From Bacillota bacterium (GTDB taxonomy: Bacteria > Bacillota > Clostridia > Christensenellales > CAG-138), in assembly GCA_016286445.1 (NCBI GenBank), contig JAEESS010000003.1, positions 23,990 through 87,989 on the forward strand: 64,000 bases of DNA. The letters run 5' to 3'. Positions 1 through 64,000 of this stretch are shown here, piece after piece; the first letter of the stretch is position 1, and each line of letters opens with the position of its first letter. The position numbers were made by a program, and so were the translations under genes. A model generated the notes under the pieces. It was not told the origin of the DNA, did not search any database, and saw only the letters and a list, made by a program, of their open reading frames with translations.

Positions 1-1051
1 CGCCACGATGCCCGTTGAGGTGCTCGAAGAGATCCGTGACGAAATGCTGAATTACAAGGGCAGCGGCATGTGCGTCATGGAGATGTCGCACCGCAGCAAG
101 GTATTCCAGCAGATCATCGACGAGGCGGAAGCAGATCTCCGCACGCTGATGGGCATTCCGGATAACTACAAGGTCCTGTTCATCCAGGGCGGCGCAACGC
201 TTGAGTTCGCCATGATCCCGTTGAACCTCTGCAAGAACGGCGTGTTCGATTACATCGTCACCGGCAACTGGTCCAAGAAGGCGGCGGCGGAAGCCAAGAA
301 GTACGGCAAGGTCAACGTCATCGCGTCCAGCGAGGACAAGAACTACAGCTACATTCCGGACTGCTCCGATCTGCCGATCGACGACGACGCGGACTATGTT
401 TACATCTGCGAGAACGAAACGATCCACGGCACGACCTATCCGAAGCTGCCGAACACCAAGGGCAAGATCCTCGTCTCCGACCAGAGCTCGATGTTCCTTT
501 CTAAGCCCTGCAACGTGTCCGACTACGGTTTGATCTACGGCGGCGTTCAGAAGAACGTCGGTCCCGCGGGCCTCGCGATCGTCATCATCCGCGAAGACCT
601 CATCCGGGAAGACATCGATCCCAAAGTCCCGGTCTATCTGCGCTTCGATACGCATGCAAACAACGGCTCCATGTACAACACGCCGAACTGCTGGGCGATC
701 TACGTCTGCGGCAAGGTCTTCAAGTACCTGCTCCGTACCGGCGGGCTTGAAGCGATGGCAAAGCGCAACGAGGAAAAGGCGAAGGTCATGTACGACTTCC
801 TCGATTCCTCCAAGCTGTTCCACGGCACCGTTGTGAAGGAGGATCGTTCGCTCATGAACATCCCGTTCGTCACCGGCGACAAGGACAAGGACGCGGCAGT
901 CGTTGCGGCGACCAAGGCGGCGGGCTTCGACAACCTCAAGGGTCACAAGAGCGTCGGCGGTCTCCGTGCTTCCGTCTACAACGCCATGCCGAAAGAGGGC
1001 GTGGAAGCATTGGTCGAGTTCCTCAAAAAGTACGAAGCGGAAAACGCATAA
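1..1051 (+). CDS. serC: Phosphoserine aminotransferase, 5' end cut by the window edge (reading frame starts at nt 2)
   Basis: The translation (..ATMPVEVLEEIRDEMLNYKGSGMCVMEMSHRSKVF..FIQGGATLEF..) matches the SerC family over its full length. The frame stays open to nt 2, so the true start is upstream. serA lies directly downstream. Confidence 0.9.
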   Translation, partial: ATMPVEVLEEIRDEMLNYKGSGMCVMEMSHRSKVFQQIIDEAEADLRTLMGIPDNYKVLFIQGGATLEFAMIPLNLCKNGVFDYIVTGNWSKKAAAEAKKYGKVNVIASSEDKNYSYIPDCSDLPIDDDADYVYICENETIHGTTYPKLPNTKGKILVSDQSSMFLSKPCNVSDYGLIYGGVQKNVGPAGLAIVIIREDLIREDIDPKVPVYLRFDTHANNGSMYNTPNCWAIYVCGKVFKYLLRTGGLEAMAKRNEEKAKVMYDFLDSSKLFHGTVVKEDRSLMNIPFVTGDKDKDAAVVAATKAAGFDNLKGHKSVGGLRASVYNAMPKEGVEALVEFLKKYEAENA

Positions 1052-1061
1052 GGAGGCATTT

Positions 1062-1982
1062 ATGATTCGTATTCTGGCATCTGACGGTATGGACAAGAGC
1101 GCGATCGCCGCGCTCGAAGCAAAGGGCTGCGAGGTCGTTTCCCAGTTCTATGAGCCGGAAGACCTCAAGAAAGAGCTTGCAAACTACGACGTCATCGTCG
1201 TCCGTTCGGCAACGAAGGTCCGTGAGCCGATCATCGACGCGGCGGTCGAAGCGGGTCGTCTCAAGATGATCATCCGCGGCGGCGTCGGCGTGGACAACAT
1301 CGACGTGAAGTATGCGGAGAGCAAGGGTCTGATCGTGAAGAACACCCCGCGCGCTTCCTCCCAGTCGGTCGCAGAGCTCGCCATGGGTCATATGTTTGCG
1401 TGCGCGCGCTTCCTGTCCATCGCAGGCTACACCATGCGCAACGACAAGTGGGAAAAGAAAGCCTACGCAAAGGGCATCGAGCTTCAGGGAAAGACGCTCG
1501 GCATCATGGGATTCGGCAGAATTGGTCAGGCGCTCGGCAAGATGGCGAAGGCGATCGGCATGAAGGTCATTGCGTACGATATCTTCCACATCCCGGGCAT
1601 CGAGGAAGAACTCGGCATTCCGTACGTCGAGATGGACGAGCTTCTCAAAGAGGCTGATTTCGTCAGCGTCCATGCGCCGGCAGTCGACGGCGGTGCGCTG
1701 ATCAACGCGGAAACGATCGCGAAGATGAAGGACGGCGTCGTCATCATCAACACGAGCCGCGGCACGAACGTCGACGAGGATGCGCTCCTTGCGGCGCTCG
1801 AATCCGGCAAGGTCCGCGCGGCGGGTCTGGACGTCTGGGCGGTCGAGCCGGCGAACAACCACGCGCTGTACAGCCATCCGATGGTCTCCTGCACGCCGCA
1901 CATCGGCGCGACCACGGTCGAAGCGCAGAAGCGCATCGGCGCCGAGATCGTCGATCTCATCAGCAAGCAGTTCAATCTGTAA
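1062..1982 (+). CDS. serA: D-3-phosphoglycerate dehydrogenase, short form of 306 aa without an ACT domain
   Basis: AGGAGG at 1051-1056 precedes the ATG at 1062. It has a 2-hydroxyacid dehydrogenase fold with the NAD motif GIMGFGRIGQALG. The track ORF starting at 903 is an upstream extension that overlaps serC. Confidence 0.88.
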   Translation: MIRILASDGMDKSAIAALEAKGCEVVSQFYEPEDLKKELANYDVIVVRSATKVREPIIDAAVEAGRLKMIIRGGVGVDNIDVKYAESKGLIVKNTPRASSQSVAELAMGHMFACARFLSIAGYTMRNDKWEKKAYAKGIELQGKTLGIMGFGRIGQALGKMAKAIGMKVIAYDIFHIPGIEEELGIPYVEMDELLKEADFVSVHAPAVDGGALINAETIAKMKDGVVIINTSRGTNVDEDALLAALESGKVRAAGLDVWAVEPANNHALYSHPMVSCTPHIGATTVEAQKRIGAEIVDLISKQFNL

Positions 1983-1993
1983 TTTGTACAAAC

Positions 1994-2028
1994 AAAAAGG
2001 AGATGCAGTTCGGATGCATCTCCTTTTT
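1994..2028 (+). terminator. Rho-independent terminator after serA
   Basis: AAAAAGGAGATGCA (1994-2007) pairs with TGCATCTCCTTTTT (2015-2028), and the 3' arm ends in a T run. Confidence 0.8.
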
Positions 2029-2099
2029 CATTTGCGGGAAACGCCGCTGCGCGCGAAAAACGCGCGTGATTTCCATGCGGCAGCGTTTCCGGGATCCCG

Positions 2100-2132
2100 A
2101 AAAAAACGCCCTGCGGCGATGTCGCAGGGCGT
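2100..2132 (-). terminator. Rho-independent terminator of the minus-strand SGNH lipoprotein gene
   Basis: ACGCCCTGCG (2106-2115) pairs with CGCAGGGCGT (2123-2132). The A run at 2100-2106 reads as a U run on the minus strand. Confidence 0.75.
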
Positions 2133-2146
2133 CTCGGTACGAAAGC

Positions 2147-3067
2147 TTACGGTTCGGGCAGAAGCGTCTCTGCACCGGGACACATCTGCTGCGCAGCATA
2201 GAGCCTGAGCGCGCGGACCCAGATCAATTCGCCCTTTTTGGTCAGATGGTACTGCTGATCATAGCATAGATCCTCGCGAAGATATCCGTTCCCGTCCTTC
2301 AGCATGTCCGAAAAATCCAGGAGCTCTGCATCGTGATCGCGACAGACTTCGGACAGCACCGTCCCGTTAAAACTGTTGTAGACGTCGATCGGCATTCCCT
2401 TCAGCTCGCAATACGGACGCATGATCGGCGGAATGCTCTGCATGACGATTTCAACGCCGGGGCATTTTTCATGGATCGTGTCGATCAGCTGCGCAAACTG
2501 TGCGCCGACCATGTCCCAGGGACGGTCGGTAATGTCGTTTGATCCGAGCATGATAAAGACACGCTTCGGCGCACAGATGTTGATCAGTTCGGTGACGGAA
2601 ACAGGTTTTCCGGCATACCGGAAGGAGCGGCCGGACGGCGACGCCTCGTCACGGCACGCGATCGAAACATTCATGCCTCGCACGCCGAACAGCTTTGCCG
2701 TTCCGAGCGTGCAGGCATCGGTTTCCCGCAGGGAGCGGATAAAGCCGGAAAAAGCCTCGGTGATCGAATCGCCGAGAAACAGCGTGTCGTCAAAATAGCT
2801 GTCAAATTCGCCGGAATCCAGGCGTTCTTCCGTAATCGGCTCCGGCGTCGGAGAGGGCGTCGGTTCGGGTGAAGGGGAGAGCGTCGGCGTCGGGCTTGCG
2901 GTCGGTTCGGACGTTGGGACCGGCGTCTTGGCAGGCTCCGGCGTCGGCACGGGTGATTCCGGCGCTGCAGACGGCGCCGCATCCGAAGACGGTTCCGGCA
3001 AAACAGAACAGCCCGCGCAAAGAATCAGCGCGAGCAGAATACAGAGAAACGGTTTCAGCCGAAGCAT
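2147..3067 (-). CDS. SGNH/GDSL-family hydrolase lipoprotein with a Pro/Thr-rich linker
   Basis: It has a signal peptide with the lipobox LILCAGC, followed by a PEPTPSPTPEP linker. GDS block FLGDSITEAF and block III MLGSNDI are present. Confidence 0.7.
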   Translation of the reverse strand: MLRLKPFLCILLALILCAGCSVLPEPSSDAAPSAAPESPVPTPEPAKTPVPTSEPTASPTPTLSPSPEPTPSPTPEPITEERLDSGEFDSYFDDTLFLGDSITEAFSGFIRSLRETDACTLGTAKLFGVRGMNVSIACRDEASPSGRSFRYAGKPVSVTELINICAPKRVFIMLGSNDITDRPWDMVGAQFAQLIDTIHEKCPGVEIVMQSIPPIMRPYCELKGMPIDVYNSFNGTVLSEVCRDHDAELLDFSDMLKDGNGYLREDLCYDQQYHLTKKGELIWVRALRLYAAQQMCPGAETLLPEP

Positions 3068-3179
3068 GGACGACTCCTGTCAGAATGGTTTTGCTGCATT
3101 ATAGCAAAAACGACAAATACCGTCAACTGTGCGCACAGATAAAACGCCCCGCCGAAAGGCGGATGCGGGACGCTGCCGT

Positions 3180-4367
3180 TTATTCGATTCCGTACCGCTC
3201 CGGATAGGCAAGGATCTCATCGACGGAAAACGACGCGACCGAAACGATCCGGTTATACCCGAAGCAGCGCCACCGCGCGACGGTGTGGATATAGCCCGCG
3301 CCGATCGGGGTTTCACGAACGATCCTGCCGTCCTCGCGTAAAGAGAACCACTGGTACGGCGATTGATCCGGGTCGTATCCGTCGCGTACAAAGCGGAAGC
3401 GCAGCACCTCCGGCGCGGGATCGTCGGCGTCGGAGAACAGCTCCGTCACACAGGCAAAGCACGGCGCATAGGTCTGCGCAGTCTGATCCTCCGGAACCGA
3501 AACGAGCGCAAGAAAACCCTCAAAGCTTTCCCGCGGCAGCTCGACACGCACGCCGTTCCGTTCAATCAGCAGATGAAAGGAATCGATCTCCTCGGGATGG
3601 GCGGGGCAGGGGTACTGGATCGCAGGCGCCATATAATGCGCCTCGTACAGAAGATAGAGATATGCGACCTGTTCCGGGGTCAGTGTTTCGACGCTGCGAT
3701 AAACAGAACCGTCCGCATCGGTGCGGATCGTCGTGCCGTCCGGCTTAATCCAGTAGGTGCTGACATCGTCGTCGATATAGTACGTCGTTCCGACCACGTC
3801 CCATATCGAGGTGGAGGAACGGCACAGATCGCCCTTCCGCACGGTAAATCGCGGCGTCTGCATATAGAATCTGGCGTCCGGATCGGCTTCGTATTCCCGC
3901 GAGAACAGCAGCGCATCGAGCGCGTTCCATTCCGCTTCGTCGCCGATGCAGCGGCCCAGAAGACAGTTGTCCCAATCGCCGTCGCGATCGTAGGTCATCC
4001 AGACGCTGAGATCGCCCGAAAACCGCGGCGGGTTTGCGCGGCGGTCGACGGTCTGCGGGGTCAACCCGTCAAAGAGCACCGTCCACGCTCGCTCTCCGTC
4101 AAAATCGTTTGCGCCCGTCTCATAGAGCGATACCGCGATCGCATACGCTTCGTCGTTCGGCTCGTCGCCGAGGACGGCGGACGCGTAGGGCAGTGCGGGA
4201 ACCTCGGTCGGTTCGGGCGTCGGTTCGGACGTCGGCACGGCAGTCGGTTCGGGCGTTGCTTCTGCGACGGCGGTCGGTTCGACCGGCGCGGGGACAGCCG
4301 ATTGTTTGCATGCCGTACAAAAAAGGAGGGCGGCAGCAATCATCGGAAATATGACGTATCGAATCAT
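3180..4367 (-). CDS. Lipoprotein of unknown function with a Pro/Thr/Glu linker
   Basis: I place the start at the internal ATG at 4367, which is preceded by AGGAGG on the minus strand. The N-terminus MIRYVIFPMIAAALLFCTAC carries a lipobox. I recognise no catalytic motif. Confidence 0.6.
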   Translation of the reverse strand: MIRYVIFPMIAAALLFCTACKQSAVPAPVEPTAVAEATPEPTAVPTSEPTPEPTEVPALPYASAVLGDEPNDEAYAIAVSLYETGANDFDGERAWTVLFDGLTPQTVDRRANPPRFSGDLSVWMTYDRDGDWDNCLLGRCIGDEAEWNALDALLFSREYEADPDARFYMQTPRFTVRKGDLCRSSTSIWDVVGTTYYIDDDVSTYWIKPDGTTIRTDADGSVYRSVETLTPEQVAYLYLLYEAHYMAPAIQYPCPAHPEEIDSFHLLIERNGVRVELPRESFEGFLALVSVPEDQTAQTYAPCFACVTELFSDADDPAPEVLRFRFVRDGYDPDQSPYQWFSLREDGRIVRETPIGAGYIHTVARWRCFGYNRIVSVASFSVDEILAYPERYGIE

Positions 4368-4407
4368 GGCGTGACCTCCTTTTTTACGGGTTCCGGACGG
4401 TTTGCGG

Positions 4408-5643
4408 TTACCGGATCCTGCCGCTGGCTTCAAGGACTTTGATGTCCGGCTCGCACAGGAACGGCTCGCCAGCGGCGCGGAGAGCGTTATTTACGTCCTT
4501 CAGACCGCTGCCGGTGGAAATGACTGTGACGGTTTCGTTCGGGCGGATTACGCCCTCATGGACGGCTCTTTTGACGCCTGCCGCAGCGGTCACGCCCGCA
4601 GGCTCGCCGAATACGCCCTCGGTTCTGCCCAAAAGCCGCATCGCGGCAAGGATCTCGTCGTCGGTCACGGCGATCCAGCGCCCGCCGCTGTTTTTCACCG
4701 CGCGCAGCGCTTTGCGGGGATTTCTCGGCACGCCCACGGCGATCGAATCCGCAAGCGTGTTTTCCGGCGTCGGAACGAGATCGCGGTCGTTGTTCGCCGC
4801 GTCCACAAACGGGCAGCAGCCGGTGGACTGCACGCCGAGGATCTTCGGGATGCGGTCGATCATGCCCATTTCAAAGAGGTCATGGAAGCCGTTGTAGACG
4901 CCGCCGATCGTGCAGCCGTCACCGACGGACACCGCGACCCAGTCGGTGGGCTCCCAGCAAAGCTGCTCCGCGATCTCCAGCGCGACGGTCTTTTTGCCCT
5001 CGGTCAGGATCGGGTTGATGCCCGCGTTGCGGTTATAGAAGCCCCATTTTTCGATCGCGGCCTTGGATAGCTCAAAGGTCTGGCGGTAGTCGCCTTTCAC
5101 GGAGATGACGTTCGCTCCGAAGATCAGAAGCTGCGCGACCTTGCCCTTCGGCGCGCGCTCCGGCACGAAGATGACCGTTTTCAAGCCCATGCGCGCCGCG
5201 TTGCCCGCACAGGAGGACGCCGCGTTTCCGGTGGAGGAGCAGCAGATCGTGTCATAGCCGAGCTCGAGCGCCTTTGCGACCGCCACGCCGCTTGCGCGGT
5301 CCTTCAAGGACGCGGTCGGGTTGATGCCGTCGTCCTTGATGAAAAGCTTCTTTAAGCCGAGCTCGTCGCCGAGCCGCAGGCTTTCATACAGCGGCGTCCA
5401 ACCGATGCGCAAAAACTTCGACAGGCCTTCGCCGTTCAACGGCATCAGCGCCTTGTAGCGCCACATGCTGTTGTCGCGATCCGCTTTTAAGCTTTCGCGG
5501 TTCAGCTCCTTTTTGACCTCGTCGTAGTCGAACAAAATATCGAGGATGCCCTTCTCGCCGCAGGCGGGGCAGGTCATCAGCTCCGGTCCGTAGGGGTATT
5601 CTTTTCCGCACAGCGTGCAGCGGTAGCCGTATACGCGTCTCAT
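4408..5643 (-). CDS. thrC: Threonine synthase-like PLP-dependent enzyme with an N-terminal Zn-ribbon
   Basis: The ATG at 5643 follows AAGGAG. A CxxC..CxxC ribbon (CTLCGKEY..CPACGEKG) is present, along with the PLP-lysine motif INPTASLKDRAS and the Gly-rich loop STGNAASS. Confidence 0.65.
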   Translation of the reverse strand: MRRVYGYRCTLCGKEYPYGPELMTCPACGEKGILDILFDYDEVKKELNRESLKADRDNSMWRYKALMPLNGEGLSKFLRIGWTPLYESLRLGDELGLKKLFIKDDGINPTASLKDRASGVAVAKALELGYDTICCSSTGNAASSCAGNAARMGLKTVIFVPERAPKGKVAQLLIFGANVISVKGDYRQTFELSKAAIEKWGFYNRNAGINPILTEGKKTVALEIAEQLCWEPTDWVAVSVGDGCTIGGVYNGFHDLFEMGMIDRIPKILGVQSTGCCPFVDAANNDRDLVPTPENTLADSIAVGVPRNPRKALRAVKNSGGRWIAVTDDEILAAMRLLGRTEGVFGEPAGVTAAAGVKRAVHEGVIRPNETVTVISTGSGLKDVNNALRAAGEPFLCEPDIKVLEASGRIR

Positions 5644-5900
5644 ATCCGTCTCCTTTTCGTATCCGATTCTCTGAATGTATCTTACAACGAATCGGAATGC
5701 TTTGCAAGATTCTTCTTTTTCGTGCATCGGCAGGGCTTTGCGGAGGTCAACCGATGAAAAAGACGAAAGAACTCCTGACGGATCTTTTCAGCCTCCCGAT
5801 CGAGTTTTTGAACAGCTCCGATTTTTTCAAAAAAGATGCAGCTTTTTCCGGTTTCGGCGTGTCTGATAATCAGAAAGTGTACAGCGGAAAGCGGAGCTTA

Positions 5901-5929
5901 TTTACAAAACGGGGAGCATGTGATAATAT
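5901..5929 (+). promoter_or_regulatory. Sigma-A-type promoter for the lipoprotein gene at 5976
   Basis: TTTACA (5901-5906), a 17-nt spacer, and an extended -10 TGaTAATAT (5921-5929). Confidence 0.45.
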
Positions 5930-5975
5930 CTTATCTATAAAACACAGTTTGTGACAGGGTTTACAGGAGGTCATT

Positions 5976-6677
5976 ATGAAACGGTTTATTGCATGGATTC
6001 TGGTTTTTGTTTTTGCGATCGGTCTGCTCGGCTGCAGAACAGCGCAGCAAAACGATCGGAAAACGGAAGGAACGACGGATAACACGGCAGACACAGCGGC
6101 AAACGCTGAGCAGGAGCCCGTACAGGACGCTGTCGAAGACGCCGATACGCTGTTTACATTCGGCACCGTGAACGGCGATTCTTATGAAAGTCCGTTTCTC
6201 GGATATGGCGTCAAATTGGAGAATTGGACTTTCGCGGATCAAAAACGGCTTGCGGAGGTCAACAATTGGAACGAACAGTTCTTATCAACCGATGTTCAGG
6301 AGCTTATCAATCAAAGCGAAATGTTTACCGAAATGCTTGCGGAATCGGAAGACGGTACGCAGAATATCAATATTCAGTACCAAAAGAAAGCAATCTATAA
6401 GTCAATAAAAATGGATGCGATGATCGATATGATCATCCCGGAGATGAAGAATACGTTTGAGAAAGCCGGATATACGAATGTTGCCATGGAAAAAACGTCG
6501 GTTACACTGGGCGGGGACGTGTATCCGGGGGTCAACATCACCGGCGAGGTGTACGGCATTTCTGTTTTTCAGAGGCAGATATACATTCAGAAAGGGGAAT
6601 ATGTGGCTTTTATCACGCTGACCTGTTTTGTTGACAATTCGCTCGACAGTCTCGTCGCATGTTTCTATAAGCTTTGA
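5976..6677 (+). CDS. Lipoprotein of unknown function
   Basis: AGGAGG at 5965-5970 precedes the start. The signal peptide carries the lipobox AIGLLGC. I recognise no other domain. Confidence 0.6.
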   Translation: MKRFIAWILVFVFAIGLLGCRTAQQNDRKTEGTTDNTADTAANAEQEPVQDAVEDADTLFTFGTVNGDSYESPFLGYGVKLENWTFADQKRLAEVNNWNEQFLSTDVQELINQSEMFTEMLAESEDGTQNINIQYQKKAIYKSIKMDAMIDMIIPEMKNTFEKAGYTNVAMEKTSVTLGGDVYPGVNITGEVYGISVFQRQIYIQKGEYVAFITLTCFVDNSLDSLVACFYKL

Positions 6678-6695
6678 TATCCGCGCAGCAAAACA

Positions 6696-6724
6696 GGGGG
6701 CTGTCTCATGACAGCCCTCTTTTG
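6696..6724 (+). terminator. Rho-independent terminator
   Basis: GGGCTGTC (6698-6705) pairs with GACAGCCC (6710-6717) around a 4-nt loop, followed by TCTTTTG. Confidence 0.75.
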
Positions 6725-6747
6725 CTGCAGATCATTCAGGTAATTAC

Positions 6748-6848
6748 ATCTATATACTTATATTATCTATATAATTTAGATAGATATAAATTAGATAAAT
6801 ATAATTAGATCGATTTCATTATAAACAGATCAATATCATGATATTGAT
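6748..6848. repeat. AT-rich repeat block with a perfect 20-bp palindrome, upstream of ssnA
   Basis: ATCTATATA occurs twice. The motif AATTAGAT / ATTTAGAT recurs about every 14-16 nt. ATCAATATCATGATATTGAT (6829-6848) is a perfect palindrome. The flanking DNA is GC-rich. Confidence 0.7.
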
Positions 6849-6952
6849 ATACGACGCCGACCCGCAAAATCCTTTTTTTGAATTGTGAAACCTTTCCTGC
6901 TTTTTTCATAATTCGTCAGCGGGAGAACGGGGAAACTTCACCGTTTCACGGC

Positions 6953-6981
6953 TTGCGTTCCTTTGCAAAATCATGTATAAT
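6953..6981 (+). promoter_or_regulatory. Candidate promoter of the ssnA-ygfK-xdhD cluster
   Basis: TTGCGT (6953-6958), a 17-nt spacer, and TATAAT (6976-6981). The RBS GAGGGAG at 7002-7008 lies downstream. Confidence 0.45.
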
Positions 6982-7017
6982 ATATTCATAAATATTACAT
7001 TGAGGGAGTGTGGCTTT

Positions 7018-8346
7018 ATGATCCTGATCGGTAATGGCAGACTGCTGACGAGGAACGGCACGGAATTTTATGAAAACGGCGCGGTTGCGGTCGAGGGACG
7101 CTATGTGAAGGAGGTCGGCGAAACGGCAGCGCTTCGGGCAAAGTACCCGGACGCGGAATGGATCGACGCAAACGGCGGCGTGATCATGCCGGGTCTCATC
7201 AACATGCATAACCACATCTACAGCGCGTTCGCCCGCGGGCTTTCGATCCGCGGCTACAATCCGCATAACTTTAACGACATTTTGGAGGGCATGTGGTGGA
7301 AGATCGACCGCTGTCTCACCAAGGAAAACGATTTCTGGTCCGCAAAGGCGGTCTATGCCGACTGCATCAAAAACGGCGTGACGACCGTGTTCGACCACCA
7401 CGCAAGCTTCTTTGACATCCCCGGATCGCTCGATGAGATCTCCGAAGCCGCAAGGGAGTTCGGCGTGCGCACCTCGCTCTGCTATGAGGTAAGCGACCGC
7501 GACGGCGAGGAGAAGCGCATGCAGTCGATCCTCGAAAACGAGCGCTTCATTCAAAAAGCGGCGGCGGACGACAGCGACATGCAGAAGGGCATGATGGGTC
7601 TGCACGCGGCGTTCACGCTCTCCGACAAGACCTTGGAGGACTGCCTTATTCACGGCGGAAAGGAAGCGGGCTTCCACGTCCACTGCGCCGAGGGACCGGG
7701 GGATCTGCAGGATTCCTTGGACAAGTACGGCAAGCGCATCATCAATCGCTTTTACGACGCGGGCATTCTCGGGAACAAAACGCTTGCGATCCACTGCGTG
7801 CACATCAACAAGGCGGAAATGGAGCTTTTGAAGGCGACCGACACCGCGGTCGTGCACAACCCGGAATCCAACATGGGCAACGCAGTCGGCTGCGGTCCGG
7901 TCATCCATATGAATAAGCTCGGACTGCTTTTAGGTCTCGGCACCGACGGATACACGAACGACATGCTCGAAAGCTACAAGGTCGGCAACATCATCCACAA
8001 GCACCACCTCTGCGATCCGACGGTCGCGTGGGGCGAGATCCCGGATATGCTGTTCAACGGCAATGCGGCGATCGCGGGACGGTATTTCAAGGCGCCTCTG
8101 GGCGTTCTGAAGCCCGGCGCGTACGCGGATATCATCGTGACCGATTACGATCCGCTGACGCCGATGGACGGGAACAACGCAAACTCGCACATCCTCTTCG
8201 GCATGAACGGCAGAAGCGTCGTGACCACGATGTGCAACGGCAAAGTCCTGATGAAGGATCGCGAGCTTTTGGTCTGCGACGAGAAGGAACTCATGGCAAA
8301 GTGCCGCGAGAGCGCAAAGAAGCTCTGGGCGGCGGTGAACGCGTAA
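7018..8346 (+). CDS. ssnA: Amidohydrolase-superfamily protein of SsnA type (putative aminohydrolase)
   Basis: At 442 aa it is the length I recall for E. coli SsnA. The amidohydrolase metal motif PGLINMHNHIY is present. ygfK- and xdhD-type genes follow immediately. The track start at 6973 overlaps the -10 box, so I use 7018. Confidence 0.75.
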   Translation: MILIGNGRLLTRNGTEFYENGAVAVEGRYVKEVGETAALRAKYPDAEWIDANGGVIMPGLINMHNHIYSAFARGLSIRGYNPHNFNDILEGMWWKIDRCLTKENDFWSAKAVYADCIKNGVTTVFDHHASFFDIPGSLDEISEAAREFGVRTSLCYEVSDRDGEEKRMQSILENERFIQKAAADDSDMQKGMMGLHAAFTLSDKTLEDCLIHGGKEAGFHVHCAEGPGDLQDSLDKYGKRIINRFYDAGILGNKTLAIHCVHINKAEMELLKATDTAVVHNPESNMGNAVGCGPVIHMNKLGLLLGLGTDGYTNDMLESYKVGNIIHKHHLCDPTVAWGEIPDMLFNGNAAIAGRYFKAPLGVLKPGAYADIIVTDYDPLTPMDGNNANSHILFGMNGRSVVTTMCNGKVLMKDRELLVCDEKELMAKCRESAKKLWAAVNA

Positions 8347-8400
8347 ACGTAAACTGAAATAATGAATATGGATTTTCCTCCGGAAAATCTTCCTGAATTA

Positions 8401-8428
8401 TTCATTATTCATTATTCATTCTTCATTC
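8401..8428. repeat. Tandem heptamer repeat (TTCATTA/C, four copies) in the ssnA-ygfK spacer
   Basis: The copies are TTCATTA, TTCATTA, TTCATTC and TTCATTC. The upstream segment AATAATGAAT (8358-8367) is complementary to two registers of the repeat. An inner hairpin forms between GATTTTC (8371-8377) and GAAAATC (8383-8389). Confidence 0.7.
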
Positions 8429-8446
8429 ATTTATAAGGAGGTCACT

Positions 8447-11422
8447 ATGTCCGATCGAATGACGCCGATCCCGTTTCGGGAGCTGATGGAGTGGGTCATG
8501 ACAGAATACAAAACCGGCAGCGTGTTCGGCGTGAAACGCCCGTACCGCCCGATCCCGGGTAAGCAGCTGTCGATTTTCGGCGAGACGATGGAAACGCCGT
8601 TCGGTCCCGCCGCGGGTCCGAATACGCAATTGACGCAGAACATCCTTGCCGCATACTATGCGGGAAGCCGGTTCTTTGAGCTCAAAACCGTGCAGATCAT
8701 GGACGGCGACGAGCTTGCGGCGTGCATCGGGAAGCCCTGCATCGTCGCAAAGGACGAGTGCTACAACTGCGAATGGTCGACCGAGCTCACCGTGCCGCAG
8801 GCGCTCGAGGAGTACGTCAAGGCGTGGTTCATGCTGAAGCTGTTCACCAAGGAATACGGCTGGGGCGATCCGAACGGGTTCATCTTCAACATGAGCGTGG
8901 GCTACGACTTTGCGGGCGTCACGTCCCCGAAGATCGACGCGTTCATCGAAGGACTGAAGGACGCGTCGAACACCGCGATCTTTCAGGAGTGCATGGACTG
9001 GACGCGGGCAAACCTCGACCGGTTCCAAAACATTGACCTAAGCTACCTCGCTTCGATCAGCCCACATGTTTGTACCTCGATCACGCTGTCCACGCTCCAC
9101 GGCTGCCCGCCGCAGGAGATCGAGCGGATCGCGGGGTATCTGATCGACACCAAAAAGCTGAACACGTTCGTCAAGTGCAATCCGACGATCCTCGGCTATG
9201 CCTACGCAAGAAAGACGCTCGACGAGCTCGGCTTCGACTACGTCGCGTTCGACGAGCACCACTTCAACGAGGACCTGCAGTACCGTGACGCGGTGCCGAT
9301 GTTCAAGCGGCTCCTTCAAAAAGCAGCGGAAAACGGCGTGACCTTCGGGCTGAAACTCAGCAACACCTTCCCGGTCGACGTCACGCGCGGCGAGCTTCCG
9401 AGCAGCGAAATGTATATGTCCGGGCGGTCGCTGTACCCGCTGACCATCGAGATGGCGAAGCGCATGAGCGAGGAATTTGACGGCAAGCTTCGGCTGTCGT
9501 TCTCGGGCGGCGTCGACGCGTTCAATCTTGCGGAGCTTTTCAAAGCCGGCATCTGGCCGATCACGCTTGCGACGACGATCCTGAAGCCCGGCGGGTATCA
9601 GAGATTGGAGCAGCTCGGCAAAATCTGTGACGAGATTCCTTACGAGCCGTTCACGGGCGTCAAAGTCGGCAGGGTCGCGCTTTTATCCAAGCAGGCGCGC
9701 GCGTCCGTGCGCAACACAAAGCCAATGAAACCGCAGCCGGAGCGCAAGCTCAAGGACAAGGTCCCGCTGTTCGACTGTTTCACGGCGCCGTGCACGCACG
9801 GCTGCCCGATCCATCAGGACATTCCGCAGTATATCGAAATGGTCGGCAAGGGAAACTGTGACGGGGCGTTGAAGCTCATCGTCGAAAAGAATCCGCTGCC
9901 GTTCATCACCGGCACGATCTGCCCGCACCATTGCGCGGATAAGTGTACGAGAAGCTTTTATGAGGAAGCGATCCGCATCCGCAGGGCAAAACTGACCGCT
10001 GCGGAAAACGGTCTGGATTCGCTTTTGCGGGATCTGAAACCCGCTGTGCCGAACGGAAAAAAAGTCGCGGTCGTCGGCGGCGGTCCCGCGGGCATGGCGG
10101 CGGCGTTCTTCCTTGCGCGGCAGGGCGCATCCGTCACACTGTTTGAAAAGCGCGCAAGGCTCGGTGGCGTCGTGCGGTACGTCATTCCGGCATTTCGCAT
10201 CGGTTCGGAGGCGATCGACAACGACGAAAAGATCCTTGCTTCAATGGGCGTCGATATCCGCACGAACACGCCCGCGCCGAAGGCGGATGCATTGTTCGGC
10301 GACGGCTATACCGATATCGTCTATGCGGTCGGCGCGTGGGCGGAAGGCAAAATGAAGCTTGAAAAAGGCGAGGCGCAAAACGTCATCCGCTTCCTTGAGG
10401 AAAGCAAGGCGGGCACGCTCAAAACGATGGGCGAAAACGTGATCGTCATCGGCGGCGGCAACACCGCCATGGACGCGGCGCGCGCCGCAAAGCGCGAAAA
10501 GGGCGTCAAGCGCGTCATGCTCGTGTATCGCCGCACGGCGCGGTACATGCCTGCGGACGAGGAAGAACTGCAGCTTGCGAAGGAGGACGGCGTGGAGTTC
10601 TGCGAGCTCCTTGCGCCGGTCGCGCTCGAAAACGGAACGCTTCTCTGCAATGTCATGCGGCTCGGCGAGCCGGACGAATCCGGAAGACGCAGTCCGGTCG
10701 AAACGGGCGAACAGATCAAGCTCCCGTGCGACACGCTGATCGCGGCGGTCGGCGAAAAGGTCGAGACGGCGATCTTTACCGAAAACGGGATCGCGCTCAA
10801 CGAACGTGGCAAGGTGATCGCCGACGCGAACCAAAGGACGTCGCGTGAGCACGTCTACGTCATCGGCGACGCGAGCCGCGGTCCCGCGACCGTTGTGGAG
10901 GGCATTGCGGACGCGCGTGCCGCAGCGGACGCGATCGTCGGCAAGTATGCATACGAGATCTGCGCATGCGGCGACACGACCGAAGCGGCATGCTTTGAAA
11001 AGCACGGGATCCTCCGAGATTACGAGCAGGCGGAACAGGAGCGCGGGCGCTGTCTAAATTGCGGCACGGTCTGCGAATGCTGCGTGCAGGTCTGTCCGAA
11101 CCGCGCAAACGTCGCGATCCGTGTGCCGGGCAAGGCAAAACCGCAGATCCTGCACGTCGATCGGATGTGCAACGAGTGCGGAAACTGCCTCGTATTCTGC
11201 CCGTACGACTCGAAACCGTATAAGGAGAAGTTCACGCTGTTTTCCACCGAAGCCGAATTTGACGGTTCGGAGAACAAGGGCTTTCTGCCGCTTTCGGACC
11301 GCACGGTCAAACTGCGGCTCGACGGCGTGCAGACCGTCGATCTCGACCGCGATCCGATCGATCCGGACGCAAGGGCGCTGATCGAAACGGTGCTCAATGA
11401 TTACCACTACTTGATCGGCTGA
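8447..11422 (+). CDS. ygfK: YgfK-type Fe-S/FAD oxidoreductase (DPD-like barrel, GltD-like NAD(P)/FAD domains, 2x[4Fe-4S])
   Basis: The N-terminus MSDRMTPIPFRELMEW resembles E. coli YgfK as I recall it. Dinucleotide folds VAVVGGGPAGMAAA and VIVIGGGNTAMDAARAA are present. Cys clusters CLNCGTVCECCVQVCP and CNECGNCLVFCP are also present. Confidence 0.8.
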   Translation: MSDRMTPIPFRELMEWVMTEYKTGSVFGVKRPYRPIPGKQLSIFGETMETPFGPAAGPNTQLTQNILAAYYAGSRFFELKTVQIMDGDELAACIGKPCIVAKDECYNCEWSTELTVPQALEEYVKAWFMLKLFTKEYGWGDPNGFIFNMSVGYDFAGVTSPKIDAFIEGLKDASNTAIFQECMDWTRANLDRFQNIDLSYLASISPHVCTSITLSTLHGCPPQEIERIAGYLIDTKKLNTFVKCNPTILGYAYARKTLDELGFDYVAFDEHHFNEDLQYRDAVPMFKRLLQKAAENGVTFGLKLSNTFPVDVTRGELPSSEMYMSGRSLYPLTIEMAKRMSEEFDGKLRLSFSGGVDAFNLAELFKAGIWPITLATTILKPGGYQRLEQLGKICDEIPYEPFTGVKVGRVALLSKQARASVRNTKPMKPQPERKLKDKVPLFDCFTAPCTHGCPIHQDIPQYIEMVGKGNCDGALKLIVEKNPLPFITGTICPHHCADKCTRSFYEEAIRIRRAKLTAAENGLDSLLRDLKPAVPNGKKVAVVGGGPAGMAAAFFLARQGASVTLFEKRARLGGVVRYVIPAFRIGSEAIDNDEKILASMGVDIRTNTPAPKADALFGDGYTDIVYAVGAWAEGKMKLEKGEAQNVIRFLEESKAGTLKTMGENVIVIGGGNTAMDAARAAKREKGVKRVMLVYRRTARYMPADEEELQLAKEDGVEFCELLAPVALENGTLLCNVMRLGEPDESGRRSPVETGEQIKLPCDTLIAAVGEKVETAIFTENGIALNERGKVIADANQRTSREHVYVIGDASRGPATVVEGIADARAAADAIVGKYAYEICACGDTTEAACFEKHGILRDYEQAEQERGRCLNCGTVCECCVQVCPNRANVAIRVPGKAKPQILHVDRMCNECGNCLVFCPYDSKPYKEKFTLFSTEAEFDGSENKGFLPLSDRTVKLRLDGVQTVDLDRDPIDPDARALIETVLNDYHYLIG

Positions 11423-11441
11423 ACGCCGAAAGGAGAGGCTT

Positions 11442-14006
11442 ATGGCGACCTTTATGGTCAACGGACGGGGTGTGACCTGCCCCGAAAACAAAAAACTGAT
11501 CCGTTTTCTTCGGGATGATCTGAAGCTGACGAGCGTCAAAAACGGCTGCTCGGAAGGCGCGTGCGGCACCTGTACCGTGCTGATCGACGGCAAGGCAGCA
11601 AAGGCATGCGTCCAGCAGACCGACCGCATGGAAGGAAAGCATATCGTCACCTGCGAGGGGCTGACCCCGCGCGAGCGCGAGGTCTATGCCTATGCGTTTA
11701 CCGAAGCGGGCGCGGTCCAGTGCGGCTTCTGCACACCCGGCATGGTGATGGCGGCAAAGGGGCTTTTGGATCAGAATCCCGACCCGACGCCCGCGGACGT
11801 CAAGGGCGCGATCCGCATGAACATCTGCCGCTGTACCGGCTATAAAAAGATCGAAGAAGCGATCCTGCTTGCCGCAAAGACCTTCCGCGGGGGCGGAGAA
11901 GTCCCGAAGCGGACCTTAAAAGGCGTCGTCGGCGAAAACCTCGACCGCGTGGACGCGCCGAGTAAAGCGCTCGGCGACGCGAAATACGCGGACGATCTCT
12001 ATTTCGACGGCATGCTGTACGGCACGGCAAAGCGCAGCGACTACCCGCGCGCAAGGGTGCTTTCGATCGACACGCGCGCGGCAAAGGCGACGCCCGGCGT
12101 TGTGTGCGTGCTGACGGCAAAGGATATTCCCGGCACGGTCAAGATCGGACATTTGAAACAGGACTATGACGTGATGATCCCGGAAGGGAAGATCACGCAC
12201 TTTTTGGGTGACGCGATTGCCTTGGTTGCGGCGGAGACCGAAGAACAGGCGCGCGCCGCGGCAGCGCTCGTCAAGGTGGACTACGAACCGCTTCCGTCCG
12301 TGCTGAACATGATGGACGGTCTCAAAGACGAGATCCTCGTGCACGAATCGAACGGAACGAACGTGCTCTCGCACGAGCATCTTGTCCGCGGCAACGCCGA
12401 GGAGGTCATCAAAAACAGCAAGTATGTCGTGACGCATCATTATTCCACACCGCCGACGGACCACGCGTTTTTGGAGCCCGAGTGCGCCGTGGCGTACCGC
12501 GAGGGCGACGGCGTCCGCATCTTCTCGGGCGATCAGGGCATCTACCAGACACGGAAGGAATGCGCGCAGATGCTGGGATTGCCGCAGGAAAAGGTCCGCG
12601 TGACCGCGATGATGGTCGGCGGCGGCTTCGGCGGCAAGGAGGACATGAGCGTGCAGCATCACGCGGCGCTTTTGGCGTGGTACACAAACCGCCCCGTCAA
12701 GGTCGCGTTCTCGCGTGCGGAAAGCCTTCTCATCCATCCGAAACGCCATGCGATGGAAATGGAATTTACCACCGCCTGCGATGAAAACGGGTATCTGACC
12801 GCCATGAAGGCGACGCTGGTTTCCGATACCGGCGCGTACGCCTCGCTCGGCGGACCGGTGCTGCAGCGCGCGTGCACGCACGCCGCAGGTCCTTATAACT
12901 ATCAAAACGTCGACATCGACGGCAAGGCGATCTATACGAACAATCCGCCGGCGGGCGCGTTCCGCGGGTTCGGCGTGACGCAGAGCTGCTTTGCCACCGA
13001 GTGCAACCTGAACGAGCTTGCAAAGATGGTCGGCATCTCGGCGTTCGAGATCCGCTACCGCAATGCGATCCGCCCCGGACAGGTGCTGCCGAACGGACAG
13101 ATTGCGGACGAAACGACCGCGCTCGTCGAAACGCTCGACGCCGCGCGTCCGATCCTCGAACGCGATCCGAAGGCGGGCGTCGCCTGCGCCATGAAAAACG
13201 CAGGGTTAGGCGTCGGCATTCCGGACACCGGACGCTGCCGCATCGAGGTCAAGGACGGCGAGGTCTATCTGCATTCGTCCGCGGCGTGCATCGGGCAGGG
13301 CATGGGCACCGTGCAGACGCAAATGGCGGCGGAGATCCTCGGTATCCCGCACGAGCGCGTGCATTACTGCACGCCGGACACCGCGCTTGCGCCGGACGCG
13401 GGCAACACGACGGCGTCACGGCAGACGCTGTTCACCGGCGAGGCGGTCGTGCGCGCCGCAAAGCAGATCAAAGAAGCGCTTGAAACCGAGGGCTCATGGG
13501 AGGCGCTCGAAGGGCGCTCGTTCCTCGGCGAATACACCGGCGTGACCGACAGGCTCGGATCTCAAAAGCCGAACCCGGTCTCGCACATCGCGTACGGATA
13601 CGCGACGCATGTGGTCGAGCTGAACGACGACGGCACGGTAAAGCGCGTGACGGCGATCCACGATCTCGGCGTGGCGGTCAATCCGCGCGCCGCCGAGGGA
13701 CAGATCGAGGGCGGCGTCGTGATGGGGCTCGGTTATGCGCTGACGGAGGACTTCCCCCTAAAGGACGGGAAGCCGACGGCAAAGTACGGCACGCTGGGAC
13801 TGTTCCGCGCGGACAAGACGCCGGAGGTGCAGGCGATCCTTGTGGAGAAGGCGACCAAGGACGGGCTTGCCTGTGGCGCAAAGGGCATCGGCGAGATCTG
13901 CACGATCCCGACCGCGCCCGCGGTGCAGAACGCGTACGATAACCGCGACGGCATATTCCGCACGTCGCTGCCGCTTTCCGATACGCCGTACAGCCGGAAG
14001 AAATAG
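11442..14006 (+). CDS. xdhD: Molybdopterin hydroxylase with a fused N-terminal [2Fe-2S] domain (XdhD-like; selenium-dependent xanthine dehydrogenase family)
   Basis: 2Fe-2S motifs CSEGACGTCTV and CGFCTPGMVM are followed by aldehyde-oxidase/xanthine-dehydrogenase MoCo domains. The neighbouring ssnA and ygfK genes support the call. Confidence 0.75.
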   Translation: MATFMVNGRGVTCPENKKLIRFLRDDLKLTSVKNGCSEGACGTCTVLIDGKAAKACVQQTDRMEGKHIVTCEGLTPREREVYAYAFTEAGAVQCGFCTPGMVMAAKGLLDQNPDPTPADVKGAIRMNICRCTGYKKIEEAILLAAKTFRGGGEVPKRTLKGVVGENLDRVDAPSKALGDAKYADDLYFDGMLYGTAKRSDYPRARVLSIDTRAAKATPGVVCVLTAKDIPGTVKIGHLKQDYDVMIPEGKITHFLGDAIALVAAETEEQARAAAALVKVDYEPLPSVLNMMDGLKDEILVHESNGTNVLSHEHLVRGNAEEVIKNSKYVVTHHYSTPPTDHAFLEPECAVAYREGDGVRIFSGDQGIYQTRKECAQMLGLPQEKVRVTAMMVGGGFGGKEDMSVQHHAALLAWYTNRPVKVAFSRAESLLIHPKRHAMEMEFTTACDENGYLTAMKATLVSDTGAYASLGGPVLQRACTHAAGPYNYQNVDIDGKAIYTNNPPAGAFRGFGVTQSCFATECNLNELAKMVGISAFEIRYRNAIRPGQVLPNGQIADETTALVETLDAARPILERDPKAGVACAMKNAGLGVGIPDTGRCRIEVKDGEVYLHSSAACIGQGMGTVQTQMAAEILGIPHERVHYCTPDTALAPDAGNTTASRQTLFTGEAVVRAAKQIKEALETEGSWEALEGRSFLGEYTGVTDRLGSQKPNPVSHIAYGYATHVVELNDDGTVKRVTAIHDLGVAVNPRAAEGQIEGGVVMGLGYALTEDFPLKDGKPTAKYGTLGLFRADKTPEVQAILVEKATKDGLACGAKGIGEICTIPTAPAVQNAYDNRDGIFRTSLPLSDTPYSRKK

Positions 14007-14119
14007 GAACGGGGACGAAAAACGGGGGAAGACTGTCTTGCCGGAAGCGTCGCGACCCTGCGCGCAGGGCTTAGGAATCCGATTCTTTCATACGCTTTCG
14101 GGAGTGCTTGATGATCGAC

Positions 14120-14147
14120 TTGCAATCTGCCGAATTTATGATATACT
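14120..14147 (+). promoter_or_regulatory. Candidate promoter of the LRR protein gene
   Basis: TTGCAA (14120-14125), a 16-nt spacer, and an extended -10 TGaTATACT (14139-14147). AGGAGG at 14165-14170 lies downstream. Confidence 0.45.
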
Positions 14148-14176
14148 GATTATAATATATATACAGGAGGGAAATC

Positions 14177-16360
14177 ATGAAAAAACTTCTTGCAATCGTG
14201 CTGAGCATGATCATGCTCGCATCACTGCTGCCGCTGAGTCTGCATATAGCAAGCGCGGACGATCGTTATCTTGAAATTAATGAAGAAAACTTTCCGGATC
14301 CGAACTTTCGGCAAGTTATCATTGACGATCAGGAAGTCAGCGGCGGAGTCGGCGGTTATTATATGACCGAAGAACAGGTTCTTAAGGTAGAGGCTATCTA
14401 TTGTAACAGACATGAAATCAGTTCTGTAAAAGGGATAGAGCATTTTCCAAATTTAGGGCAGTTTGAATGTGTCGGTAACGCTATTACGGAGATAGATGTA
14501 AGCAATAATCCGAATTTGTATTACTTATCCTGTGACGAGAATCAATTAACGAAAATTGACGTCAGTAATAATCCGGCTTTGGAACAGTTATACTGTGGAA
14601 AGAATCAACTGACAATACTGGATGTTAGCAACAACCCGGTATTATATGCCTTATGGTTCATGCATAATAAGGTAACAAAGCTGGTATTGAGTGAGGATTC
14701 AGCATTGACGACTCTATATTGCACTGATAACATGCTGAATTCTTTAGACTTGAGCAATGCTCCGTTGTTGAAAATTCTTTTCTGTGAGAACAACCAAATG
14801 AAAAATCTAAATGTCAGCGGCAATCCGTTATTGGAACACATAGACTGCCGAGATAATGCGTTGACAGAATTAGATGTCAGCAAGTGTTCTGCGTTGGACT
14901 ATGTTACAGTCAATAACAATTTGCTGACAGAAATGGATGTCAGTAAGAATATCAATTTGGGTTGGTTGGAATGTACGAATAACTGCTTCACACATATAGA
15001 TGTAAGCAAAAACACAAAATTGGAAGATTTATTCTGTGATAACAATTTACTGACGGAATTGGACGTCAGCAATAATGCTGCTTTGACAGTTTTGTCGTGT
15101 GAAGGTAATCAGTTGACGGCGTTGGATGTCAGTAAAAATGAATCACTTAAAGACCTGTATTGTAAAAACAATCGCCTGACATGGCTTGATCTCACACAAA
15201 ATCCGAATTTGCATCCTCAACTTTATGAACAGACAATTGAGGATCAATTGGGTACGGCATACAGTACGACATATACCTATGATTTGGCACAGCTTGTTCC
15301 GAAAGAACTTCTGACAAATGTTGAACTACTGGATTGGGAGCATTCGTCTTTAGATACAGAAACCGGTATTGTGACTTTCGATACGGAAGTCAGTTCTTTC
15401 ATTTATGATTATGACACAGGAAACAGCTCGGGATATTTGTTGGGCACTTTGCGGGTCGAAGTACAAGTAGCTTTTGACCATGTCAGCATGCCGATTCCCG
15501 GATATGACGCAACGATCGAGTGGGACAGCAGAGACATTAAGTACAAGGGAAAGACACCCTATGTAATTGCGAACGGGAAAGCGCAGGAACCTCGGTTTAC
15601 CGTAAAAGATACTGACGGAAATGTGATTGATCCTGCAAACTATGATGGGGAGTTTTACGAAAATGTCAATGCAGGAACAGCAATTTTACTGGTAACGTTC
15701 AAGAATGAATATACCGGTCTTTGCTACAGTGTATTCAAAATCTACCTGCCGGCAACGTCGACCACTACTGTTGCGAACGTCAAGGATGGCATCAAACTCA
15801 CGTGGAGCAAGGTTCCCGGCGCGGACGGCTATGTGATCTATCGCAGAGCATGGAGCAGCACCACCAACGGCTGGACGGACTTTGTGCGCTGGAACAACAC
15901 GAAGGAGCTCAACTGGCTCGATACCAAGGTCTATGCGGGTACGCGGTATCAATACGGCATTAAGGCGTACTTCAACAAGCGTATCGATCCGGTTACCGGC
16001 GCAGAGATCGGCGGCAACGTCGGCGACAATTTCAACCTCGGCGAGGTCGGTCCGCTGAAGACGACCGTGCGTATCACCACCCGTACGCTGAACAGCGTGA
16101 CGGCGGGATCGAAGCAGATGACGGTGAAGTGGGGCGCAAGCTCGCAGTTCACGGGCTATCAGATCCAGTATGCGACGAACAGCGCATTCACGCAGAACGC
16201 GAAGACGGTGAAGATCACAAACCCGAAGACCGCGTCGACCGTGATCAAGAGCCTCCTGAGCGGCAAGACCTATTACGTCCGCATCCGTTCGTATCATGTG
16301 TTCAACGGCATGACCTACTTCGGCGAGTGGTCGAACGTCAAGAGCTGCAAGGTAAAATAA
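14177..16360 (+). CDS. Secreted leucine-rich-repeat protein with two C-terminal fibronectin type III domains
   Basis: It has a signal peptide, then about 12 repeats of 21 aa with the pattern LxxLxCxxNxLTxLDVSxNxx. Two Fn3-like modules follow (GIKLTWSKVPGADGYVIYRR.. and MTVKWGASSQFTGYQIQY..). Confidence 0.8.
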   Translation: MKKLLAIVLSMIMLASLLPLSLHIASADDRYLEINEENFPDPNFRQVIIDDQEVSGGVGGYYMTEEQVLKVEAIYCNRHEISSVKGIEHFPNLGQFECVGNAITEIDVSNNPNLYYLSCDENQLTKIDVSNNPALEQLYCGKNQLTILDVSNNPVLYALWFMHNKVTKLVLSEDSALTTLYCTDNMLNSLDLSNAPLLKILFCENNQMKNLNVSGNPLLEHIDCRDNALTELDVSKCSALDYVTVNNNLLTEMDVSKNINLGWLECTNNCFTHIDVSKNTKLEDLFCDNNLLTELDVSNNAALTVLSCEGNQLTALDVSKNESLKDLYCKNNRLTWLDLTQNPNLHPQLYEQTIEDQLGTAYSTTYTYDLAQLVPKELLTNVELLDWEHSSLDTETGIVTFDTEVSSFIYDYDTGNSSGYLLGTLRVEVQVAFDHVSMPIPGYDATIEWDSRDIKYKGKTPYVIANGKAQEPRFTVKDTDGNVIDPANYDGEFYENVNAGTAILLVTFKNEYTGLCYSVFKIYLPATSTTTVANVKDGIKLTWSKVPGADGYVIYRRAWSSTTNGWTDFVRWNNTKELNWLDTKVYAGTRYQYGIKAYFNKRIDPVTGAEIGGNVGDNFNLGEVGPLKTTVRITTRTLNSVTAGSKQMTVKWGASSQFTGYQIQYATNSAFTQNAKTVKITNPKTASTVIKSLLSGKTYYVRIRSYHVFNGMTYFGEWSNVKSCKVK
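14435..15220 (+). repeat. Degenerate 63-bp tandem repeats encoding the LRR array
   Basis: Twelve consecutive 21-22-aa units each end in (I/L)DV-S-x-N. The DNA is AT-rich; the single 60-nt line at 14521 counts 35% GC. Confidence 0.8.
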
Positions 16361-16427
16361 GAGCAAGTGTCAGCGGGTATTCTTGTAAGAGCCTGTTGTG
16401 CTTGCGGCGGCTTTGAACCGCTTCCGG

Positions 16428-16457
16428 AAACGGTCTGCTTATTGCGGACCGTTTTTT
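16428..16457 (+). terminator. Rho-independent terminator after the LRR gene
   Basis: AAACGGTC (16428-16435) pairs with GACCGTTT (16447-16454), and the T run continues to 16457. Confidence 0.7.
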
Positions 16458-16517
16458 ATAACTTTTTTTGCGAAAAAAGACTTTTCCAGGAGAAAAAAGT
16501 GTGATACACTGTACCGC

Positions 16518-17987
16518 ATGAAACGGATTTGTATTTTGATCATCTGTATGCTGCTTCTTGTACCGACGGTCGCGTCCGCGCGCGCGGATTCGGAGAAAGC
16601 AGAAAAACTGAACGACAAGTGTACCTTTGACTTCGGCGAATATCGCTATGCGGCAAGCCGCGTTCTCAGGGAAACGGAGCATTATCAGATATTTGAGCCC
16701 AATGATTCCTTTTCGGTGACATGGGAAGAGGCGCTCGACGGTGTAAGGCTGTGCCTGAGGTGGCGGGAAATCAAAGACGGCGTGCGCGTCCTGCAGTATG
16801 ATGCGGACGGCAAGCTGCTTTCGGAGGACGCGATCCCGGCGTATTATGAGACGATCACGGTGATCCTGCCCGAGACGCGCAAGGCGGTTGTGCAGGCAGG
16901 CGACGAGGGAATGCAGGTCAACACCTGCGAGGTTTTCGGCGCGGGCGAGCTGCCGGAGCCGTACCATGACTGGACGCAGACGCCGGATCATCTCGATTAC
17001 CTTCTGATTTCCACGCACATGGACGACGATGTGCTCTTTCTCGGCAGCATTCCGCCGGTCTACGGCGCGGAGCAGGGATATGTAGGCGGAGTCGTTTATG
17101 TGACCACACAGCGCTTTCTGCGCATCCGCGAGGCGGAGAACTGCGCATGGCGGATGGGGATCCGCAACTATCCCATCTTTCTCGGGATGAAGGACGTTGT
17201 GGAGAACGCGACGAAGGAGAAGCGGGCGCAGTTCAAGTACGAGGACCTGCTGAAAAACCTTGTTGTCGTCTATCGCAGATACAGACCGCTCGTCGTCTTT
17301 GCGCAGGATGAGAAGGGCGAGTACGGGCACTGGCAGCATGTGTTCGTTTCCAAAGCTTCGCGCGAGGCGTTCCGTCTTGCCGCGGACCCGAGCTACGATC
17401 CGGAATCCGCAGAGCTTTACGGCACATGGCAGGTACAGAAGCTGTTTTTGCACCTCTATGAGGAGAATCCGATCACGGTCGATTCGCATACGCCGCTGTC
17501 CGCGTTCGACGGCGAAACGGCGTTTGAGGTCGCGTGCGCGGCATACAAGATGCACGAGTCGCAGCAGCAGTTCCGGTTCAAGGTCAGGGAGGACGACGAC
17601 AGATACGCGTTCAACCGGTTCGGCATGGCGGAGGGCGTTGTGCCGCTCGGCGAGGACATTTTCGACAACATCGACGAAACGCTGTTTGTCGGCTACGAAC
17701 CGCCGCCCACACCCGAGCCCACAGAGGAGCCGACGCCGGAACCGACGCCGGAGCCGACGCCCGAGCCCACCGAGGAGCCGACGCAGGAACCGGTTGCGGA
17801 AACAACTGCGGCGCAGCAGGAAGCATCTGCGCCGGAACCGTCCGATACCACCGAGCTGGTGCCGAATCCGTCCAAGCATTCGCCGGAAGCGAAGCAGCTG
17901 ATCGTGATCGGCGTGATCACCGTCGTGGCTGCCGCCGCGGTCGGCACCGGGGCATATTTCTGGAAAAAGCGTCGCATGGAACGCTGA
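16518..17987 (+). CDS. Exported PIG-L/LmbE-like deacetylase with a Pro/Thr/Glu linker and a C-terminal TM anchor
   Basis: I use the internal ATG at 16518, which begins the signal peptide MKRICILIICMLLLVPTVASA. The motif ISTHMDDDVLFLG resembles the PIG-L HPDDE block, and GHWQHV lies downstream. The PEPTEEPTPEPTPEPTPEP linker is followed by the TM segment LIVIGVITVVAAAAVG. Confidence 0.55.
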   Translation: MKRICILIICMLLLVPTVASARADSEKAEKLNDKCTFDFGEYRYAASRVLRETEHYQIFEPNDSFSVTWEEALDGVRLCLRWREIKDGVRVLQYDADGKLLSEDAIPAYYETITVILPETRKAVVQAGDEGMQVNTCEVFGAGELPEPYHDWTQTPDHLDYLLISTHMDDDVLFLGSIPPVYGAEQGYVGGVVYVTTQRFLRIREAENCAWRMGIRNYPIFLGMKDVVENATKEKRAQFKYEDLLKNLVVVYRRYRPLVVFAQDEKGEYGHWQHVFVSKASREAFRLAADPSYDPESAELYGTWQVQKLFLHLYEENPITVDSHTPLSAFDGETAFEVACAAYKMHESQQQFRFKVREDDDRYAFNRFGMAEGVVPLGEDIFDNIDETLFVGYEPPPTPEPTEEPTPEPTPEPTPEPTEEPTQEPVAETTAAQQEASAPEPSDTTELVPNPSKHSPEAKQLIVIGVITVVAAAAVGTGAYFWKKRRMER

Positions 17988-17998
17988 CACAAACCGCC

Positions 17999-18032
17999 AA
18001 AAGGCTGTTCTGCTTTCGGAACAGCCTTTTTT
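17999..18032. terminator. Bidirectional terminator between convergent genes
   Basis: AAAAGGCTGTTC (17999-18010) pairs with GAACAGCCTTTT (18019-18030). An A run and a T run flank the two arms. Confidence 0.8.
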
Positions 18033-18044
18033 CGTTCGACCGGT

Positions 18045-18842
18045 TCAGCGGCGGACCTTTTTTTCGAGAAACGCGACGGCGTAGTACATCAGCGCGGCAA
18101 GAATACAGAGCACCGTTACCGACGCCATGACAAGGTCGAGCTTAAAGACCTGCCCGCCGTAGACGATGAGGTAGCCGAGCCCGGCTTTGCTGACGAGGTA
18201 TTCGCCGACGATCACGCCGACCCAGCTCATGCCGACCGAGATCTTGAGCGCCGAGATGAGGTCCGGCACGCCTGCGGGCAGCACCACCATAAAGAAGGTC
18301 TGCAGCTTCGTTGCGCCGAGCGTGCGCATCAGGAGCTGTTTTTCGTCGGTTGCGGCAAGGAAGCCGTTCAGCACCGTCACAGTCGTCACGACGAGCGAAA
18401 CGAGCACGCCCATGACCACGATCGACGCCGTGCCCGCGCCGATCCAGACGATGAGCACCGGACCGAGCGCGATCTTCGGCAGCGCGTTCAGAACGACAAG
18501 GTACGGGTCCAGGATGCGGTTCAGCTTCGGCATCCACCACAGCAGCACGGCAAAAAGCGCGCCGAGCCCGGTGCCCAGAAGGAACCCGAGCACGGTCTCA
18601 AAAAGCGTGGTGCCGATGTGCAGCCAAAGCGAGCCGTCCGTGTGGAGCCGGACGATTGCGGCGATCACGCGCGAGGGAGAAGAAAGGATAAACGGGTCGA
18701 ACCACCGGAGGTCCGCGCCGAGCTCCCAAAGAAACAGAAAGCCGAACAGCAGTGCGATCCGGGACAGGACGACGATGCGCGCGTCGCGGCGGACGCGGCG
18801 AAGATACCGCGCGTGGGCTTCGGAAACGGCGGTGTATTTCAT
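18045..18842 (-). CDS. ABC transporter permease, NitT/TauT (SsuC/TauC-like) family
   Basis: It is a six-TM-type protein with a conserved loop (..LGATKLQTFFMVVLPAGVPDLISALKISVG..). Its start overlaps the ATPase stop by 4 nt. Confidence 0.75.
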   Translation of the reverse strand: MKYTAVSEAHARYLRRVRRDARIVVLSRIALLFGFLFLWELGADLRWFDPFILSSPSRVIAAIVRLHTDGSLWLHIGTTLFETVLGFLLGTGLGALFAVLLWWMPKLNRILDPYLVVLNALPKIALGPVLIVWIGAGTASIVVMGVLVSLVVTTVTVLNGFLAATDEKQLLMRTLGATKLQTFFMVVLPAGVPDLISALKISVGMSWVGVIVGEYLVSKAGLGYLIVYGGQVFKLDLVMASVTVLCILAALMYYAVAFLEKKVRR

Positions 18843-19585
18843 GGCTTCAGCTCCTTCCAGATACGGTCGAAACAGTCGTGAAATTCCGGCTGCGCACGAC
18901 GCTCCAAAGGCGTCAGCGCGGCGGGGAACCCGATGTCGACGATCTCCTTCAGCCGCGCCGGACGCGCGGAAAAGACCGCGACGCGGTCCGCCATCGAGAC
19001 CGCCTCCGAGATGTCGTGCGTCACGAGGATCGCGCTCTTGTGCTCGCTGCGGATGATGCGGTAGACTTCGTCGGAAAGATTCAGCCGCGTCTGATAGTCG
19101 AGCGCGGAAAACGGTTCGTCCAGAAGCAGCAGGTCCGGCTCCAGCGCCAGCGTGCGGATCAGCGCGACCTTTTGCCGCATGCCGCCGGAAAGCTGCTGCG
19201 GTTTATAGGAACGGAACTCGCCGAGCCCGTACTTGTCGAGCAGCGCAAATGCGCGCGCTTTGCTTTCCTCGGTCAGCCGATGCTGGACCTCAAGTCCCAG
19301 AAGCACGTTCTTTTCCACTGTGCGGTGGTCCAGAAGATGGTCGCGCTGCAGCATGTAGCCGAGCCGCAGGTTTTCGCGCAGAAACCGCACGCTGCCCGCG
19401 GTCGGCGAGATAAGCCCCATGATCAGGGAGAGCACGGTCGTTTTGCCGCAGCCGGACGGACCGACGATCGCAAGAAATTCGCCTTCGTATACGGTCAGAT
19501 CCAGATTTTGTATCGCAGTCGTTTCGCCCTCGACCGTATGGAAACTGTGCGAAACGCCGGAAAGTGTCATCAATTCGGATTGCAT
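18839..19585 (-). CDS. ABC transporter ATP-binding protein (NitT/TauT type)
   Basis: I use the internal ATG at 19585, which follows AAGGAG. Walker A GPSGCGKTT, signature LSGGMRQ and Walker B LLLLDEP are all present. Confidence 0.85.
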   Translation of the reverse strand: MQSELMTLSGVSHSFHTVEGETTAIQNLDLTVYEGEFLAIVGPSGCGKTTVLSLIMGLISPTAGSVRFLRENLRLGYMLQRDHLLDHRTVEKNVLLGLEVQHRLTEESKARAFALLDKYGLGEFRSYKPQQLSGGMRQKVALIRTLALEPDLLLLDEPFSALDYQTRLNLSDEVYRIIRSEHKSAILVTHDISEAVSMADRVAVFSARPARLKEIVDIGFPAALTPLERRAQPEFHDCFDRIWKELKP

Positions 19586-19717
19586 ACCCGATCTCCTTAT
19601 GTGCTGATAAACCATCCTATTCCGATTTCGTCCGCAGGGTTCCGGCGGGACGCCGGAGCGGATTTCGTCACAGAACGACACGGTTCTGCGTATGATACAG
19701 AAAAGGAGGAAGGGCGT

Positions 19718-19882
19718 ATGCGAAAGAGATGCGAACGGAACGGAAAGGCAAGACGGCTGCTGCTTGCCGCGATCGGCGCGGGCGCTGCGGCGCTGATCTT
19801 TTACTGCGTGCCGTGGTGGGTGTTTCTGCTGATCGGCGTCGCCTCGCTGATCGCGGCGGGCTTTGCGCTTGCGCGGCAATAG
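19718..19882 (+). CDS. Small hypothetical membrane protein (54 aa, two predicted TM helices)
   Basis: AAGGAGGA at 19703-19710 lies 7 nt before the ATG at 19718. The translation is MRKRCERNGKARRLLLAAIGAGAAALIFYCVPWWVFLLIGVASLIAAGFALARQ. I recognise no homology. Confidence 0.4.
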   Translation: MRKRCERNGKARRLLLAAIGAGAAALIFYCVPWWVFLLIGVASLIAAGFALARQ

Positions 19883-19956
19883 TTAACCGAAAGTTCACCT
19901 TCCGCCCGCGCAACCTGTGATATACTGTATCTTGAAAAGGTATATCGGAGGCGGGA

Positions 19957-20790
19957 ATGCGGAAGCTTTGGAAGAATAGACCCATGTGGATCGCGCTGAT
20001 TGCGATCGTTCTTTTGATCGTCCTTGCGGCGTTTACGGCAAACGGCAGGGGATCGAAGGACGGTCTGTTCGGCACTGCCGTCGTGCCGGTCGCGGAGGGC
20101 TTGCACGCCGTCCAGCAGAGGATCGGCGGATTTTTTGCCCGCGTGTTCACCCCGTCGCGCATACAGGAGGAAAACGAACGGCTCAGAGAAACGGTGCTCC
20201 TGCAGGAGCAGAAGCTTGCGCTTCTGGATGAGACCGAGAAGGAAAACGCGAGGCTTTCGGAGCTGCTGAACTTTGCGGAATCGAATCCGGACATGCATTT
20301 TGTGACCGCATCGGTCATCGGGCGGGACAGCAATCCGTATATCGATACGATCACGCTGAACGCGGGTTCGCGCAGCGGCGTCGCCGAAAAGATGGCGGTC
20401 ATCACGCCGGACGGCGTCGTGGGACGCGTCAGCGAGGTCGGACCGAACTGGTGCCGGGTCAAAACGATGTGCGACGAAAAGATGCGCATCAGCGTGATGG
20501 TGCAGCGTACGCGCGACGAGGGCATGCTCGGCGGGCTGTATCTTGAAGACGGCGAGATCCTCGGAACGCTGCTGTATTATCTGCCCGGCAAGGCGGACGT
20601 GCGCGAAGGCGATACGATCCGCACGAGCGGCATCGGCGGGTTCTTTCCGAAGGGTCTGTACGTCGGCACGGTCCTTTCCGTCAATCGGGAGGGCAGGGGC
20701 ACGCACGACGCGGTCGTTTCGATGGACGTCGATTTTCTGCACCTGGAGGAAGCGCTGATCGTGGTCGGCGTGGACGAGGCGATCGGATGA
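19957..20790 (+). CDS. mreC: Rod shape-determining protein MreC
   Basis: It has an N-terminal TM segment, a coiled coil (ENERLRETVLLQEQKLALLDE) and a C-terminal beta domain. mreD and PBP2 follow with overlapping stop and start codons. Confidence 0.85.
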   Translation: MRKLWKNRPMWIALIAIVLLIVLAAFTANGRGSKDGLFGTAVVPVAEGLHAVQQRIGGFFARVFTPSRIQEENERLRETVLLQEQKLALLDETEKENARLSELLNFAESNPDMHFVTASVIGRDSNPYIDTITLNAGSRSGVAEKMAVITPDGVVGRVSEVGPNWCRVKTMCDEKMRISVMVQRTRDEGMLGGLYLEDGEILGTLLYYLPGKADVREGDTIRTSGIGGFFPKGLYVGTVLSVNREGRGTHDAVVSMDVDFLHLEEALIVVGVDEAIG

Positions 20791-21272
20791 AGCGGTTGCT
20801 GCTCATACCCGCGGCGATTCTCGCGGTGTTCATAGACGCGTTCGTGTTTCCGGCGCTGTCCGGCAACGGGATCCGTCCGCTGTTCACGCTGAGCCTTGCG
20901 CTTGCCGCAACGGCGGCAACGAAGGTGCAGGACGGCATTCCGATCGCGATTTTCGGCGGACTTCTCTGCGATCTCTTCTGCAATCCGTATCTCGGGCTTT
21001 CGGCGGCGGCATACCTCGCCGCGGTCATGATCGTGTACGGCTTTACCGGAAAAGGCGGATACCGGCGCGGGCTTCTGATCCCGTTTGCGGCGGTCGGCGC
21101 AATTGCCACGGAAGCGGTGATTCTGATCTTCTCGCTGGCGATCGGCGCGCGGTTCGACGCGTTCCGGCTTTTGCGCGCAACGCTTCCGTCGATCATACTT
21201 GAAGCGCTTCTCGTATACCCGCTTGCGGCACTTCTGAGAAGCCGGGAGAAAGGCAGTTCCCTTTTGAAATGA
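20787..21272 (+). CDS. mreD: Rod shape-determining protein MreD
   Basis: It is a 161-aa polytopic membrane protein translationally coupled between mreC and PBP2. Confidence 0.75.
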   Translation: MKRLLLIPAAILAVFIDAFVFPALSGNGIRPLFTLSLALAATAATKVQDGIPIAIFGGLLCDLFCNPYLGLSAAAYLAAVMIVYGFTGKGGYRRGLLIPFAAVGAIATEAVILIFSLAIGARFDAFRLLRATLPSIILEALLVYPLAALLRSREKGSSLLK

Positions 21273-23836
21273 AACGCGGTGAAAAGGGAAAACTGAATAC
21301 GCGCATCTGGATGCTCATCGGGATCTTTGTTGTGATGCTCGGTGTGCTCTTGCTCTTTTTGGACAAGCTTGCCATCCGCGAGACGGAGGCATATTCGGCG
21401 GCGGTGCAGCAGACGACCGAGGTCACGACCTATCAGTCCGGCAACCGCGGCACGATCACCGACCGCAACGGCGTGGTGCTTGCCTACGACGAAACGACCT
21501 ACAATGTGCTCTTTTACCGTGATCCCGCTAACCGCACGCCCGTGGACAGCGCGCGATATACGAACTCGCTCATGGAAGCGATCCGTATTATCGAAGAGGG
21601 CGGCGGCAAAACGATCGACACATTCTATATCAACATGCTTTCCGACGGCACGTTCGTGTACGATTTCCGCACAACGAGTCCGTCCGTCGCGGCGACGCGC
21701 AAGCGAAACTTTATCGACGCCTGCCGCTTCAGCAACCCGGACCTTTCCGCAGAGGAGGCGTACCGCATTCTGCGCGCGTCGTGGTGCATTCCCGACAATA
21801 TGCCGTTCGATGAGGCGAAAAAGATCATGTCGATCCGGCAGGAGGCCGTCATGAACAGCTACCGCGCGTTTGAAGGCGTGCGCATTGCGTACGACGTTTC
21901 GCTGGCGGTCGTGACCGAGCTCGACATGGCGAGCGACCGGCTCACCGGCATCCTCACCGAAAAGAGCAGCTGCCGCGTGTATCCGTACGGGCATACCGCG
22001 TCGCACATCATCGGCTACCTCTCGCGGCAGGTCACCAGCGACATGAGCACCGTCGGTTATTCGTATGCGGATTACGCGCCGTTTGATCCGAACGGGAAGG
22101 AGACCCAAAGCATGCTGGAGCTCGGGTATTCCTACAACGATCTGATCGGCATTGCGGGCGTCGAAAAGACGATGGAAGCATACCTCACGCCGCACCTGTA
22201 CGGACGGCTCGGCACGACGCGGATCCTGAAAAACAAACGCGGCGCGATCGTGGAGGTGCTCGATTCCACGCAGCCGACCGACGGCATGAACGTACAGCTT
22301 TCGATCGACATTGAGCTGCAGAAGGTCTGCGAGGATGCGCTGCGCGAGAACATCGAGGAGACGCGGAGAAAGCAGGAACAGCGCATCGAATCCGACTGGG
22401 AAAAATACGAGCGGCTCAGCGGCGGAAATACGGACGCCATCAAGCGCGCGGAGACCGGCGCGGTCATCGTGCTGAACGTCAAGACGGGCGAGCTGCTTGC
22501 GCTGGCGTCGTACCCGGATTACGACCCGAATATTTTTACAGACGGGATCGACGCCCTCGAATATGAGCAGCTGTTCGGCACGAATACCAATCAGCCGACG
22601 CTGAACCGCGCGATCGGCATTCGCACGGCGTCCGGCTCGGTGTTCAAGATGGCGACGGGCTTTGCGGGGCTTATGGAGGGCAAGCTCACGACGACCGAAA
22701 TGATCTCGGACCATTCGCCGTACTATTATTTCGTCGACGATCCGACGACCAAGGTTGAACAGAACGCGCCGAGCTGCTGGATCACGAACACCGCGAAGCA
22801 CGCGAACCTCACGCTGTCGCGCGCGCTTACCGTTTCGTGCAACTATTTCTTTTATACGATCGCCGACCGCGTCGGCATCGAACGGCTGAATTACTGGGCG
22901 GGCATGCTCGGCATGAAGGATACGACCGGCGTGGAGCTGCCGGGCGAGCTTTCCGTGCAGATCGGCGGACAGAAGGCGCGTTACGACTGCGAAAAGTCGC
23001 TTTCGGAGCAGACCTCCGCACTGCCGCGGCTGATCTATAACCGCATCTACAACCTCCTGCGCACGATCCGCGATCAGCGGGGAATGAAGATCTCCGACGC
23101 GCAGATGCGCAAATGCGCCGATCGGCTTTTGCGGCTGATGGACGGCGAGCAGCGCGAGCGCGGCACGGAGATCCGTGAGATCCTGAAGGACGAGCTGAAC
23201 ATCCCGGTCGGCGTCTCTTACACGCACACAAGCTGGATCGTTTCGATCTCGACATGGCTCGAAGAGCTTCGCTGGAAGCCGACATACACGATTCAGACCG
23301 GCATCGGACAGGGCGTTATGCTGGTGACGCCGCTTTCGATCGCGCGGTACGTTTCGACGGTTGCGAGCCGCGGGGTCGTCCGTCCCGTGACCGTGCTTCG
23401 GGAGATCGACGCCGCAGACGGTACGGTGTATCTCAAAAACACGCCGGAGCCCGTGCGGACGATTCAGGCGCCGGACATCTTCTGGGACGCGATTTTAGAG
23501 GGAATGAAGGGCGTCGTTTCGCCGGAGGACGGCGGCACGGCTTCTTCGGTCTTTTCGATGGCGTTTGCGCAGAAGGGGTATCTCGAACGCATCAGCGGCA
23601 AGACCGGAACGGCGCAGACGGCGGCGTCGAACAACATCGATATTGAGAATACAAGCTGGTTTGCGGCGATCACGCCGCGCGAGGACCCCGAGATCGCGAT
23701 CGTCGCATTCATTCCGAACGGACTGTCCGGAAGCTCCAGCGCCTTGGCGATCGAACGCATTGTCACCTACTGGTACGAACGGCAGGCAGCGGAGGAATCG
23801 CCGACGGAAGCGGATGCGGAATCGCCGACGGAATGA
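21269..23836 (+). CDS. mrdA: Penicillin-binding protein 2 (class B peptidoglycan D,D-transpeptidase)
   Basis: It has an N-terminal TM segment plus the SxxK motif (SGSVFK), the SxN motif (SCN) and the KTG motif (GKTGTA). It sits in the mreCD operon. At 855 aa it is longer than a typical PBP2. Confidence 0.85.
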   Translation: MKRGEKGKLNTRIWMLIGIFVVMLGVLLLFLDKLAIRETEAYSAAVQQTTEVTTYQSGNRGTITDRNGVVLAYDETTYNVLFYRDPANRTPVDSARYTNSLMEAIRIIEEGGGKTIDTFYINMLSDGTFVYDFRTTSPSVAATRKRNFIDACRFSNPDLSAEEAYRILRASWCIPDNMPFDEAKKIMSIRQEAVMNSYRAFEGVRIAYDVSLAVVTELDMASDRLTGILTEKSSCRVYPYGHTASHIIGYLSRQVTSDMSTVGYSYADYAPFDPNGKETQSMLELGYSYNDLIGIAGVEKTMEAYLTPHLYGRLGTTRILKNKRGAIVEVLDSTQPTDGMNVQLSIDIELQKVCEDALRENIEETRRKQEQRIESDWEKYERLSGGNTDAIKRAETGAVIVLNVKTGELLALASYPDYDPNIFTDGIDALEYEQLFGTNTNQPTLNRAIGIRTASGSVFKMATGFAGLMEGKLTTTEMISDHSPYYYFVDDPTTKVEQNAPSCWITNTAKHANLTLSRALTVSCNYFFYTIADRVGIERLNYWAGMLGMKDTTGVELPGELSVQIGGQKARYDCEKSLSEQTSALPRLIYNRIYNLLRTIRDQRGMKISDAQMRKCADRLLRLMDGEQRERGTEIREILKDELNIPVGVSYTHTSWIVSISTWLEELRWKPTYTIQTGIGQGVMLVTPLSIARYVSTVASRGVVRPVTVLREIDAADGTVYLKNTPEPVRTIQAPDIFWDAILEGMKGVVSPEDGGTASSVFSMAFAQKGYLERISGKTGTAQTAASNNIDIENTSWFAAITPREDPEIAIVAFIPNGLSGSSSALAIERIVTYWYERQAAEESPTEADAESPTE

Positions 23837-23889
23837 GATGCAACAAAAATGCAACATCATTATGAAATTTTGTTGAACATCAAAAATTA

Positions 23890-25311
23890 ATGCTTGCACA
23901 AAATCCAAAACAGCGATACACTTTCGGTATGGAAAAGCAAAAGCTGACAATTCCTTACATCATTCATAACTGGAGCAGCCTCAGCGTCGAGCAGAAGCGT
24001 ACGGCGCTGACGGTGCTGCTGTTTGGCGTTGCATTGCTGCTGATCATCATTGCGATGATCATCGGAATCTCCTCGTGCACCTGCTCCGGGAAGGCGAAGA
24101 ACACATCCGAGACGGTTTCGGAGCTGCCCGCGCTTTTGCGTGCGCCTGTACCGGACAGATCCCTGGAGACGGATCCGGAAAACGGTCGGAACGAGCAGGA
24201 TCCGGACGGCGTCGATGATCCGGATGCGATTGTCGTCAATCCGAACGAATCGGGCGAAAACGCGCCGGCGGCGACGTATGTCGCGCTTAAGAAGCACGAT
24301 AAGGGCGAAGAGGTCACGGCACTGCAGGAACGGCTCATGGAGCTCGGATATCTGGAGATCGAGGAGCCGACCGATTACTTCGGCAATTCCACCGAATACG
24401 CGGTCGAGCTGTTTCAGCGGCAGCACGGGCTGAAACGGGACGGCATCGCGGGCGAGCAGACGCAGGCGCTTCTGTTCAGCAGCGAAGCGCAGCACTACAT
24501 GCTTTTGGAAGGCGCGGAGGGGCGCGACGTCAAGATGCTGCAGGAGCAGCTCGTCGACCTCGGCTATCTCGATGAAAGCGACGTCGATCAGTTTTACGGC
24601 GAAAAGACCATCGAAGCGGTCAAGGCGTTCCAGAAACGCAACGGGCTTTCCGCAGACGGCAAGGCGGGCGAAAAGACGCTCGAAAAGCTGTTCGGCGAGG
24701 ATCCGAAGGTCTCCAAATCGCTCGAAGCAAAGCTGAAAGAGGAATCCAAGAACGAGTCGAAGAACGAATCGAAGAGCACGCCGAAGACGACGCCGAAGCC
24801 CACAAAGCATTCCTCCAAGACGACGCCGAAGGCTTCGTCCAAGACCACCGCCAAGGCGACCGCAAAGCCGAAAACGACGCCGAAGCCGACGCAAAAGGTT
24901 ACGCCGACGCCGAAGTACGACACCAGAATCGACAAGCTGATCAAGGTCGCGAAATCCAAGATCGGCTGCGAATATGTGCTCGGCGACAAGGGACCGGATT
25001 CGTTCGACTGTTCCGGCTTCGTCTACTACTGTCTGAAGCAGGCGGGCATCAGCACGAGCCGCATGGACGCCTCGGGCTTCTCGAAGGTCAGCCGCTGGAA
25101 GAACATCACGAGCCTCAGCGACATCGAAAAGGGCGATCTGCTTTTCTTTAAGAGCGACAAATCCAGCCGCGTCAGCCATACGGGCATCTACATCGGCAAT
25201 GGCGAGATGATCGACGCTTCGAGCTCGGAAGGAAAGGTCGTCCGGCGCACCGTTTCCAGCAACTACTGGAAGAAATACTTTGTAAATGCCAGACGCTGGT
25301 GGGGCAATTGA
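23890..25311 (+). CDS. Cell-wall hydrolase with a TM anchor, three PG_binding_1 repeats, a Lys/Thr/Pro linker and an NlpC/P60 domain
   Basis: Three repeats of the type GEEVTALQERLMELGYL..HGLKRDGIAGEQT are present. The NlpC/P60 catalytic Cys (DCSGFVYYC) and His (HTGIYIG) are present. The start is uncertain between 23890 and 23929, and neither has a clear RBS. Confidence 0.8.
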   Translation: MLAQNPKQRYTFGMEKQKLTIPYIIHNWSSLSVEQKRTALTVLLFGVALLLIIIAMIIGISSCTCSGKAKNTSETVSELPALLRAPVPDRSLETDPENGRNEQDPDGVDDPDAIVVNPNESGENAPAATYVALKKHDKGEEVTALQERLMELGYLEIEEPTDYFGNSTEYAVELFQRQHGLKRDGIAGEQTQALLFSSEAQHYMLLEGAEGRDVKMLQEQLVDLGYLDESDVDQFYGEKTIEAVKAFQKRNGLSADGKAGEKTLEKLFGEDPKVSKSLEAKLKEESKNESKNESKSTPKTTPKPTKHSSKTTPKASSKTTAKATAKPKTTPKPTQKVTPTPKYDTRIDKLIKVAKSKIGCEYVLGDKGPDSFDCSGFVYYCLKQAGISTSRMDASGFSKVSRWKNITSLSDIEKGDLLFFKSDKSSRVSHTGIYIGNGEMIDASSSEGKVVRRTVSSNYWKKYFVNARRWWGN

Positions 25312-25334
25312 TCGGCTTTTACGCAATTTTTACA

Positions 25335-25365
25335 AAAACCGACGGATTTTTCCGCCGGTTTTTTT
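25335..25365 (+). terminator. Rho-independent terminator
   Basis: AAAACCGACGG pairs with CCGCCGGTTTT with one mismatch, followed by a T run. Confidence 0.6.
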
Positions 25366-25392
25366 GCATTATGCGGAAGAGTATGATATAAT
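25364..25392 (+). promoter_or_regulatory. Candidate glgP promoter
   Basis: TTGCAT (25364-25369), a 17-nt spacer, and an extended -10 TGaTATAAT (25384-25392). Confidence 0.55.
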
Positions 25393-25423
25393 ACAGACCA
25401 AAGTTAAGAATGGGGATGGGATT

Positions 25424-27793
25424 ATGGATACGAAAACGATCATGCAGCAAATCGAACTTGTCCTGAAACGTGATGCGCAGGTCTCGCTGAAGGAAGCGAC
25501 CGTACAGCAGCTCCATGCCGCGCTGGCTTCGGTCGTGATGGGCGCGATCGCAGACCCGTGGTATGAAAGCCGCCATGCGCACGAACGCACCAGAAGCACC
25601 TATTACTTCTCCGCGGAATACCTTGTCGGTCGTATGGTCTACAACAATCTGTTCGCGCTCGGGATCCTCGATGAAGTGAAGAAGGAGTTTGCAGATCGCG
25701 GGCTCGATCTTGCGGTGTTCGAGGATATCGAGGACGCGGCGCTCGGAAACGGAGGCTTGGGACGCCTTGCAGCGTGCTTCCTCGATTCCGCGGCAACGAT
25801 GAACCTGCCGCTCGACGGTTACGGCATCCGCTATAAGTACGGTCTTTTCAAGCAGACGTTTACGAACGGCTTCCAGACCGAAAGCGCAGACGACTGGCAG
25901 CGCTTCGGCGATCCGTGGAGCCGCCGCCGCGACACGCACGAAGTCCTCGTGCAGTTTTCCGATCAGACCGTCCGCGCCGTCCCGTACGACATGCCGATCA
26001 TCGGCTATCACACCGACAATATCGGCACGCTCCGCCTCTGGCAGAGCGAAGCGGTCGAGGACTTTGATTTCCAGAAGTTCAACAACCAGGAATACGCGGT
26101 CGCCGTGTTGGAAAAGAACGCGGTCGAAGACATCACGCGCGTGCTGTATCCGAACGACACGACCACCGCGGGCAAGCGCCTCCGCCTGAAGCAGCAGTAC
26201 TTTTTGTCCTCGGCCTCGCTGCAGGACCTGCTCTTCCGCTTCAAGCGTGAGAATCGCCCGATCACCGAGTTTGCGGAGCTCGTTTCCATTCAGCTGAACG
26301 ACACGCATCCGACGGTCTCCATTCCGGAGCTGATCCGTCTTCTGATGCGCGAAGGGCTCAGCTTTGATGAGGCGTTCGACATTGCGCAGAAGACCTTCTC
26401 CTACACGAACCACACGGTCATGCAGGAAGCGCTCGAAAAGTGGGACGTCGCGTTGTTCCGCGACCTGCTGCCGGAAATCTACGACATCATCTGGCGCATC
26501 AACACCAAGCTGTGCGGCGAGATCATGGCGAAGGGGCTCGACTGCGAGCCGTACGCGATCGTGTCGAACAACATCATCCGCATGGCGAACCTTGCGGTGT
26601 ATGTGTCGAGCTACGTCAACGGCGTCGCCGAGATCCATACGCAGATCCTGAAGAACGACGTTCTGAAGATCTGGTACGACGTCTATCCCGAACGCTTCCA
26701 GAACAAGACGAACGGTATCACGCAGCGCCGCTGGCTCGGGCTGTGCAACCCGGAGCTCTCGAAGTTCATCACCGATCGCATCGGCGGCGGCTGGATCACC
26801 GATCTCGAACAGCTCAAGGGGCTCAGAGCGTTCACGAGCGACGCGGACGTCGACGAATTTATCGGCATCAAGCGGGAAAAGAAGCGCCAGCTCCGCGCGC
26901 TGATCAAGGCGCGCGAAGGCGTCGATCTGCCCGAATCGTTCTGCTTCGACGTGCAGGTCAAGCGCATGCACGAGTACAAGCGTCAGCTTTTGAACGCGTT
27001 TGCGATCCTCGATCTCTACTTCGGCATCAAGGACGGACGCATCAAAGACTTCACGCCGACGGCGTTCATCTTCGGCGCAAAGGCGGCGCCCGGATACCTC
27101 CGCGCTAAGGCGGTCATTAAGTTCATCAACGAGATCGCGAACAAGATCAACAACGATCCGGACATGAAGAATCTGATGCGCGTGGTGTTCGTGCACAACT
27201 ATAACTGCTCCTATGCGGAGCACATCATTCCGGCGGCGGACATTTCCGAGCAGATCTCGCCTGCTGGCACCGAGGCGAGCGGCACCGGCAACATGAAGCT
27301 GATGCTGAACGGCGCGGTCACGCTCGGCACCTTCGACGGCGCGAACGTCGAGATCGTGCAGGAGGCGGGCGAGGAGAACAACTATGTGTTCGGTTACAGC
27401 GTCGACGATCTCAACGCGCTGCGTCCGCATTACAATCCGAAGGCGATCTACGACTACGAGCCGCGCGTGCGCCGCGTGGTCGACGCGCTGATCGACGGCA
27501 CGTTCTCCGACAACGGCACCGGCGTGTTCACCGATCTGCACCGCTCGCTGCTGTTCGGCAACGGCTGGCAGAAGCCGGACTACTACTTCGTTCTGCAGGA
27601 GCTTTTGCCGTACATCGACCGCAAGACGGATGCGCTGAACGACTATAAGGACATTCGTTCGTTCGCCAGAAAGTGCATCATCAATACGGCAAGCGCGGGC
27701 AAGTTCTCCTCGGACCGTACGATCCGTCAGTACGCGGACGAGATCTGGCACATCAAGGAGCTTCCGCATCACGACGGCATCCGCCTTTGGTAA
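25424..27793 (+). CDS. glgP: Glycogen/maltodextrin phosphorylase
   Basis: I use the internal ATG at 25424. The PLP-lysine motif EASGTGNMKLMLNG is present and the GT35 family pattern runs throughout the 789 aa. Confidence 0.9.
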   Translation: MDTKTIMQQIELVLKRDAQVSLKEATVQQLHAALASVVMGAIADPWYESRHAHERTRSTYYFSAEYLVGRMVYNNLFALGILDEVKKEFADRGLDLAVFEDIEDAALGNGGLGRLAACFLDSAATMNLPLDGYGIRYKYGLFKQTFTNGFQTESADDWQRFGDPWSRRRDTHEVLVQFSDQTVRAVPYDMPIIGYHTDNIGTLRLWQSEAVEDFDFQKFNNQEYAVAVLEKNAVEDITRVLYPNDTTTAGKRLRLKQQYFLSSASLQDLLFRFKRENRPITEFAELVSIQLNDTHPTVSIPELIRLLMREGLSFDEAFDIAQKTFSYTNHTVMQEALEKWDVALFRDLLPEIYDIIWRINTKLCGEIMAKGLDCEPYAIVSNNIIRMANLAVYVSSYVNGVAEIHTQILKNDVLKIWYDVYPERFQNKTNGITQRRWLGLCNPELSKFITDRIGGGWITDLEQLKGLRAFTSDADVDEFIGIKREKKRQLRALIKAREGVDLPESFCFDVQVKRMHEYKRQLLNAFAILDLYFGIKDGRIKDFTPTAFIFGAKAAPGYLRAKAVIKFINEIANKINNDPDMKNLMRVVFVHNYNCSYAEHIIPAADISEQISPAGTEASGTGNMKLMLNGAVTLGTFDGANVEIVQEAGEENNYVFGYSVDDLNALRPHYNPKAIYDYEPRVRRVVDALIDGTFSDNGTGVFTDLHRSLLFGNGWQKPDYYFVLQELLPYIDRKTDALNDYKDIRSFARKCIINTASAGKFSSDRTIRQYADEIWHIKELPHHDGIRLW

Positions 27794-27808
27794 GGACTGC
27801 AAAAACGG

Positions 27809-27840
27809 GCGGCGATCGCATGGTCGCCGCTCTTTTGTTT
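27809..27840 (+). terminator. Rho-independent terminator after glgP
   Basis: GCGGCGA (27809-27815) pairs with TCGCCGC (27824-27830), followed by TCTTTTGTTT. Confidence 0.7.
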
Positions 27841-27965
27841 CAGAAAACAGGAGTTTTTTGTCAAAAACCGGAATTTGTTGCAGTTTAGATACATTTTGGA
27901 CGCAAATATGTGTTATAATGATTGCACATACATGAAAAGTATACCTGTTTGGGGGAGAAAGACCG

Positions 27966-28898
27966 ATGAACGATCCGAAATCCATTCTGGACGAACTGAA
28001 AAAAGCCGTTGTCGGAAAGGACAATGTGCTTATAATGGCGCTTTTGGCGATCCTTGCGCGCGGACATATCCTTTTGGAGGATATTCCCGGCGTCGGCAAA
28101 ACGACGATGGCGCTCGCGTTTTCCAAAGCGCTGGGGCTGGAATACCATCGCATTCAGTTTACGCCCGACGTACTGCCGAGCGACATCGTCGGCTTCTCGC
28201 TCTATGACCGCGAAAGCGGACAGATGACCTATAAACCCGGCGCGATCCTCTGCAACCTCTTCCTTGCGGACGAGCTGAACCGCGCGACGAGCCGTACGCA
28301 GTCCGCGCTTTTGGAGGCGATGGAGGAGGGCAACGTCACGGTCGACGGCGTCACGCATCCCGTGCCCGATCCGTTCGTGGTCATCGCCACGCAGAACCCG
28401 GTCGGCGCAAGCGGCACGCAGTTGCTGCCGGATTCCCAGCTCGACCGCTTTATGGTGCGCCTCTCGCTGGGCTATCCGCGTCCGAGCGACGAGCTCGACC
28501 TTCTGAACCGCAAGCAGCAGGGCAATCCGCTGGATCAGGTCCGGTGCATCGCGGACCGCGAAGGCCTCAGGGACATCCGGTATGCGATCGACGCGACGTT
28601 CGTCGATAAAAAGATCATGGACTATGTGATCCGCCTTTCCAACGCCACACGTTCGCATACGGCGATTCTGCAGGGCGCAAGCCCGCGCGCGTCGCTGGCG
28701 GTCGTATCCATGGCAAAGGCGGCGGCATGGGTGCAGGGACGCGATTATGTCGTTCCGAACGACGTCAAGCTCATCTATCCGTCGACGATCACGCACCGTC
28801 TGATCCTGACGCCGGAAGCGAAGGCGTCCGGGCAAACGGCGGATGCGATTCTGAACGATATCATGGCGCATACCGCGCCGCCCGCCGCACGGGGATGA
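27966..28898 (+). CDS. MoxR-family AAA+ ATPase
   Basis: Walker A GVGKTT and Walker B LFLADELNRA are present, along with the typical MoxR C-terminal region. A TGtTATAAT -10 element lies at 27911-27919. Confidence 0.85.
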   Translation: MNDPKSILDELKKAVVGKDNVLIMALLAILARGHILLEDIPGVGKTTMALAFSKALGLEYHRIQFTPDVLPSDIVGFSLYDRESGQMTYKPGAILCNLFLADELNRATSRTQSALLEAMEEGNVTVDGVTHPVPDPFVVIATQNPVGASGTQLLPDSQLDRFMVRLSLGYPRPSDELDLLNRKQQGNPLDQVRCIADREGLRDIRYAIDATFVDKKIMDYVIRLSNATRSHTAILQGASPRASLAVVSMAKAAAWVQGRDYVVPNDVKLIYPSTITHRLILTPEAKASGQTADAILNDIMAHTAPPAARG

Positions 28899-29857
28899 TC
28901 CAGAGAAGACTGACATATGCCGCGGCGCTTCTGGCGGCTGCCGCGCTGCATCTTGCTTACGGGCAGTATGCGACATACTACATACTGCTGTTTTTGCTGT
29001 TTCTGCCGATCCTGTCTCTGCTTCTGAGCCTTCCTGCGATCCTGTCCTCGCAGGCGGAGCTGTACGGCGGCTTTGACGTGCAGCGCGGACGTCCGTGTGA
29101 AGTGCACATCCGGGTCAGCTGCCGCTTTTTTCTGCCGCCGGAGCTGTATAAGCTGAAGCTGGAGCAGAAGAATCTGTTTCTCGACGCAAAAAGCACAAAA
29201 GAAAAGGTCCTGATTTACGGCACGGAAAAGAAGGAGGAGACCTTTACGCCGGACACGGAGCGGCTCGGAACGATCTCGTACCGCATCCGTTCTGCACGCG
29301 TGTGCGACTATCTCGGGCTGCTTGCCGTCCCGATCAAAAGAAGCGGAACGGTAGCGCTGACGGTCCTGCCGAACAGCGAAAAGCCTGAGCCGATGCCGGA
29401 GCTTTCTGTGCGCTCGGAGCTGATACGAAAGCCGAAACCGCTCGGCTATTCCGAGGATCACGAGCTGCGTCCGTACCGCGAGGGCGACGCGATCAACCTC
29501 ATCCACTGGAAGCTGACCGAAAAGATGAATACGCCGATCGTGCGCGAACCGCAGGAAATGCTGCGGCGTCGGGTCGTTCTGTCCATGGACCTGTATGAAA
29601 ACTATGAAAAAGAACAGAGCGTGCTGGAACAGCTGCGGTGTCTCTCCGATCAGCTGCTGGAAAGCGGGATTCCGTATCTGCTCCGATACGGACTGCGCAC
29701 TGCGGAGATCAAGGGCGAAGGCGATCTGGAGCGGTTTTTGAAATCGCTTCTGTCCGAACCCATACGGGACGAACCGGCACAGCCTTACCTCGGCGGTTCC
29801 GATACCCTGGTGTATCGGATCGAGCCGGGAAAGGAGGCGGCGAATGAAGCATCGTGA
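28895..29857 (+). CDS. DUF58-domain protein (partner of MoxR)
   Basis: The ATG at 28895 overlaps the moxR stop codon (ATGA). The protein has two N-terminal TM helices and the DUF58 hallmark LRPYREGDAINLIHWK. Confidence 0.75.
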   Translation: MIQRRLTYAAALLAAAALHLAYGQYATYYILLFLLFLPILSLLLSLPAILSSQAELYGGFDVQRGRPCEVHIRVSCRFFLPPELYKLKLEQKNLFLDAKSTKEKVLIYGTEKKEETFTPDTERLGTISYRIRSARVCDYLGLLAVPIKRSGTVALTVLPNSEKPEPMPELSVRSELIRKPKPLGYSEDHELRPYREGDAINLIHWKLTEKMNTPIVREPQEMLRRRVVLSMDLYENYEKEQSVLEQLRCLSDQLLESGIPYLLRYGLRTAEIKGEGDLERFLKSLLSEPIRDEPAQPYLGGSDTLVYRIEPGKEAANEAS

Positions 29858-32081
29858 CGCGATCCTGAAGGGGTTCGGGGACGCCGTGCCGGTTGCATGC
29901 GGAATGATCGCGTGCTCCACCGCCATGCTGACCGCCTATGAAATCGGGTTCAAAATAACGCCGCTGATCCTGTACTGCGTGTTCGTTGCGCTGCTGCTGT
30001 CCTTCTGGATGAACCTTCCGAAGTACGGTCCCGCCTTCGGCGTGCTGTTTCTGGCTTCGGTGGTCATGCTCATTGCCATTCGGATGCGGCGGGTCGGCGA
30101 CGGCGCGACCGTGCTCATCTATCGCCTTTTTGACGAGCTGCCGAAGGGACTTTCGTGGCTGGTCGATATGGACAAGATGGCGGAAAACGCCGCGCGCGTC
30201 ACGGATCCGGAGACGTGCATCTCGCTGTTTCTGATGATCGTTGCCGCGGTGATCGGCTTTGTGCTGTCGTTTGCGCTGATCCGCAGCAAGATGATCCTGC
30301 TGCCGATGCTGCTTCCGCTGCCGATGCTGCTTGTCAGCCTTGTCTATACAAACAAGCCGCCGAAGCTGTGGACCATGGTGCTTCTGACCGTGTATTTCGG
30401 GTACACGCTGCTCGGCAACGGGCTCCGGAGAGGCGAGCTCAAAAAACGAGGATTGTTCGCCGTGCTTTTAGCGCCGATGCTGCTTGCGCTGGTGCTGTCG
30501 ATCGTCTCGATCTTTCCGGAAAAGGCGTATGAACCGCTGTCGGCGGCGCGCAGGAAAGAGATCTTTTCACAGCAGTTCGGCACGATCGTGGATACGGCGA
30601 TGTCATGGTTCGGCGTAAATAACCCGCACAGCATCAACCTTTCCCGCGAGGACGAGCGCAAGGACGACGAAACGGAACGGTTCACCGTCGTTGCCAAGTC
30701 CGGCGTCTATCATCTTCGGACGCATTCCTACGGCGCATACCGGGACAACCGCTGGAGAGCCGCAGGCGCGTACCGCGGCGCGTGGAACTCGATGGAGGCG
30801 CTCGGCAAACGGCAGGAGGAAACGAAGTCGCTTCTGTGGGTTTATGACTATATGTCCGGCGAGCGCGTCACGCCGTATGCCTGGACGACGGATCCGGCAG
30901 GGGACAATCCGGACGAACGCGCAAGCGCGCCGCATGCGGAGGAATCCTTTGTTCGTTCCGGCGCCTGGAAGGATTACGGCTGGCATTATGCGTGGCGGTA
31001 TAGCACCGATCCGGGCACGGTAACGGAGGACGAACGCGAGTATTACGAATCCTACGCGCTGAAGCAGTATGTGATGGAGGACGGCGAAGAAAAAGAAGCG
31101 CTTCTGGACATACTGAAGCGGGCGGGGATCACCGCCTCCGACGATTCGCTGAAAACGGCAAGGATGATCGCCGCATATGTGCAGGATCTGGGCGAGTATT
31201 CGCTGACGCCAGGCGAGGTGCCGAAGGGAAAGGACTTCGTTCTGTATTTTCTGACCGAGAACCCAAAGGGCTACTGCGTGCATTTTGCAAGCGCAACGAC
31301 TGCGCTTTTGCAGGCGCTCGGCGTTCCCGCGCGATATACGGTAGGCTACTATGTCGAGATTCCGCAGGAGGTCGGCAAGCACGGCGTGACCGTTACGGCA
31401 AACGACGAGCACGCATGGACGGAGGTCTATGTTCTCGGGCTCGGCTGGGTGCCGGTTGAAAGCACAAAGGGACGTTCCGACGACAGCCGGTCCGATACGC
31501 CGCAGCAGACGCAGAGACCGAATACGCCCGATCAAACGCCGGTGCCGTCGCTCACACCGGAACCGACGCCGGAAATCACGCCGGAGCCGACGCCGGAAAT
31601 CACGCCGGAACCGACGCCGGACGCTGCGCAGGAGAGTCCGGAACCGACGCCGGAACCGAGCGAACTGCCGGGACAGACGCCCGCGCCTGAGGACGGGAAC
31701 GGAACCGTCGATCCGGAGCAGAACGACAAACCGAACGAAAAACGCCGCGGCAGCGCATGGTGGATTCTGATCCCGCTTGTGCCGCTCGCATGGCTCGGAG
31801 CGGGACTGCTGATGCGGAGACTGCGGGAGCAGCGCTTCCGCGATCCGGACACGCGCCGCTCGATCCCGGATATGGCAGAGTATCTTCGCCGCATGGAACG
31901 CTTCGGCATTGAACAGGAGCCGAAGGCGGAGGAATGGGCGCTGGAAGCGGGATTCTCGAACCATTCGATGAAGGAGGAGCATCGCCTGCTTCTCAGACAT
32001 ATACACGCGGCGCAGCGGAAGCTGTATGCCGATCAGCCGCTGAAGCGGTTTATCTTCCGATGGGTGCTGTATCTGATTTGA
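29844..32081 (+). CDS. Transglutaminase-like membrane protein (TgpA-like)
   Basis: It has a polytopic N-terminus and a transglutaminase core with Cys (GYCVHFASA) and His (EHAWTEVY). A Pro/Thr/Glu linker and a C-terminal TM segment follow. Confidence 0.8.
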   Translation: MKHRDAILKGFGDAVPVACGMIACSTAMLTAYEIGFKITPLILYCVFVALLLSFWMNLPKYGPAFGVLFLASVVMLIAIRMRRVGDGATVLIYRLFDELPKGLSWLVDMDKMAENAARVTDPETCISLFLMIVAAVIGFVLSFALIRSKMILLPMLLPLPMLLVSLVYTNKPPKLWTMVLLTVYFGYTLLGNGLRRGELKKRGLFAVLLAPMLLALVLSIVSIFPEKAYEPLSAARRKEIFSQQFGTIVDTAMSWFGVNNPHSINLSREDERKDDETERFTVVAKSGVYHLRTHSYGAYRDNRWRAAGAYRGAWNSMEALGKRQEETKSLLWVYDYMSGERVTPYAWTTDPAGDNPDERASAPHAEESFVRSGAWKDYGWHYAWRYSTDPGTVTEDEREYYESYALKQYVMEDGEEKEALLDILKRAGITASDDSLKTARMIAAYVQDLGEYSLTPGEVPKGKDFVLYFLTENPKGYCVHFASATTALLQALGVPARYTVGYYVEIPQEVGKHGVTVTANDEHAWTEVYVLGLGWVPVESTKGRSDDSRSDTPQQTQRPNTPDQTPVPSLTPEPTPEITPEPTPEITPEPTPDAAQESPEPTPEPSELPGQTPAPEDGNGTVDPEQNDKPNEKRRGSAWWILIPLVPLAWLGAGLLMRRLREQRFRDPDTRRSIPDMAEYLRRMERFGIEQEPKAEEWALEAGFSNHSMKEEHRLLLRHIHAAQRKLYADQPLKRFIFRWVLYLI
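31561..31620 (+). repeat. 24-nt tandem repeat (2.5 copies) inside the transglutaminase linker
   Basis: AACCGACGCCGGAAATCACGCCGG is followed by AGCCGACGCCGGAAATCACGCCGG and then AACCGACGCCGG. The repeat encodes (E)PTPEITP units. Confidence 0.85.
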
Positions 32082-32100
32082 CGATTTTCGGCGAAAAGAC

Positions 32101-32129
32101 TTGAAAACAGCCGGTCGGTATGGTATAGT
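32101..32129 (+). promoter_or_regulatory. Candidate promoter of the phosphodiester glycosidase gene
   Basis: TTGAAA (32101-32106), a 17-nt spacer, and an extended -10 TGgTATAGT (32121-32129). Confidence 0.5.
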
Positions 32130-32195
32130 GCACAAGATTCAAACAGGAAAGAACTCGGACGGTCGTCCGAAAGACTGACAAACAGGGAGCAAGCA

Positions 32196-33593
32196 ATGAA
32201 CAAAAACGGAGAACAGCGCTTCTCGGCGCTTCGCACGGTCGCAATGATCTTTGCGAACCTGACTGCAATTCTATCCGCAAACTACATCGTGTTTTATATC
32301 CTGGATCATTTCAATCCGGGATTCCACTTTGTAGTGCGCTCGGAGTTTTTCCTCACGAAATACCTGCATTTCGTGATCCCGGTCCTGATGATCCTGACGG
32401 CGCTTCTGTATCTGCTGGTGTATGCGGCAGGCGGCGCGAAACCGAAACGCTTTCAGAAAAAGAACCTGATCCTGATCCTTGTGATCGACGTCATTCTGGC
32501 AGGCGCGTTTGCGATGACCGTCAACGCCCGCGCGTTCGGCTGGGTGAAGTGGTTAAGACCTGCGGAGACCGGACCGGTCGCGATCGCAACGCGCGTGCCG
32601 ACGCAGGCGCCGACCGAAGCGCCGACGCCGGAACCGACCGCGGAGGTCACGCCCGAGCAGACCGAACGGGAAACCCCTGCGCCGGGTGAAACGCCCGCGC
32701 CCGAAACGCCGACGCCGGAACCGACCGAAGCGCCGACGCCGGAGCCTACGCCGATCCCGGGACTTTTGGGCGACAAGTATCAAGAAAAGTTCTCCGAAGG
32801 CGAGCCGGTGATCACGGAGCCGAACACGAGCGAAACGCTTGCGGACGGCACCGTAAAGACGCTGGTCTACACCTATGCGGGAAAGAGTGTCGCGATCGAG
32901 ATCCATCACTATAAAAAGGACAAGCAGGAATACCAGATCGCGGACCTGTATGTACGCGATCTTGACAAGCTGACAGCGGTGTTTGAAAACGATCAGGGAA
33001 AAGCAAAGGAGCTGAAGGTGTTTGCGCGCGAGTCCAAAGCGCTGGTCGCGATCAACTCCGACTATTTCTCCAACAACGCGAACGACGAGGGACTGATTAT
33101 CCGCAACGGCATGTTGATCCGCAACCACACCTGCAAGCATTCCGACCTTCTGGTGATCTACCAGGACGGCACGGTGCGCGGCTTCGATGTGAAGAACGAT
33201 CCGATCAACAACGAAGAGATCCTTGCAAGCTATCCGTACCATTCGTTCTACTTCGGACCTACGCTTCTGGATGCGGACGGCAACGCAAGATCCAACTTCA
33301 AAGCGCTCAACGCACGCAATCCGCGTACGGTGTTCGGCTATTACGAGCCGGGACACTATGCGTTCCTGTGCGTGCTCGGCGACCGCACCATCCGGAACAT
33401 TGAGACGGGGGGCGGCACCGACGGAAAAGCGCCGGGCATGACGCTCGACGAAGTCTCTGCGCTCTGCGCTTCGCTCGGCATGAAGGTCGCCTATAACTTC
33501 GACGGCGGCGGATCCTCCGGCATGTACTGGAACGAGCATTATTTCGGACACAACTCACGCATCACGGGCGACATCCTCGCCATCGTGGACTGA
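32196..33593 (+). CDS. Membrane-anchored phosphodiester glycosidase (DUF2233/NAGPA-like) family protein
   Basis: It has N-terminal TM helices and a Pro/Thr/Glu linker. The C-terminal domain carries INSDYFSNN, NPRTVFGY and AYNFDGGGSS, which are typical of this family. Confidence 0.7.
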   Translation: MNKNGEQRFSALRTVAMIFANLTAILSANYIVFYILDHFNPGFHFVVRSEFFLTKYLHFVIPVLMILTALLYLLVYAAGGAKPKRFQKKNLILILVIDVILAGAFAMTVNARAFGWVKWLRPAETGPVAIATRVPTQAPTEAPTPEPTAEVTPEQTERETPAPGETPAPETPTPEPTEAPTPEPTPIPGLLGDKYQEKFSEGEPVITEPNTSETLADGTVKTLVYTYAGKSVAIEIHHYKKDKQEYQIADLYVRDLDKLTAVFENDQGKAKELKVFARESKALVAINSDYFSNNANDEGLIIRNGMLIRNHTCKHSDLLVIYQDGTVRGFDVKNDPINNEEILASYPYHSFYFGPTLLDADGNARSNFKALNARNPRTVFGYYEPGHYAFLCVLGDRTIRNIETGGGTDGKAPGMTLDEVSALCASLGMKVAYNFDGGGSSGMYWNEHYFGHNSRITGDILAIVD

Positions 33594-33602
33594 CAGGAGG
33601 GC

Positions 33603-33839
33603 ATGCATATGAAACGGAAAACAAAGATCACGATCGCTGCGCTGATCATGCTGTTTACGGCGCTGATCTATCTTGCGGTGCTGCTTATGTGGCAGTTCGG
33701 AATCCTTCCGTGGGATCAGACGGAGGAGACGCTGTTCGTGAAGGGATACTTCTTCCTGCCGCTGCCGCTCATCGGATTTGTGACAGCGATCCTCGTCCAG
33801 GCGTTCTCGGTTCGTCCGGCGAAGAAAAACAAACGGTAA
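33603..33839 (+). CDS. Small hypothetical membrane protein (78 aa, or 76 aa from the ATG at 33609)
   Basis: AGGAGG at 33595-33600 precedes the start. Two hydrophobic helices are predicted. A strong terminator lies downstream. Confidence 0.5.
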   Translation: MHMKRKTKITIAALIMLFTALIYLAVLLMWQFGILPWDQTEETLFVKGYFFLPLPLIGFVTAILVQAFSVRPAKKNKR

Positions 33840-33853
33840 GCAATTTGCATTGC

Positions 33854-33889
33854 GGGGCTGTTCCGAAAAAACGGAACGGTCCCTTTTTT
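33854..33889 (+). terminator. Rho-independent terminator
   Basis: A 12-bp stem (33854-33865 with 33872-33883, two G-U pairs) is followed by TTTTTT (33884-33889). Confidence 0.8.
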
Positions 33890-33948
33890 GCATTTGCAAA
33901 CTTGTTGAAAACTTCGCGCAAACGGAGGCTTTTGTCGGACGGTTTCCC

Positions 33949-33977
33949 TTGACCGCAGGACGGAAAACCGGTATACT
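33949..33977 (+). promoter_or_regulatory. Candidate trxB promoter
   Basis: TTGACC (33949-33954), a 17-nt spacer, and TATACT (33972-33977). Confidence 0.5.
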
Positions 33978-34068
33978 GTATTTGTGAGATTATGTATTGC
34001 TCTCCGGTTGGACCGGCGTTTTGATCGCTTTTATCGGAGATCGGCATTACGGAAACGAGGAACAAACC

Positions 34069-34980
34069 ATGCTGGATATCGCTATCATCGGCGGAGGACC
34101 CGCGGGACTTGCGGCGGGACTGTACGCCGTGCGCGGCGGCGCAAACGTCTGTCTATATGAGGAAATGTTCGCAGGCGGACAGATCGTGAAAACGCACCGG
34201 ATCGACAACTACCCGGGCATTTCGGACGGTCCGGACGGATATGCGCTTGCGGCGCGGTTTGAAGAGCACGCGGCGGCTTTCGGACTGAAGATCGAATACG
34301 GCGCGGTTTCGGAGCTTGTGCTCGACGAGGATCCGAAGCGCTTTGTGTTCAACGGGCAGACCGTTGAAGCAAAGGCCGTGATCCTTTGTACCGGCGCATC
34401 GCCGAAAACGCTCGGGATCCCGGGCGAAAAGGAGCTGACCGGTCACGGCGTTTCCTACTGCGCGACCTGCGACGGCGCGTTCTATAAAAACCGCACGGCG
34501 ACGGTGATCGGCGGCGGCGATACGGCGATCTCCGATGCGCTGTATCTTGCAAAGCTCTGCAAACAGGTCTATGTCGTGCACCGGCGCGACGCGCTCCGCG
34601 CAAGCGCGATTTTAGCCGACGCCGCGCTGAAAACGGAGAACATCACGTTCGTCTGGAACAGCGTGCCGGAAGCGTTTCTCGGCGAAGGAAAACTTTCGGG
34701 CGTTCGGCTCAGAGATCGCGTGACAGGCGAGGTATGCGATCTTGAAACCGACGGTTTGTTCGTGGCGGTCGGCGTGGTCCCGCGGACCGAATTGTTCAGG
34801 GATCAAGTCGCGCTGGCGGAGAACGGCAGCGTGATCACCGACGAACGAATGGAAACGAGCGTCAAAGGCGTATTTGCGGCAGGCGACGTGCGCAACACGC
34901 CGTTAAGACAGGTCGTGACCGCATGCGCCGACGGCGCGATCGCCGCGACCTATGCATTGGAGGCGTCCCGTGTTAAGTGA
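34069..34980 (+). CDS. trxB: Thioredoxin-disulfide reductase
   Basis: I use the internal ATG at 34069. The FAD motif IIGGGPAGLAAG, the redox centre CATCDG and the NADPH motif VIGGGDTA are present, giving 303 aa. Confidence 0.9.
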   Translation: MLDIAIIGGGPAGLAAGLYAVRGGANVCLYEEMFAGGQIVKTHRIDNYPGISDGPDGYALAARFEEHAAAFGLKIEYGAVSELVLDEDPKRFVFNGQTVEAKAVILCTGASPKTLGIPGEKELTGHGVSYCATCDGAFYKNRTATVIGGGDTAISDALYLAKLCKQVYVVHRRDALRASAILADAALKTENITFVWNSVPEAFLGEGKLSGVRLRDRVTGEVCDLETDGLFVAVGVVPRTELFRDQVALAENGSVITDERMETSVKGVFAAGDVRNTPLRQVVTACADGAIAATYALEASRVK

Positions 34981-35599
34981 AGCAAAGCGAGCCGAGGTCC
35001 TCGGCATTCTGAAAGAAACCTATCCGGACGCAAAGCCGGCGCTGCATTTTTCCTCGCCGTTCGAGCTTCTGGTCGCGACCATGCTGTCCGCGCAGTGCAC
35101 AGACAAGCAGGTGAACAAATGCACCGACGTGCTGTTCCCGAAGTACAACACGCCGGAGGCGTTCGCCGAGCTCGACTTCGAGACACTTGAACCGTACATC
35201 AAAAGCTGCGGCTTTTACCGCATGAAGGGCGAGCACATCCTTGCGATGAGCCGGATCCTTCTGGAACGGTACGGCGGGAAGGTCCCCGAAACGCGCGAGG
35301 AGCTCACCTCGCTTCCCGGCGTCGGCAGAAAGACCGCGAACGTCGTGCTGTCCAACGCGTTCAAGGTCCCCGCGATCGCGGTCGACACGCATGTGTTTCG
35401 CGTCGCGAACCGCATCGGGCTGACCGAGGCGAAGGACGTGGAAAAAACCGAGCAGCAGCTGATGGCGCACATTCCCGAACAGGACTGGGGCGACGCGCAC
35501 CATTGGCTCATCTATCACGGCAGACAGGTCTGCGCGGCGCAGCGCCCGAAGTGTTCCGTCTGCCCCTTAAAGGAGATTTGCGAGCATGCAGTTCATTGA
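34970..35599 (+). CDS. nth: Endonuclease III (DNA glycosylase/AP lyase)
   Basis: The HhH motif LPGVGRKTANVV and the 4Fe-4S cluster CAAQRPKCSVCPLKEIC are present. A GTG at 34970 lies 6 nt after GGAGG and is my preferred start. The track ATG at 34952 is the alternative. Confidence 0.85.
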   Translation: MLSEAKRAEVLGILKETYPDAKPALHFSSPFELLVATMLSAQCTDKQVNKCTDVLFPKYNTPEAFAELDFETLEPYIKSCGFYRMKGEHILAMSRILLERYGGKVPETREELTSLPGVGRKTANVVLSNAFKVPAIAVDTHVFRVANRIGLTEAKDVEKTEQQLMAHIPEQDWGDAHHWLIYHGRQVCAAQRPKCSVCPLKEICEHAVH

Positions 35600-36857
35600 C
35601 AAGGCAACGATCCATATCAAAGCGGGAAACGGCGGCGACGGCTGCGCGGCGTTCCACCGCGAAAAGTACGTCATGAAGGGCGGACCCTCCGGCGGCGACG
35701 GCGGCAGGGGCGGCAATATCGTGTTCGTCGCGGATCCGCAGGCTTCCACGCTGCTCGATTTCAAGCGATACCGGCACTTCCGCGCGCAGGACGGCGAGCC
35801 GGGCAGGGCGGAACTGCAGTCCGGCAGGGACGGTGAGGACCTTTTGATCAAGGTCCCGGTCGGAACGGTCGTGCGCGACATCGAGACCGGCAGCATCGTC
35901 GCGGATATGAGCGAGCCCGGAAAGACGCGCATCGTGCTGTACGGCGGCAGGGGCGGCAAGGGCAACGCGCGCTTTGCGACGGCGACGAAGCAGGCGCCGC
36001 GCTTTGCGCAAAACGGCGTGAAGACCGAGGAGCGGCAGGTGGAGCTGGAGCTCAAGACAATCGCGGACGTCGGCATCATCGGACTGCCGTCGGTCGGCAA
36101 GTCCACGATCCTGTCCGTGCTGACCAGCGCAAAGCCGAAGATCGCGGCGTACCACTTCACCACACTGACGCCGAACCTCGGCGTAGCGACGCGCTATGAC
36201 CGTTCGTTCGTGATGGCGGACATCCCGGGGCTGATCGAAGGCGCCGCGGAGGGCGCGGGGCTCGGGCACGATTTCTTACGGCACATCGAGCGCACACGCA
36301 TCCTTGTGCATGTTCTGGACGCGTCCGGCAGCGAGATGCGCGATCCGCTGGACGATTACGAAAAGATCAACGCGGAGCTATCGAAGTTCTCCGATGCGCT
36401 TGCGGCGTTGCCGCAGATCGTCGCATGCAACAAGATGGACATTCCCGGCGCGGAGGAAAACTTTGAGCGAATCAAAGACGCTTTGGAGCCGCATGGGATC
36501 CCGGTGTTTGCGGTGTCCGCGGCGACCACGGAGGGCTTCGGTCCGATGCTTGACCGGATCGTAGCGATGCTCGATGCGCTTCCGCCGGTCCGCGTCTATG
36601 ATGAGGCGGAGCTATTGACCGGCGCGCAGTACGAAAAGGGCTTTACGGTCCGCCGCGACGACACAGGCGCATATGTGGTCGAGGGCGGCGACGTGGAGCG
36701 CATCCTCGATACGACCGATCCGGAGGACGACGTTTCGATGCGCCGCTTCCAGCAGCTGCTGATCAAAACGGGTATCATCTCTGCGCTTCGCGAGATGGGA
36801 GCAAAGGACGGCGACACGATCCGGCTCGGCGAATGGGAATTTGATTTTACGGATTAA
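35586..36857 (+). CDS. obg: GTPase Obg/CgtA
   Basis: The Obg fold (GGDGGRGG), the G1 motif GLPSVGKST and a C-terminal OCT domain are all present. Confidence 0.92.
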   Translation: MQFIDKATIHIKAGNGGDGCAAFHREKYVMKGGPSGGDGGRGGNIVFVADPQASTLLDFKRYRHFRAQDGEPGRAELQSGRDGEDLLIKVPVGTVVRDIETGSIVADMSEPGKTRIVLYGGRGGKGNARFATATKQAPRFAQNGVKTEERQVELELKTIADVGIIGLPSVGKSTILSVLTSAKPKIAAYHFTTLTPNLGVATRYDRSFVMADIPGLIEGAAEGAGLGHDFLRHIERTRILVHVLDASGSEMRDPLDDYEKINAELSKFSDALAALPQIVACNKMDIPGAEENFERIKDALEPHGIPVFAVSAATTEGFGPMLDRIVAMLDALPPVRVYDEAELLTGAQYEKGFTVRRDDTGAYVVEGGDVERILDTTDPEDDVSMRRFQQLLIKTGIISALREMGAKDGDTIRLGEWEFDFTD

Positions 36858-36872
36858 GAAAGGATAAACAGT

Positions 36873-37142
36873 ATGACAGGCAAAGAACGTGCGGAGCTTC
36901 GGAAACAGGCGAACACGCTGACGGCGATCTTTCAGATCGGCAAGGAAAACATCACGGAACCGCTGATCGAGGCGGTCGACGCCGCGCTTAAAAAGCGCGA
37001 GCTCATTAAGCTTTCCGTGCTCGAAACGAGCGAGCTTTCCGCAAAGGAAGCGGCGGAGCAGCTTGCCGCCGCAACGGAGGCGGAGGTCATCCAGTGCATC
37101 GGGCGAAAGCTCGTGCTGTACCGGCAGAAGGAAGAGGAATAA
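36873..37142 (+). CDS. yhbY: YhbY-family (CRM domain) RNA-binding ribosome-assembly protein
   Basis: It is 89 aa and contains LTGKERAELRKQANTL..IFQIGKENIT..KRELIKL. It sits in the classic position downstream of obg. Confidence 0.8.
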   Translation: MTGKERAELRKQANTLTAIFQIGKENITEPLIEAVDAALKKRELIKLSVLETSELSAKEAAEQLAAATEAEVIQCIGRKLVLYRQKEEE

Positions 37143-37144
37143 CA

Positions 37145-37855
37145 ATGCTGGAGATCCGGAACCTTGTAAAATCCTATGGGAACGGACCGCACGCGGTCGA
37201 CGGGCTGAGCCTTACGGTCGAAGCGGGCGACATCTACGGCTTCATCGGACACAACGGCGCGGGCAAGACGACGACGCTCAAGTGCATCTCCGGCATCCTG
37301 CCGTTCGAGGAAGGCGAGATCCTCGTCGACGGGATCGACATTCAAAAGAAACCGATGGCGGCGAAGCGCATCATGCGCTATATTCCGGACAATCCGGATC
37401 TTTATACGTTTCTGACCGGAACGGCGTACCTGAATTTTCTCTGCGACATCTACGGCATCGACGAAACGACGCGCAGAGAGCGGATCCGGAAGTACGCCGA
37501 GGCGTTTGAGATCGAATCGAAGCTCGGCGATCTGGTCGGCTCCTATTCGCACGGCATGTGCCAGAAGCTCGCGCTGATCGGCGCGCTTATCCAGCAGCCG
37601 AAGCTTCTGATGCTCGACGAGCCGTTCGTAGGGCTCGATCCCAAGGCGGCGCATACCCTGAAGGGCATCATGCACGAGATGGTCGAAAGCGGCAGCGCGA
37701 TCTTCTTCAGCACGCATGTGCTGGAGGTCGCGGAAAAGCTGTGCAACAAGATCGCCATCATCAAAAACGGAAGGCTGATCGCGGCGGGACCGATGGATGA
37801 AGTGCGGGGCGACAATTCCCTCGAAGAACTGTTTTTGGAGCTGACGGACGCATGA
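37145..37855 (+). CDS. ABC transporter ATP-binding protein
   Basis: I use the internal ATG at 37145. Walker A GHNGAGKTT and Walker B LLMLDEP are present. The signature is degenerate (YSHGMCQK). Confidence 0.85.
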   Translation: MLEIRNLVKSYGNGPHAVDGLSLTVEAGDIYGFIGHNGAGKTTTLKCISGILPFEEGEILVDGIDIQKKPMAAKRIMRYIPDNPDLYTFLTGTAYLNFLCDIYGIDETTRRERIRKYAEAFEIESKLGDLVGSYSHGMCQKLALIGALIQQPKLLMLDEPFVGLDPKAAHTLKGIMHEMVESGSAIFFSTHVLEVAEKLCNKIAIIKNGRLIAAGPMDEVRGDNSLEELFLELTDA

Positions 37856-39429
37856 AGACCTTTCGCACGCTGATCAAGCTGTATCTCAACAGCCTTTTCC
37901 GCTTTTCCGTGATCCGGCATTCGAAGGACAGCAGGGAACGCAGGCAGGCGGTCATGGGCGTTGTGGCGATCGTGCTGATCGTCGTAGTGTACGGCGGCAT
38001 GTCCGCGACGACGTCGTATCAGCTGCTGCGCGCAGGCGTCGATCCCGCGCTGCCGTTCCTGATGATCACGGCGATGGCGAGCCTCTTTGCGCTTGCAATG
38101 GCGTTTGCGCAGGGCAGCGCGACGCTGTCCGGCTTTGCGGACTTTGACACGCTCATGGGCATGCCGATCCCGACGTTTCTGATCGTGCTCGCACGGTTTT
38201 CGGCGCTGTACTGCGTCGAAGCCGTATACTGCGCGGCGTATCTGCTGCCGTGCGGGGTGATCTATGCGGCGATATGCGATCCGACGCCGTGGTTTTATCC
38301 GGTATTCCCGCTCATGGTCCTTTCGGTGCCGGTCGTTCCGATCGTGATCGGGAGCGGCGCGGACCTGCTGCTTTCGGCGGCGTTTGCCCGCAGCAAGTAT
38401 AAAAAAGGCGTTACCTCGACAATCAAGATGCTGCTCCTTATGGGCTTTATCGTGTTTGCGTACATGTTCCCGCAGCTCAGCGCGCGCGCGATCGGCAATC
38501 CCGCACGGACCGCAAACATCGCGTCACGCGTCTACCCGCCGGCGCAATGGCTTGCGCGGGGAGCGGTCGGAAATCTTCCGCTTGCACTGCTGTTCATCTT
38601 AGGCTCCGCGGTGCTGTGCGCGCTGTTCCTGCTGATTTTGGACAGGACGTTCCTTCCGCTGCACGACCGGATGATCGCGGGCTACCATGTGAAGAATTAC
38701 CGGCTCGGGACGCTGAAAAAAAGCAGCGCGCAGCGTGCGCTGTTCATGATCGAGCGCAAGCGGTTTTTCAGCAGCACGGCATGGGTCGTCAATACGGTGT
38801 TCGGTTCGGTGCTGATCGCCGTGCTCGGCATTGCCGGCGCAGCCCTTTCCGGAATGCTGTCCGATTATCTCCGCACGATGCCGCAGGGATTTGCGGCGGC
38901 TGCGATCACGGGGATCCTGATCTTCTGCGCAACGATCTCGCCGACCACCGCCTGCGCGATCTCGATGGAGGGGAAGCAGCTTTGGATCGCAAAGACACTT
39001 CCGGTTTCCGCAAAGCTGTGGATCCGCGCAAAGCTTCTGATGAATCTGCTGCTCGTCGGTCCGTCGCTGCTGTTTTCGATCACGCTGCTGCTTGTCGCCT
39101 ATCGGAACATCCTGAGCGGGTGGGACATTGTCGGCATCGCGCTTCTGCCTGCCGCGGCGCTGCTGTTCACCACATTCATGGGACTGTATGTGAACGCAAG
39201 AATGCCGCGCCTCGATTGGAAATCGGATACCGAGGTCGTGAAGCAGAGCGGATCGGTGCTCTGTATGCTTCTGATCGGGCTTGCGCTCGCCGCGGTTTCC
39301 GTTCTGCTGCCGCTTCTTTTCGGGCTCGGATGGCTGACAACCGTGATCGCCGCGGCGATTCTTTGCGCGTCGGCGGCGGTGTATGCCGTTCTGATGAAAA
39401 ATGCGGAACAAATTCGCTGCAATTTGTAA
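37852..39429 (+). CDS. Polytopic membrane protein, putative ABC exporter permease
   Basis: It is 525 aa with at least 10 hydrophobic segments and is translationally coupled to the ATPase by an overlapping ATGA. I recognise no other motif. Confidence 0.6.
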   Translation: MKTFRTLIKLYLNSLFRFSVIRHSKDSRERRQAVMGVVAIVLIVVVYGGMSATTSYQLLRAGVDPALPFLMITAMASLFALAMAFAQGSATLSGFADFDTLMGMPIPTFLIVLARFSALYCVEAVYCAAYLLPCGVIYAAICDPTPWFYPVFPLMVLSVPVVPIVIGSGADLLLSAAFARSKYKKGVTSTIKMLLLMGFIVFAYMFPQLSARAIGNPARTANIASRVYPPAQWLARGAVGNLPLALLFILGSAVLCALFLLILDRTFLPLHDRMIAGYHVKNYRLGTLKKSSAQRALFMIERKRFFSSTAWVVNTVFGSVLIAVLGIAGAALSGMLSDYLRTMPQGFAAAAITGILIFCATISPTTACAISMEGKQLWIAKTLPVSAKLWIRAKLLMNLLLVGPSLLFSITLLLVAYRNILSGWDIVGIALLPAAALLFTTFMGLYVNARMPRLDWKSDTEVVKQSGSVLCMLLIGLALAAVSVLLPLLFGLGWLTTVIAAAILCASAAVYAVLMKNAEQIRCNL

Positions 39430-39437
39430 TAATTGCG

Positions 39438-39466
39438 TGACAATTATGACACATTGATGGTATAAT
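39438..39466 (+). promoter_or_regulatory. Candidate cdaA promoter
   Basis: GTGACA (39438-39443), a 17-nt spacer, and an extended -10 TGgTATAAT (39458-39466). Confidence 0.5.
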
Positions 39467-39526
39467 ATAGCTGTCAGAATGTTGTGTGCCGCTCTGCGGC
39501 GCACGGGAAAGAGAGGTGACCGGAAA

Positions 39527-40381
39527 TTGGAACTGAAAAACAACTTTGAGACCATTTTCGATGCGATCAAGACGCCGAGCGGTCTTGTAAGCTTCATTTT
39601 CGACGTTCTGATTATTTCCGTTTTTCTGTATAAGATACTGGAATGGACCAAGGAGACGCGTGCATTCCAGGTCATGAAGGGAATCGGGCTTCTGTTTCTG
39701 TTCTCCATTTTGGCGAATGTGCTGAACCTGCGAACGATCTACTGGATTCTGAACAGCACGCTGGCAGGCGGCTCGATCTTCATCATTCTGTTTATATTGT
39801 TTACGCCTGAGATCCGGCGTATGCTCGGACGCATCGGGTCGAATCGGCTCTCCAAACTGCTCGGCGGCGCGGACGAGACCGAATCGCGACGGATCGTGAT
39901 GGATCTGAAACGCTCGATCCTGCATCTGTCCAAGCGCCGCGTCGGCGCGCTGCTCGTGTTTGAACGGCGCTCCGGGCTCGGCGACATTGCCGCGACGGGT
40001 ATTCCGCTGAACGCGGAGATCTCCGGCGCACTGATCGAGAACATCTTTGAGCCGAACACACCGCTGCACGACGGCGCCGTCGTGATCCGCGGGACGACCG
40101 TGGTTGCGGCGAGCTGCCTTCTGCCGCTGTCCGACGACACAAAGGTCGCGCGCGAGCTCGGAACGCGGCATCGCGCCGCGCTCGGCGTTTCCTCCGTTGC
40201 GGACTGCGTCGTGATCATCGTTTCCGAGGAGACCGGCGCGATCTCCGTTGCGCGCGAGGGCAAGCTCATTCGGTTCCTGGACGAAAAGGCGCTGAACGAC
40301 CATCTGGAAGGTCTGCTCATCCGGGACGACACGGCGTTTGTCCTTCCGTGGAAGAGACAGAAAAAGGGGGCGGAGGCATAA
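39527..40381 (+). CDS. cdaA: Diadenylate cyclase CdaA (c-di-AMP synthase)
   Basis: It has three N-terminal TM helices and a DisA_N domain (PLHDGAVVIRG, GTRHRAALG, VSEETGAISV). I prefer the TTG at 39527, 10 nt after GAGAGG, giving 284 aa. The track ATG at 39479 lies only about 6 nt past the predicted transcription start and has no RBS. Confidence 0.85.
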   Translation: MELKNNFETIFDAIKTPSGLVSFIFDVLIISVFLYKILEWTKETRAFQVMKGIGLLFLFSILANVLNLRTIYWILNSTLAGGSIFIILFILFTPEIRRMLGRIGSNRLSKLLGGADETESRRIVMDLKRSILHLSKRRVGALLVFERRSGLGDIAATGIPLNAEISGALIENIFEPNTPLHDGAVVIRGTTVVAASCLLPLSDDTKVARELGTRHRAALGVSSVADCVVIIVSEETGAISVAREGKLIRFLDEKALNDHLEGLLIRDDTAFVLPWKRQKKGAEA

Positions 40382-40382
40382 G

Positions 40383-41825
40383 ATGACAAAACGAAAGAAG
40401 TTTATCTCCGCGCTCGGACAGTTCGTAAAGAACCTCTTTACCAAAAACATCCTGCTGAAGGTCACGGCGCTCGTGTTTTCGCTCCTCCTTTGGGGATATG
40501 TGCTTTCGGAAGCGAAACCGAACTACGTCAAGCGCCTGACCGAGATCCGCGTGGATTACCAGAACAAGGACCGGCTGCCTAAGGGCTGGGAGGTGCTTGA
40601 GATCAATCCGTCAACGGTCGACCTCAACATCGAGGCTGCGATCGACATGCACAGCAAGCTGGATCAGTCGTCCGTCAACTGTTTCGTGGACCTCGGAAGC
40701 ATTACAACGAGCGATCAGGATCCGGACAGGAAAGAGATCGAAATCGACATCCAGACCAAGATCCCCGAATACGGCACGCTCAAGGGCATGTCCGAGAAAC
40801 GGGCAAAGGTGACCATCGAGCGCGTCAAGAGCAGCGATAAGATCGTTGCGACCGTCAAGCTCAAGGGCAGTCTGCCCGAGATCGTCAAGGTGAACGATTC
40901 ACTCAAGGAATACTTCGAGTGTTTCCCGCCGAAAAAGGTCACCATTCAGTCGATCACCGGCCTGAAATCCGACATCGACAAGATCTACGGCGCGGAGGTC
41001 ACGCTTGACCTTGCCTCCTTCGGAAACGAGGATCTGTCCAAGCTCCCGGGCGTGCATGCAAGGACCCTGCCGGTTACGTTCCTGGATGAGAAGGGAAACG
41101 CCATTGTTTCATCCGCAACAAAGGATGTGGTCGTGAACGTCGAGGACATCGTGATCCGCAGATATAAGGAGGTCCCGATCAAGATAGACGTCTCCGAAGA
41201 AAAGATCGACACGAACGTTTACCGGTACAGCTGCGCGATCAAGCAGGGAGAGTCTCAAACGGTCCGCATCTACGGCGACGCCTCGGAACTTGCAAAGATC
41301 ACCGAGATCCGGACGGAAACGGTATATCCCGAATCCGAAGAAGGAAAAGAGACGGTGCGCGCGGAGCTGCTCTTCCCCGAAGACAGCATGGTGAATATGG
41401 AGCAGTCGATGACGGACGTTGAGATCGTCACCGAAAAGCGCGAGGTCAGCGGCGCGGAGTATGAAGTCCAGGTGAAGTATTCGAGCCCGGACGAGGGAAT
41501 GCAGCTTGCGGAAAAGACCGATAAGATCAAGATCAAGGTCACCGCGCTTGCCGATGCAATGAACGCCTTCAAACAGGAATGGTTTACGGCGAGCGTCGAT
41601 CTTGCTCACTGCGGCGAAGGCAAGCTCGCGCTCCCGTTCAAGCTTCAGTTCAAGGGCGTTAATCTGTATGTGGAGAGCTATCTCGTTGCGGAATCGACGG
41701 ACGAGAGCGAACCGACGATCCGGATCACATTCGTCGGCAGCGACGGAACGAACTATCTGATCGAACTGGAGAGCAATACGGTCGAGGTCGTTCTGAAAAG
41801 CCTTGTGAACGATACAAACGGATAA
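40383..41825 (+). CDS. cdaR: CdaR (YbbR-domain) regulator of CdaA
   Basis: The ATG at 40383 comes right after the cdaA stop. An N-terminal TM segment (LLKVTALVFSLLLWGYV) is followed by repeated YbbR-like beta domains. Confidence 0.75.
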   Translation: MTKRKKFISALGQFVKNLFTKNILLKVTALVFSLLLWGYVLSEAKPNYVKRLTEIRVDYQNKDRLPKGWEVLEINPSTVDLNIEAAIDMHSKLDQSSVNCFVDLGSITTSDQDPDRKEIEIDIQTKIPEYGTLKGMSEKRAKVTIERVKSSDKIVATVKLKGSLPEIVKVNDSLKEYFECFPPKKVTIQSITGLKSDIDKIYGAEVTLDLASFGNEDLSKLPGVHARTLPVTFLDEKGNAIVSSATKDVVVNVEDIVIRRYKEVPIKIDVSEEKIDTNVYRYSCAIKQGESQTVRIYGDASELAKITEIRTETVYPESEEGKETVRAELLFPEDSMVNMEQSMTDVEIVTEKREVSGAEYEVQVKYSSPDEGMQLAEKTDKIKIKVTALADAMNAFKQEWFTASVDLAHCGEGKLALPFKLQFKGVNLYVESYLVAESTDESEPTIRITFVGSDGTNYLIELESNTVEVVLKSLVNDTNG

Positions 41826-41835
41826 ACCGATCCGA

Positions 41836-43452
41836 ATGAAAACAGTCTACATTCAGAATTTGAGAAAAGAGCTCGATGCGACGGACGAATCGTTCGCCGC
41901 TTCGTGCTGTAAAAAGCTCGGTATTCCGCATGATGCGCTGATCCGCATGCGCATCGTGCGGCAGTCACTGGATGCGCGCAAAAAGCAGGACATTTTCTAT
42001 TGCATCCATGCGGAGCTGACGCTGACCGACGCCGCCGCAAAGCGTGTGCTGCACGATCCGAAATGGAAAGCGGAGACGGTCACGGCGACGGAGCCCGAGC
42101 CGATCCCGTTCGGCACAAAGCAGCCGGAGGGACGGATCATCGTCACCGGACTCGGTCCCGGCGGACTGTTCGCTGCGCTGACGCTTGCCGAAAACGGCTA
42201 CAGACCGCTCGTGATCGAACGCGGACGACCGATCGAGGAACGCGTGAAGGACGTGGAAACGTACTGGTCCGGGCGCGTCGCAAACCCGGATCCGGACAGC
42301 AACGTTGCGTTCGGCGAGGGCGGCGCAGGGACCTTTTCGGACGGCAAGCTCACCACCCGCATCCGCGATCCGCACATCGACGGCGTGCTCAAAGAGCTCA
42401 TCAAAAGCGGCGCGCCGGAGGAGATCGCGTACCTTGCAAAGCCGCATATCGGCACGGACCGGCTGCGCACCGTGGTCGGGGACCTGCGAAAAAGGATCGA
42501 GGCGGCGGGCGGTGAGGTGCGCTTTTCCGCAAAGCTCACGGACGTCCGCGTAACCGACGGCAGGATCACAGCGGCGTGCATCCGCGAAGACGGGCGCACC
42601 GTTTGGGAGCCCTGCGCGGCGCTGCTGCTTGCGATCGGACACGGCGCAAGGGACACGGCGCGGATGCTGTTTGATAAGGGCGTTGCAATGGCGCCGAAGG
42701 CGTTTGCGATCGGCGTACGCGCCGAACATCCGCAAAGTCTTGTCAACATCAGCCAGTACGGACCGATGGCGGACCATCCGCGGCTCGGCGCGGCGGAGTA
42801 TCGGCTGACCGCGAGGAGCGGCGAGCGCGGCGTTTACACGTTCTGCATGTGTCCCGGCGGACAGGTCGTCGCAAGCGCAAGCGGACCGGAGCAGGTCGTG
42901 GTCAACGGCATGAGCAATTTTGCGCGCGACGGCAGAAACGCCAACGCGGCGGTCGTCGTGCAGATCACGCCGGAGGATTTCGGCACGCACCCGCTGGACG
43001 GACTCAGCTATCTCGACCGGCTCGAACGCAACGCGTTTTTCGCCGGAGGCGCGGACGGCACGGCGCCGGCGTCCACGGTCGGCGCGTTTTTGCGGGACGA
43101 GGCGTCCAAGGCTTCGCGCTCGGTCGAGCCGACATATCGCCCGGGCGTACGCTATACAAAGCTTTCGGATTGCCTGCCGGACTTCGTTTCGGCGGGGATC
43201 CGCGACGGACTCAGAGCATTCGGCAGACAGCTCAGAGGGTACGATATGGAGGACGCGGTGCTCACGGCGGTCGAAAGCCGAACGTCTTCGCCGCTTCGCA
43301 TCCTGCGTGATTCCGGCATGGAATCCGTGTCGCACAAAGGACTGTATCCGGTCGGCGAAGGCGCGGGCTATGCCGGCGGCATCGTCAGCGCGGCGGTCGA
43401 CGGGGTCAAAGCGGCGGAAGCCGTGATGCGTATCTTCGCGCCGGTTTCCTGA
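41836..43452 (+). CDS. FAD-dependent oxidoreductase (COG2509-like uncharacterised dehydrogenase)
   Basis: The dinucleotide fold IIVTGLGPGGLFAALTLAENG is present. The C-terminal region has CPGG and GEGAGYAGGI motifs typical of this family. Confidence 0.65.
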   Translation: MKTVYIQNLRKELDATDESFAASCCKKLGIPHDALIRMRIVRQSLDARKKQDIFYCIHAELTLTDAAAKRVLHDPKWKAETVTATEPEPIPFGTKQPEGRIIVTGLGPGGLFAALTLAENGYRPLVIERGRPIEERVKDVETYWSGRVANPDPDSNVAFGEGGAGTFSDGKLTTRIRDPHIDGVLKELIKSGAPEEIAYLAKPHIGTDRLRTVVGDLRKRIEAAGGEVRFSAKLTDVRVTDGRITAACIREDGRTVWEPCAALLLAIGHGARDTARMLFDKGVAMAPKAFAIGVRAEHPQSLVNISQYGPMADHPRLGAAEYRLTARSGERGVYTFCMCPGGQVVASASGPEQVVVNGMSNFARDGRNANAAVVVQITPEDFGTHPLDGLSYLDRLERNAFFAGGADGTAPASTVGAFLRDEASKASRSVEPTYRPGVRYTKLSDCLPDFVSAGIRDGLRAFGRQLRGYDMEDAVLTAVESRTSSPLRILRDSGMESVSHKGLYPVGEGAGYAGGIVSAAVDGVKAAEAVMRIFAPVS

Positions 43453-43502
43453 ATCTTCCAAAAATGCAACAAAGTTTCGTCATCCTTGTAAATATTCTTG
43501 CA

Positions 43503-43530
43503 ACAAACGCTTTCGGGCGTTTGTTTTTTT
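43503..43530 (+). terminator. Rho-independent terminator
   Basis: ACAAACGC (43503-43510) pairs with GCGTTTGT (43517-43524), followed by a run of seven T. Confidence 0.85.
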
Positions 43531-43582
43531 GCGGTTTTATGGTATAACGGAAGCAGAAAACAAACGGAAGGGAGGCGCGCCG

Positions 43583-45574
43583 ATGAAACGGATGCTTTGT
43601 CTGCTGCTGTGTATCCTCATGCTGCCGATCGCATTCCGGTCGGCACGGGCGGAGGAGGAAACGACCGTGCGCGTACTCCTGTCCACAAACGGCGCGGATA
43701 CGTTGACGGTCAGACTCTCCGGGAAATATGCCGTCGGGAGCAAGACCGTCACCGGCGGGATCGTTACGGCGAAGATCAAGGACGGAACGATCACGTTGTC
43801 GCATTCGTCCGCGGGCGTTCTGAAAACGACGGACACCGTCACGCGTTTACGGCGCGTCGGGACCGACGCGTCCACGATTCTGACGTTCGACAACGCAAAG
43901 CACGGCACGCGCAAGTATTACGGCGATTTCGTGTTCTATAACGACGGCGGCACCATGCGGCTGATCAATTATGTGGGCATGCGGCAGTATCTCTACGGCG
44001 TCGTCAGCGGCGAGCTTTCGGATTCCTCGAAGCCCGATTTTCTGAAGGTCGAGACGATCTGCGCAAAGGGCTTTGCGCTCGCCGAGGTCGAAGCGCGAAA
44101 GAGCAAGTATTTCGACGTCTACGACACCACGACCTCGCAGCTTTACTACGGCTTTGTTGCGGAGGACAGGAATACGATTGCGGCGGTCGACGCGGTTTGG
44201 GATCAGACGCTCCGGTATAACGGCAAGACCGTGAAGACCTATTACAGCACCGCCAACGGCGGACAGGCGATCACGCCGCGCGTCCGCTGGGGCGGCAGCT
44301 CGAACGACGGCGCGTATTGGTTCGGCTACGATCCGTTCGACCTTTTGGGCTCTTCCAAGAACACCGTGCTGACAATCGACGGCAAAACGCCGAAGAACAT
44401 GAACGCCGCGCTCTATGCCTTCCTTCTGAGCAAGGCTGACGCAAAGGAGATCGTTTCGGTCGACCGGCTCGTCGGCGTCTACGATCCGAGCAATCCGTCC
44501 GGCACCGCGCGCTATCCGAGCGAGCTCGCGCCGCAGAAGCGCTGGGACTGGACCCTGACGGTCAAGGACAGCGCGGGAACCCGAAAACAGGTCAGTTTTT
44601 CCTGCACGCCTGCCGAGGTAAAATCCGCCGCGGCGTCTGCGGCGACCGGCTCCGTCTGCTTTGCGGTGCATACGGCAAAGACCGAGTGGAAGCTTGTGTG
44701 GGGCGTTTCGAGCGGGCATCGCGCGGGGCTTTCGCATCGCGGCGCGGGGCAGATGGTCAAAAAAGGGTACTCCTATGTGGACGTGCTGAAATTCTACTAT
44801 CGCGGGGCAACGCTCTTTGATGCGGACGGAAACGCGATCGAATCGAACGCGACATTCCATTTTACCTATGAAGACGGCGACGATCCGGAGCCGAGCGCGA
44901 CGCCAGCCCCGACCGCGACGCCGGGTTCGAGCGCGGCGCCTACGGCAGCGCCGACGCCGATCGGGGCCGACTATGATGTGATCGTAACGGCGGCGTCCCT
45001 GAATCTGCGGGAAGGACCGGGAACGGTCTACGCGGTGATCCGGGAGCTTTCGCTCGGCACGATCCTTTGGGTATCGGGAGAAAGCGGCGAATGGCGCAGG
45101 GTCTATGACGAAGCGAGCGGCAGAACGGGCTGGGTGCACGGCGATTCCGTCAGCTATTATGAGCGGGAGCCGAAGCCGCGCTGGGAAGGCGTCTGCAATG
45201 CCGACGACTCGAACCTGCGCACAGGACCTTCGACCAACTTCAATAAGTATTGGGCGATCAACAAAGGCGATCCGGTCTATGTCTACTATCAGTCCGGGAA
45301 GTGGTACCGCATCATGGACCGCAATACGGGACAGGGCGCGTTTATCTGGAAGAACTACATCACGCGCGGCGCCGAAGTGCCGGACGTGACGCCGGGCGAT
45401 GCGAACGGTTCCGGAGACGTCACTGCGGCGGACGCGGCGCTGGTGCTGCGGTTCCTTGTACAGCTTTCCGACATTTGCGACGAGGGATTGCTTGCGGCGG
45501 ATTACACGCGCGACGGCACGGTGGACGCTTCGGACGCGGCGGCGATCCTGCGGCATGCGGTCGGACTGGAATAA
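43583..45574 (+). CDS. SpoIID/LytB-domain protein with two SH3b domains and a C-terminal dockerin-like module
   Basis: GGGAGG lies 7 nt before the ATG at 43583. It has a signal peptide and SpoIID-type motifs (YLYGVVSGE, YYSTANGG). A Pro-rich linker leads to two SH3_3-like units. Paired Ca-binding repeats GDANGSGDVTAADAALVLR and DYTRDGTVDASDAAAILR follow. Confidence 0.75.
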   Translation: MKRMLCLLLCILMLPIAFRSARAEEETTVRVLLSTNGADTLTVRLSGKYAVGSKTVTGGIVTAKIKDGTITLSHSSAGVLKTTDTVTRLRRVGTDASTILTFDNAKHGTRKYYGDFVFYNDGGTMRLINYVGMRQYLYGVVSGELSDSSKPDFLKVETICAKGFALAEVEARKSKYFDVYDTTTSQLYYGFVAEDRNTIAAVDAVWDQTLRYNGKTVKTYYSTANGGQAITPRVRWGGSSNDGAYWFGYDPFDLLGSSKNTVLTIDGKTPKNMNAALYAFLLSKADAKEIVSVDRLVGVYDPSNPSGTARYPSELAPQKRWDWTLTVKDSAGTRKQVSFSCTPAEVKSAAASAATGSVCFAVHTAKTEWKLVWGVSSGHRAGLSHRGAGQMVKKGYSYVDVLKFYYRGATLFDADGNAIESNATFHFTYEDGDDPEPSATPAPTATPGSSAAPTAAPTPIGADYDVIVTAASLNLREGPGTVYAVIRELSLGTILWVSGESGEWRRVYDEASGRTGWVHGDSVSYYEREPKPRWEGVCNADDSNLRTGPSTNFNKYWAINKGDPVYVYYQSGKWYRIMDRNTGQGAFIWKNYITRGAEVPDVTPGDANGSGDVTAADAALVLRFLVQLSDICDEGLLAADYTRDGTVDASDAAAILRHAVGLE

Positions 45575-45588
45575 ATGCATCTGATGAA

Positions 45589-45617
45589 GGCGAACGGCTT
45601 TGCTGTTCGTCTTTTTT
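45589..45617 (+). terminator. Rho-independent terminator
   Basis: A 9-bp stem (45589-45597 with 45603-45611, two G-U pairs) is followed by TTTTTT. Confidence 0.65.
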
Positions 45618-45649
45618 ACGCTTGCATGCGAGATTTTGGCAGTTTTTGC

Positions 45650-45678
45650 TTGCAATCGGAAGAAAAGCGATGTATAAT
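45650..45678 (+). promoter_or_regulatory. Candidate typA promoter
   Basis: TTGCAA (45650-45655), a 17-nt spacer, and TATAAT (45673-45678). Confidence 0.55.
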
Positions 45679-45734
45679 ATTTTGATTTGTTTTTTGAAAG
45701 AAATACAGACAATCCGAAGAAAAGAGGAGCTTTT

Positions 45735-47555
45735 ATGAATATTCGCAATGTTGCGATCATCGCACACGTCGACCACGGCAAGACGACGCTGGTCGATCAG
45801 CTTTTGAAGGACGCGGGCGCGCTGCGGCGCAGCGAGCAGGGGACCGAGCGCATCATGGACAGCGGCGACCTCGAGCGCGAGCGCGGCATCACGATCCTGT
45901 CCAAAAACACCGCGGTCACCTACGGCGACACGCGCATCAATATCGTCGACACGCCGGGTCACGCGGACTTCGGCGGCGAGGTCGAGCGCATTCTGCAGAT
46001 GGTCGACGGCGTTCTGCTGCTGATCGACGCGTTCGAGGGCTGCATGCCGCAGACGCGGTTCGTGCTCCGTAAGGCGCTGGAGCTCAACAAAAAGGCGGTC
46101 GTCGTCGTGAACAAGGTCGACCGTCCCGAAGCGCGTCCCTATGAGGTCGTGGACGAAGCGCTGGAGCTTTTCATCGAGCTCGGCGCAACGGATGAGCAGC
46201 TCGACTTTCCGATCGTTTACGCGTCCGCGCGCAACAACATGTCGGGCTATGAGCCGGACCAGATGGAGAACAACATGCAGGCGGTCTTTGATACGATCCT
46301 CAAGGAGATCCCGTCTCCCGCGACGGATACCGACGCGCCGCTGCAGATCCTGTTCTCGACGATCGACTATGACGATTATGTGGGCAAGATCGGCATCGGC
46401 AGAATCGAGCGCGGCGTGGCGAAGCGCGGTCAGATCATTACGCTGTGCGGCGGACAGGAGAACCGCCGCCGCGACACGAAGATCACGCGGCTCTATAACT
46501 TCGAGGGGCTGCAGCGCGTCGAGGTCGAGGAAGCGTACGCGGGCGACATCGTCTGCGTCGCGGGCGTGGAGGATCTGAACGTCGGCGAGACCGCATGCGA
46601 TCCCGCCTGCGTCGAGCCCATGCCGTTTGTCAAGATCGACGAACCGACCGTTTCGATGATGTTTCTCGTCAACGACAGTCCGTTTGCGGGCAAGGAGGGC
46701 AAGTATGTCACGAGCCGCAACCTGCGCGACCGACTGTTCAACGAGGTCAAGACGAACGTATCCATGCGCGTCGAGGAGACCGAATCCACCGATACGTTCC
46801 GCGTGAGCGGCAGAGGCGAGCTGCATCTTTCGATCCTGATCGAGCAGATGCGCCGCCAGGGATACGAGTTTGCGGTATCGCGTCCGAAAGTCATTCTGCA
46901 CAAGGATGAGAACGGCGTCGTGACCGAGCCGATCGAGGAGCTGACCATCGACGTGCCGCAGGAATACGTCGGCGCGGTCATGGAAAAGCTCGGCATGCGC
47001 AAGGCGGAGATGACCGACATGACGACGCTCGGCGACACCGGCACGCGTCTGAAGTTTTTGATCCCGGCGCGCGGACTGATGGGATATCGTTCCGAGCTCA
47101 TGACCGACACGCGCGGCAACGGCGTCATGAACCACATATTCTACGGCTACGAGCCCTATAAGGGCGACATTGCCGAGCGCAAGACGGGAAGCCTTGTGGC
47201 GCACGAAACGGGCGATTCCTGCTCCTACGGACTGTTCTATGCGCAGGATCGCGGCAGGATGTTCATCGGAGCGGGCGTTCCGGTGTACGAGGGCGAGATC
47301 GTGGGCGAATGCGCGCGCGCGGACGACATCGTTGTCAACGTCTGCAAGAAGAAGCACGTCACCAACATGCGCGCGGCGGGCAGCGACGAAGCGCTGCGGC
47401 TCACGCCGCCGACGATCTTCACGCTCGAACAGTGCCTGGAGTTCATCGCGGACGACGAGCTTGTCGAGATCACGCCGAAGAGCATCCGCATGCGCAAGCG
47501 CATCCTCAGTAAGGAACAGCGCATGAAGCTTGCTGCAAGGATGATGAAGGAGTAA
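45735..47555 (+). CDS. typA: Translational GTPase TypA/BipA
   Basis: GAGGAG precedes the ATG at 45735. The motifs AHVDHGKTT, DTPGHADF and NKVD are present and the domain order is EF-G-like, giving 606 aa. Confidence 0.92.
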   Translation: MNIRNVAIIAHVDHGKTTLVDQLLKDAGALRRSEQGTERIMDSGDLERERGITILSKNTAVTYGDTRINIVDTPGHADFGGEVERILQMVDGVLLLIDAFEGCMPQTRFVLRKALELNKKAVVVVNKVDRPEARPYEVVDEALELFIELGATDEQLDFPIVYASARNNMSGYEPDQMENNMQAVFDTILKEIPSPATDTDAPLQILFSTIDYDDYVGKIGIGRIERGVAKRGQIITLCGGQENRRRDTKITRLYNFEGLQRVEVEEAYAGDIVCVAGVEDLNVGETACDPACVEPMPFVKIDEPTVSMMFLVNDSPFAGKEGKYVTSRNLRDRLFNEVKTNVSMRVEETESTDTFRVSGRGELHLSILIEQMRRQGYEFAVSRPKVILHKDENGVVTEPIEELTIDVPQEYVGAVMEKLGMRKAEMTDMTTLGDTGTRLKFLIPARGLMGYRSELMTDTRGNGVMNHIFYGYEPYKGDIAERKTGSLVAHETGDSCSYGLFYAQDRGRMFIGAGVPVYEGEIVGECARADDIVVNVCKKKHVTNMRAAGSDEALRLTPPTIFTLEQCLEFIADDELVEITPKSIRMRKRILSKEQRMKLAARMMKE

Positions 47556-47662
47556 GATTGTTGCGCCTCGCCAGGGGCATATCGCGCCGCAGGGAAACTG
47601 CTTTTGAACGATTTGCCCTAACGCGGCACAAATTGCGGCTGTCGCCGCACGAAAGGAGCCAT

Positions 47663-48133
47663 ATGATCCGCAGAGCAGAACCGAAGGACGCACCGCGCAT
47701 TTCCGCGCTTCTCAGGCAGGTGCTTGAAGTGCACGCCGCCGTGCGTCCCGATATGTACCGGAGCGGTACGCAGAAGTATTCCGAAGCGGATGTATTGAAG
47801 CTCCTTGCCGATCCGAACTGCGTGCTGTTTGTGGAAACGGATGAAACCGACCACACGGTCGGCTACGCGATCTGCTTTGTGCACGAGATCCGGGACGACG
47901 GGATCATCGTGGGACGCAGAGAGCTGTATATCGATGATCTGTGCGTGGACGAATGCGAACGCCGGTCCGGCGTGGGACAGCGGCTTTTCGGGCACGTCAA
48001 GGCGTACGCGAAGGAAAACGGCTTCGACTGGATCACGCTGAACGTCTGGAACGACAACGTCAATGCGCTCGCGTTCTACCGGAAGATGGGACTGACGGAG
48101 CGCAAAACGATCCTCGAATACAGGATCGACTGA
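47663..48133 (+). CDS. GNAT-family N-acetyltransferase
   Basis: AAGGAG precedes the ATG at 47663. The acetyl-CoA motif RRSGVGQRLF is present, giving 156 aa. Confidence 0.75.
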   Translation: MIRRAEPKDAPRISALLRQVLEVHAAVRPDMYRSGTQKYSEADVLKLLADPNCVLFVETDETDHTVGYAICFVHEIRDDGIIVGRRELYIDDLCVDECERRSGVGQRLFGHVKAYAKENGFDWITLNVWNDNVNALAFYRKMGLTERKTILEYRID

Positions 48134-48139
48134 ACGCAG

Positions 48140-49096
48140 ATGAAGAAGAAAAAGGAGATCACGCTCTTTTTGGCGGCTGTCGTCAGCCATGTGTTCTGGG
48201 GATTCAGCTTTCTCGGCACGAAGTCCGCGCTGGGCGTGGTGAACAACGACCTGTATCTGCTGCTTGCGCACCGGTTTCTGATCGCGTTTGTCGTTATGAA
48301 CCTGCTGCTTCTTGTGCGCGTCGTCAAAATTGATTTCCGCGGCAAATGGAAGCGGATCTGGCTTCCGATGTTCATGGGACTGATGGAACCGGTCGTGTAT
48401 TTCATCGGCGAGGAGCTCGGCGTGATCCATTCGACGACGATCTTTTCGGGCGTGATGATCGCGGTCATTCCGATCGTGGCGATCTTTGCGGCGATCCCGT
48501 TCCTGCACGAAAAGCCGATGCCCGGGCAGATCCTGTTCAGCTTTCTGTCGGTCGGCGGCGTGATCGGCATCGGGCTGCTGACGCATTCGAGCGGCAAGCT
48601 CGATTGGATCGGCGTGGTCGGGCTGGTCATTGCGGTGCTGTCCGCGGCGGCATACGGCATTTTAGACCGCGGACTGTCCGCGGAGTTTACGGCGTTTGAG
48701 CGGACGTACCTCATGATCGGCATGGGCGCGGTGTGCTTTACGCCGATCGCGCTCGTGCGGACCCGCTTTGACTTCGCCGCGTTCTTTGCACCGATGGGGG
48801 AGATGCGGTTTTTGCTGCCGGTGCTGTTCCTGTCGGTCTGCTGCTCGGTCGTGAGCTACTTTTTGCTGTCGTATATGGCGACGTATATGACGGTGACGCG
48901 CTCGACCGTCTACGCAAATCTGACGACCGCGGTCTCCGTGATCGCGGGCGCGCTGATCCTCAAGGAGCCGTTCACCTGGCTTTCCGCCGTGTTCTGCGTT
49001 GTGATCCTTGTCGGGATCTACGGCGTGCAGAAATTTGCGAGAAAAGGCGAACCGGAGACCATAGAAAAACCAATCCATTCAAGAGAAGGAGAGTAA
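48140..49096 (+). CDS. DMT-superfamily (EamA-like) transporter
   Basis: It has ten hydrophobic segments arranged as two EamA-like halves. Confidence 0.7.
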   Translation: MKKKKEITLFLAAVVSHVFWGFSFLGTKSALGVVNNDLYLLLAHRFLIAFVVMNLLLLVRVVKIDFRGKWKRIWLPMFMGLMEPVVYFIGEELGVIHSTTIFSGVMIAVIPIVAIFAAIPFLHEKPMPGQILFSFLSVGGVIGIGLLTHSSGKLDWIGVVGLVIAVLSAAAYGILDRGLSAEFTAFERTYLMIGMGAVCFTPIALVRTRFDFAAFFAPMGEMRFLLPVLFLSVCCSVVSYFLLSYMATYMTVTRSTVYANLTTAVSVIAGALILKEPFTWLSAVFCVVILVGIYGVQKFARKGEPETIEKPIHSREGE

Positions 49097-49097
49097 G

Positions 49098-49934
49098 ATG
49101 AGAAAAGACGGAAGACGCGTCAAGACCGCGCAGCCGATGTACCAGGTCGCGGCGCACATCATGGATCAGCGCTGCGATTCCATGAACATGATGGAGGTCG
49201 ATATCCCGGTCGCGCCGATGCAGGCATACCTCAACAAAAAGCGCGCGGAGGGCAAGGAGTATTCGCATCTCGGGCTGGTGCTTTCGGCATATGTCCGCAC
49301 GGTTGCGGAGTATCCGATCATCAACCGCTTTGTCGTGAACAAGACGATCTACGCGCGAAACGAGATCGCGGTCGGCATGGTGGTCCTGAAGCCCGGCGAA
49401 ACCGAGGGCACGATGAACAAGATGCACTTCAAGCCGGAGTTTACGATCGACGATGTGCATCAGACGCTGGATCAATATGTGCAGGAAAACCGCGGGCAGG
49501 GCGACACCAATTCGACCGACGATCTCATCCGCAAGCTTCTGAAGATCCCGGGATTGTGCCGCTTCGGCGTATGCGTGTTCAAGGCGATGGATAAGTTCGG
49601 TCTGCTGCCGAAGAGCATCATCGACGCGAGCCCGTTCCACTGCTCAATGACGATCACGAACCTTGCGAGCATCCGAACGAACGCGATCTATCATCATGTC
49701 TACAACTTTGGCACGACGACGATGATCATGGCGATGGGCATCCCGCACGAGGTCCCGCAGCGGAGAAAGGGCGAGATCGTGTTCGAGAAGTGCATTCCGG
49801 TCGGCATCGTGATGGACGAGCGCGTCTGTTCCGGCTCGCAGTACGTCGTGGCAAGCCGCAAGCTGTTCAATTATCTGAAGCATCCGGAGCTCCTCGAAGT
49901 TCCGCCCGAAACGATCGTCGAGGATCTGCCGTAA
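49098..49934 (+). CDS. Stand-alone 2-oxoacid dehydrogenase E2-type acyltransferase catalytic-domain-like protein
   Basis: It has a CAT-like fold and no lipoyl domain. The segment GIVMDERVCSGSQYV aligns by eye with the E2 active-site block DHRxxDG, with Glu in place of the catalytic His. Confidence 0.45.
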   Translation: MRKDGRRVKTAQPMYQVAAHIMDQRCDSMNMMEVDIPVAPMQAYLNKKRAEGKEYSHLGLVLSAYVRTVAEYPIINRFVVNKTIYARNEIAVGMVVLKPGETEGTMNKMHFKPEFTIDDVHQTLDQYVQENRGQGDTNSTDDLIRKLLKIPGLCRFGVCVFKAMDKFGLLPKSIIDASPFHCSMTITNLASIRTNAIYHHVYNFGTTTMIMAMGIPHEVPQRRKGEIVFEKCIPVGIVMDERVCSGSQYVVASRKLFNYLKHPELLEVPPETIVEDLP

Positions 49935-49994
49935 GCTAGTGATAATTATAATAGGCTCTTTCCGTTGGGAATGAAATATACCAAGGGGATGTTT

Positions 49995-50030
49995 GGAAGG
50001 CTCTACGCGAGAGGCCTTCCATATTTATAT
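49995..50030 (+). terminator. Terminator-like hairpin at the left edge of the AT-rich island
   Basis: GGAAGGCTCT (49995-50004) pairs with AGAGGCCTTCC (50010-50020) with one bulge, followed by ATATTTATATT. Confidence 0.55.
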
Positions 50031-50055
50031 TGGGAGAGAAAGTACATAATACAGC

Positions 50056-50084
50056 TTGAAATAAGAATGTGTATTGAGTATAAT
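50056..50084 (+). promoter_or_regulatory. Near-consensus sigma-A promoter of the island gene
   Basis: TTGAAA (50056-50061), exactly 17 nt of spacer, and TATAAT (50079-50084). The TTG start at 50074 used by the ORF track lies inside this promoter. Confidence 0.6.
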
Positions 50085-50121
50085 CGAACTATCAAGTATT
50101 TCGTACAATAGACATGGGGGG

Positions 50122-51774
50122 ATGATGATGCTTCGTTTCAAGATTGATTATCTGGGAAAAGAGTTTATGATACCGCTTGAAGTAACCGAATTTGTACAAT
50201 ATAGCAATAAATATATGCCATTCCACTTAATGATGCTTGAACCGCTGAGAGCCTATCTTAACTCAAAGGAAAAGGGTTTTGACGTTATAGATTGGAGAAC
50301 CGTATTCACACCAATTATCCAAGAGATTATTCAAAGATTATCTGAGCACAGCATTTATAATATTACAGTTTCAGATTTTATTGAAAATAATATCCGCTTT
50401 ACTCGTTTACTAGAAATCAATAATGAATGCGAAGAACAGGCAAGGAGTATTTTACGTAAAGCCTATGATAATTATATGAGTCAATTTCAAGATGCATACT
50501 CTAGGGCAACCTCAAGGGTAACAGGGACAGGCACAAGCGTGTATACCAGCGATCCTTTGGCTTATTTGGTTTTCGCAAATAGAGAAAGCAATGAAATCAA
50601 TAGACAGATAATACAAGCAAAGATTGAATACAATAATGCAATTGAAAGGCTAAACAAGGATAATAGCAATTGGCTTGATTCACAAATGTCGGAACTAAGA
50701 TTAAAAAGGTATTGGCCTGCCTGTATGAAAGCCGTTGATGATTTCTCCAAGCAGGTTTTCAAAACAATAATCGAATCTTTAAATGGCGCCGGAGTATTTA
50801 ATTACAACGCAATTTGTCATTATAATATAGATAGATCTACTGAGATCCTTAATAATATTGATCTTGTGAGCGATAAGAAACGCGTCGTTTTGGAAGCATT
50901 TAGCATTTGTCCTTTTAACGAAATGGTTTTTGCAAAAGCGTTAGAAATAGGACTTATTGATAATCATTTTATTGAGACGATGGAAACTATTGGATTCAAA
51001 GTATCAAAAGAGGAGATGATTAGCGCCTGCAAGAGAATGGGCACGACAGATAATATTAAATCGGTGATAGAATCCATAGCCAATAGATTTGATATAGAAA
51101 TACAAGATCTGACTTACGAGGTTCTTTCTGAGAGAGCACAACAAATAAAAGATAGTTATTTAGAAATAGACAGCCTTTGTTATGACGATAAAGAACTGAA
51201 TGCATGGATAAGTAATCACATTTCAGCAAATGGAAAGCTCTTTGCGGAAACTGAATCAAACAGCATTCGTGAGGAGATCAAGCAATTTGTTCTTGAGAAG
51301 CTTCCCCTTGATGTATTGGATCAATTACTTGATAACGGAATTCAATTAGCAGAATTCGAGGGCTGTCAAATCAGCAACACAATACAGAAGAACACAGAGG
51401 AACGTATGTTCGATAGGCTAATTCTATACCAAGGGAAGGTAAAAAGTGTTGTTGATTCGTGCATGATAAAACTAGAAGAAATACAGAGCAAGATAACAGC
51501 ACGAAAGGACAGAATCCGAACCATTAGTAACGAAGAAAAGAATTATAACACACAAAAGGGAGAATTAGGATTGTTTGCTTTGTCTGAAAAAAGAGCGTTA
51601 GCTAAAAGAATACTGGACTTACAATATGAGCACGATGTTGTCACAAAGGAATTAGTACAGCTCTCTATAAAGAAGAAAGCATTAAGAAAGGAGATGGATT
51701 CGGTTCTTTCTTTGCCTACTCATATTGTTAAGAGTAAACAGAAAGAAGAGTTTGAAGTAAAGAAGTTTTATTAA
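50122..51774 (+). CDS. Hypothetical protein (550 aa), AT-rich orphan with no recognisable domain
   Basis: It is a long uninterrupted ORF in about 32% GC DNA. It starts with a triple ATG at 50122-50130 preceded by GGGGGG. I find no P-loop, nuclease, RT, TM or signal-peptide motif. It is Lys/Glu/Ile/Asn-rich with a likely coiled-coil C-terminus. Confidence 0.75.
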   Translation: MMMLRFKIDYLGKEFMIPLEVTEFVQYSNKYMPFHLMMLEPLRAYLNSKEKGFDVIDWRTVFTPIIQEIIQRLSEHSIYNITVSDFIENNIRFTRLLEINNECEEQARSILRKAYDNYMSQFQDAYSRATSRVTGTGTSVYTSDPLAYLVFANRESNEINRQIIQAKIEYNNAIERLNKDNSNWLDSQMSELRLKRYWPACMKAVDDFSKQVFKTIIESLNGAGVFNYNAICHYNIDRSTEILNNIDLVSDKKRVVLEAFSICPFNEMVFAKALEIGLIDNHFIETMETIGFKVSKEEMISACKRMGTTDNIKSVIESIANRFDIEIQDLTYEVLSERAQQIKDSYLEIDSLCYDDKELNAWISNHISANGKLFAETESNSIREEIKQFVLEKLPLDVLDQLLDNGIQLAEFEGCQISNTIQKNTEERMFDRLILYQGKVKSVVDSCMIKLEEIQSKITARKDRIRTISNEEKNYNTQKGELGLFALSEKRALAKRILDLQYEHDVVTKELVQLSIKKKALRKEMDSVLSLPTHIVKSKQKEEFEVKKFY

Positions 51775-51803
51775 AAGAGCTGTCGAACAAAGGGGAGAAC
51801 TGT

Positions 51804-51828
51804 AGCCCGCTTTTTGCGGGCTTTTTTG
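51804..51828 (+). terminator. Rho-independent terminator of the island gene
   Basis: AGCCCGC (51804-51810) pairs with GCGGGCT (51816-51822), followed by TTTTTT. Confidence 0.85.
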
Positions 51829-51908
51829 ATACCCGGAAAGCGAGCGGTCCGAACGGGATCTGCAATGTAAAGTATATGAAAAGATTCCCTTTTTCTTCTA
51901 TATTAATA

Positions 51909-51937
51909 TTTACAAAACGGGACGGATGTGCTATAAT
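51909..51937 (+). promoter_or_regulatory. Candidate recF promoter
   Basis: TTTACA (51909-51914), a 17-nt spacer, and an extended -10 TGcTATAAT (51929-51937). Confidence 0.6.
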
Positions 51938-51967
51938 CATATGGTAAATTCTGAGGGGAGTACGCCC

Positions 51968-53062
51968 ATGCGGATTAAGGGACTCGAACTGCATAGATTC
52001 CGGAATTATACGGACCTTTTGCTGTATCCGGAGCCGGGGCTCAACATCCTTTCGGGGCTCAATGCCGAGGGAAAAACCAACGTGTTGGAATCGATCTTTC
52101 TGTGCGCGCTGGGCAGAAGCCACCGGACCCCGCACGACGCCGAGCTTCTGATGGACGGGATGACGGACGGCAGCGTTGCGCTTTCTTTGGAAACGCGCGG
52201 CGGGTCGCGCTCGATCCGGATCGAACTTGTCCGCGGGGAACGCAAGCGCGTCTATCTGGACGAGGCGCCGCTCTCCCGCTCGGGCGAGCTCATGGGGTGT
52301 CTGAACGTCGTGATGTTCTCACCGGAGGATCTTGCGCTCGTCAAGGACGGTCCGCAGGAGCGGCGGCGGTTTCTCGATATGGAGTTAAGTCAGCTCAAGC
52401 CCTCGTACTACTACACGCTGCAGCAGTACAATCAGGCGCTGAAAAGCCGCAACCTTCTTTTGAAGGAGGATCCGGTGCCGTACGACATGATCGAGCTTTG
52501 GGACGAGCAGCTCAGCAAGCTCGGCGCGACGATCATGGAAAACCGCGCGGCGTTTATTGAGGAGCTTTCCCAAAATGCGCATACGCTGCACGCGAAGATG
52601 AGCGGCACGAAGGAGATCCTTGAAACGGTCTATGAGCCGACGATCCCGGTGCAGGATTACGACACGATGCGCGAAACGCTGACGGTGCAGCTCGGCGAAC
52701 GGCTCGAACGGGACGTTTTCCGCGGGTTCACCTCGGTCGGACCGCATCGGGACGATCTGGGGCTGCTGCTGAACGGCAGGGATCTTCGGATCTACGGTTC
52801 GCAGGGACAGCAGCGGACCGCGGCGCTTTCGCTGAAGCTTTCGGAGATCGACCTTGTCCGCAGGGTGCGCGGCGAACGTCCCGTGCTTCTGCTGGACGAC
52901 GTGTTTTCGGAGCTCGACGCGGAGCGGCAGGCAAGGCTTTTGGAGGTCGTTTCGGACTGTCAGACGTTTGTCACCTGCACGCATCTCGAAGAATTTGTGA
53001 AGGCGGGCGCCGTGCGCATGCAGGTGTACCGCGTATCCAACGGAAGGGTGGTGGAGGAATAA
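51968..53062 (+). CDS. recF: DNA replication and repair protein RecF
   Basis: GAGGGGAG precedes the ATG at 51968. Walker A GLNAEGKTNVLE, the signature region SQGQQRT and Walker B LLLDDV are present. Confidence 0.9.
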   Translation: MRIKGLELHRFRNYTDLLLYPEPGLNILSGLNAEGKTNVLESIFLCALGRSHRTPHDAELLMDGMTDGSVALSLETRGGSRSIRIELVRGERKRVYLDEAPLSRSGELMGCLNVVMFSPEDLALVKDGPQERRRFLDMELSQLKPSYYYTLQQYNQALKSRNLLLKEDPVPYDMIELWDEQLSKLGATIMENRAAFIEELSQNAHTLHAKMSGTKEILETVYEPTIPVQDYDTMRETLTVQLGERLERDVFRGFTSVGPHRDDLGLLLNGRDLRIYGSQGQQRTAALSLKLSEIDLVRRVRGERPVLLLDDVFSELDAERQARLLEVVSDCQTFVTCTHLEEFVKAGAVRMQVYRVSNGRVVEE

Positions 53063-53310
53063 TGCTTCTGCACATCGGAGAAAACCGCTTTGTGCCGACC
53101 AAGGATGTGATCGCGATCCAGCCGACGGAGCACGCTTCGGCGGAAACGGAACGCATCATCCGCGACTGCGTGGAGGCGGGGCATTATTATCCGTCCTACG
53201 GAAGACCGAAATCGTATGTGATCTGCTCGCGGGAAGGCACGACCTACGTTTATGCCGCCGCAACGGCGATCCAGACGCTCAAAGAGCGATTGAACGAAAC
53301 GAACATATAA
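53062..53310 (+). CDS. remB: DUF370 protein (RemB/YaaB-like)
   Basis: It is 82 aa and begins MLLHIGENRFVPTKDVIAIQP. Its start overlaps the recF stop (TAATG). It sits in the canonical slot between recF and gyrB. Confidence 0.7.
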   Translation: MLLHIGENRFVPTKDVIAIQPTEHASAETERIIRDCVEAGHYYPSYGRPKSYVICSREGTTYVYAAATAIQTLKERLNETNI

Positions 53311-53585
53311 GGGCGGATCGCGTCCGTCTGCGGGGACGGCCAATCCCGGCATCCCGCGAAAAGCAAAGAACGGGAAGGTGTGACCTTCCCATACCGGGGA
53401 ATAGAGAAAGACGAAAGTGCGTTGTAAACGCACGCACGAAAGATGCAAGGGAAGAACGGAATGAAAATCCGTAAAACCCGGTGACATGCGCGGCGGGTTT
53501 TACACCTTGCAGGATCGCCGCCCGGTCGCACGAAGTGCGATAGGCGGTACTGTAAATTTCGGTCTGTTGAAATCCTTTTCAATAG

Positions 53586-55553
<1,968 letters not shown>

Positions 55554-55565
55554 TGAGGTAAGCAT

Positions 55566-58085
55566 ATGAGCGAAACGACAACCACAACCATTCACGGTCG
55601 CATCCAGCCGATCAATCTGGAACGCGAGATGCAGAAGAGCTTCATCGCCTACGCGATGTCGGTCATCACGAGCCGCGCGCTCCCCGACGTGCGCGACGGC
55701 ATGAAGCCGGTGCACCGCCGCATCATGCACTCAATGGAAGAGCTCGGCGTCACGCCCGACAAGCCCACCCGTAAGAGCGCGCGTATCGTCGGCGACTGCA
55801 TGGGTAAATACCATCCGCACGGCGACGCATCCGTGTACGACGCAATGGTGCGTTTGGCGCAGGACTTCAATACCCGCTATCCGCTCGTCGAGGGGCAGGG
55901 CAACTTCGGCTCCGCCGACGGCGACGGCGCGGCGGCGATGCGTTACACCGAAGCGCGTCTTTCTAAGATGGCAATGGAAATGATGCGCGACATCGACAAA
56001 GACACGGTCGATTTCCAGCCGAACTTCGACGGCACGCAGCAGGAGCCTACCGTGCTGCCCGCGCGGTTCCCGAACCTTTTGGTCAACGGATCAAACGGCA
56101 TCGCGGTCGGTATGGCGACGAACATGCCGCCGCACAACCTCGGCGAAACGATCGACGGTCTCGTCGCGCTGATCGACAATCCGGAGATCACGGTCGACGA
56201 GCTGATGCAGTACATCCCCGGTCCGGACTTCCCGACCGGCGCAACGATCCTCGGAAGGAGCGGCATTGCGCAGGCGTACCGCACCGGCAGAGGCAAGCTG
56301 ATCGTCCGCGCAAAGACCGAGATCGAACAGCTTTCCCAGAACCGCAGCCGCATCATCGTGACCGAGATCCCGTATCAGGTCAACAAGGCGCGGCTTGTCG
56401 AGAGCATTGCGGATCTCGTGCACGAAAAGAAGATCGAGGGCATCTCGGACCTTCGCGACGAAACGGACCGCAACGGCACGCACATCGTCATCGAGCTCAA
56501 GAAGGACGTCAACGCGAACGTCGTTCTGAACAATCTTTATAAGCATACGCAACTGCAGGATACGTTCGGTGTCATCAACCTCGCGCTGGTCGACGGTGAA
56601 CCGAAGATCCTGAATCTCAAGGAGATCCTGTATTATTACCTGCTCCATCAGAAGGACGTCGTTACGCGCCGCACGCGCTTCGATCTGAACCGTGCGGAGG
56701 AGCGTCTGCACATCTTGGACGGCCTTCTGCGCGCGCTCGATGTGATCGACGAGATCATCGCGCTCATCAAGGCTTCGCCGAACGGACAGGCGGCAAAGGA
56801 CGGCTTGTGCACCAAGTTCGGCTTCTCCGAGCGGCAGGCGCAGGCGATCCTCGACATGCGTCTGCAGCGTCTCACCGGTCTCGAACGCGAGCGGCTTCTG
56901 GAAGAGGACAGACAGCTTCGCGAGCGCGTTGCATATTTACGCACGATCCTCAGCGACGAGCATAAGCTTCTCGAAGTCGTCAAGGAGGAAGCGCTCGACG
57001 TCAAGGCGCGTCTTGCGGACCCGCGCCGCACAGAGATCACGCAGGCGCTGGACGACATCGACCTCGACGACATCATCCAGGAAGAAGAGATGGCGGTCAC
57101 GATGACGCACTTCGGCTACATCAAGCGTACCCCGTCCGAGACCTTCCGCGCGCAGAACCGCGGCGGCAAGGGCGTCAAGGGACAGGCGACAAAGGATGAG
57201 GATTATGTCGAGCGTGTGCTGGTTTCGAGCACGCATGCGCCGATCATGTTCTTCACAAACTTTGGCCGCGTGTTCCGGATCAAGTGCTACGCGATCCCGG
57301 AAGCGAGCCGCACCTCGAAAGGCATCCCGGTGGTGAACCTTCTGCAGCTTCGCACCGGCGAAAAGGTCACGGCAATGTTCATCGTCCCGCGAGAAGTCGA
57401 GGAGACGGGCTATCTCGTCACCGCAACGCGCGACGGGCTCATCAAGAAAACGCGTATCTCGGAATGCATGAATATTCGCAAGGGCGGTCTTGTGCTGCAG
57501 ACCGTGCGCGAGGGCGACGAGCTGATCTCCGTGGAGATGAGCAGCGGCGAGCATGAGTTCATCATCGCGTCGAGAAACGGTAAGTGCATCCGCTTCCGTG
57601 AAAGCGACGTCCGCGCCACCGGCAGAGGCGGCATGGGCGTACGTTCGATCAAGCTGGACGAAGGCGACGTTGTAATGGATATGATCCTGGTACAGCCCGG
57701 CGGGCTTGTGCTGACCGTCACCGAAAAGGGTCTCGGCAAGCGTACCGAGGAGAGCCAGTTCACGGTCCAGGGCCGCGGCGGCAAGGGCATCCTTGCCATG
57801 AAGGCGACCGAAAAGACCGGCGGACTTGCCTGTCTCAGAATGACGACCGAGGACGAGGACCTGCTGCTGGTCCGCGACGACGGCGTGATCATGCGGATGC
57901 CGGTCGATCAGATCTCGATCATCGGCAGGAACACGCAGGGCGTGCGTCTGATGTCGCTCGACGGCGATACGAAGATCGCAAGCGTCGCGCTTCTGCCGCA
58001 TCAGGAGATCCTTCCGGAAGAGGAAGAGGGTGAAACGCCCGCCGCGCCGGAGGCGGCTTCCGAACCGCCCGAGGGAGAAGTATAA
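55566..58085 (+). CDS. gyrA: DNA gyrase subunit A
   Basis: The active-site region [10 protein letters not shown] and the QRDR-like [17 protein letters not shown] are present. A C-terminal beta-pinwheel and an acidic tail follow. Confidence 0.95.
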
Positions 58086-58086
58086 T

Positions 58087-59421
58087 ATGCTGAAGCTGCC
58101 GATCGCGCTCAAAGCCTTTGCCGAAGCCCTCGAACGGGAAGGGGTAAAGCTCTATGCGGTCGGCGGCTGCGTGCGCGACGCACAGCTTTTACGGGCGGTG
58201 CACGACGTGGACCTTGCAAGCAGGGCAAGACCGGACGAGCTGCTCGAACGTGCAAAGGCGTTCGGGATCGAGGCGAAGATCGTGCAGCAGACGCTCGGCA
58301 CGGTGCTTCTTACGATCGACGGCGTCGATTACGAGCACACGACCTTCCGCACCGAATCCTACGGCGCGGGCGGCGCGCACAAGCCCGACGCGGTCCGCTT
58401 TGCCGATTTGCCGGAGCAGGACGCGTTTCGCAGAGATTTTTCGGTCAACGCGCTGTATGAACGCGTTGCGGACGGTTCGATCCTTGATCCGACCGGCGGG
58501 CAAAAGGATCTTGAAAACCGTGTGCTGCGTACGACGACAAAGAATCCCGCCGTGATCCTTCGCGACGACGGACTGCGCATCCTTCGGCTTGTGCGGTTTG
58601 CGGCGTCGCTGGATTTTACGGTCGATCCCGGGACATGGGAAGCGGCAAAGGCGAACGCCGCGCTGCTCAAAGGCGTCGCGTGGGAGCGCAAACGGCAGGA
58701 GCTGGACCGGATTCTTTTGGGACCGCGCGTATGCGACGCGCTCACGATGCTGCGGGACGTCGGCGCGCTGCCGTATCTTTTGCCGGAGCTGACCGCGTGC
58801 GACGGCATGGCACAGCGAACGGACTATCATCGATACGACGTTCTCACGCACCTGTTCCATACCTGCGAGAACACGCCGGAGGAGCTCGGCATTCGGCTTA
58901 TCGGGCTTTTGCACGACGTCGGAAAGCCGGAAGCGCTGAAGCGCGACGGCAGGCTTTATGCGCACGACGTTTACGGAGCCGAGACCGCGCGGACGATGCT
59001 CGTCCGTCTCCGGTATCCGAATGCACTGATCGACCGGGTCTGCGGCGCGATCCGCATCCATATGTTCGATCTGACGGATTCCGCGTCGGAAGCGACGCTT
59101 CGGAAGCGGTTTGCGGCGTTCGGCAGGGAGCGGACGGAGGATCTGATCATGATCCGCGAAGCGGACGTTCGCGGAAGCGGCGTCCGAACGGACTTCACCG
59201 CAGAACGGTGGCGGGAGATCTATCGGAAGATGAGGGAAGAGCGCGCGCCGTTTTCGGAACGCGAGCTTGCGGTTTCCGGCGCCGATATCATGCGGGAGCT
59301 CGGACTGCCCGCGGGCGAACGCGTCGGGAAGATCAAGCATGCGCTGTTGCTTCGTTGCGCGGTGCATCCGGAGGAAAACGAACGAAAGACCCTGCTGAAA
59401 CGCATGCACGACTATCGATAG
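58087..59421 (+). CDS. cca: CCA-adding enzyme / poly(A) polymerase-family tRNA nucleotidyltransferase with an HD domain
   Basis: The ATG at 58087 comes right after the gyrA stop. The head-domain motifs GGCVRD and DxD (DVDL) are present, plus the HD motif LLHDVGK. Confidence 0.8.
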   Translation: MLKLPIALKAFAEALEREGVKLYAVGGCVRDAQLLRAVHDVDLASRARPDELLERAKAFGIEAKIVQQTLGTVLLTIDGVDYEHTTFRTESYGAGGAHKPDAVRFADLPEQDAFRRDFSVNALYERVADGSILDPTGGQKDLENRVLRTTTKNPAVILRDDGLRILRLVRFAASLDFTVDPGTWEAAKANAALLKGVAWERKRQELDRILLGPRVCDALTMLRDVGALPYLLPELTACDGMAQRTDYHRYDVLTHLFHTCENTPEELGIRLIGLLHDVGKPEALKRDGRLYAHDVYGAETARTMLVRLRYPNALIDRVCGAIRIHMFDLTDSASEATLRKRFAAFGRERTEDLIMIREADVRGSGVRTDFTAERWREIYRKMREERAPFSERELAVSGADIMRELGLPAGERVGKIKHALLLRCAVHPEENERKTLLKRMHDYR

Positions 59422-59464
59422 GCAACATTTCTGTGTGGTTTTTGTGAATAATTCCCGTTCTGTC

Positions 59465-59492
59465 TTGCAGACGGTGAAAAATATGGTATGAT
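59465..59492 (+). promoter_or_regulatory. Candidate promoter of the CotH cluster
   Basis: TTGCAG (59465-59470), a 16-nt spacer, and an extended -10 TGgTATGAT (59484-59492). Confidence 0.45.
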
Positions 59493-59531
59493 ACAATCGT
59501 TGCAGAATGGAAACCAATACGAGGAACGGAT

Positions 59532-62500
59532 ATGAATAACAGACAAAAGCAAAAACGCGCGATCCTGGCGGTCGCTCTGGCAGTCCTGCTTGCGGTCATC
59601 GTTGCGATCTCCGCAATGATCGGCTGCGGGGCGAACAAGTGCGCAGGCAGTGCTTCGCCCAGTGCGCAGAGCAATTCCGACGTGATTGTCAGCGAGATCC
59701 TGGTGAGCAACAAACAGACCGTGCGCGACCCGCTCGGCACCTACAGCGACTACGTCGAACTGTACAACCGCAGCGATTCGGACATCGATCTGTTCGGCTA
59801 CGGTCTGACGGACGACGAGATCTCGATCTGGATGTTCCCGAGCGAAACGATCATTCATGCACATGACTATCTGGTCGTCTGGTGCATGAAGGACGATCCG
59901 ACGAACGGCAACGGATTTCTCCGGATCAAGGGCAGCGACGGTACGGAGAGCAAGGTCATCGTCGCGGACTTCGGTCTTTCAAAGAATGACGTCCTGCGCT
60001 TTGTCGATCCGTCCGGCACGGCGATCCTGACAGTTGACCTTTCCGGCTTCTATTCGGGGCAGAAGGGCAACGCCAACGCGTACGTCACCGGAGACGGCAC
60101 ACAGGGCGAAACGGTCGCCGTCGGCGGCAATTCGCTCGCATTCGGCGAAGACGGCTCCTGGACGATCATGAAGCCGACGCCCGGTTATCCGAACACGGAA
60201 GCGGGCTGGAACGCGTTCAACGCTTCGCGCCAGGCGGATTCCGAGACAGGCGTCGCGGAAATGACCGACTGTCCGGTCCGTGTGACCGAGCTCATGGCGT
60301 CGAACGGCACCGCGCATAAGGCGCCGGACGGCACCTACTGTGACTGGATCGAGCTCTACAACTCCGGCAGCACGGCGTTCGACCTTTCGGGCTTCAGTTT
60401 GAGTGACGACCCCACAAAACCGAAAAAGTACACGTTCCCGCAGGGGACCGTGCTGGAAGCGTATACCTACCTCGTGCTGTATCATACCGAGAAGCCGATG
60501 TCGGGTGTATACAGCTTTGACTTCGGTCTGTCCTCGCAGGGCGGCGAGACCCTTGTGTTCACCACGAACAAGGATCTGATCGTCGACTATATCGACTTCG
60601 GACCGCAGCAGAAAAACTGCTCCTTTGCGCGCATCTACACAAACGGCGCGTTTGATCCGAATGCGATATTTGAAAGCTCGGACAAGCCGACGCCCGGCTA
60701 CGATAACACGATCAACGGACGTTCCCTGTTTGAAGAAAAGGAAAACGGTCCGATGGGCGTGCATGATATTTCTTTGAACGAGATCCTGATCGACGGGTAC
60801 CATGTGACCTATGCGCATTCAAACAGCACGGGCAGCGACCGACCCTACGACGCCGATCTCGGCAGCTGGATCGAGCTGTACAACCGGTCCGATTCACAGA
60901 TAGACTTATCGGGGTTTTCGATCACGGACAACGAACGAAAACCGAGGAAATGGGTTTTTCCTGACGGAACGAGTATCGCCGGAAAAGGATATCTCGTCCT
61001 GCAGATGGAAGGAAGTCTGCCGCGGGAAGGTCAGTCCGAAAAGGACGTGACCGCGGATCAAAGAAAGTACCTTCTGAACTTTGACCTTTCGGCGACGGGG
61101 GAGACGCTGCTTCTGTACGATGCGGCGGGCATGCTGATCGACCGCGTGCTTGTTCCGGAATCGCATTCCTGCGTGTCCTACGGACGCGACGCAAGCGGCG
61201 CGTGGAAGCTGTTTGATAAGCCGACCGAGGGCACGGCAAACGATGCGAACGGACGCGGCATCTACTGCGAAGCGGCGACCGCCGATACGCACAGCGGCAT
61301 CTATCGCGGAATCCAGACGGTAAACATCAGCGTTCCGGAGGGCTGCTACGCGACGTACACGCTTTCCTGCGGAAAGGAAAACGATCCGGTCAAAACGACC
61401 GCGCCGACCGAATCCGACACGCGCGTGTCGGGCCCGATTGCCGTCAAGGAGAATACGGTTCTGCGCATCCGCACCTTTGCGTCGGACGGCAGCCGTTATC
61501 CGAGCGACATTCAATCCTATACCTACGTCATCATCAACGGCGAAGAGACCGTCGAAGCGCATGAGACCAATCTGCCGGTCGTATTCTTGGTCACCGAGCC
61601 TGAAAACCTTTGGGACAAGCAGTACGGCATGTACGTCAAGGGCAACGACTACACCGGCAAGGGCAGCGCCGACGAGATCATGATCGGTCAGTCCGACAAG
61701 AAGGAAACGATGGGCAAGTATGCCAACTTCAATATGAAGGGACGCATGTGGGAAAAGCCCGCGACGATGACGTATACGACGGCAGGCGGCGGGGAAGTGC
61801 TGTATGAGACGAACCTGTATATCCGCATGTTCGGCGCGTTTTCGAGAAAGCTCGGACAGAAGGGCATTGCGCTGATCGCCAGAAAAGGACTCGGCAGCAG
61901 CAGCCGCATTGAGTATCCGATGTTTGAGAATCGCCCGTTCGATTCCTATAAGTCCCTCGTGCTGCGCGCGTCGGGACAGGACGCTGCGCTTTCGCGCATC
62001 CGGGACATCATGGTACAGAGCCTTTTGGACGACGCGGACGTCGATATCGCAAATCAGGCGTTTCATCAGTGCATCGTCTACATCAACGGACAGTACTGGG
62101 GCGTCTACAATCTGCGTGAAAAGATCAGCAAGTTCTATATCGCGCAGCATTACGGTGTGCAGGACGTCGATTCGCTCGACATCCTCAAGTGGAACGGCAA
62201 CAACGAACAGTGCGTCGTCTGCGGCGACGGTCTGCAGGACTACAAGGATATGATCGCGTACTGTGAGAATCACAACTGCGATCTTTCAAATCCGTCGGAT
62301 TACGAATACGTCTGCCGGCAGGTCGACGCCGATCAGTTCGCCATGTACTGCGCGTTCGAGATCATCATCGGCAACACCGACACCGGCAACATCAAGTGGT
62401 GGCGCTCGTCCGAGAAGGACAACAAGTGGCGCTGGATCCAGTACGACTACTGTTGGGCGATGAACGGCGACAATCCGAACCAGGCGGCAGAAAACTCCAC

Positions 62501-62927
62501 CGGCTACCGGCGCGATTACTTCTGGAAGTATTTCGATCCGAAGGGACACGGCTCCGGGAAATCCTTCTCGACGGTGCTCGGACGTTCGATGATGTCGAAC
62601 AACGATTTTGTGAAGATCTTCCTGAAATACTGCGCGTATTTCTATAACGAAGTCTTTACGCCGGAGAAGATTCTGAAAAAAGTGGACGTGCTGCAGGAAA
62701 ACATCCGCAAGGAAATGGAAACCTACGACCTCGTTCGCTGGAGACCGTACCACGATCTGTCGACCAAGGGCTGGAACAGCCATTGCGACAAGATCCGGCA
62801 GTACGCAAGGAACTATCAGGACTGGTACCTGTACTATTGCCAGCATTATATCAACGAACACACGCATTATCATCTCAGCGACGATGAGATGATCAGCCTG
62901 TTCGGAAAGGTGGGCAAGATCTCGTGA
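59532..62927 (+). CDS. Large exported CotH-kinase-family protein with three lamin-tail (LTD) domains
   Basis: It has an N-terminal TM or signal segment. Three units of the type SEILVSN..SDYVELYN..DLSGF.L(S/T)DD are present. The C-terminal CotH region carries LVLRASGQD, INGQYWGVYNLREK and IIGNTDTGNIKWW. Confidence 0.8.
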   Translation: MNNRQKQKRAILAVALAVLLAVIVAISAMIGCGANKCAGSASPSAQSNSDVIVSEILVSNKQTVRDPLGTYSDYVELYNRSDSDIDLFGYGLTDDEISIWMFPSETIIHAHDYLVVWCMKDDPTNGNGFLRIKGSDGTESKVIVADFGLSKNDVLRFVDPSGTAILTVDLSGFYSGQKGNANAYVTGDGTQGETVAVGGNSLAFGEDGSWTIMKPTPGYPNTEAGWNAFNASRQADSETGVAEMTDCPVRVTELMASNGTAHKAPDGTYCDWIELYNSGSTAFDLSGFSLSDDPTKPKKYTFPQGTVLEAYTYLVLYHTEKPMSGVYSFDFGLSSQGGETLVFTTNKDLIVDYIDFGPQQKNCSFARIYTNGAFDPNAIFESSDKPTPGYDNTINGRSLFEEKENGPMGVHDISLNEILIDGYHVTYAHSNSTGSDRPYDADLGSWIELYNRSDSQIDLSGFSITDNERKPRKWVFPDGTSIAGKGYLVLQMEGSLPREGQSEKDVTADQRKYLLNFDLSATGETLLLYDAAGMLIDRVLVPESHSCVSYGRDASGAWKLFDKPTEGTANDANGRGIYCEAATADTHSGIYRGIQTVNISVPEGCYATYTLSCGKENDPVKTTAPTESDTRVSGPIAVKENTVLRIRTFASDGSRYPSDIQSYTYVIINGEETVEAHETNLPVVFLVTEPENLWDKQYGMYVKGNDYTGKGSADEIMIGQSDKKETMGKYANFNMKGRMWEKPATMTYTTAGGGEVLYETNLYIRMFGAFSRKLGQKGIALIARKGLGSSSRIEYPMFENRPFDSYKSLVLRASGQDAALSRIRDIMVQSLLDDADVDIANQAFHQCIVYINGQYWGVYNLREKISKFYIAQHYGVQDVDSLDILKWNGNNEQCVVCGDGLQDYKDMIAYCENHNCDLSNPSDYEYVCRQVDADQFAMYCAFEIIIGNTDTGNIKWWRSSEKDNKWRWIQYDYCWAMNGDNPNQAAENSTGYRRDYFWKYFDPKGHGSGKSFSTVLGRSMMSNNDFVKIFLKYCAYFYNEVFTPEKILKKVDVLQENIRKEMETYDLVRWRPYHDLSTKGWNSHCDKIRQYARNYQDWYLYYCQHYINEHTHYHLSDDEMISLFGKVGKIS

Positions 62928-63637
62928 ATCTGAAGCTGAAGCCGAATGCCAAGGGCTATCGGCACGAACTTAAGTATGTGATTTCCGACGCCGACGCGGA
63001 GCTCCTGGCGATCCGGCTGAGCGCTGCGATGAAGCCGGATCCGTACGCGCAAAAGACCGGCGGCGGGTATCACATCCGCAGCCTGTACTTTGACGATGCG
63101 TACGACGCTGCGGTCAGCGAGAAGGTCGCGGGCGTCCAGTACCGCGACAAGTGGCGCATCCGCATCTATAACTTCTCCGACCGCGTCATCAAGCTGGAGC
63201 GCAAGCACAAAAACGGACAGTTCATCAAAAAGGACAGCCTGTCGCTGACGCGCAACCAGGCGGAAGCGCTGATCGCGGGGGAGTACACCTTTCTGATGTA
63301 TCAGCAGAATCCGTTTGCGAAGGAGGCGTACGCCGCGCTTCGCACGGAGGGGCTGAAGCCAAAGGTGCTCGTCGACTATTACCGGCAGCCGTTCGTGTTC
63401 CCGCTCGAGGACGTACGCATCACGCTCGACCGGAACATCCGCACCGGCTATCTTTGCACCGATCTTTTCGATCCGCATGCGATCACCTATCCCGCTACGG
63501 AGTTGATCGGACAGTGCGTGCTCGAGGTCAAGTTCAACAACTACCTCGATCCGTATGTGGCGGAGCTCATTCAGCTCCCGGCGTCGCTGAAAACGGCGGC
63601 AAGTAAGTACCTCTTTTGCAGACAATACGACTGCTGA
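62924..63637 (+). CDS. VTC-domain (polyphosphate polymerase-like) protein
   Basis: Its start overlaps the cotH stop. The motifs RHELKYVIS.., YHIRSLYFDD and KLERKHK resemble bacterial VTC-domain proteins. Confidence 0.65.
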   Translation: MNLKLKPNAKGYRHELKYVISDADAELLAIRLSAAMKPDPYAQKTGGGYHIRSLYFDDAYDAAVSEKVAGVQYRDKWRIRIYNFSDRVIKLERKHKNGQFIKKDSLSLTRNQAEALIAGEYTFLMYQQNPFAKEAYAALRTEGLKPKVLVDYYRQPFVFPLEDVRITLDRNIRTGYLCTDLFDPHAITYPATELIGQCVLEVKFNNYLDPYVAELIQLPASLKTAASKYLFCRQYDC

Positions 63638-63670
63638 TATTATAAGAAAGAAAAACATTTGGAGGATAGT

Positions 63671-64000
63671 ATGGATTTATCAACTTCACTGCGGGAAATC
63701 TTCAATTTCTCAACCAACCAGGTCCTGCCGCTGCTCGTGACCGTGATTCTGGCGTTCGTGATCGGTCTGTTCGTGTACCTGATCTACCGGCTCACGTTCT
63801 CCGGCGTCATCTATTCCAAGACGTTTAACATGAGCCTCGTCATGCTGACGATGGTCACCACGATGGTCATCCTGATCATGTCGAACAACGTCAAGCTGTC
63901 CCTCGGCATGGTCGGCGCGCTGTCTATCGTGCGTTTCCGTACCGCGATCAAGGATCCAATCGACACCGTGTTCATGTTCTGGGCGATCGCAGAGGGTATC
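63671..64000 (+). CDS. DUF4956-domain membrane protein, 3' end cut by the window edge
   Basis: This ORF is absent from the track because it has no stop codon within the window. GGAGG at 63661-63665 precedes the ATG at 63671. My own translation contains LSLGMVGALSIVRFRTAIKDPIDTVFMFWAIAEGI, which I recognise as the DUF4956 hallmark. Confidence 0.7.
   Translation, partial: MDLSTSLREIFNFSTNQVLPLLVTVILAFVIGLFVYLIYRLTFSGVIYSKTFNMSLVMLTMVTTMVILIMSNNVKLSLGMVGALSIVRFRTAIKDPIDTVFMFWAIAEGI

Follow-up and report, generated by a model that had tools for sequence, protein, structure and literature searches.

Variable islets between core genes, exchanged through homologous flanks, are known as diversity hotspots of phages, plasmids and bacteria, as set out in a recent preprint (bioRxiv 10.1101/2024.10.15.618418). 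Single AT-rich genes of prophages encode exclusion and abortive proteins such as lambda SieB, lactococcal Sie/Abi and AbiH, and very long antiparallel helices combined with a beta-hairpin are found among the alpha-pore-forming toxins ClyA, NheA, MakE and XaxA. Finally, DUF6273 has been described as a lectin-like ligand-binding domain diversified by diversity-generating retroelements, or DGRs (PMC10743442, PMC11792537). We describe here a locus from a rumen bacterium of the Clostridia/Christensenellales (genome of about 60% GC) that touches on each of these systems, in which the spacer between a 278-aa gene and recF is a gene-exchange hotspot. The window, by which we mean the whole stretch of 64,000 nucleotides analysed, contains the following features at this site.

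49098 to 49934, plus strand: upstream host gene, 278 aa, weakly similar to 2-oxoacid_dh acyltransferases (Pfam PF00198, E 1.9e-8)
49935 to 51803, plus strand: acquired AT-rich cassette of 1,869 bp, delimited by GC contrast, empty-site alignments and blastn junction mapping
49995 to 50020, plus strand: hairpin inside the cassette, GGAAGGCTCT-ACGCG-AGAGGCCTTCC and then ATATTTATATT, MFE -15.8 kcal/mol, with a z-score of only -1.6
50056 to 50084, plus strand: promoter-like site for the cassette gene, TTGAAA-17-TATAAT, 11/12 matches
50122 to 51774, plus strand: cassette gene, one intact 550-aa ORF whose product is a soluble family member
51804 to 51828, plus strand: native intrinsic terminator of the upstream gene, GCCCGC-loop-GCGGGC and a T-run, found by terminator scan, fold z-score -2.8
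51909 to 51937, plus strand: native recF promoter, TTTACA-17-TATAAT with an upstream TG
51968 to 53062, plus strand: recF, 364 aa, Pfam SMC_N and AAA_23, the right-hand host gene of the hotspot

The cassette lies between the stop codon of the upstream gene and that gene's native terminator. A scan along the window showed the GC content falling from 0.54-0.65 to 0.33-0.38 across about 49935-51800, and the GC3 of the cassette ORF (0.34, versus 0.71-0.84 in the neighboring genes) is the most extreme value in the window, which bears out the composition shift reported by the first-pass annotation. Its reading frame of 1.65 kb opening with a triple ATG at 50122 also stood, with a G-run ribosome-binding site at 50116-50121 ahead of the ATGs and alternative starts at 50125 and 50128. 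That annotation had seen neither a mobility gene nor a flanking direct repeat, and our search of the window agreed: it contains no integrase or transposase, and no convincing inverted repeat, direct repeat or target-site duplication bounds the insert. Rfam gave no match in the cassette, nor in the L014 and L018 loci.

Evidence for acquisition also comes from related genomes. The upstream gene is 80-95% identical across 18 related species, and its stop codon forms the left edge of the hotspot. Twelve of these 18 species have an empty site, in which the upstream gene and recF adjoin with a spacer of 163-179 nt, and we therefore regard 49935-51803 as an acquired cassette. The breakpoints were identical in all five relatives compared, homology ending at 49934 and resuming at 51804-51816. 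The cassette gene, whose presence at this locus in all related genomes would have told against acquisition, is missing from 16 of these 18 species. In other species the site holds an ECF sigma pair, an FGase gene or an element of about 210 nt, making four different kinds of cargo in all. The short element, seen in L018, is bracketed by a hairpin that has been duplicated. Over 10 kb, three loci (L005-L007) show 100% identity to the window and thus provide no within-lineage variation.

Just one further allele was found at this locus, that of the L002 lineage; it is 57% identical and, like that of the window, has an intact ORF. The flanks of the two lineages are 84-88% identical (dS 0.52-0.67, dN 0.045-0.09), with 95% amino acid identity for recF, whereas the allele pair shows saturated synonymous sites (pS 0.74) and a dN of 0.32. 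Judged from these substitution counts, the allele split is far older than the host split, and the saturation of the alleles next to a flank dS of 0.5-0.7 indicates that the cassettes were exchanged rather than inherited. By the same estimates, the cassette coding sequence is under constraint, since dN is far below the saturated dS. Horizontal acquisition, as initially proposed, is thus strongly supported by the empty sites, the consistent breakpoints and an allele older than the host split. An insertion sequence with a DDE_Tnp_1 transposase adjoins the allele in L002 only. We had considered a mobile unit made of this type of element and the gene in L001 and L004 and rejected it: L004 lies wholly within L002, and the sole difference in L001 is found on the left-hand side of the insertion sequence end, as expected from a repeat join.

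The first-pass annotation had also described the segment as having its own promoter and terminator. For the promoter, the site at 50056-50084 is indeed the best of the region, but the number of promoter-like sites in the AT-rich DNA of the cassette region (8, versus 7.0 ± 2.5 in shuffled sequences) shows no excess. For the terminator the claim was not borne out: the hairpin and T-run at 51804-51828 belong to the upstream gene and are found at the same position in eight empty-site species. Because this terminator and the recF promoter, which is kept in all empty-site relatives, both occur at empty sites, they are native host sequence and the foreign DNA ends at 51803. The cassette probably combines a predicted promoter of its own with dependence on the native terminator for its 3' end. 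A hairpin just 3' of the upstream stop codon is also present in the site's other cargoes, and the one at 49995-50020 may act as a substitute terminator for the upstream gene. Comparing the cassette upstream region with that of L002 and with the recF promoter gave scores of 38 and 27, no excess over shuffled means of 31 and 26, while a resemblance to the recF promoter internal to L002 was borderline (z about 2.9).

The 550-aa protein gave no match in Pfam (best hit 15.8 bits for a cutoff of 23.4), NCBIfam or PHROGs, and no Pfam Abi or Sie family (Abi_2, AbiH, SieB and others) scored above threshold. PADLOC-DB v2.0.0, run as the initial annotation had advised, matched it with 0 defence families at E<=10. 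No TM segment is predicted, which speaks against an action at the membrane face. The initial description of a TM-less protein free of recognizable motifs was accordingly confirmed. Weak hits to DUF7698 and phrog_21141 at aa 43-86 were dropped, as other family members do not have them. The AF2 model is confident (pLDDT 91.3 at full length, 95.1 for the N-domain) and made of helices as had been claimed, except for an N-terminal beta-hairpin that had not been foreseen. Also as advised, the models were compared with known structures: Foldseek against the PDB returned best E values of 0.05 (full length) and 0.14 (N-domain) with TM <=0.35 under either normalization, and BFVD gave no match. Helical stress proteins of the PspA/ESCRT-III and TelA-like types gave no Pfam hit, and the matches to PspA (E 4.3) and CdvA (E 0.09) in a PDB profile search were set aside as coiled-coil noise. 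The lack of a PADLOC model match and of a structural analogue that could lend a mechanism counts against reading the protein as a conflict factor.

The protein was originally called an orphan, an impression shared by our word-indexed searches with a single sequence or a profile, which brought back nothing beyond the protein itself and a single 57% relative; nor was any stretch of the alignment conserved enough to seed a search for further loci. An exhaustive HMMER scan overturned it: the family comprises at least 328 representative clusters at 50% identity (E<=1e-3), of which 248 at E<=1e-10. Judging from profile and fold searches, this family is so far undescribed and without a solved-structure counterpart. 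Its defining part is a cytoplasmic N-terminal domain of about 290 aa that combines a beta-hairpin with an elongated bundle of helices, one of which spans 78 residues. Conservation is seen at ITGSG..S (G135), Q162/A166 and CP(Y/F)N (C263, P264), the last found as CP[YFW]N in 114 of 150 representatives, and the cassette protein has all the invariant positions. No catalytic signature is conserved. Across 45 aligned members there is no common Pfam, PHROG or PADLOC family, the PADLOC matches being scattered in one or two members each with E>=1.6e-4.

About half of the representatives (73/150) present a TM helix at aa 460-520 (about aa 480), followed by extracytoplasmic TPR, C-type-lectin-like DUF6273, SH3 (SH3_3) or RHS modules; SH3_3 is of the cell-wall-binding type. 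The other half, including the cassette protein, has a second long helical hairpin at its end. Long members terminate in DUF6273 (E 1e-17 to 1e-25) after the TM helix and TPR repeats, and no reverse transcriptase was found beside the two long-form loci inspected.

Genomic contexts were sampled at ten loci, eight picked on assembled-sequence length alone and two taken from IMG/VR, a viral collection and hence not an unbiased sample. At every one of them the family gene is AT-rich relative to its host. Family genes stand at the edges of prophages or integrative elements, after lysS and groEL, with HTH or RHH genes, a resolvase, Tn916-type Xis/Int, terminase and portal genes as neighbors. A small HTH or RHH gene often adjoins them, divergent or overlapping, and at one locus the family gene is the sole cargo of an integrase. 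Another locus adjoins GajA (4e-203) and GajB (3e-119), which constitute Gabija, together with type I RM subunits and Eco57I; at yet another, AbiH and an integrase lie on either side. The gene is also found on four IMG/VR contigs, one with an Mrr_cat neighbor. No homologue was retrieved by tblastn in 50,697 phage genomes and 72,556 plasmids, nor any match by scanning IMG/VR with the single protein P0166 or JGI metagenomes with the cassette protein. The small and partly biased sample of contexts, the null result in the phage and plasmid collections and the fact that cargo of mobile elements is not necessarily defence all weigh against a conflict reading.

Since prophages, integrative elements and defence islands are where the family otherwise occurs, the cassette gene is a candidate phage or mobile-element conflict gene. 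The reading we favor, which we hold to be evenly poised, is that of an acquired single-gene cassette in a hotspot, whose product would be a stand-alone, non-enzymatic factor in conflicts with phages or mobile elements, acting by superinfection exclusion or abortive infection. The protein would be neither a nuclease nor an NTPase nor any other enzyme and would work without catalysis, by binding or oligomerizing on or close to the cytoplasmic side of the membrane. Of the defence or conflict role suggested at the outset, what holds is the fit with the locations of the relatives, which is an association; neither a known defence family nor a catalytic motif nor a fold match backs it. A wider proposal, to which we give only tentative credit, is that the cassette protein is the soluble form of a structurally unprecedented mobile-element immunity family. 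Its N-domain would then be an effector or oligomerization module, wired through a TM helix in the other half of the family to extracellular binders, including hypervariable lectin domains of the DGR type. The whole would be an anti-phage receptor system that senses at the cell surface, might be hypermutable and has a free-standing relative in the cytoplasm.

The same contexts could mean that the family serves the mobile element and not host immunity, through entry exclusion, control of maintenance or induction, anti-defence or an addiction-type function, the window copy being stranded cargo. The frequent position of the gene at the very edge of elements, its small HTH or RHH neighbor and the locus where it is sole cargo beside an integrase all suit this explanation, which we nevertheless find unlikely: both the window and L039 have kept the gene without an element backbone, its coding sequence is constrained, 550 aa is large for a typical anti-defence protein, and co-location with Gabija, RM and AbiH is usual for defence genes. 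The domain architecture points elsewhere, to a scaffold or sensor that is associated with the envelope, serves niche adaptation (such as surface binding or cell-wall processes) and is unrelated to phage conflict, with the soluble form as a cytoplasmic variant. Half of the members are bitopic and carry TPR, SH3_3, RHS or DUF6273 modules outside the cytoplasm, and the hotspot otherwise carries ordinary genes (ECF sigma, FGase). That the family is so consistently associated with mobile elements and defence islands, that it is AT-rich across hosts and that the cassette protein lacks any envelope-targeting feature makes this, too, rather improbable.

A functionless ORF, either a decaying foreign remnant or a chance frame in AT-rich DNA, is compatible with the chance-level count of promoter-like sites and is otherwise close to refuted, given that an open frame of 550 codons at 35% GC is judged very unlikely by chance, that both alleles are intact with dN far below the saturated dS, and that there are 328 homologous clusters, conserved motifs and a model with pLDDT of 91-95. 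Finally, a vertically inherited core gene of the clade with an odd composition, which the homologue at the same locus in L002 might have suggested, is refuted by the empty sites, by the absence of the gene from nearly all relatives and by synonymous divergence saturated between alleles and not in their flanks.

If the favored conflict reading is right, the family adds a class of defence or exclusion proteins that has no catalytic motif or solved-structure analogue; this class is abundant in gut and rumen Firmicutes, bacteria that present defence catalogues cover poorly. Its membrane-anchored relatives with DGR-type lectin domains would tie diversity-generating retroelements to an intracellular output module, a link so far hard to reach experimentally. 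Whatever the function, the locus is a clean natural case of cargo exchange at a terminator-adjacent micro-hotspot beside recF, offering empty sites, four different cargoes and two ancient alleles for comparison.

Compared with known systems, the N-domain recalls the ClyA-type toxins and BAR domains by its long antiparallel helices and beta-hairpin; the corresponding Foldseek hits fall short of significance (E>=1.4, probability <=0.21, TM<=0.35 on target length) and are a lead only, and the hairpin of the cassette protein, unlike that of the toxins, is N-terminal and not hydrophobic. The long family members resemble bitopic surface proteins of the DGR-target type in carrying DUF6273 after a TM helix and TPR repeats (PMC10743442, PMC11792537), a part that the cassette protein lacks entirely. 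With prophage exclusion and abortive genes the cassette shares its nature as a single AT-rich gene, and its family a location on the borders of mobile elements, close to integrases and repressor-type HTH genes, with AbiH, Gabija and RM as neighbors; the cassette protein differs in resembling none of the Abi or Sie models by sequence or profile and, unlike SieB and Sie, in having no TM segment. The recF site differs from core-gene hotspots in being very small: it occupies one intergenic spacer, with a stop codon on one side and a terminator hairpin on the other. In addition, the window contains no recombinase, and most other cargoes are ordinary and not defence genes. Like those hotspots, the site has a fixed pair of genes, here the 278-aa gene and recF, that brackets different cargoes from species to species, with sharp breakpoints and alleles much older than the divergence of their hosts.

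The GC content, 0.54-0.65 before position ~49935, is only 0.33-0.38 up to ~51800 and is back at ~0.60 within recF. The single long ORF of this AT-rich segment (50074(TTG)/50122(ATG)-51774, + strand) has a GC3 of 0.34 vs 0.71-0.84 for the real genes of the window, a departure unmatched elsewhere in the 64 kb, which confirms the AT-rich island described at first reading. Its candidate ATG starts (50122, 50125 and 50128) are preceded by a G-run (50116-50121). The first-pass annotation had also assigned the gene its own promoter, TTGAAA-17-TATAAT at 50056-50084, which is indeed the top promoter-like site of the region (11/12 matches), but such sites are no more numerous there than in shuffles, and the promoter stays a candidate.

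The only other GC3 outliers in the window are milder. The ORF at 14177-16360 (+) encodes 727 aa with LRR_4 (8.7e-16) and fn3 domains and has an overall GC3 of 0.54; its GC is 0.36-0.45 over the initial ~1.5 kb but reaches ~0.58 at the 3' end, a split that may mark a surface-protein gene as mosaic or acquired in part. The 233-aa ORF at 5976-6677 (GC3 0.56, no Pfam match) lies in a second, milder compositional anomaly (5976-7050), with an intergenic stretch behind it (6600-7050) of GC 0.33-0.35.

Using the upstream 278-aa protein as query among species-level genome representatives, we retrieved the locus from 18 related rumen Clostridia/Christensenellales MAGs, which share the order EamA, 278-aa gene, recF, RemA-like gene. 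The site is empty in 12 of the 18, with 163-179 nt between the 278-aa gene and recF, a synteny that bears out the proposed horizontal acquisition. Alignment of the empty sites defines the native spacer: the stop codon, ~10-14 nt, a GCCCGC-loop-GCGGGC hairpin with its T-run, ~60 nt, then the recF promoter TTTACA-17-TATAMT, a ribosome-binding site and the ATG. The window has the same layout, which makes both the hairpin (51804-51828) and the recF promoter (51909-51937) native; the hairpin previously taken for the gene's own terminator is the pre-existing one of the 278-aa gene. Homology to five relatives ends at 49934 and restarts at 51804-51816; the foreign DNA is therefore 49935-51803, almost certainly an acquired cassette within a micro-hotspot. 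Other species have alternative cargoes in the same spacer, each kind in two loci:

L008:8838-10639 and L022:8838-10531, ECF sigma factor and a 270-298-aa partner with a hydrophobic segment, GC 0.51-0.55
L009:6243-7400 and L013:8003-9190, minus strand, N-formylglutamate amidohydrolase (PF05013, 9e-48), GC 0.51-0.55
L018:6508-6930 and L014:8838-9221, ~210-nt non-coding element

The two protein-coding cargoes are near host GC. In L008, L022, L013 and the window the stop codon lies on one side of the cargo and the retained GCCCGC-type hairpin on the other. A further hairpin, belonging to the cargo itself, immediately follows the stop codon in every case, L009 included; the window counterpart is a weak one at 49995-50020. 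The copies of the ~210-nt element lie in opposite orientations with 81% identity; the element has no Rfam match and no further copies among the loci compared. In L018 a perfect direct duplication of the terminator hairpin, 24 nt long (AAAAAGCCCGCGTTTGCGGGCTTTT), flanks it, which makes the hairpin a candidate for the insertion target.

At the same locus, a second lineage (L002, L003) has the sole close homologue of the window protein (P0002, 57% aa identity). L005-L007 do not count as independent, matching the window at 100% identity across 10 kb. Window vs L002, the genes compare as follows:

278-aa gene, aa identity 93%, dS 0.52, dN 0.047
recF, aa identity 95%, dS 0.67, dN 0.045
RemA-like gene, aa identity 88%, dS 0.60, dN 0.089
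cassette gene, aa identity 57%, dS saturated (pS 0.74), dN 0.32

Because the synonymous sites of the cassette gene are saturated, against 0.52-0.67 in the flanks, its alleles split long before their hosts, and the cassettes are exchanged or re-acquired at the hotspot rather than vertically inherited. Neither allele is disrupted, and a dN far below dS shows the protein to be under constraint; judged by this constraint on its coding sequence, the gene is functional. In L002 a DDE_Tnp_1/DDE_Tnp_1_6 IS (L002:1685-~3500, GC ~0.46; also in L001, L003 and L004) is inserted exactly between the spacer of the 278-aa gene and the cassette allele. Movement of the cassette gene together with this IS is unsupported, since L004 is wholly part of L002, and the only divergence of L001 lies to the left of the IS end, where its unrelated sequence indicates a repeat join or rearrangement. 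Upstream of the L002 allele, L002:3496-3580 resembles the native recF promoter/5'UTR at L002:5614-5685 (GGCGG-TGTGCTAT-CT...ATG-TAA); the score of 48 is borderline against 31 +/- 6 for shuffles, and possibly the target region was duplicated in part.

As first reported, the window protein has no TM segment, and it has no match in Pfam, PADLOC, PHROGs or NCBIfam. A word-indexed search recovered only itself and P0002. It is not the orphan it was taken for: when 1.84 billion representatives were scanned exhaustively with HMMER, 328 homologous clusters scored at E<=1e-3, 248 of them at E<=1e-10 and 37 at E<=1e-30. The region common to the family spans aa ~6-290, with G135 (ITGSG..S loop), Q162, A166 and P264 invariant in 116/116 aligned sequences; C263, part of the CP(Y/F)N motif, does not vary within a 45-sequence alignment and is at least 90% conserved among the 116. 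The family alignments contain no conserved His/Asp/Ser constellation hinting at catalysis, and the 45 aligned members have no Pfam, PHROG or PADLOC family in common. Among the top 150 representatives, 59 are soluble 470-610-aa forms like the window protein, 73 have one strong TM helix at ~aa 460-520, and fragments account for 15. Behind the TM helix, the long members examined with Pfam have TPR repeats, and the C-terminus of several is formed by DUF6273 (E 1e-17 to 1e-25), SH3_3 or RHS repeats. DUF6273 is a C-type-lectin-like domain and a target of diversity-generating retroelements (DGRs) in phage receptor-binding proteins (PMC10743442, PMC11792537).

AlphaFold2 modelled the full length with pLDDT 91.3 and pTM 0.71 (family alignment), and the N-domain with 95.1 and 0.85 (116 sequences):

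aa 5-18, N-terminal beta-hairpin
aa 91-131 and 145-222, very long helices
aa 236-404, compact helical sub-domain
aa 418-481 and 487-526, second long helical hairpin, LGxFAFSKKKEL at its tip
C-terminal to these, disordered tail

The conserved hydrophobic tip (aa 483-494) of the soluble forms falls roughly where the other 73 representatives have their TM helix, a positional coincidence and not homology. Foldseek gave no significant match to PDB (best E 0.05 for the full length and 0.14 for the N-domain, TM <=0.35 by either normalisation) or to BFVD (best E 0.016, TM 0.13), and a profile search of PDB sequences with the family returned coiled-coil noise only; the predicted model is confident and without known structural analogue.

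Eight genomic contexts of family representatives, picked by length of surrounding sequence alone, were as follows:

P0016, divergent tyrosine integrase, family gene as sole cargo
P0166 and P0021, left edge of elements inserted behind greA-lysS, adjoining a divergent HTH_3 gene
P0019, behind groES-groEL, adjoining an RHH gene; element ends in Tn916-type Xis/Int
P0157, phage-like region with CI-type repressor, HNH, resolvase and PBECR4
P0026, followed by type I RM S and M subunits, GajA (4e-203), GajB (3e-119) and Eco57I
P0190, flanked by AbiH (7e-14) and by integrase and excisionase
P0084, L039:7792-12159, three-gene islet of HTH_26, family gene and 242-aa ORF, between the ribosomal-protein operons rpsF-ssb-rpsR and rplU-rpmA

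Downstream, one lysS-site element has terminase, portal and integrase, the other Bro-N, resolvase, HNH and Toprim. The L039 member (1,136 aa) carries DUF6273, its start is overlapped by the HTH_26 gene, and no DGR reverse transcriptase lies near the islet, which parallels the window as another family insertion into a housekeeping neighbourhood. Scanning IMG/VR DNA with the motif DK-x6-AF-xx-CP[YF]N gave 4 matches, every one a genuine member of the family (E 1e-137 to 3e-167); one of them is neighboured by a Mrr_cat nuclease and a sub-threshold SieB-like gene. In every sampled context the family genes have GC 0.30-0.40, even in hosts at 0.50-0.59.

The family is therefore undescribed, mobile-element-associated and of two architectures. 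Its members are met beside integrases, HTH partners, Gabija, RM and AbiH and at element edges; on this association, involvement in conflict with phages or mobile elements has about an even chance of being correct; the earlier conflict-gene reading gains from these neighbours but finds no match in PADLOC. The protein would act non-enzymatically, as no catalytic motif is conserved, and near the membrane, as half of the family is TM-tethered; membrane-proximal exclusion or abortive infection as the specific mechanism is unlikely. Two rivals of the conflict role, each unlikely, are a function selfish to the element and an envelope-bound scaffold or sensor serving niche adaptation. Junk DNA, set beside two intact and constrained alleles, and a core gene, set beside the empty sites, are effectively excluded. 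A new immunity family, whose membrane-anchored members would couple DGR-type hypervariable lectins to a cytoplasmic module, is a speculative proposal with a slightly better, still low, chance than the specific mechanism. The protein family, fold and domain combinations are undescribed in the libraries searched. BAR domains and ClyA-type toxins, among the weak, non-significant Foldseek matches to the N-domain, serve as leads only, and hotspot islets with candidate defence cargo are of an already known kind.
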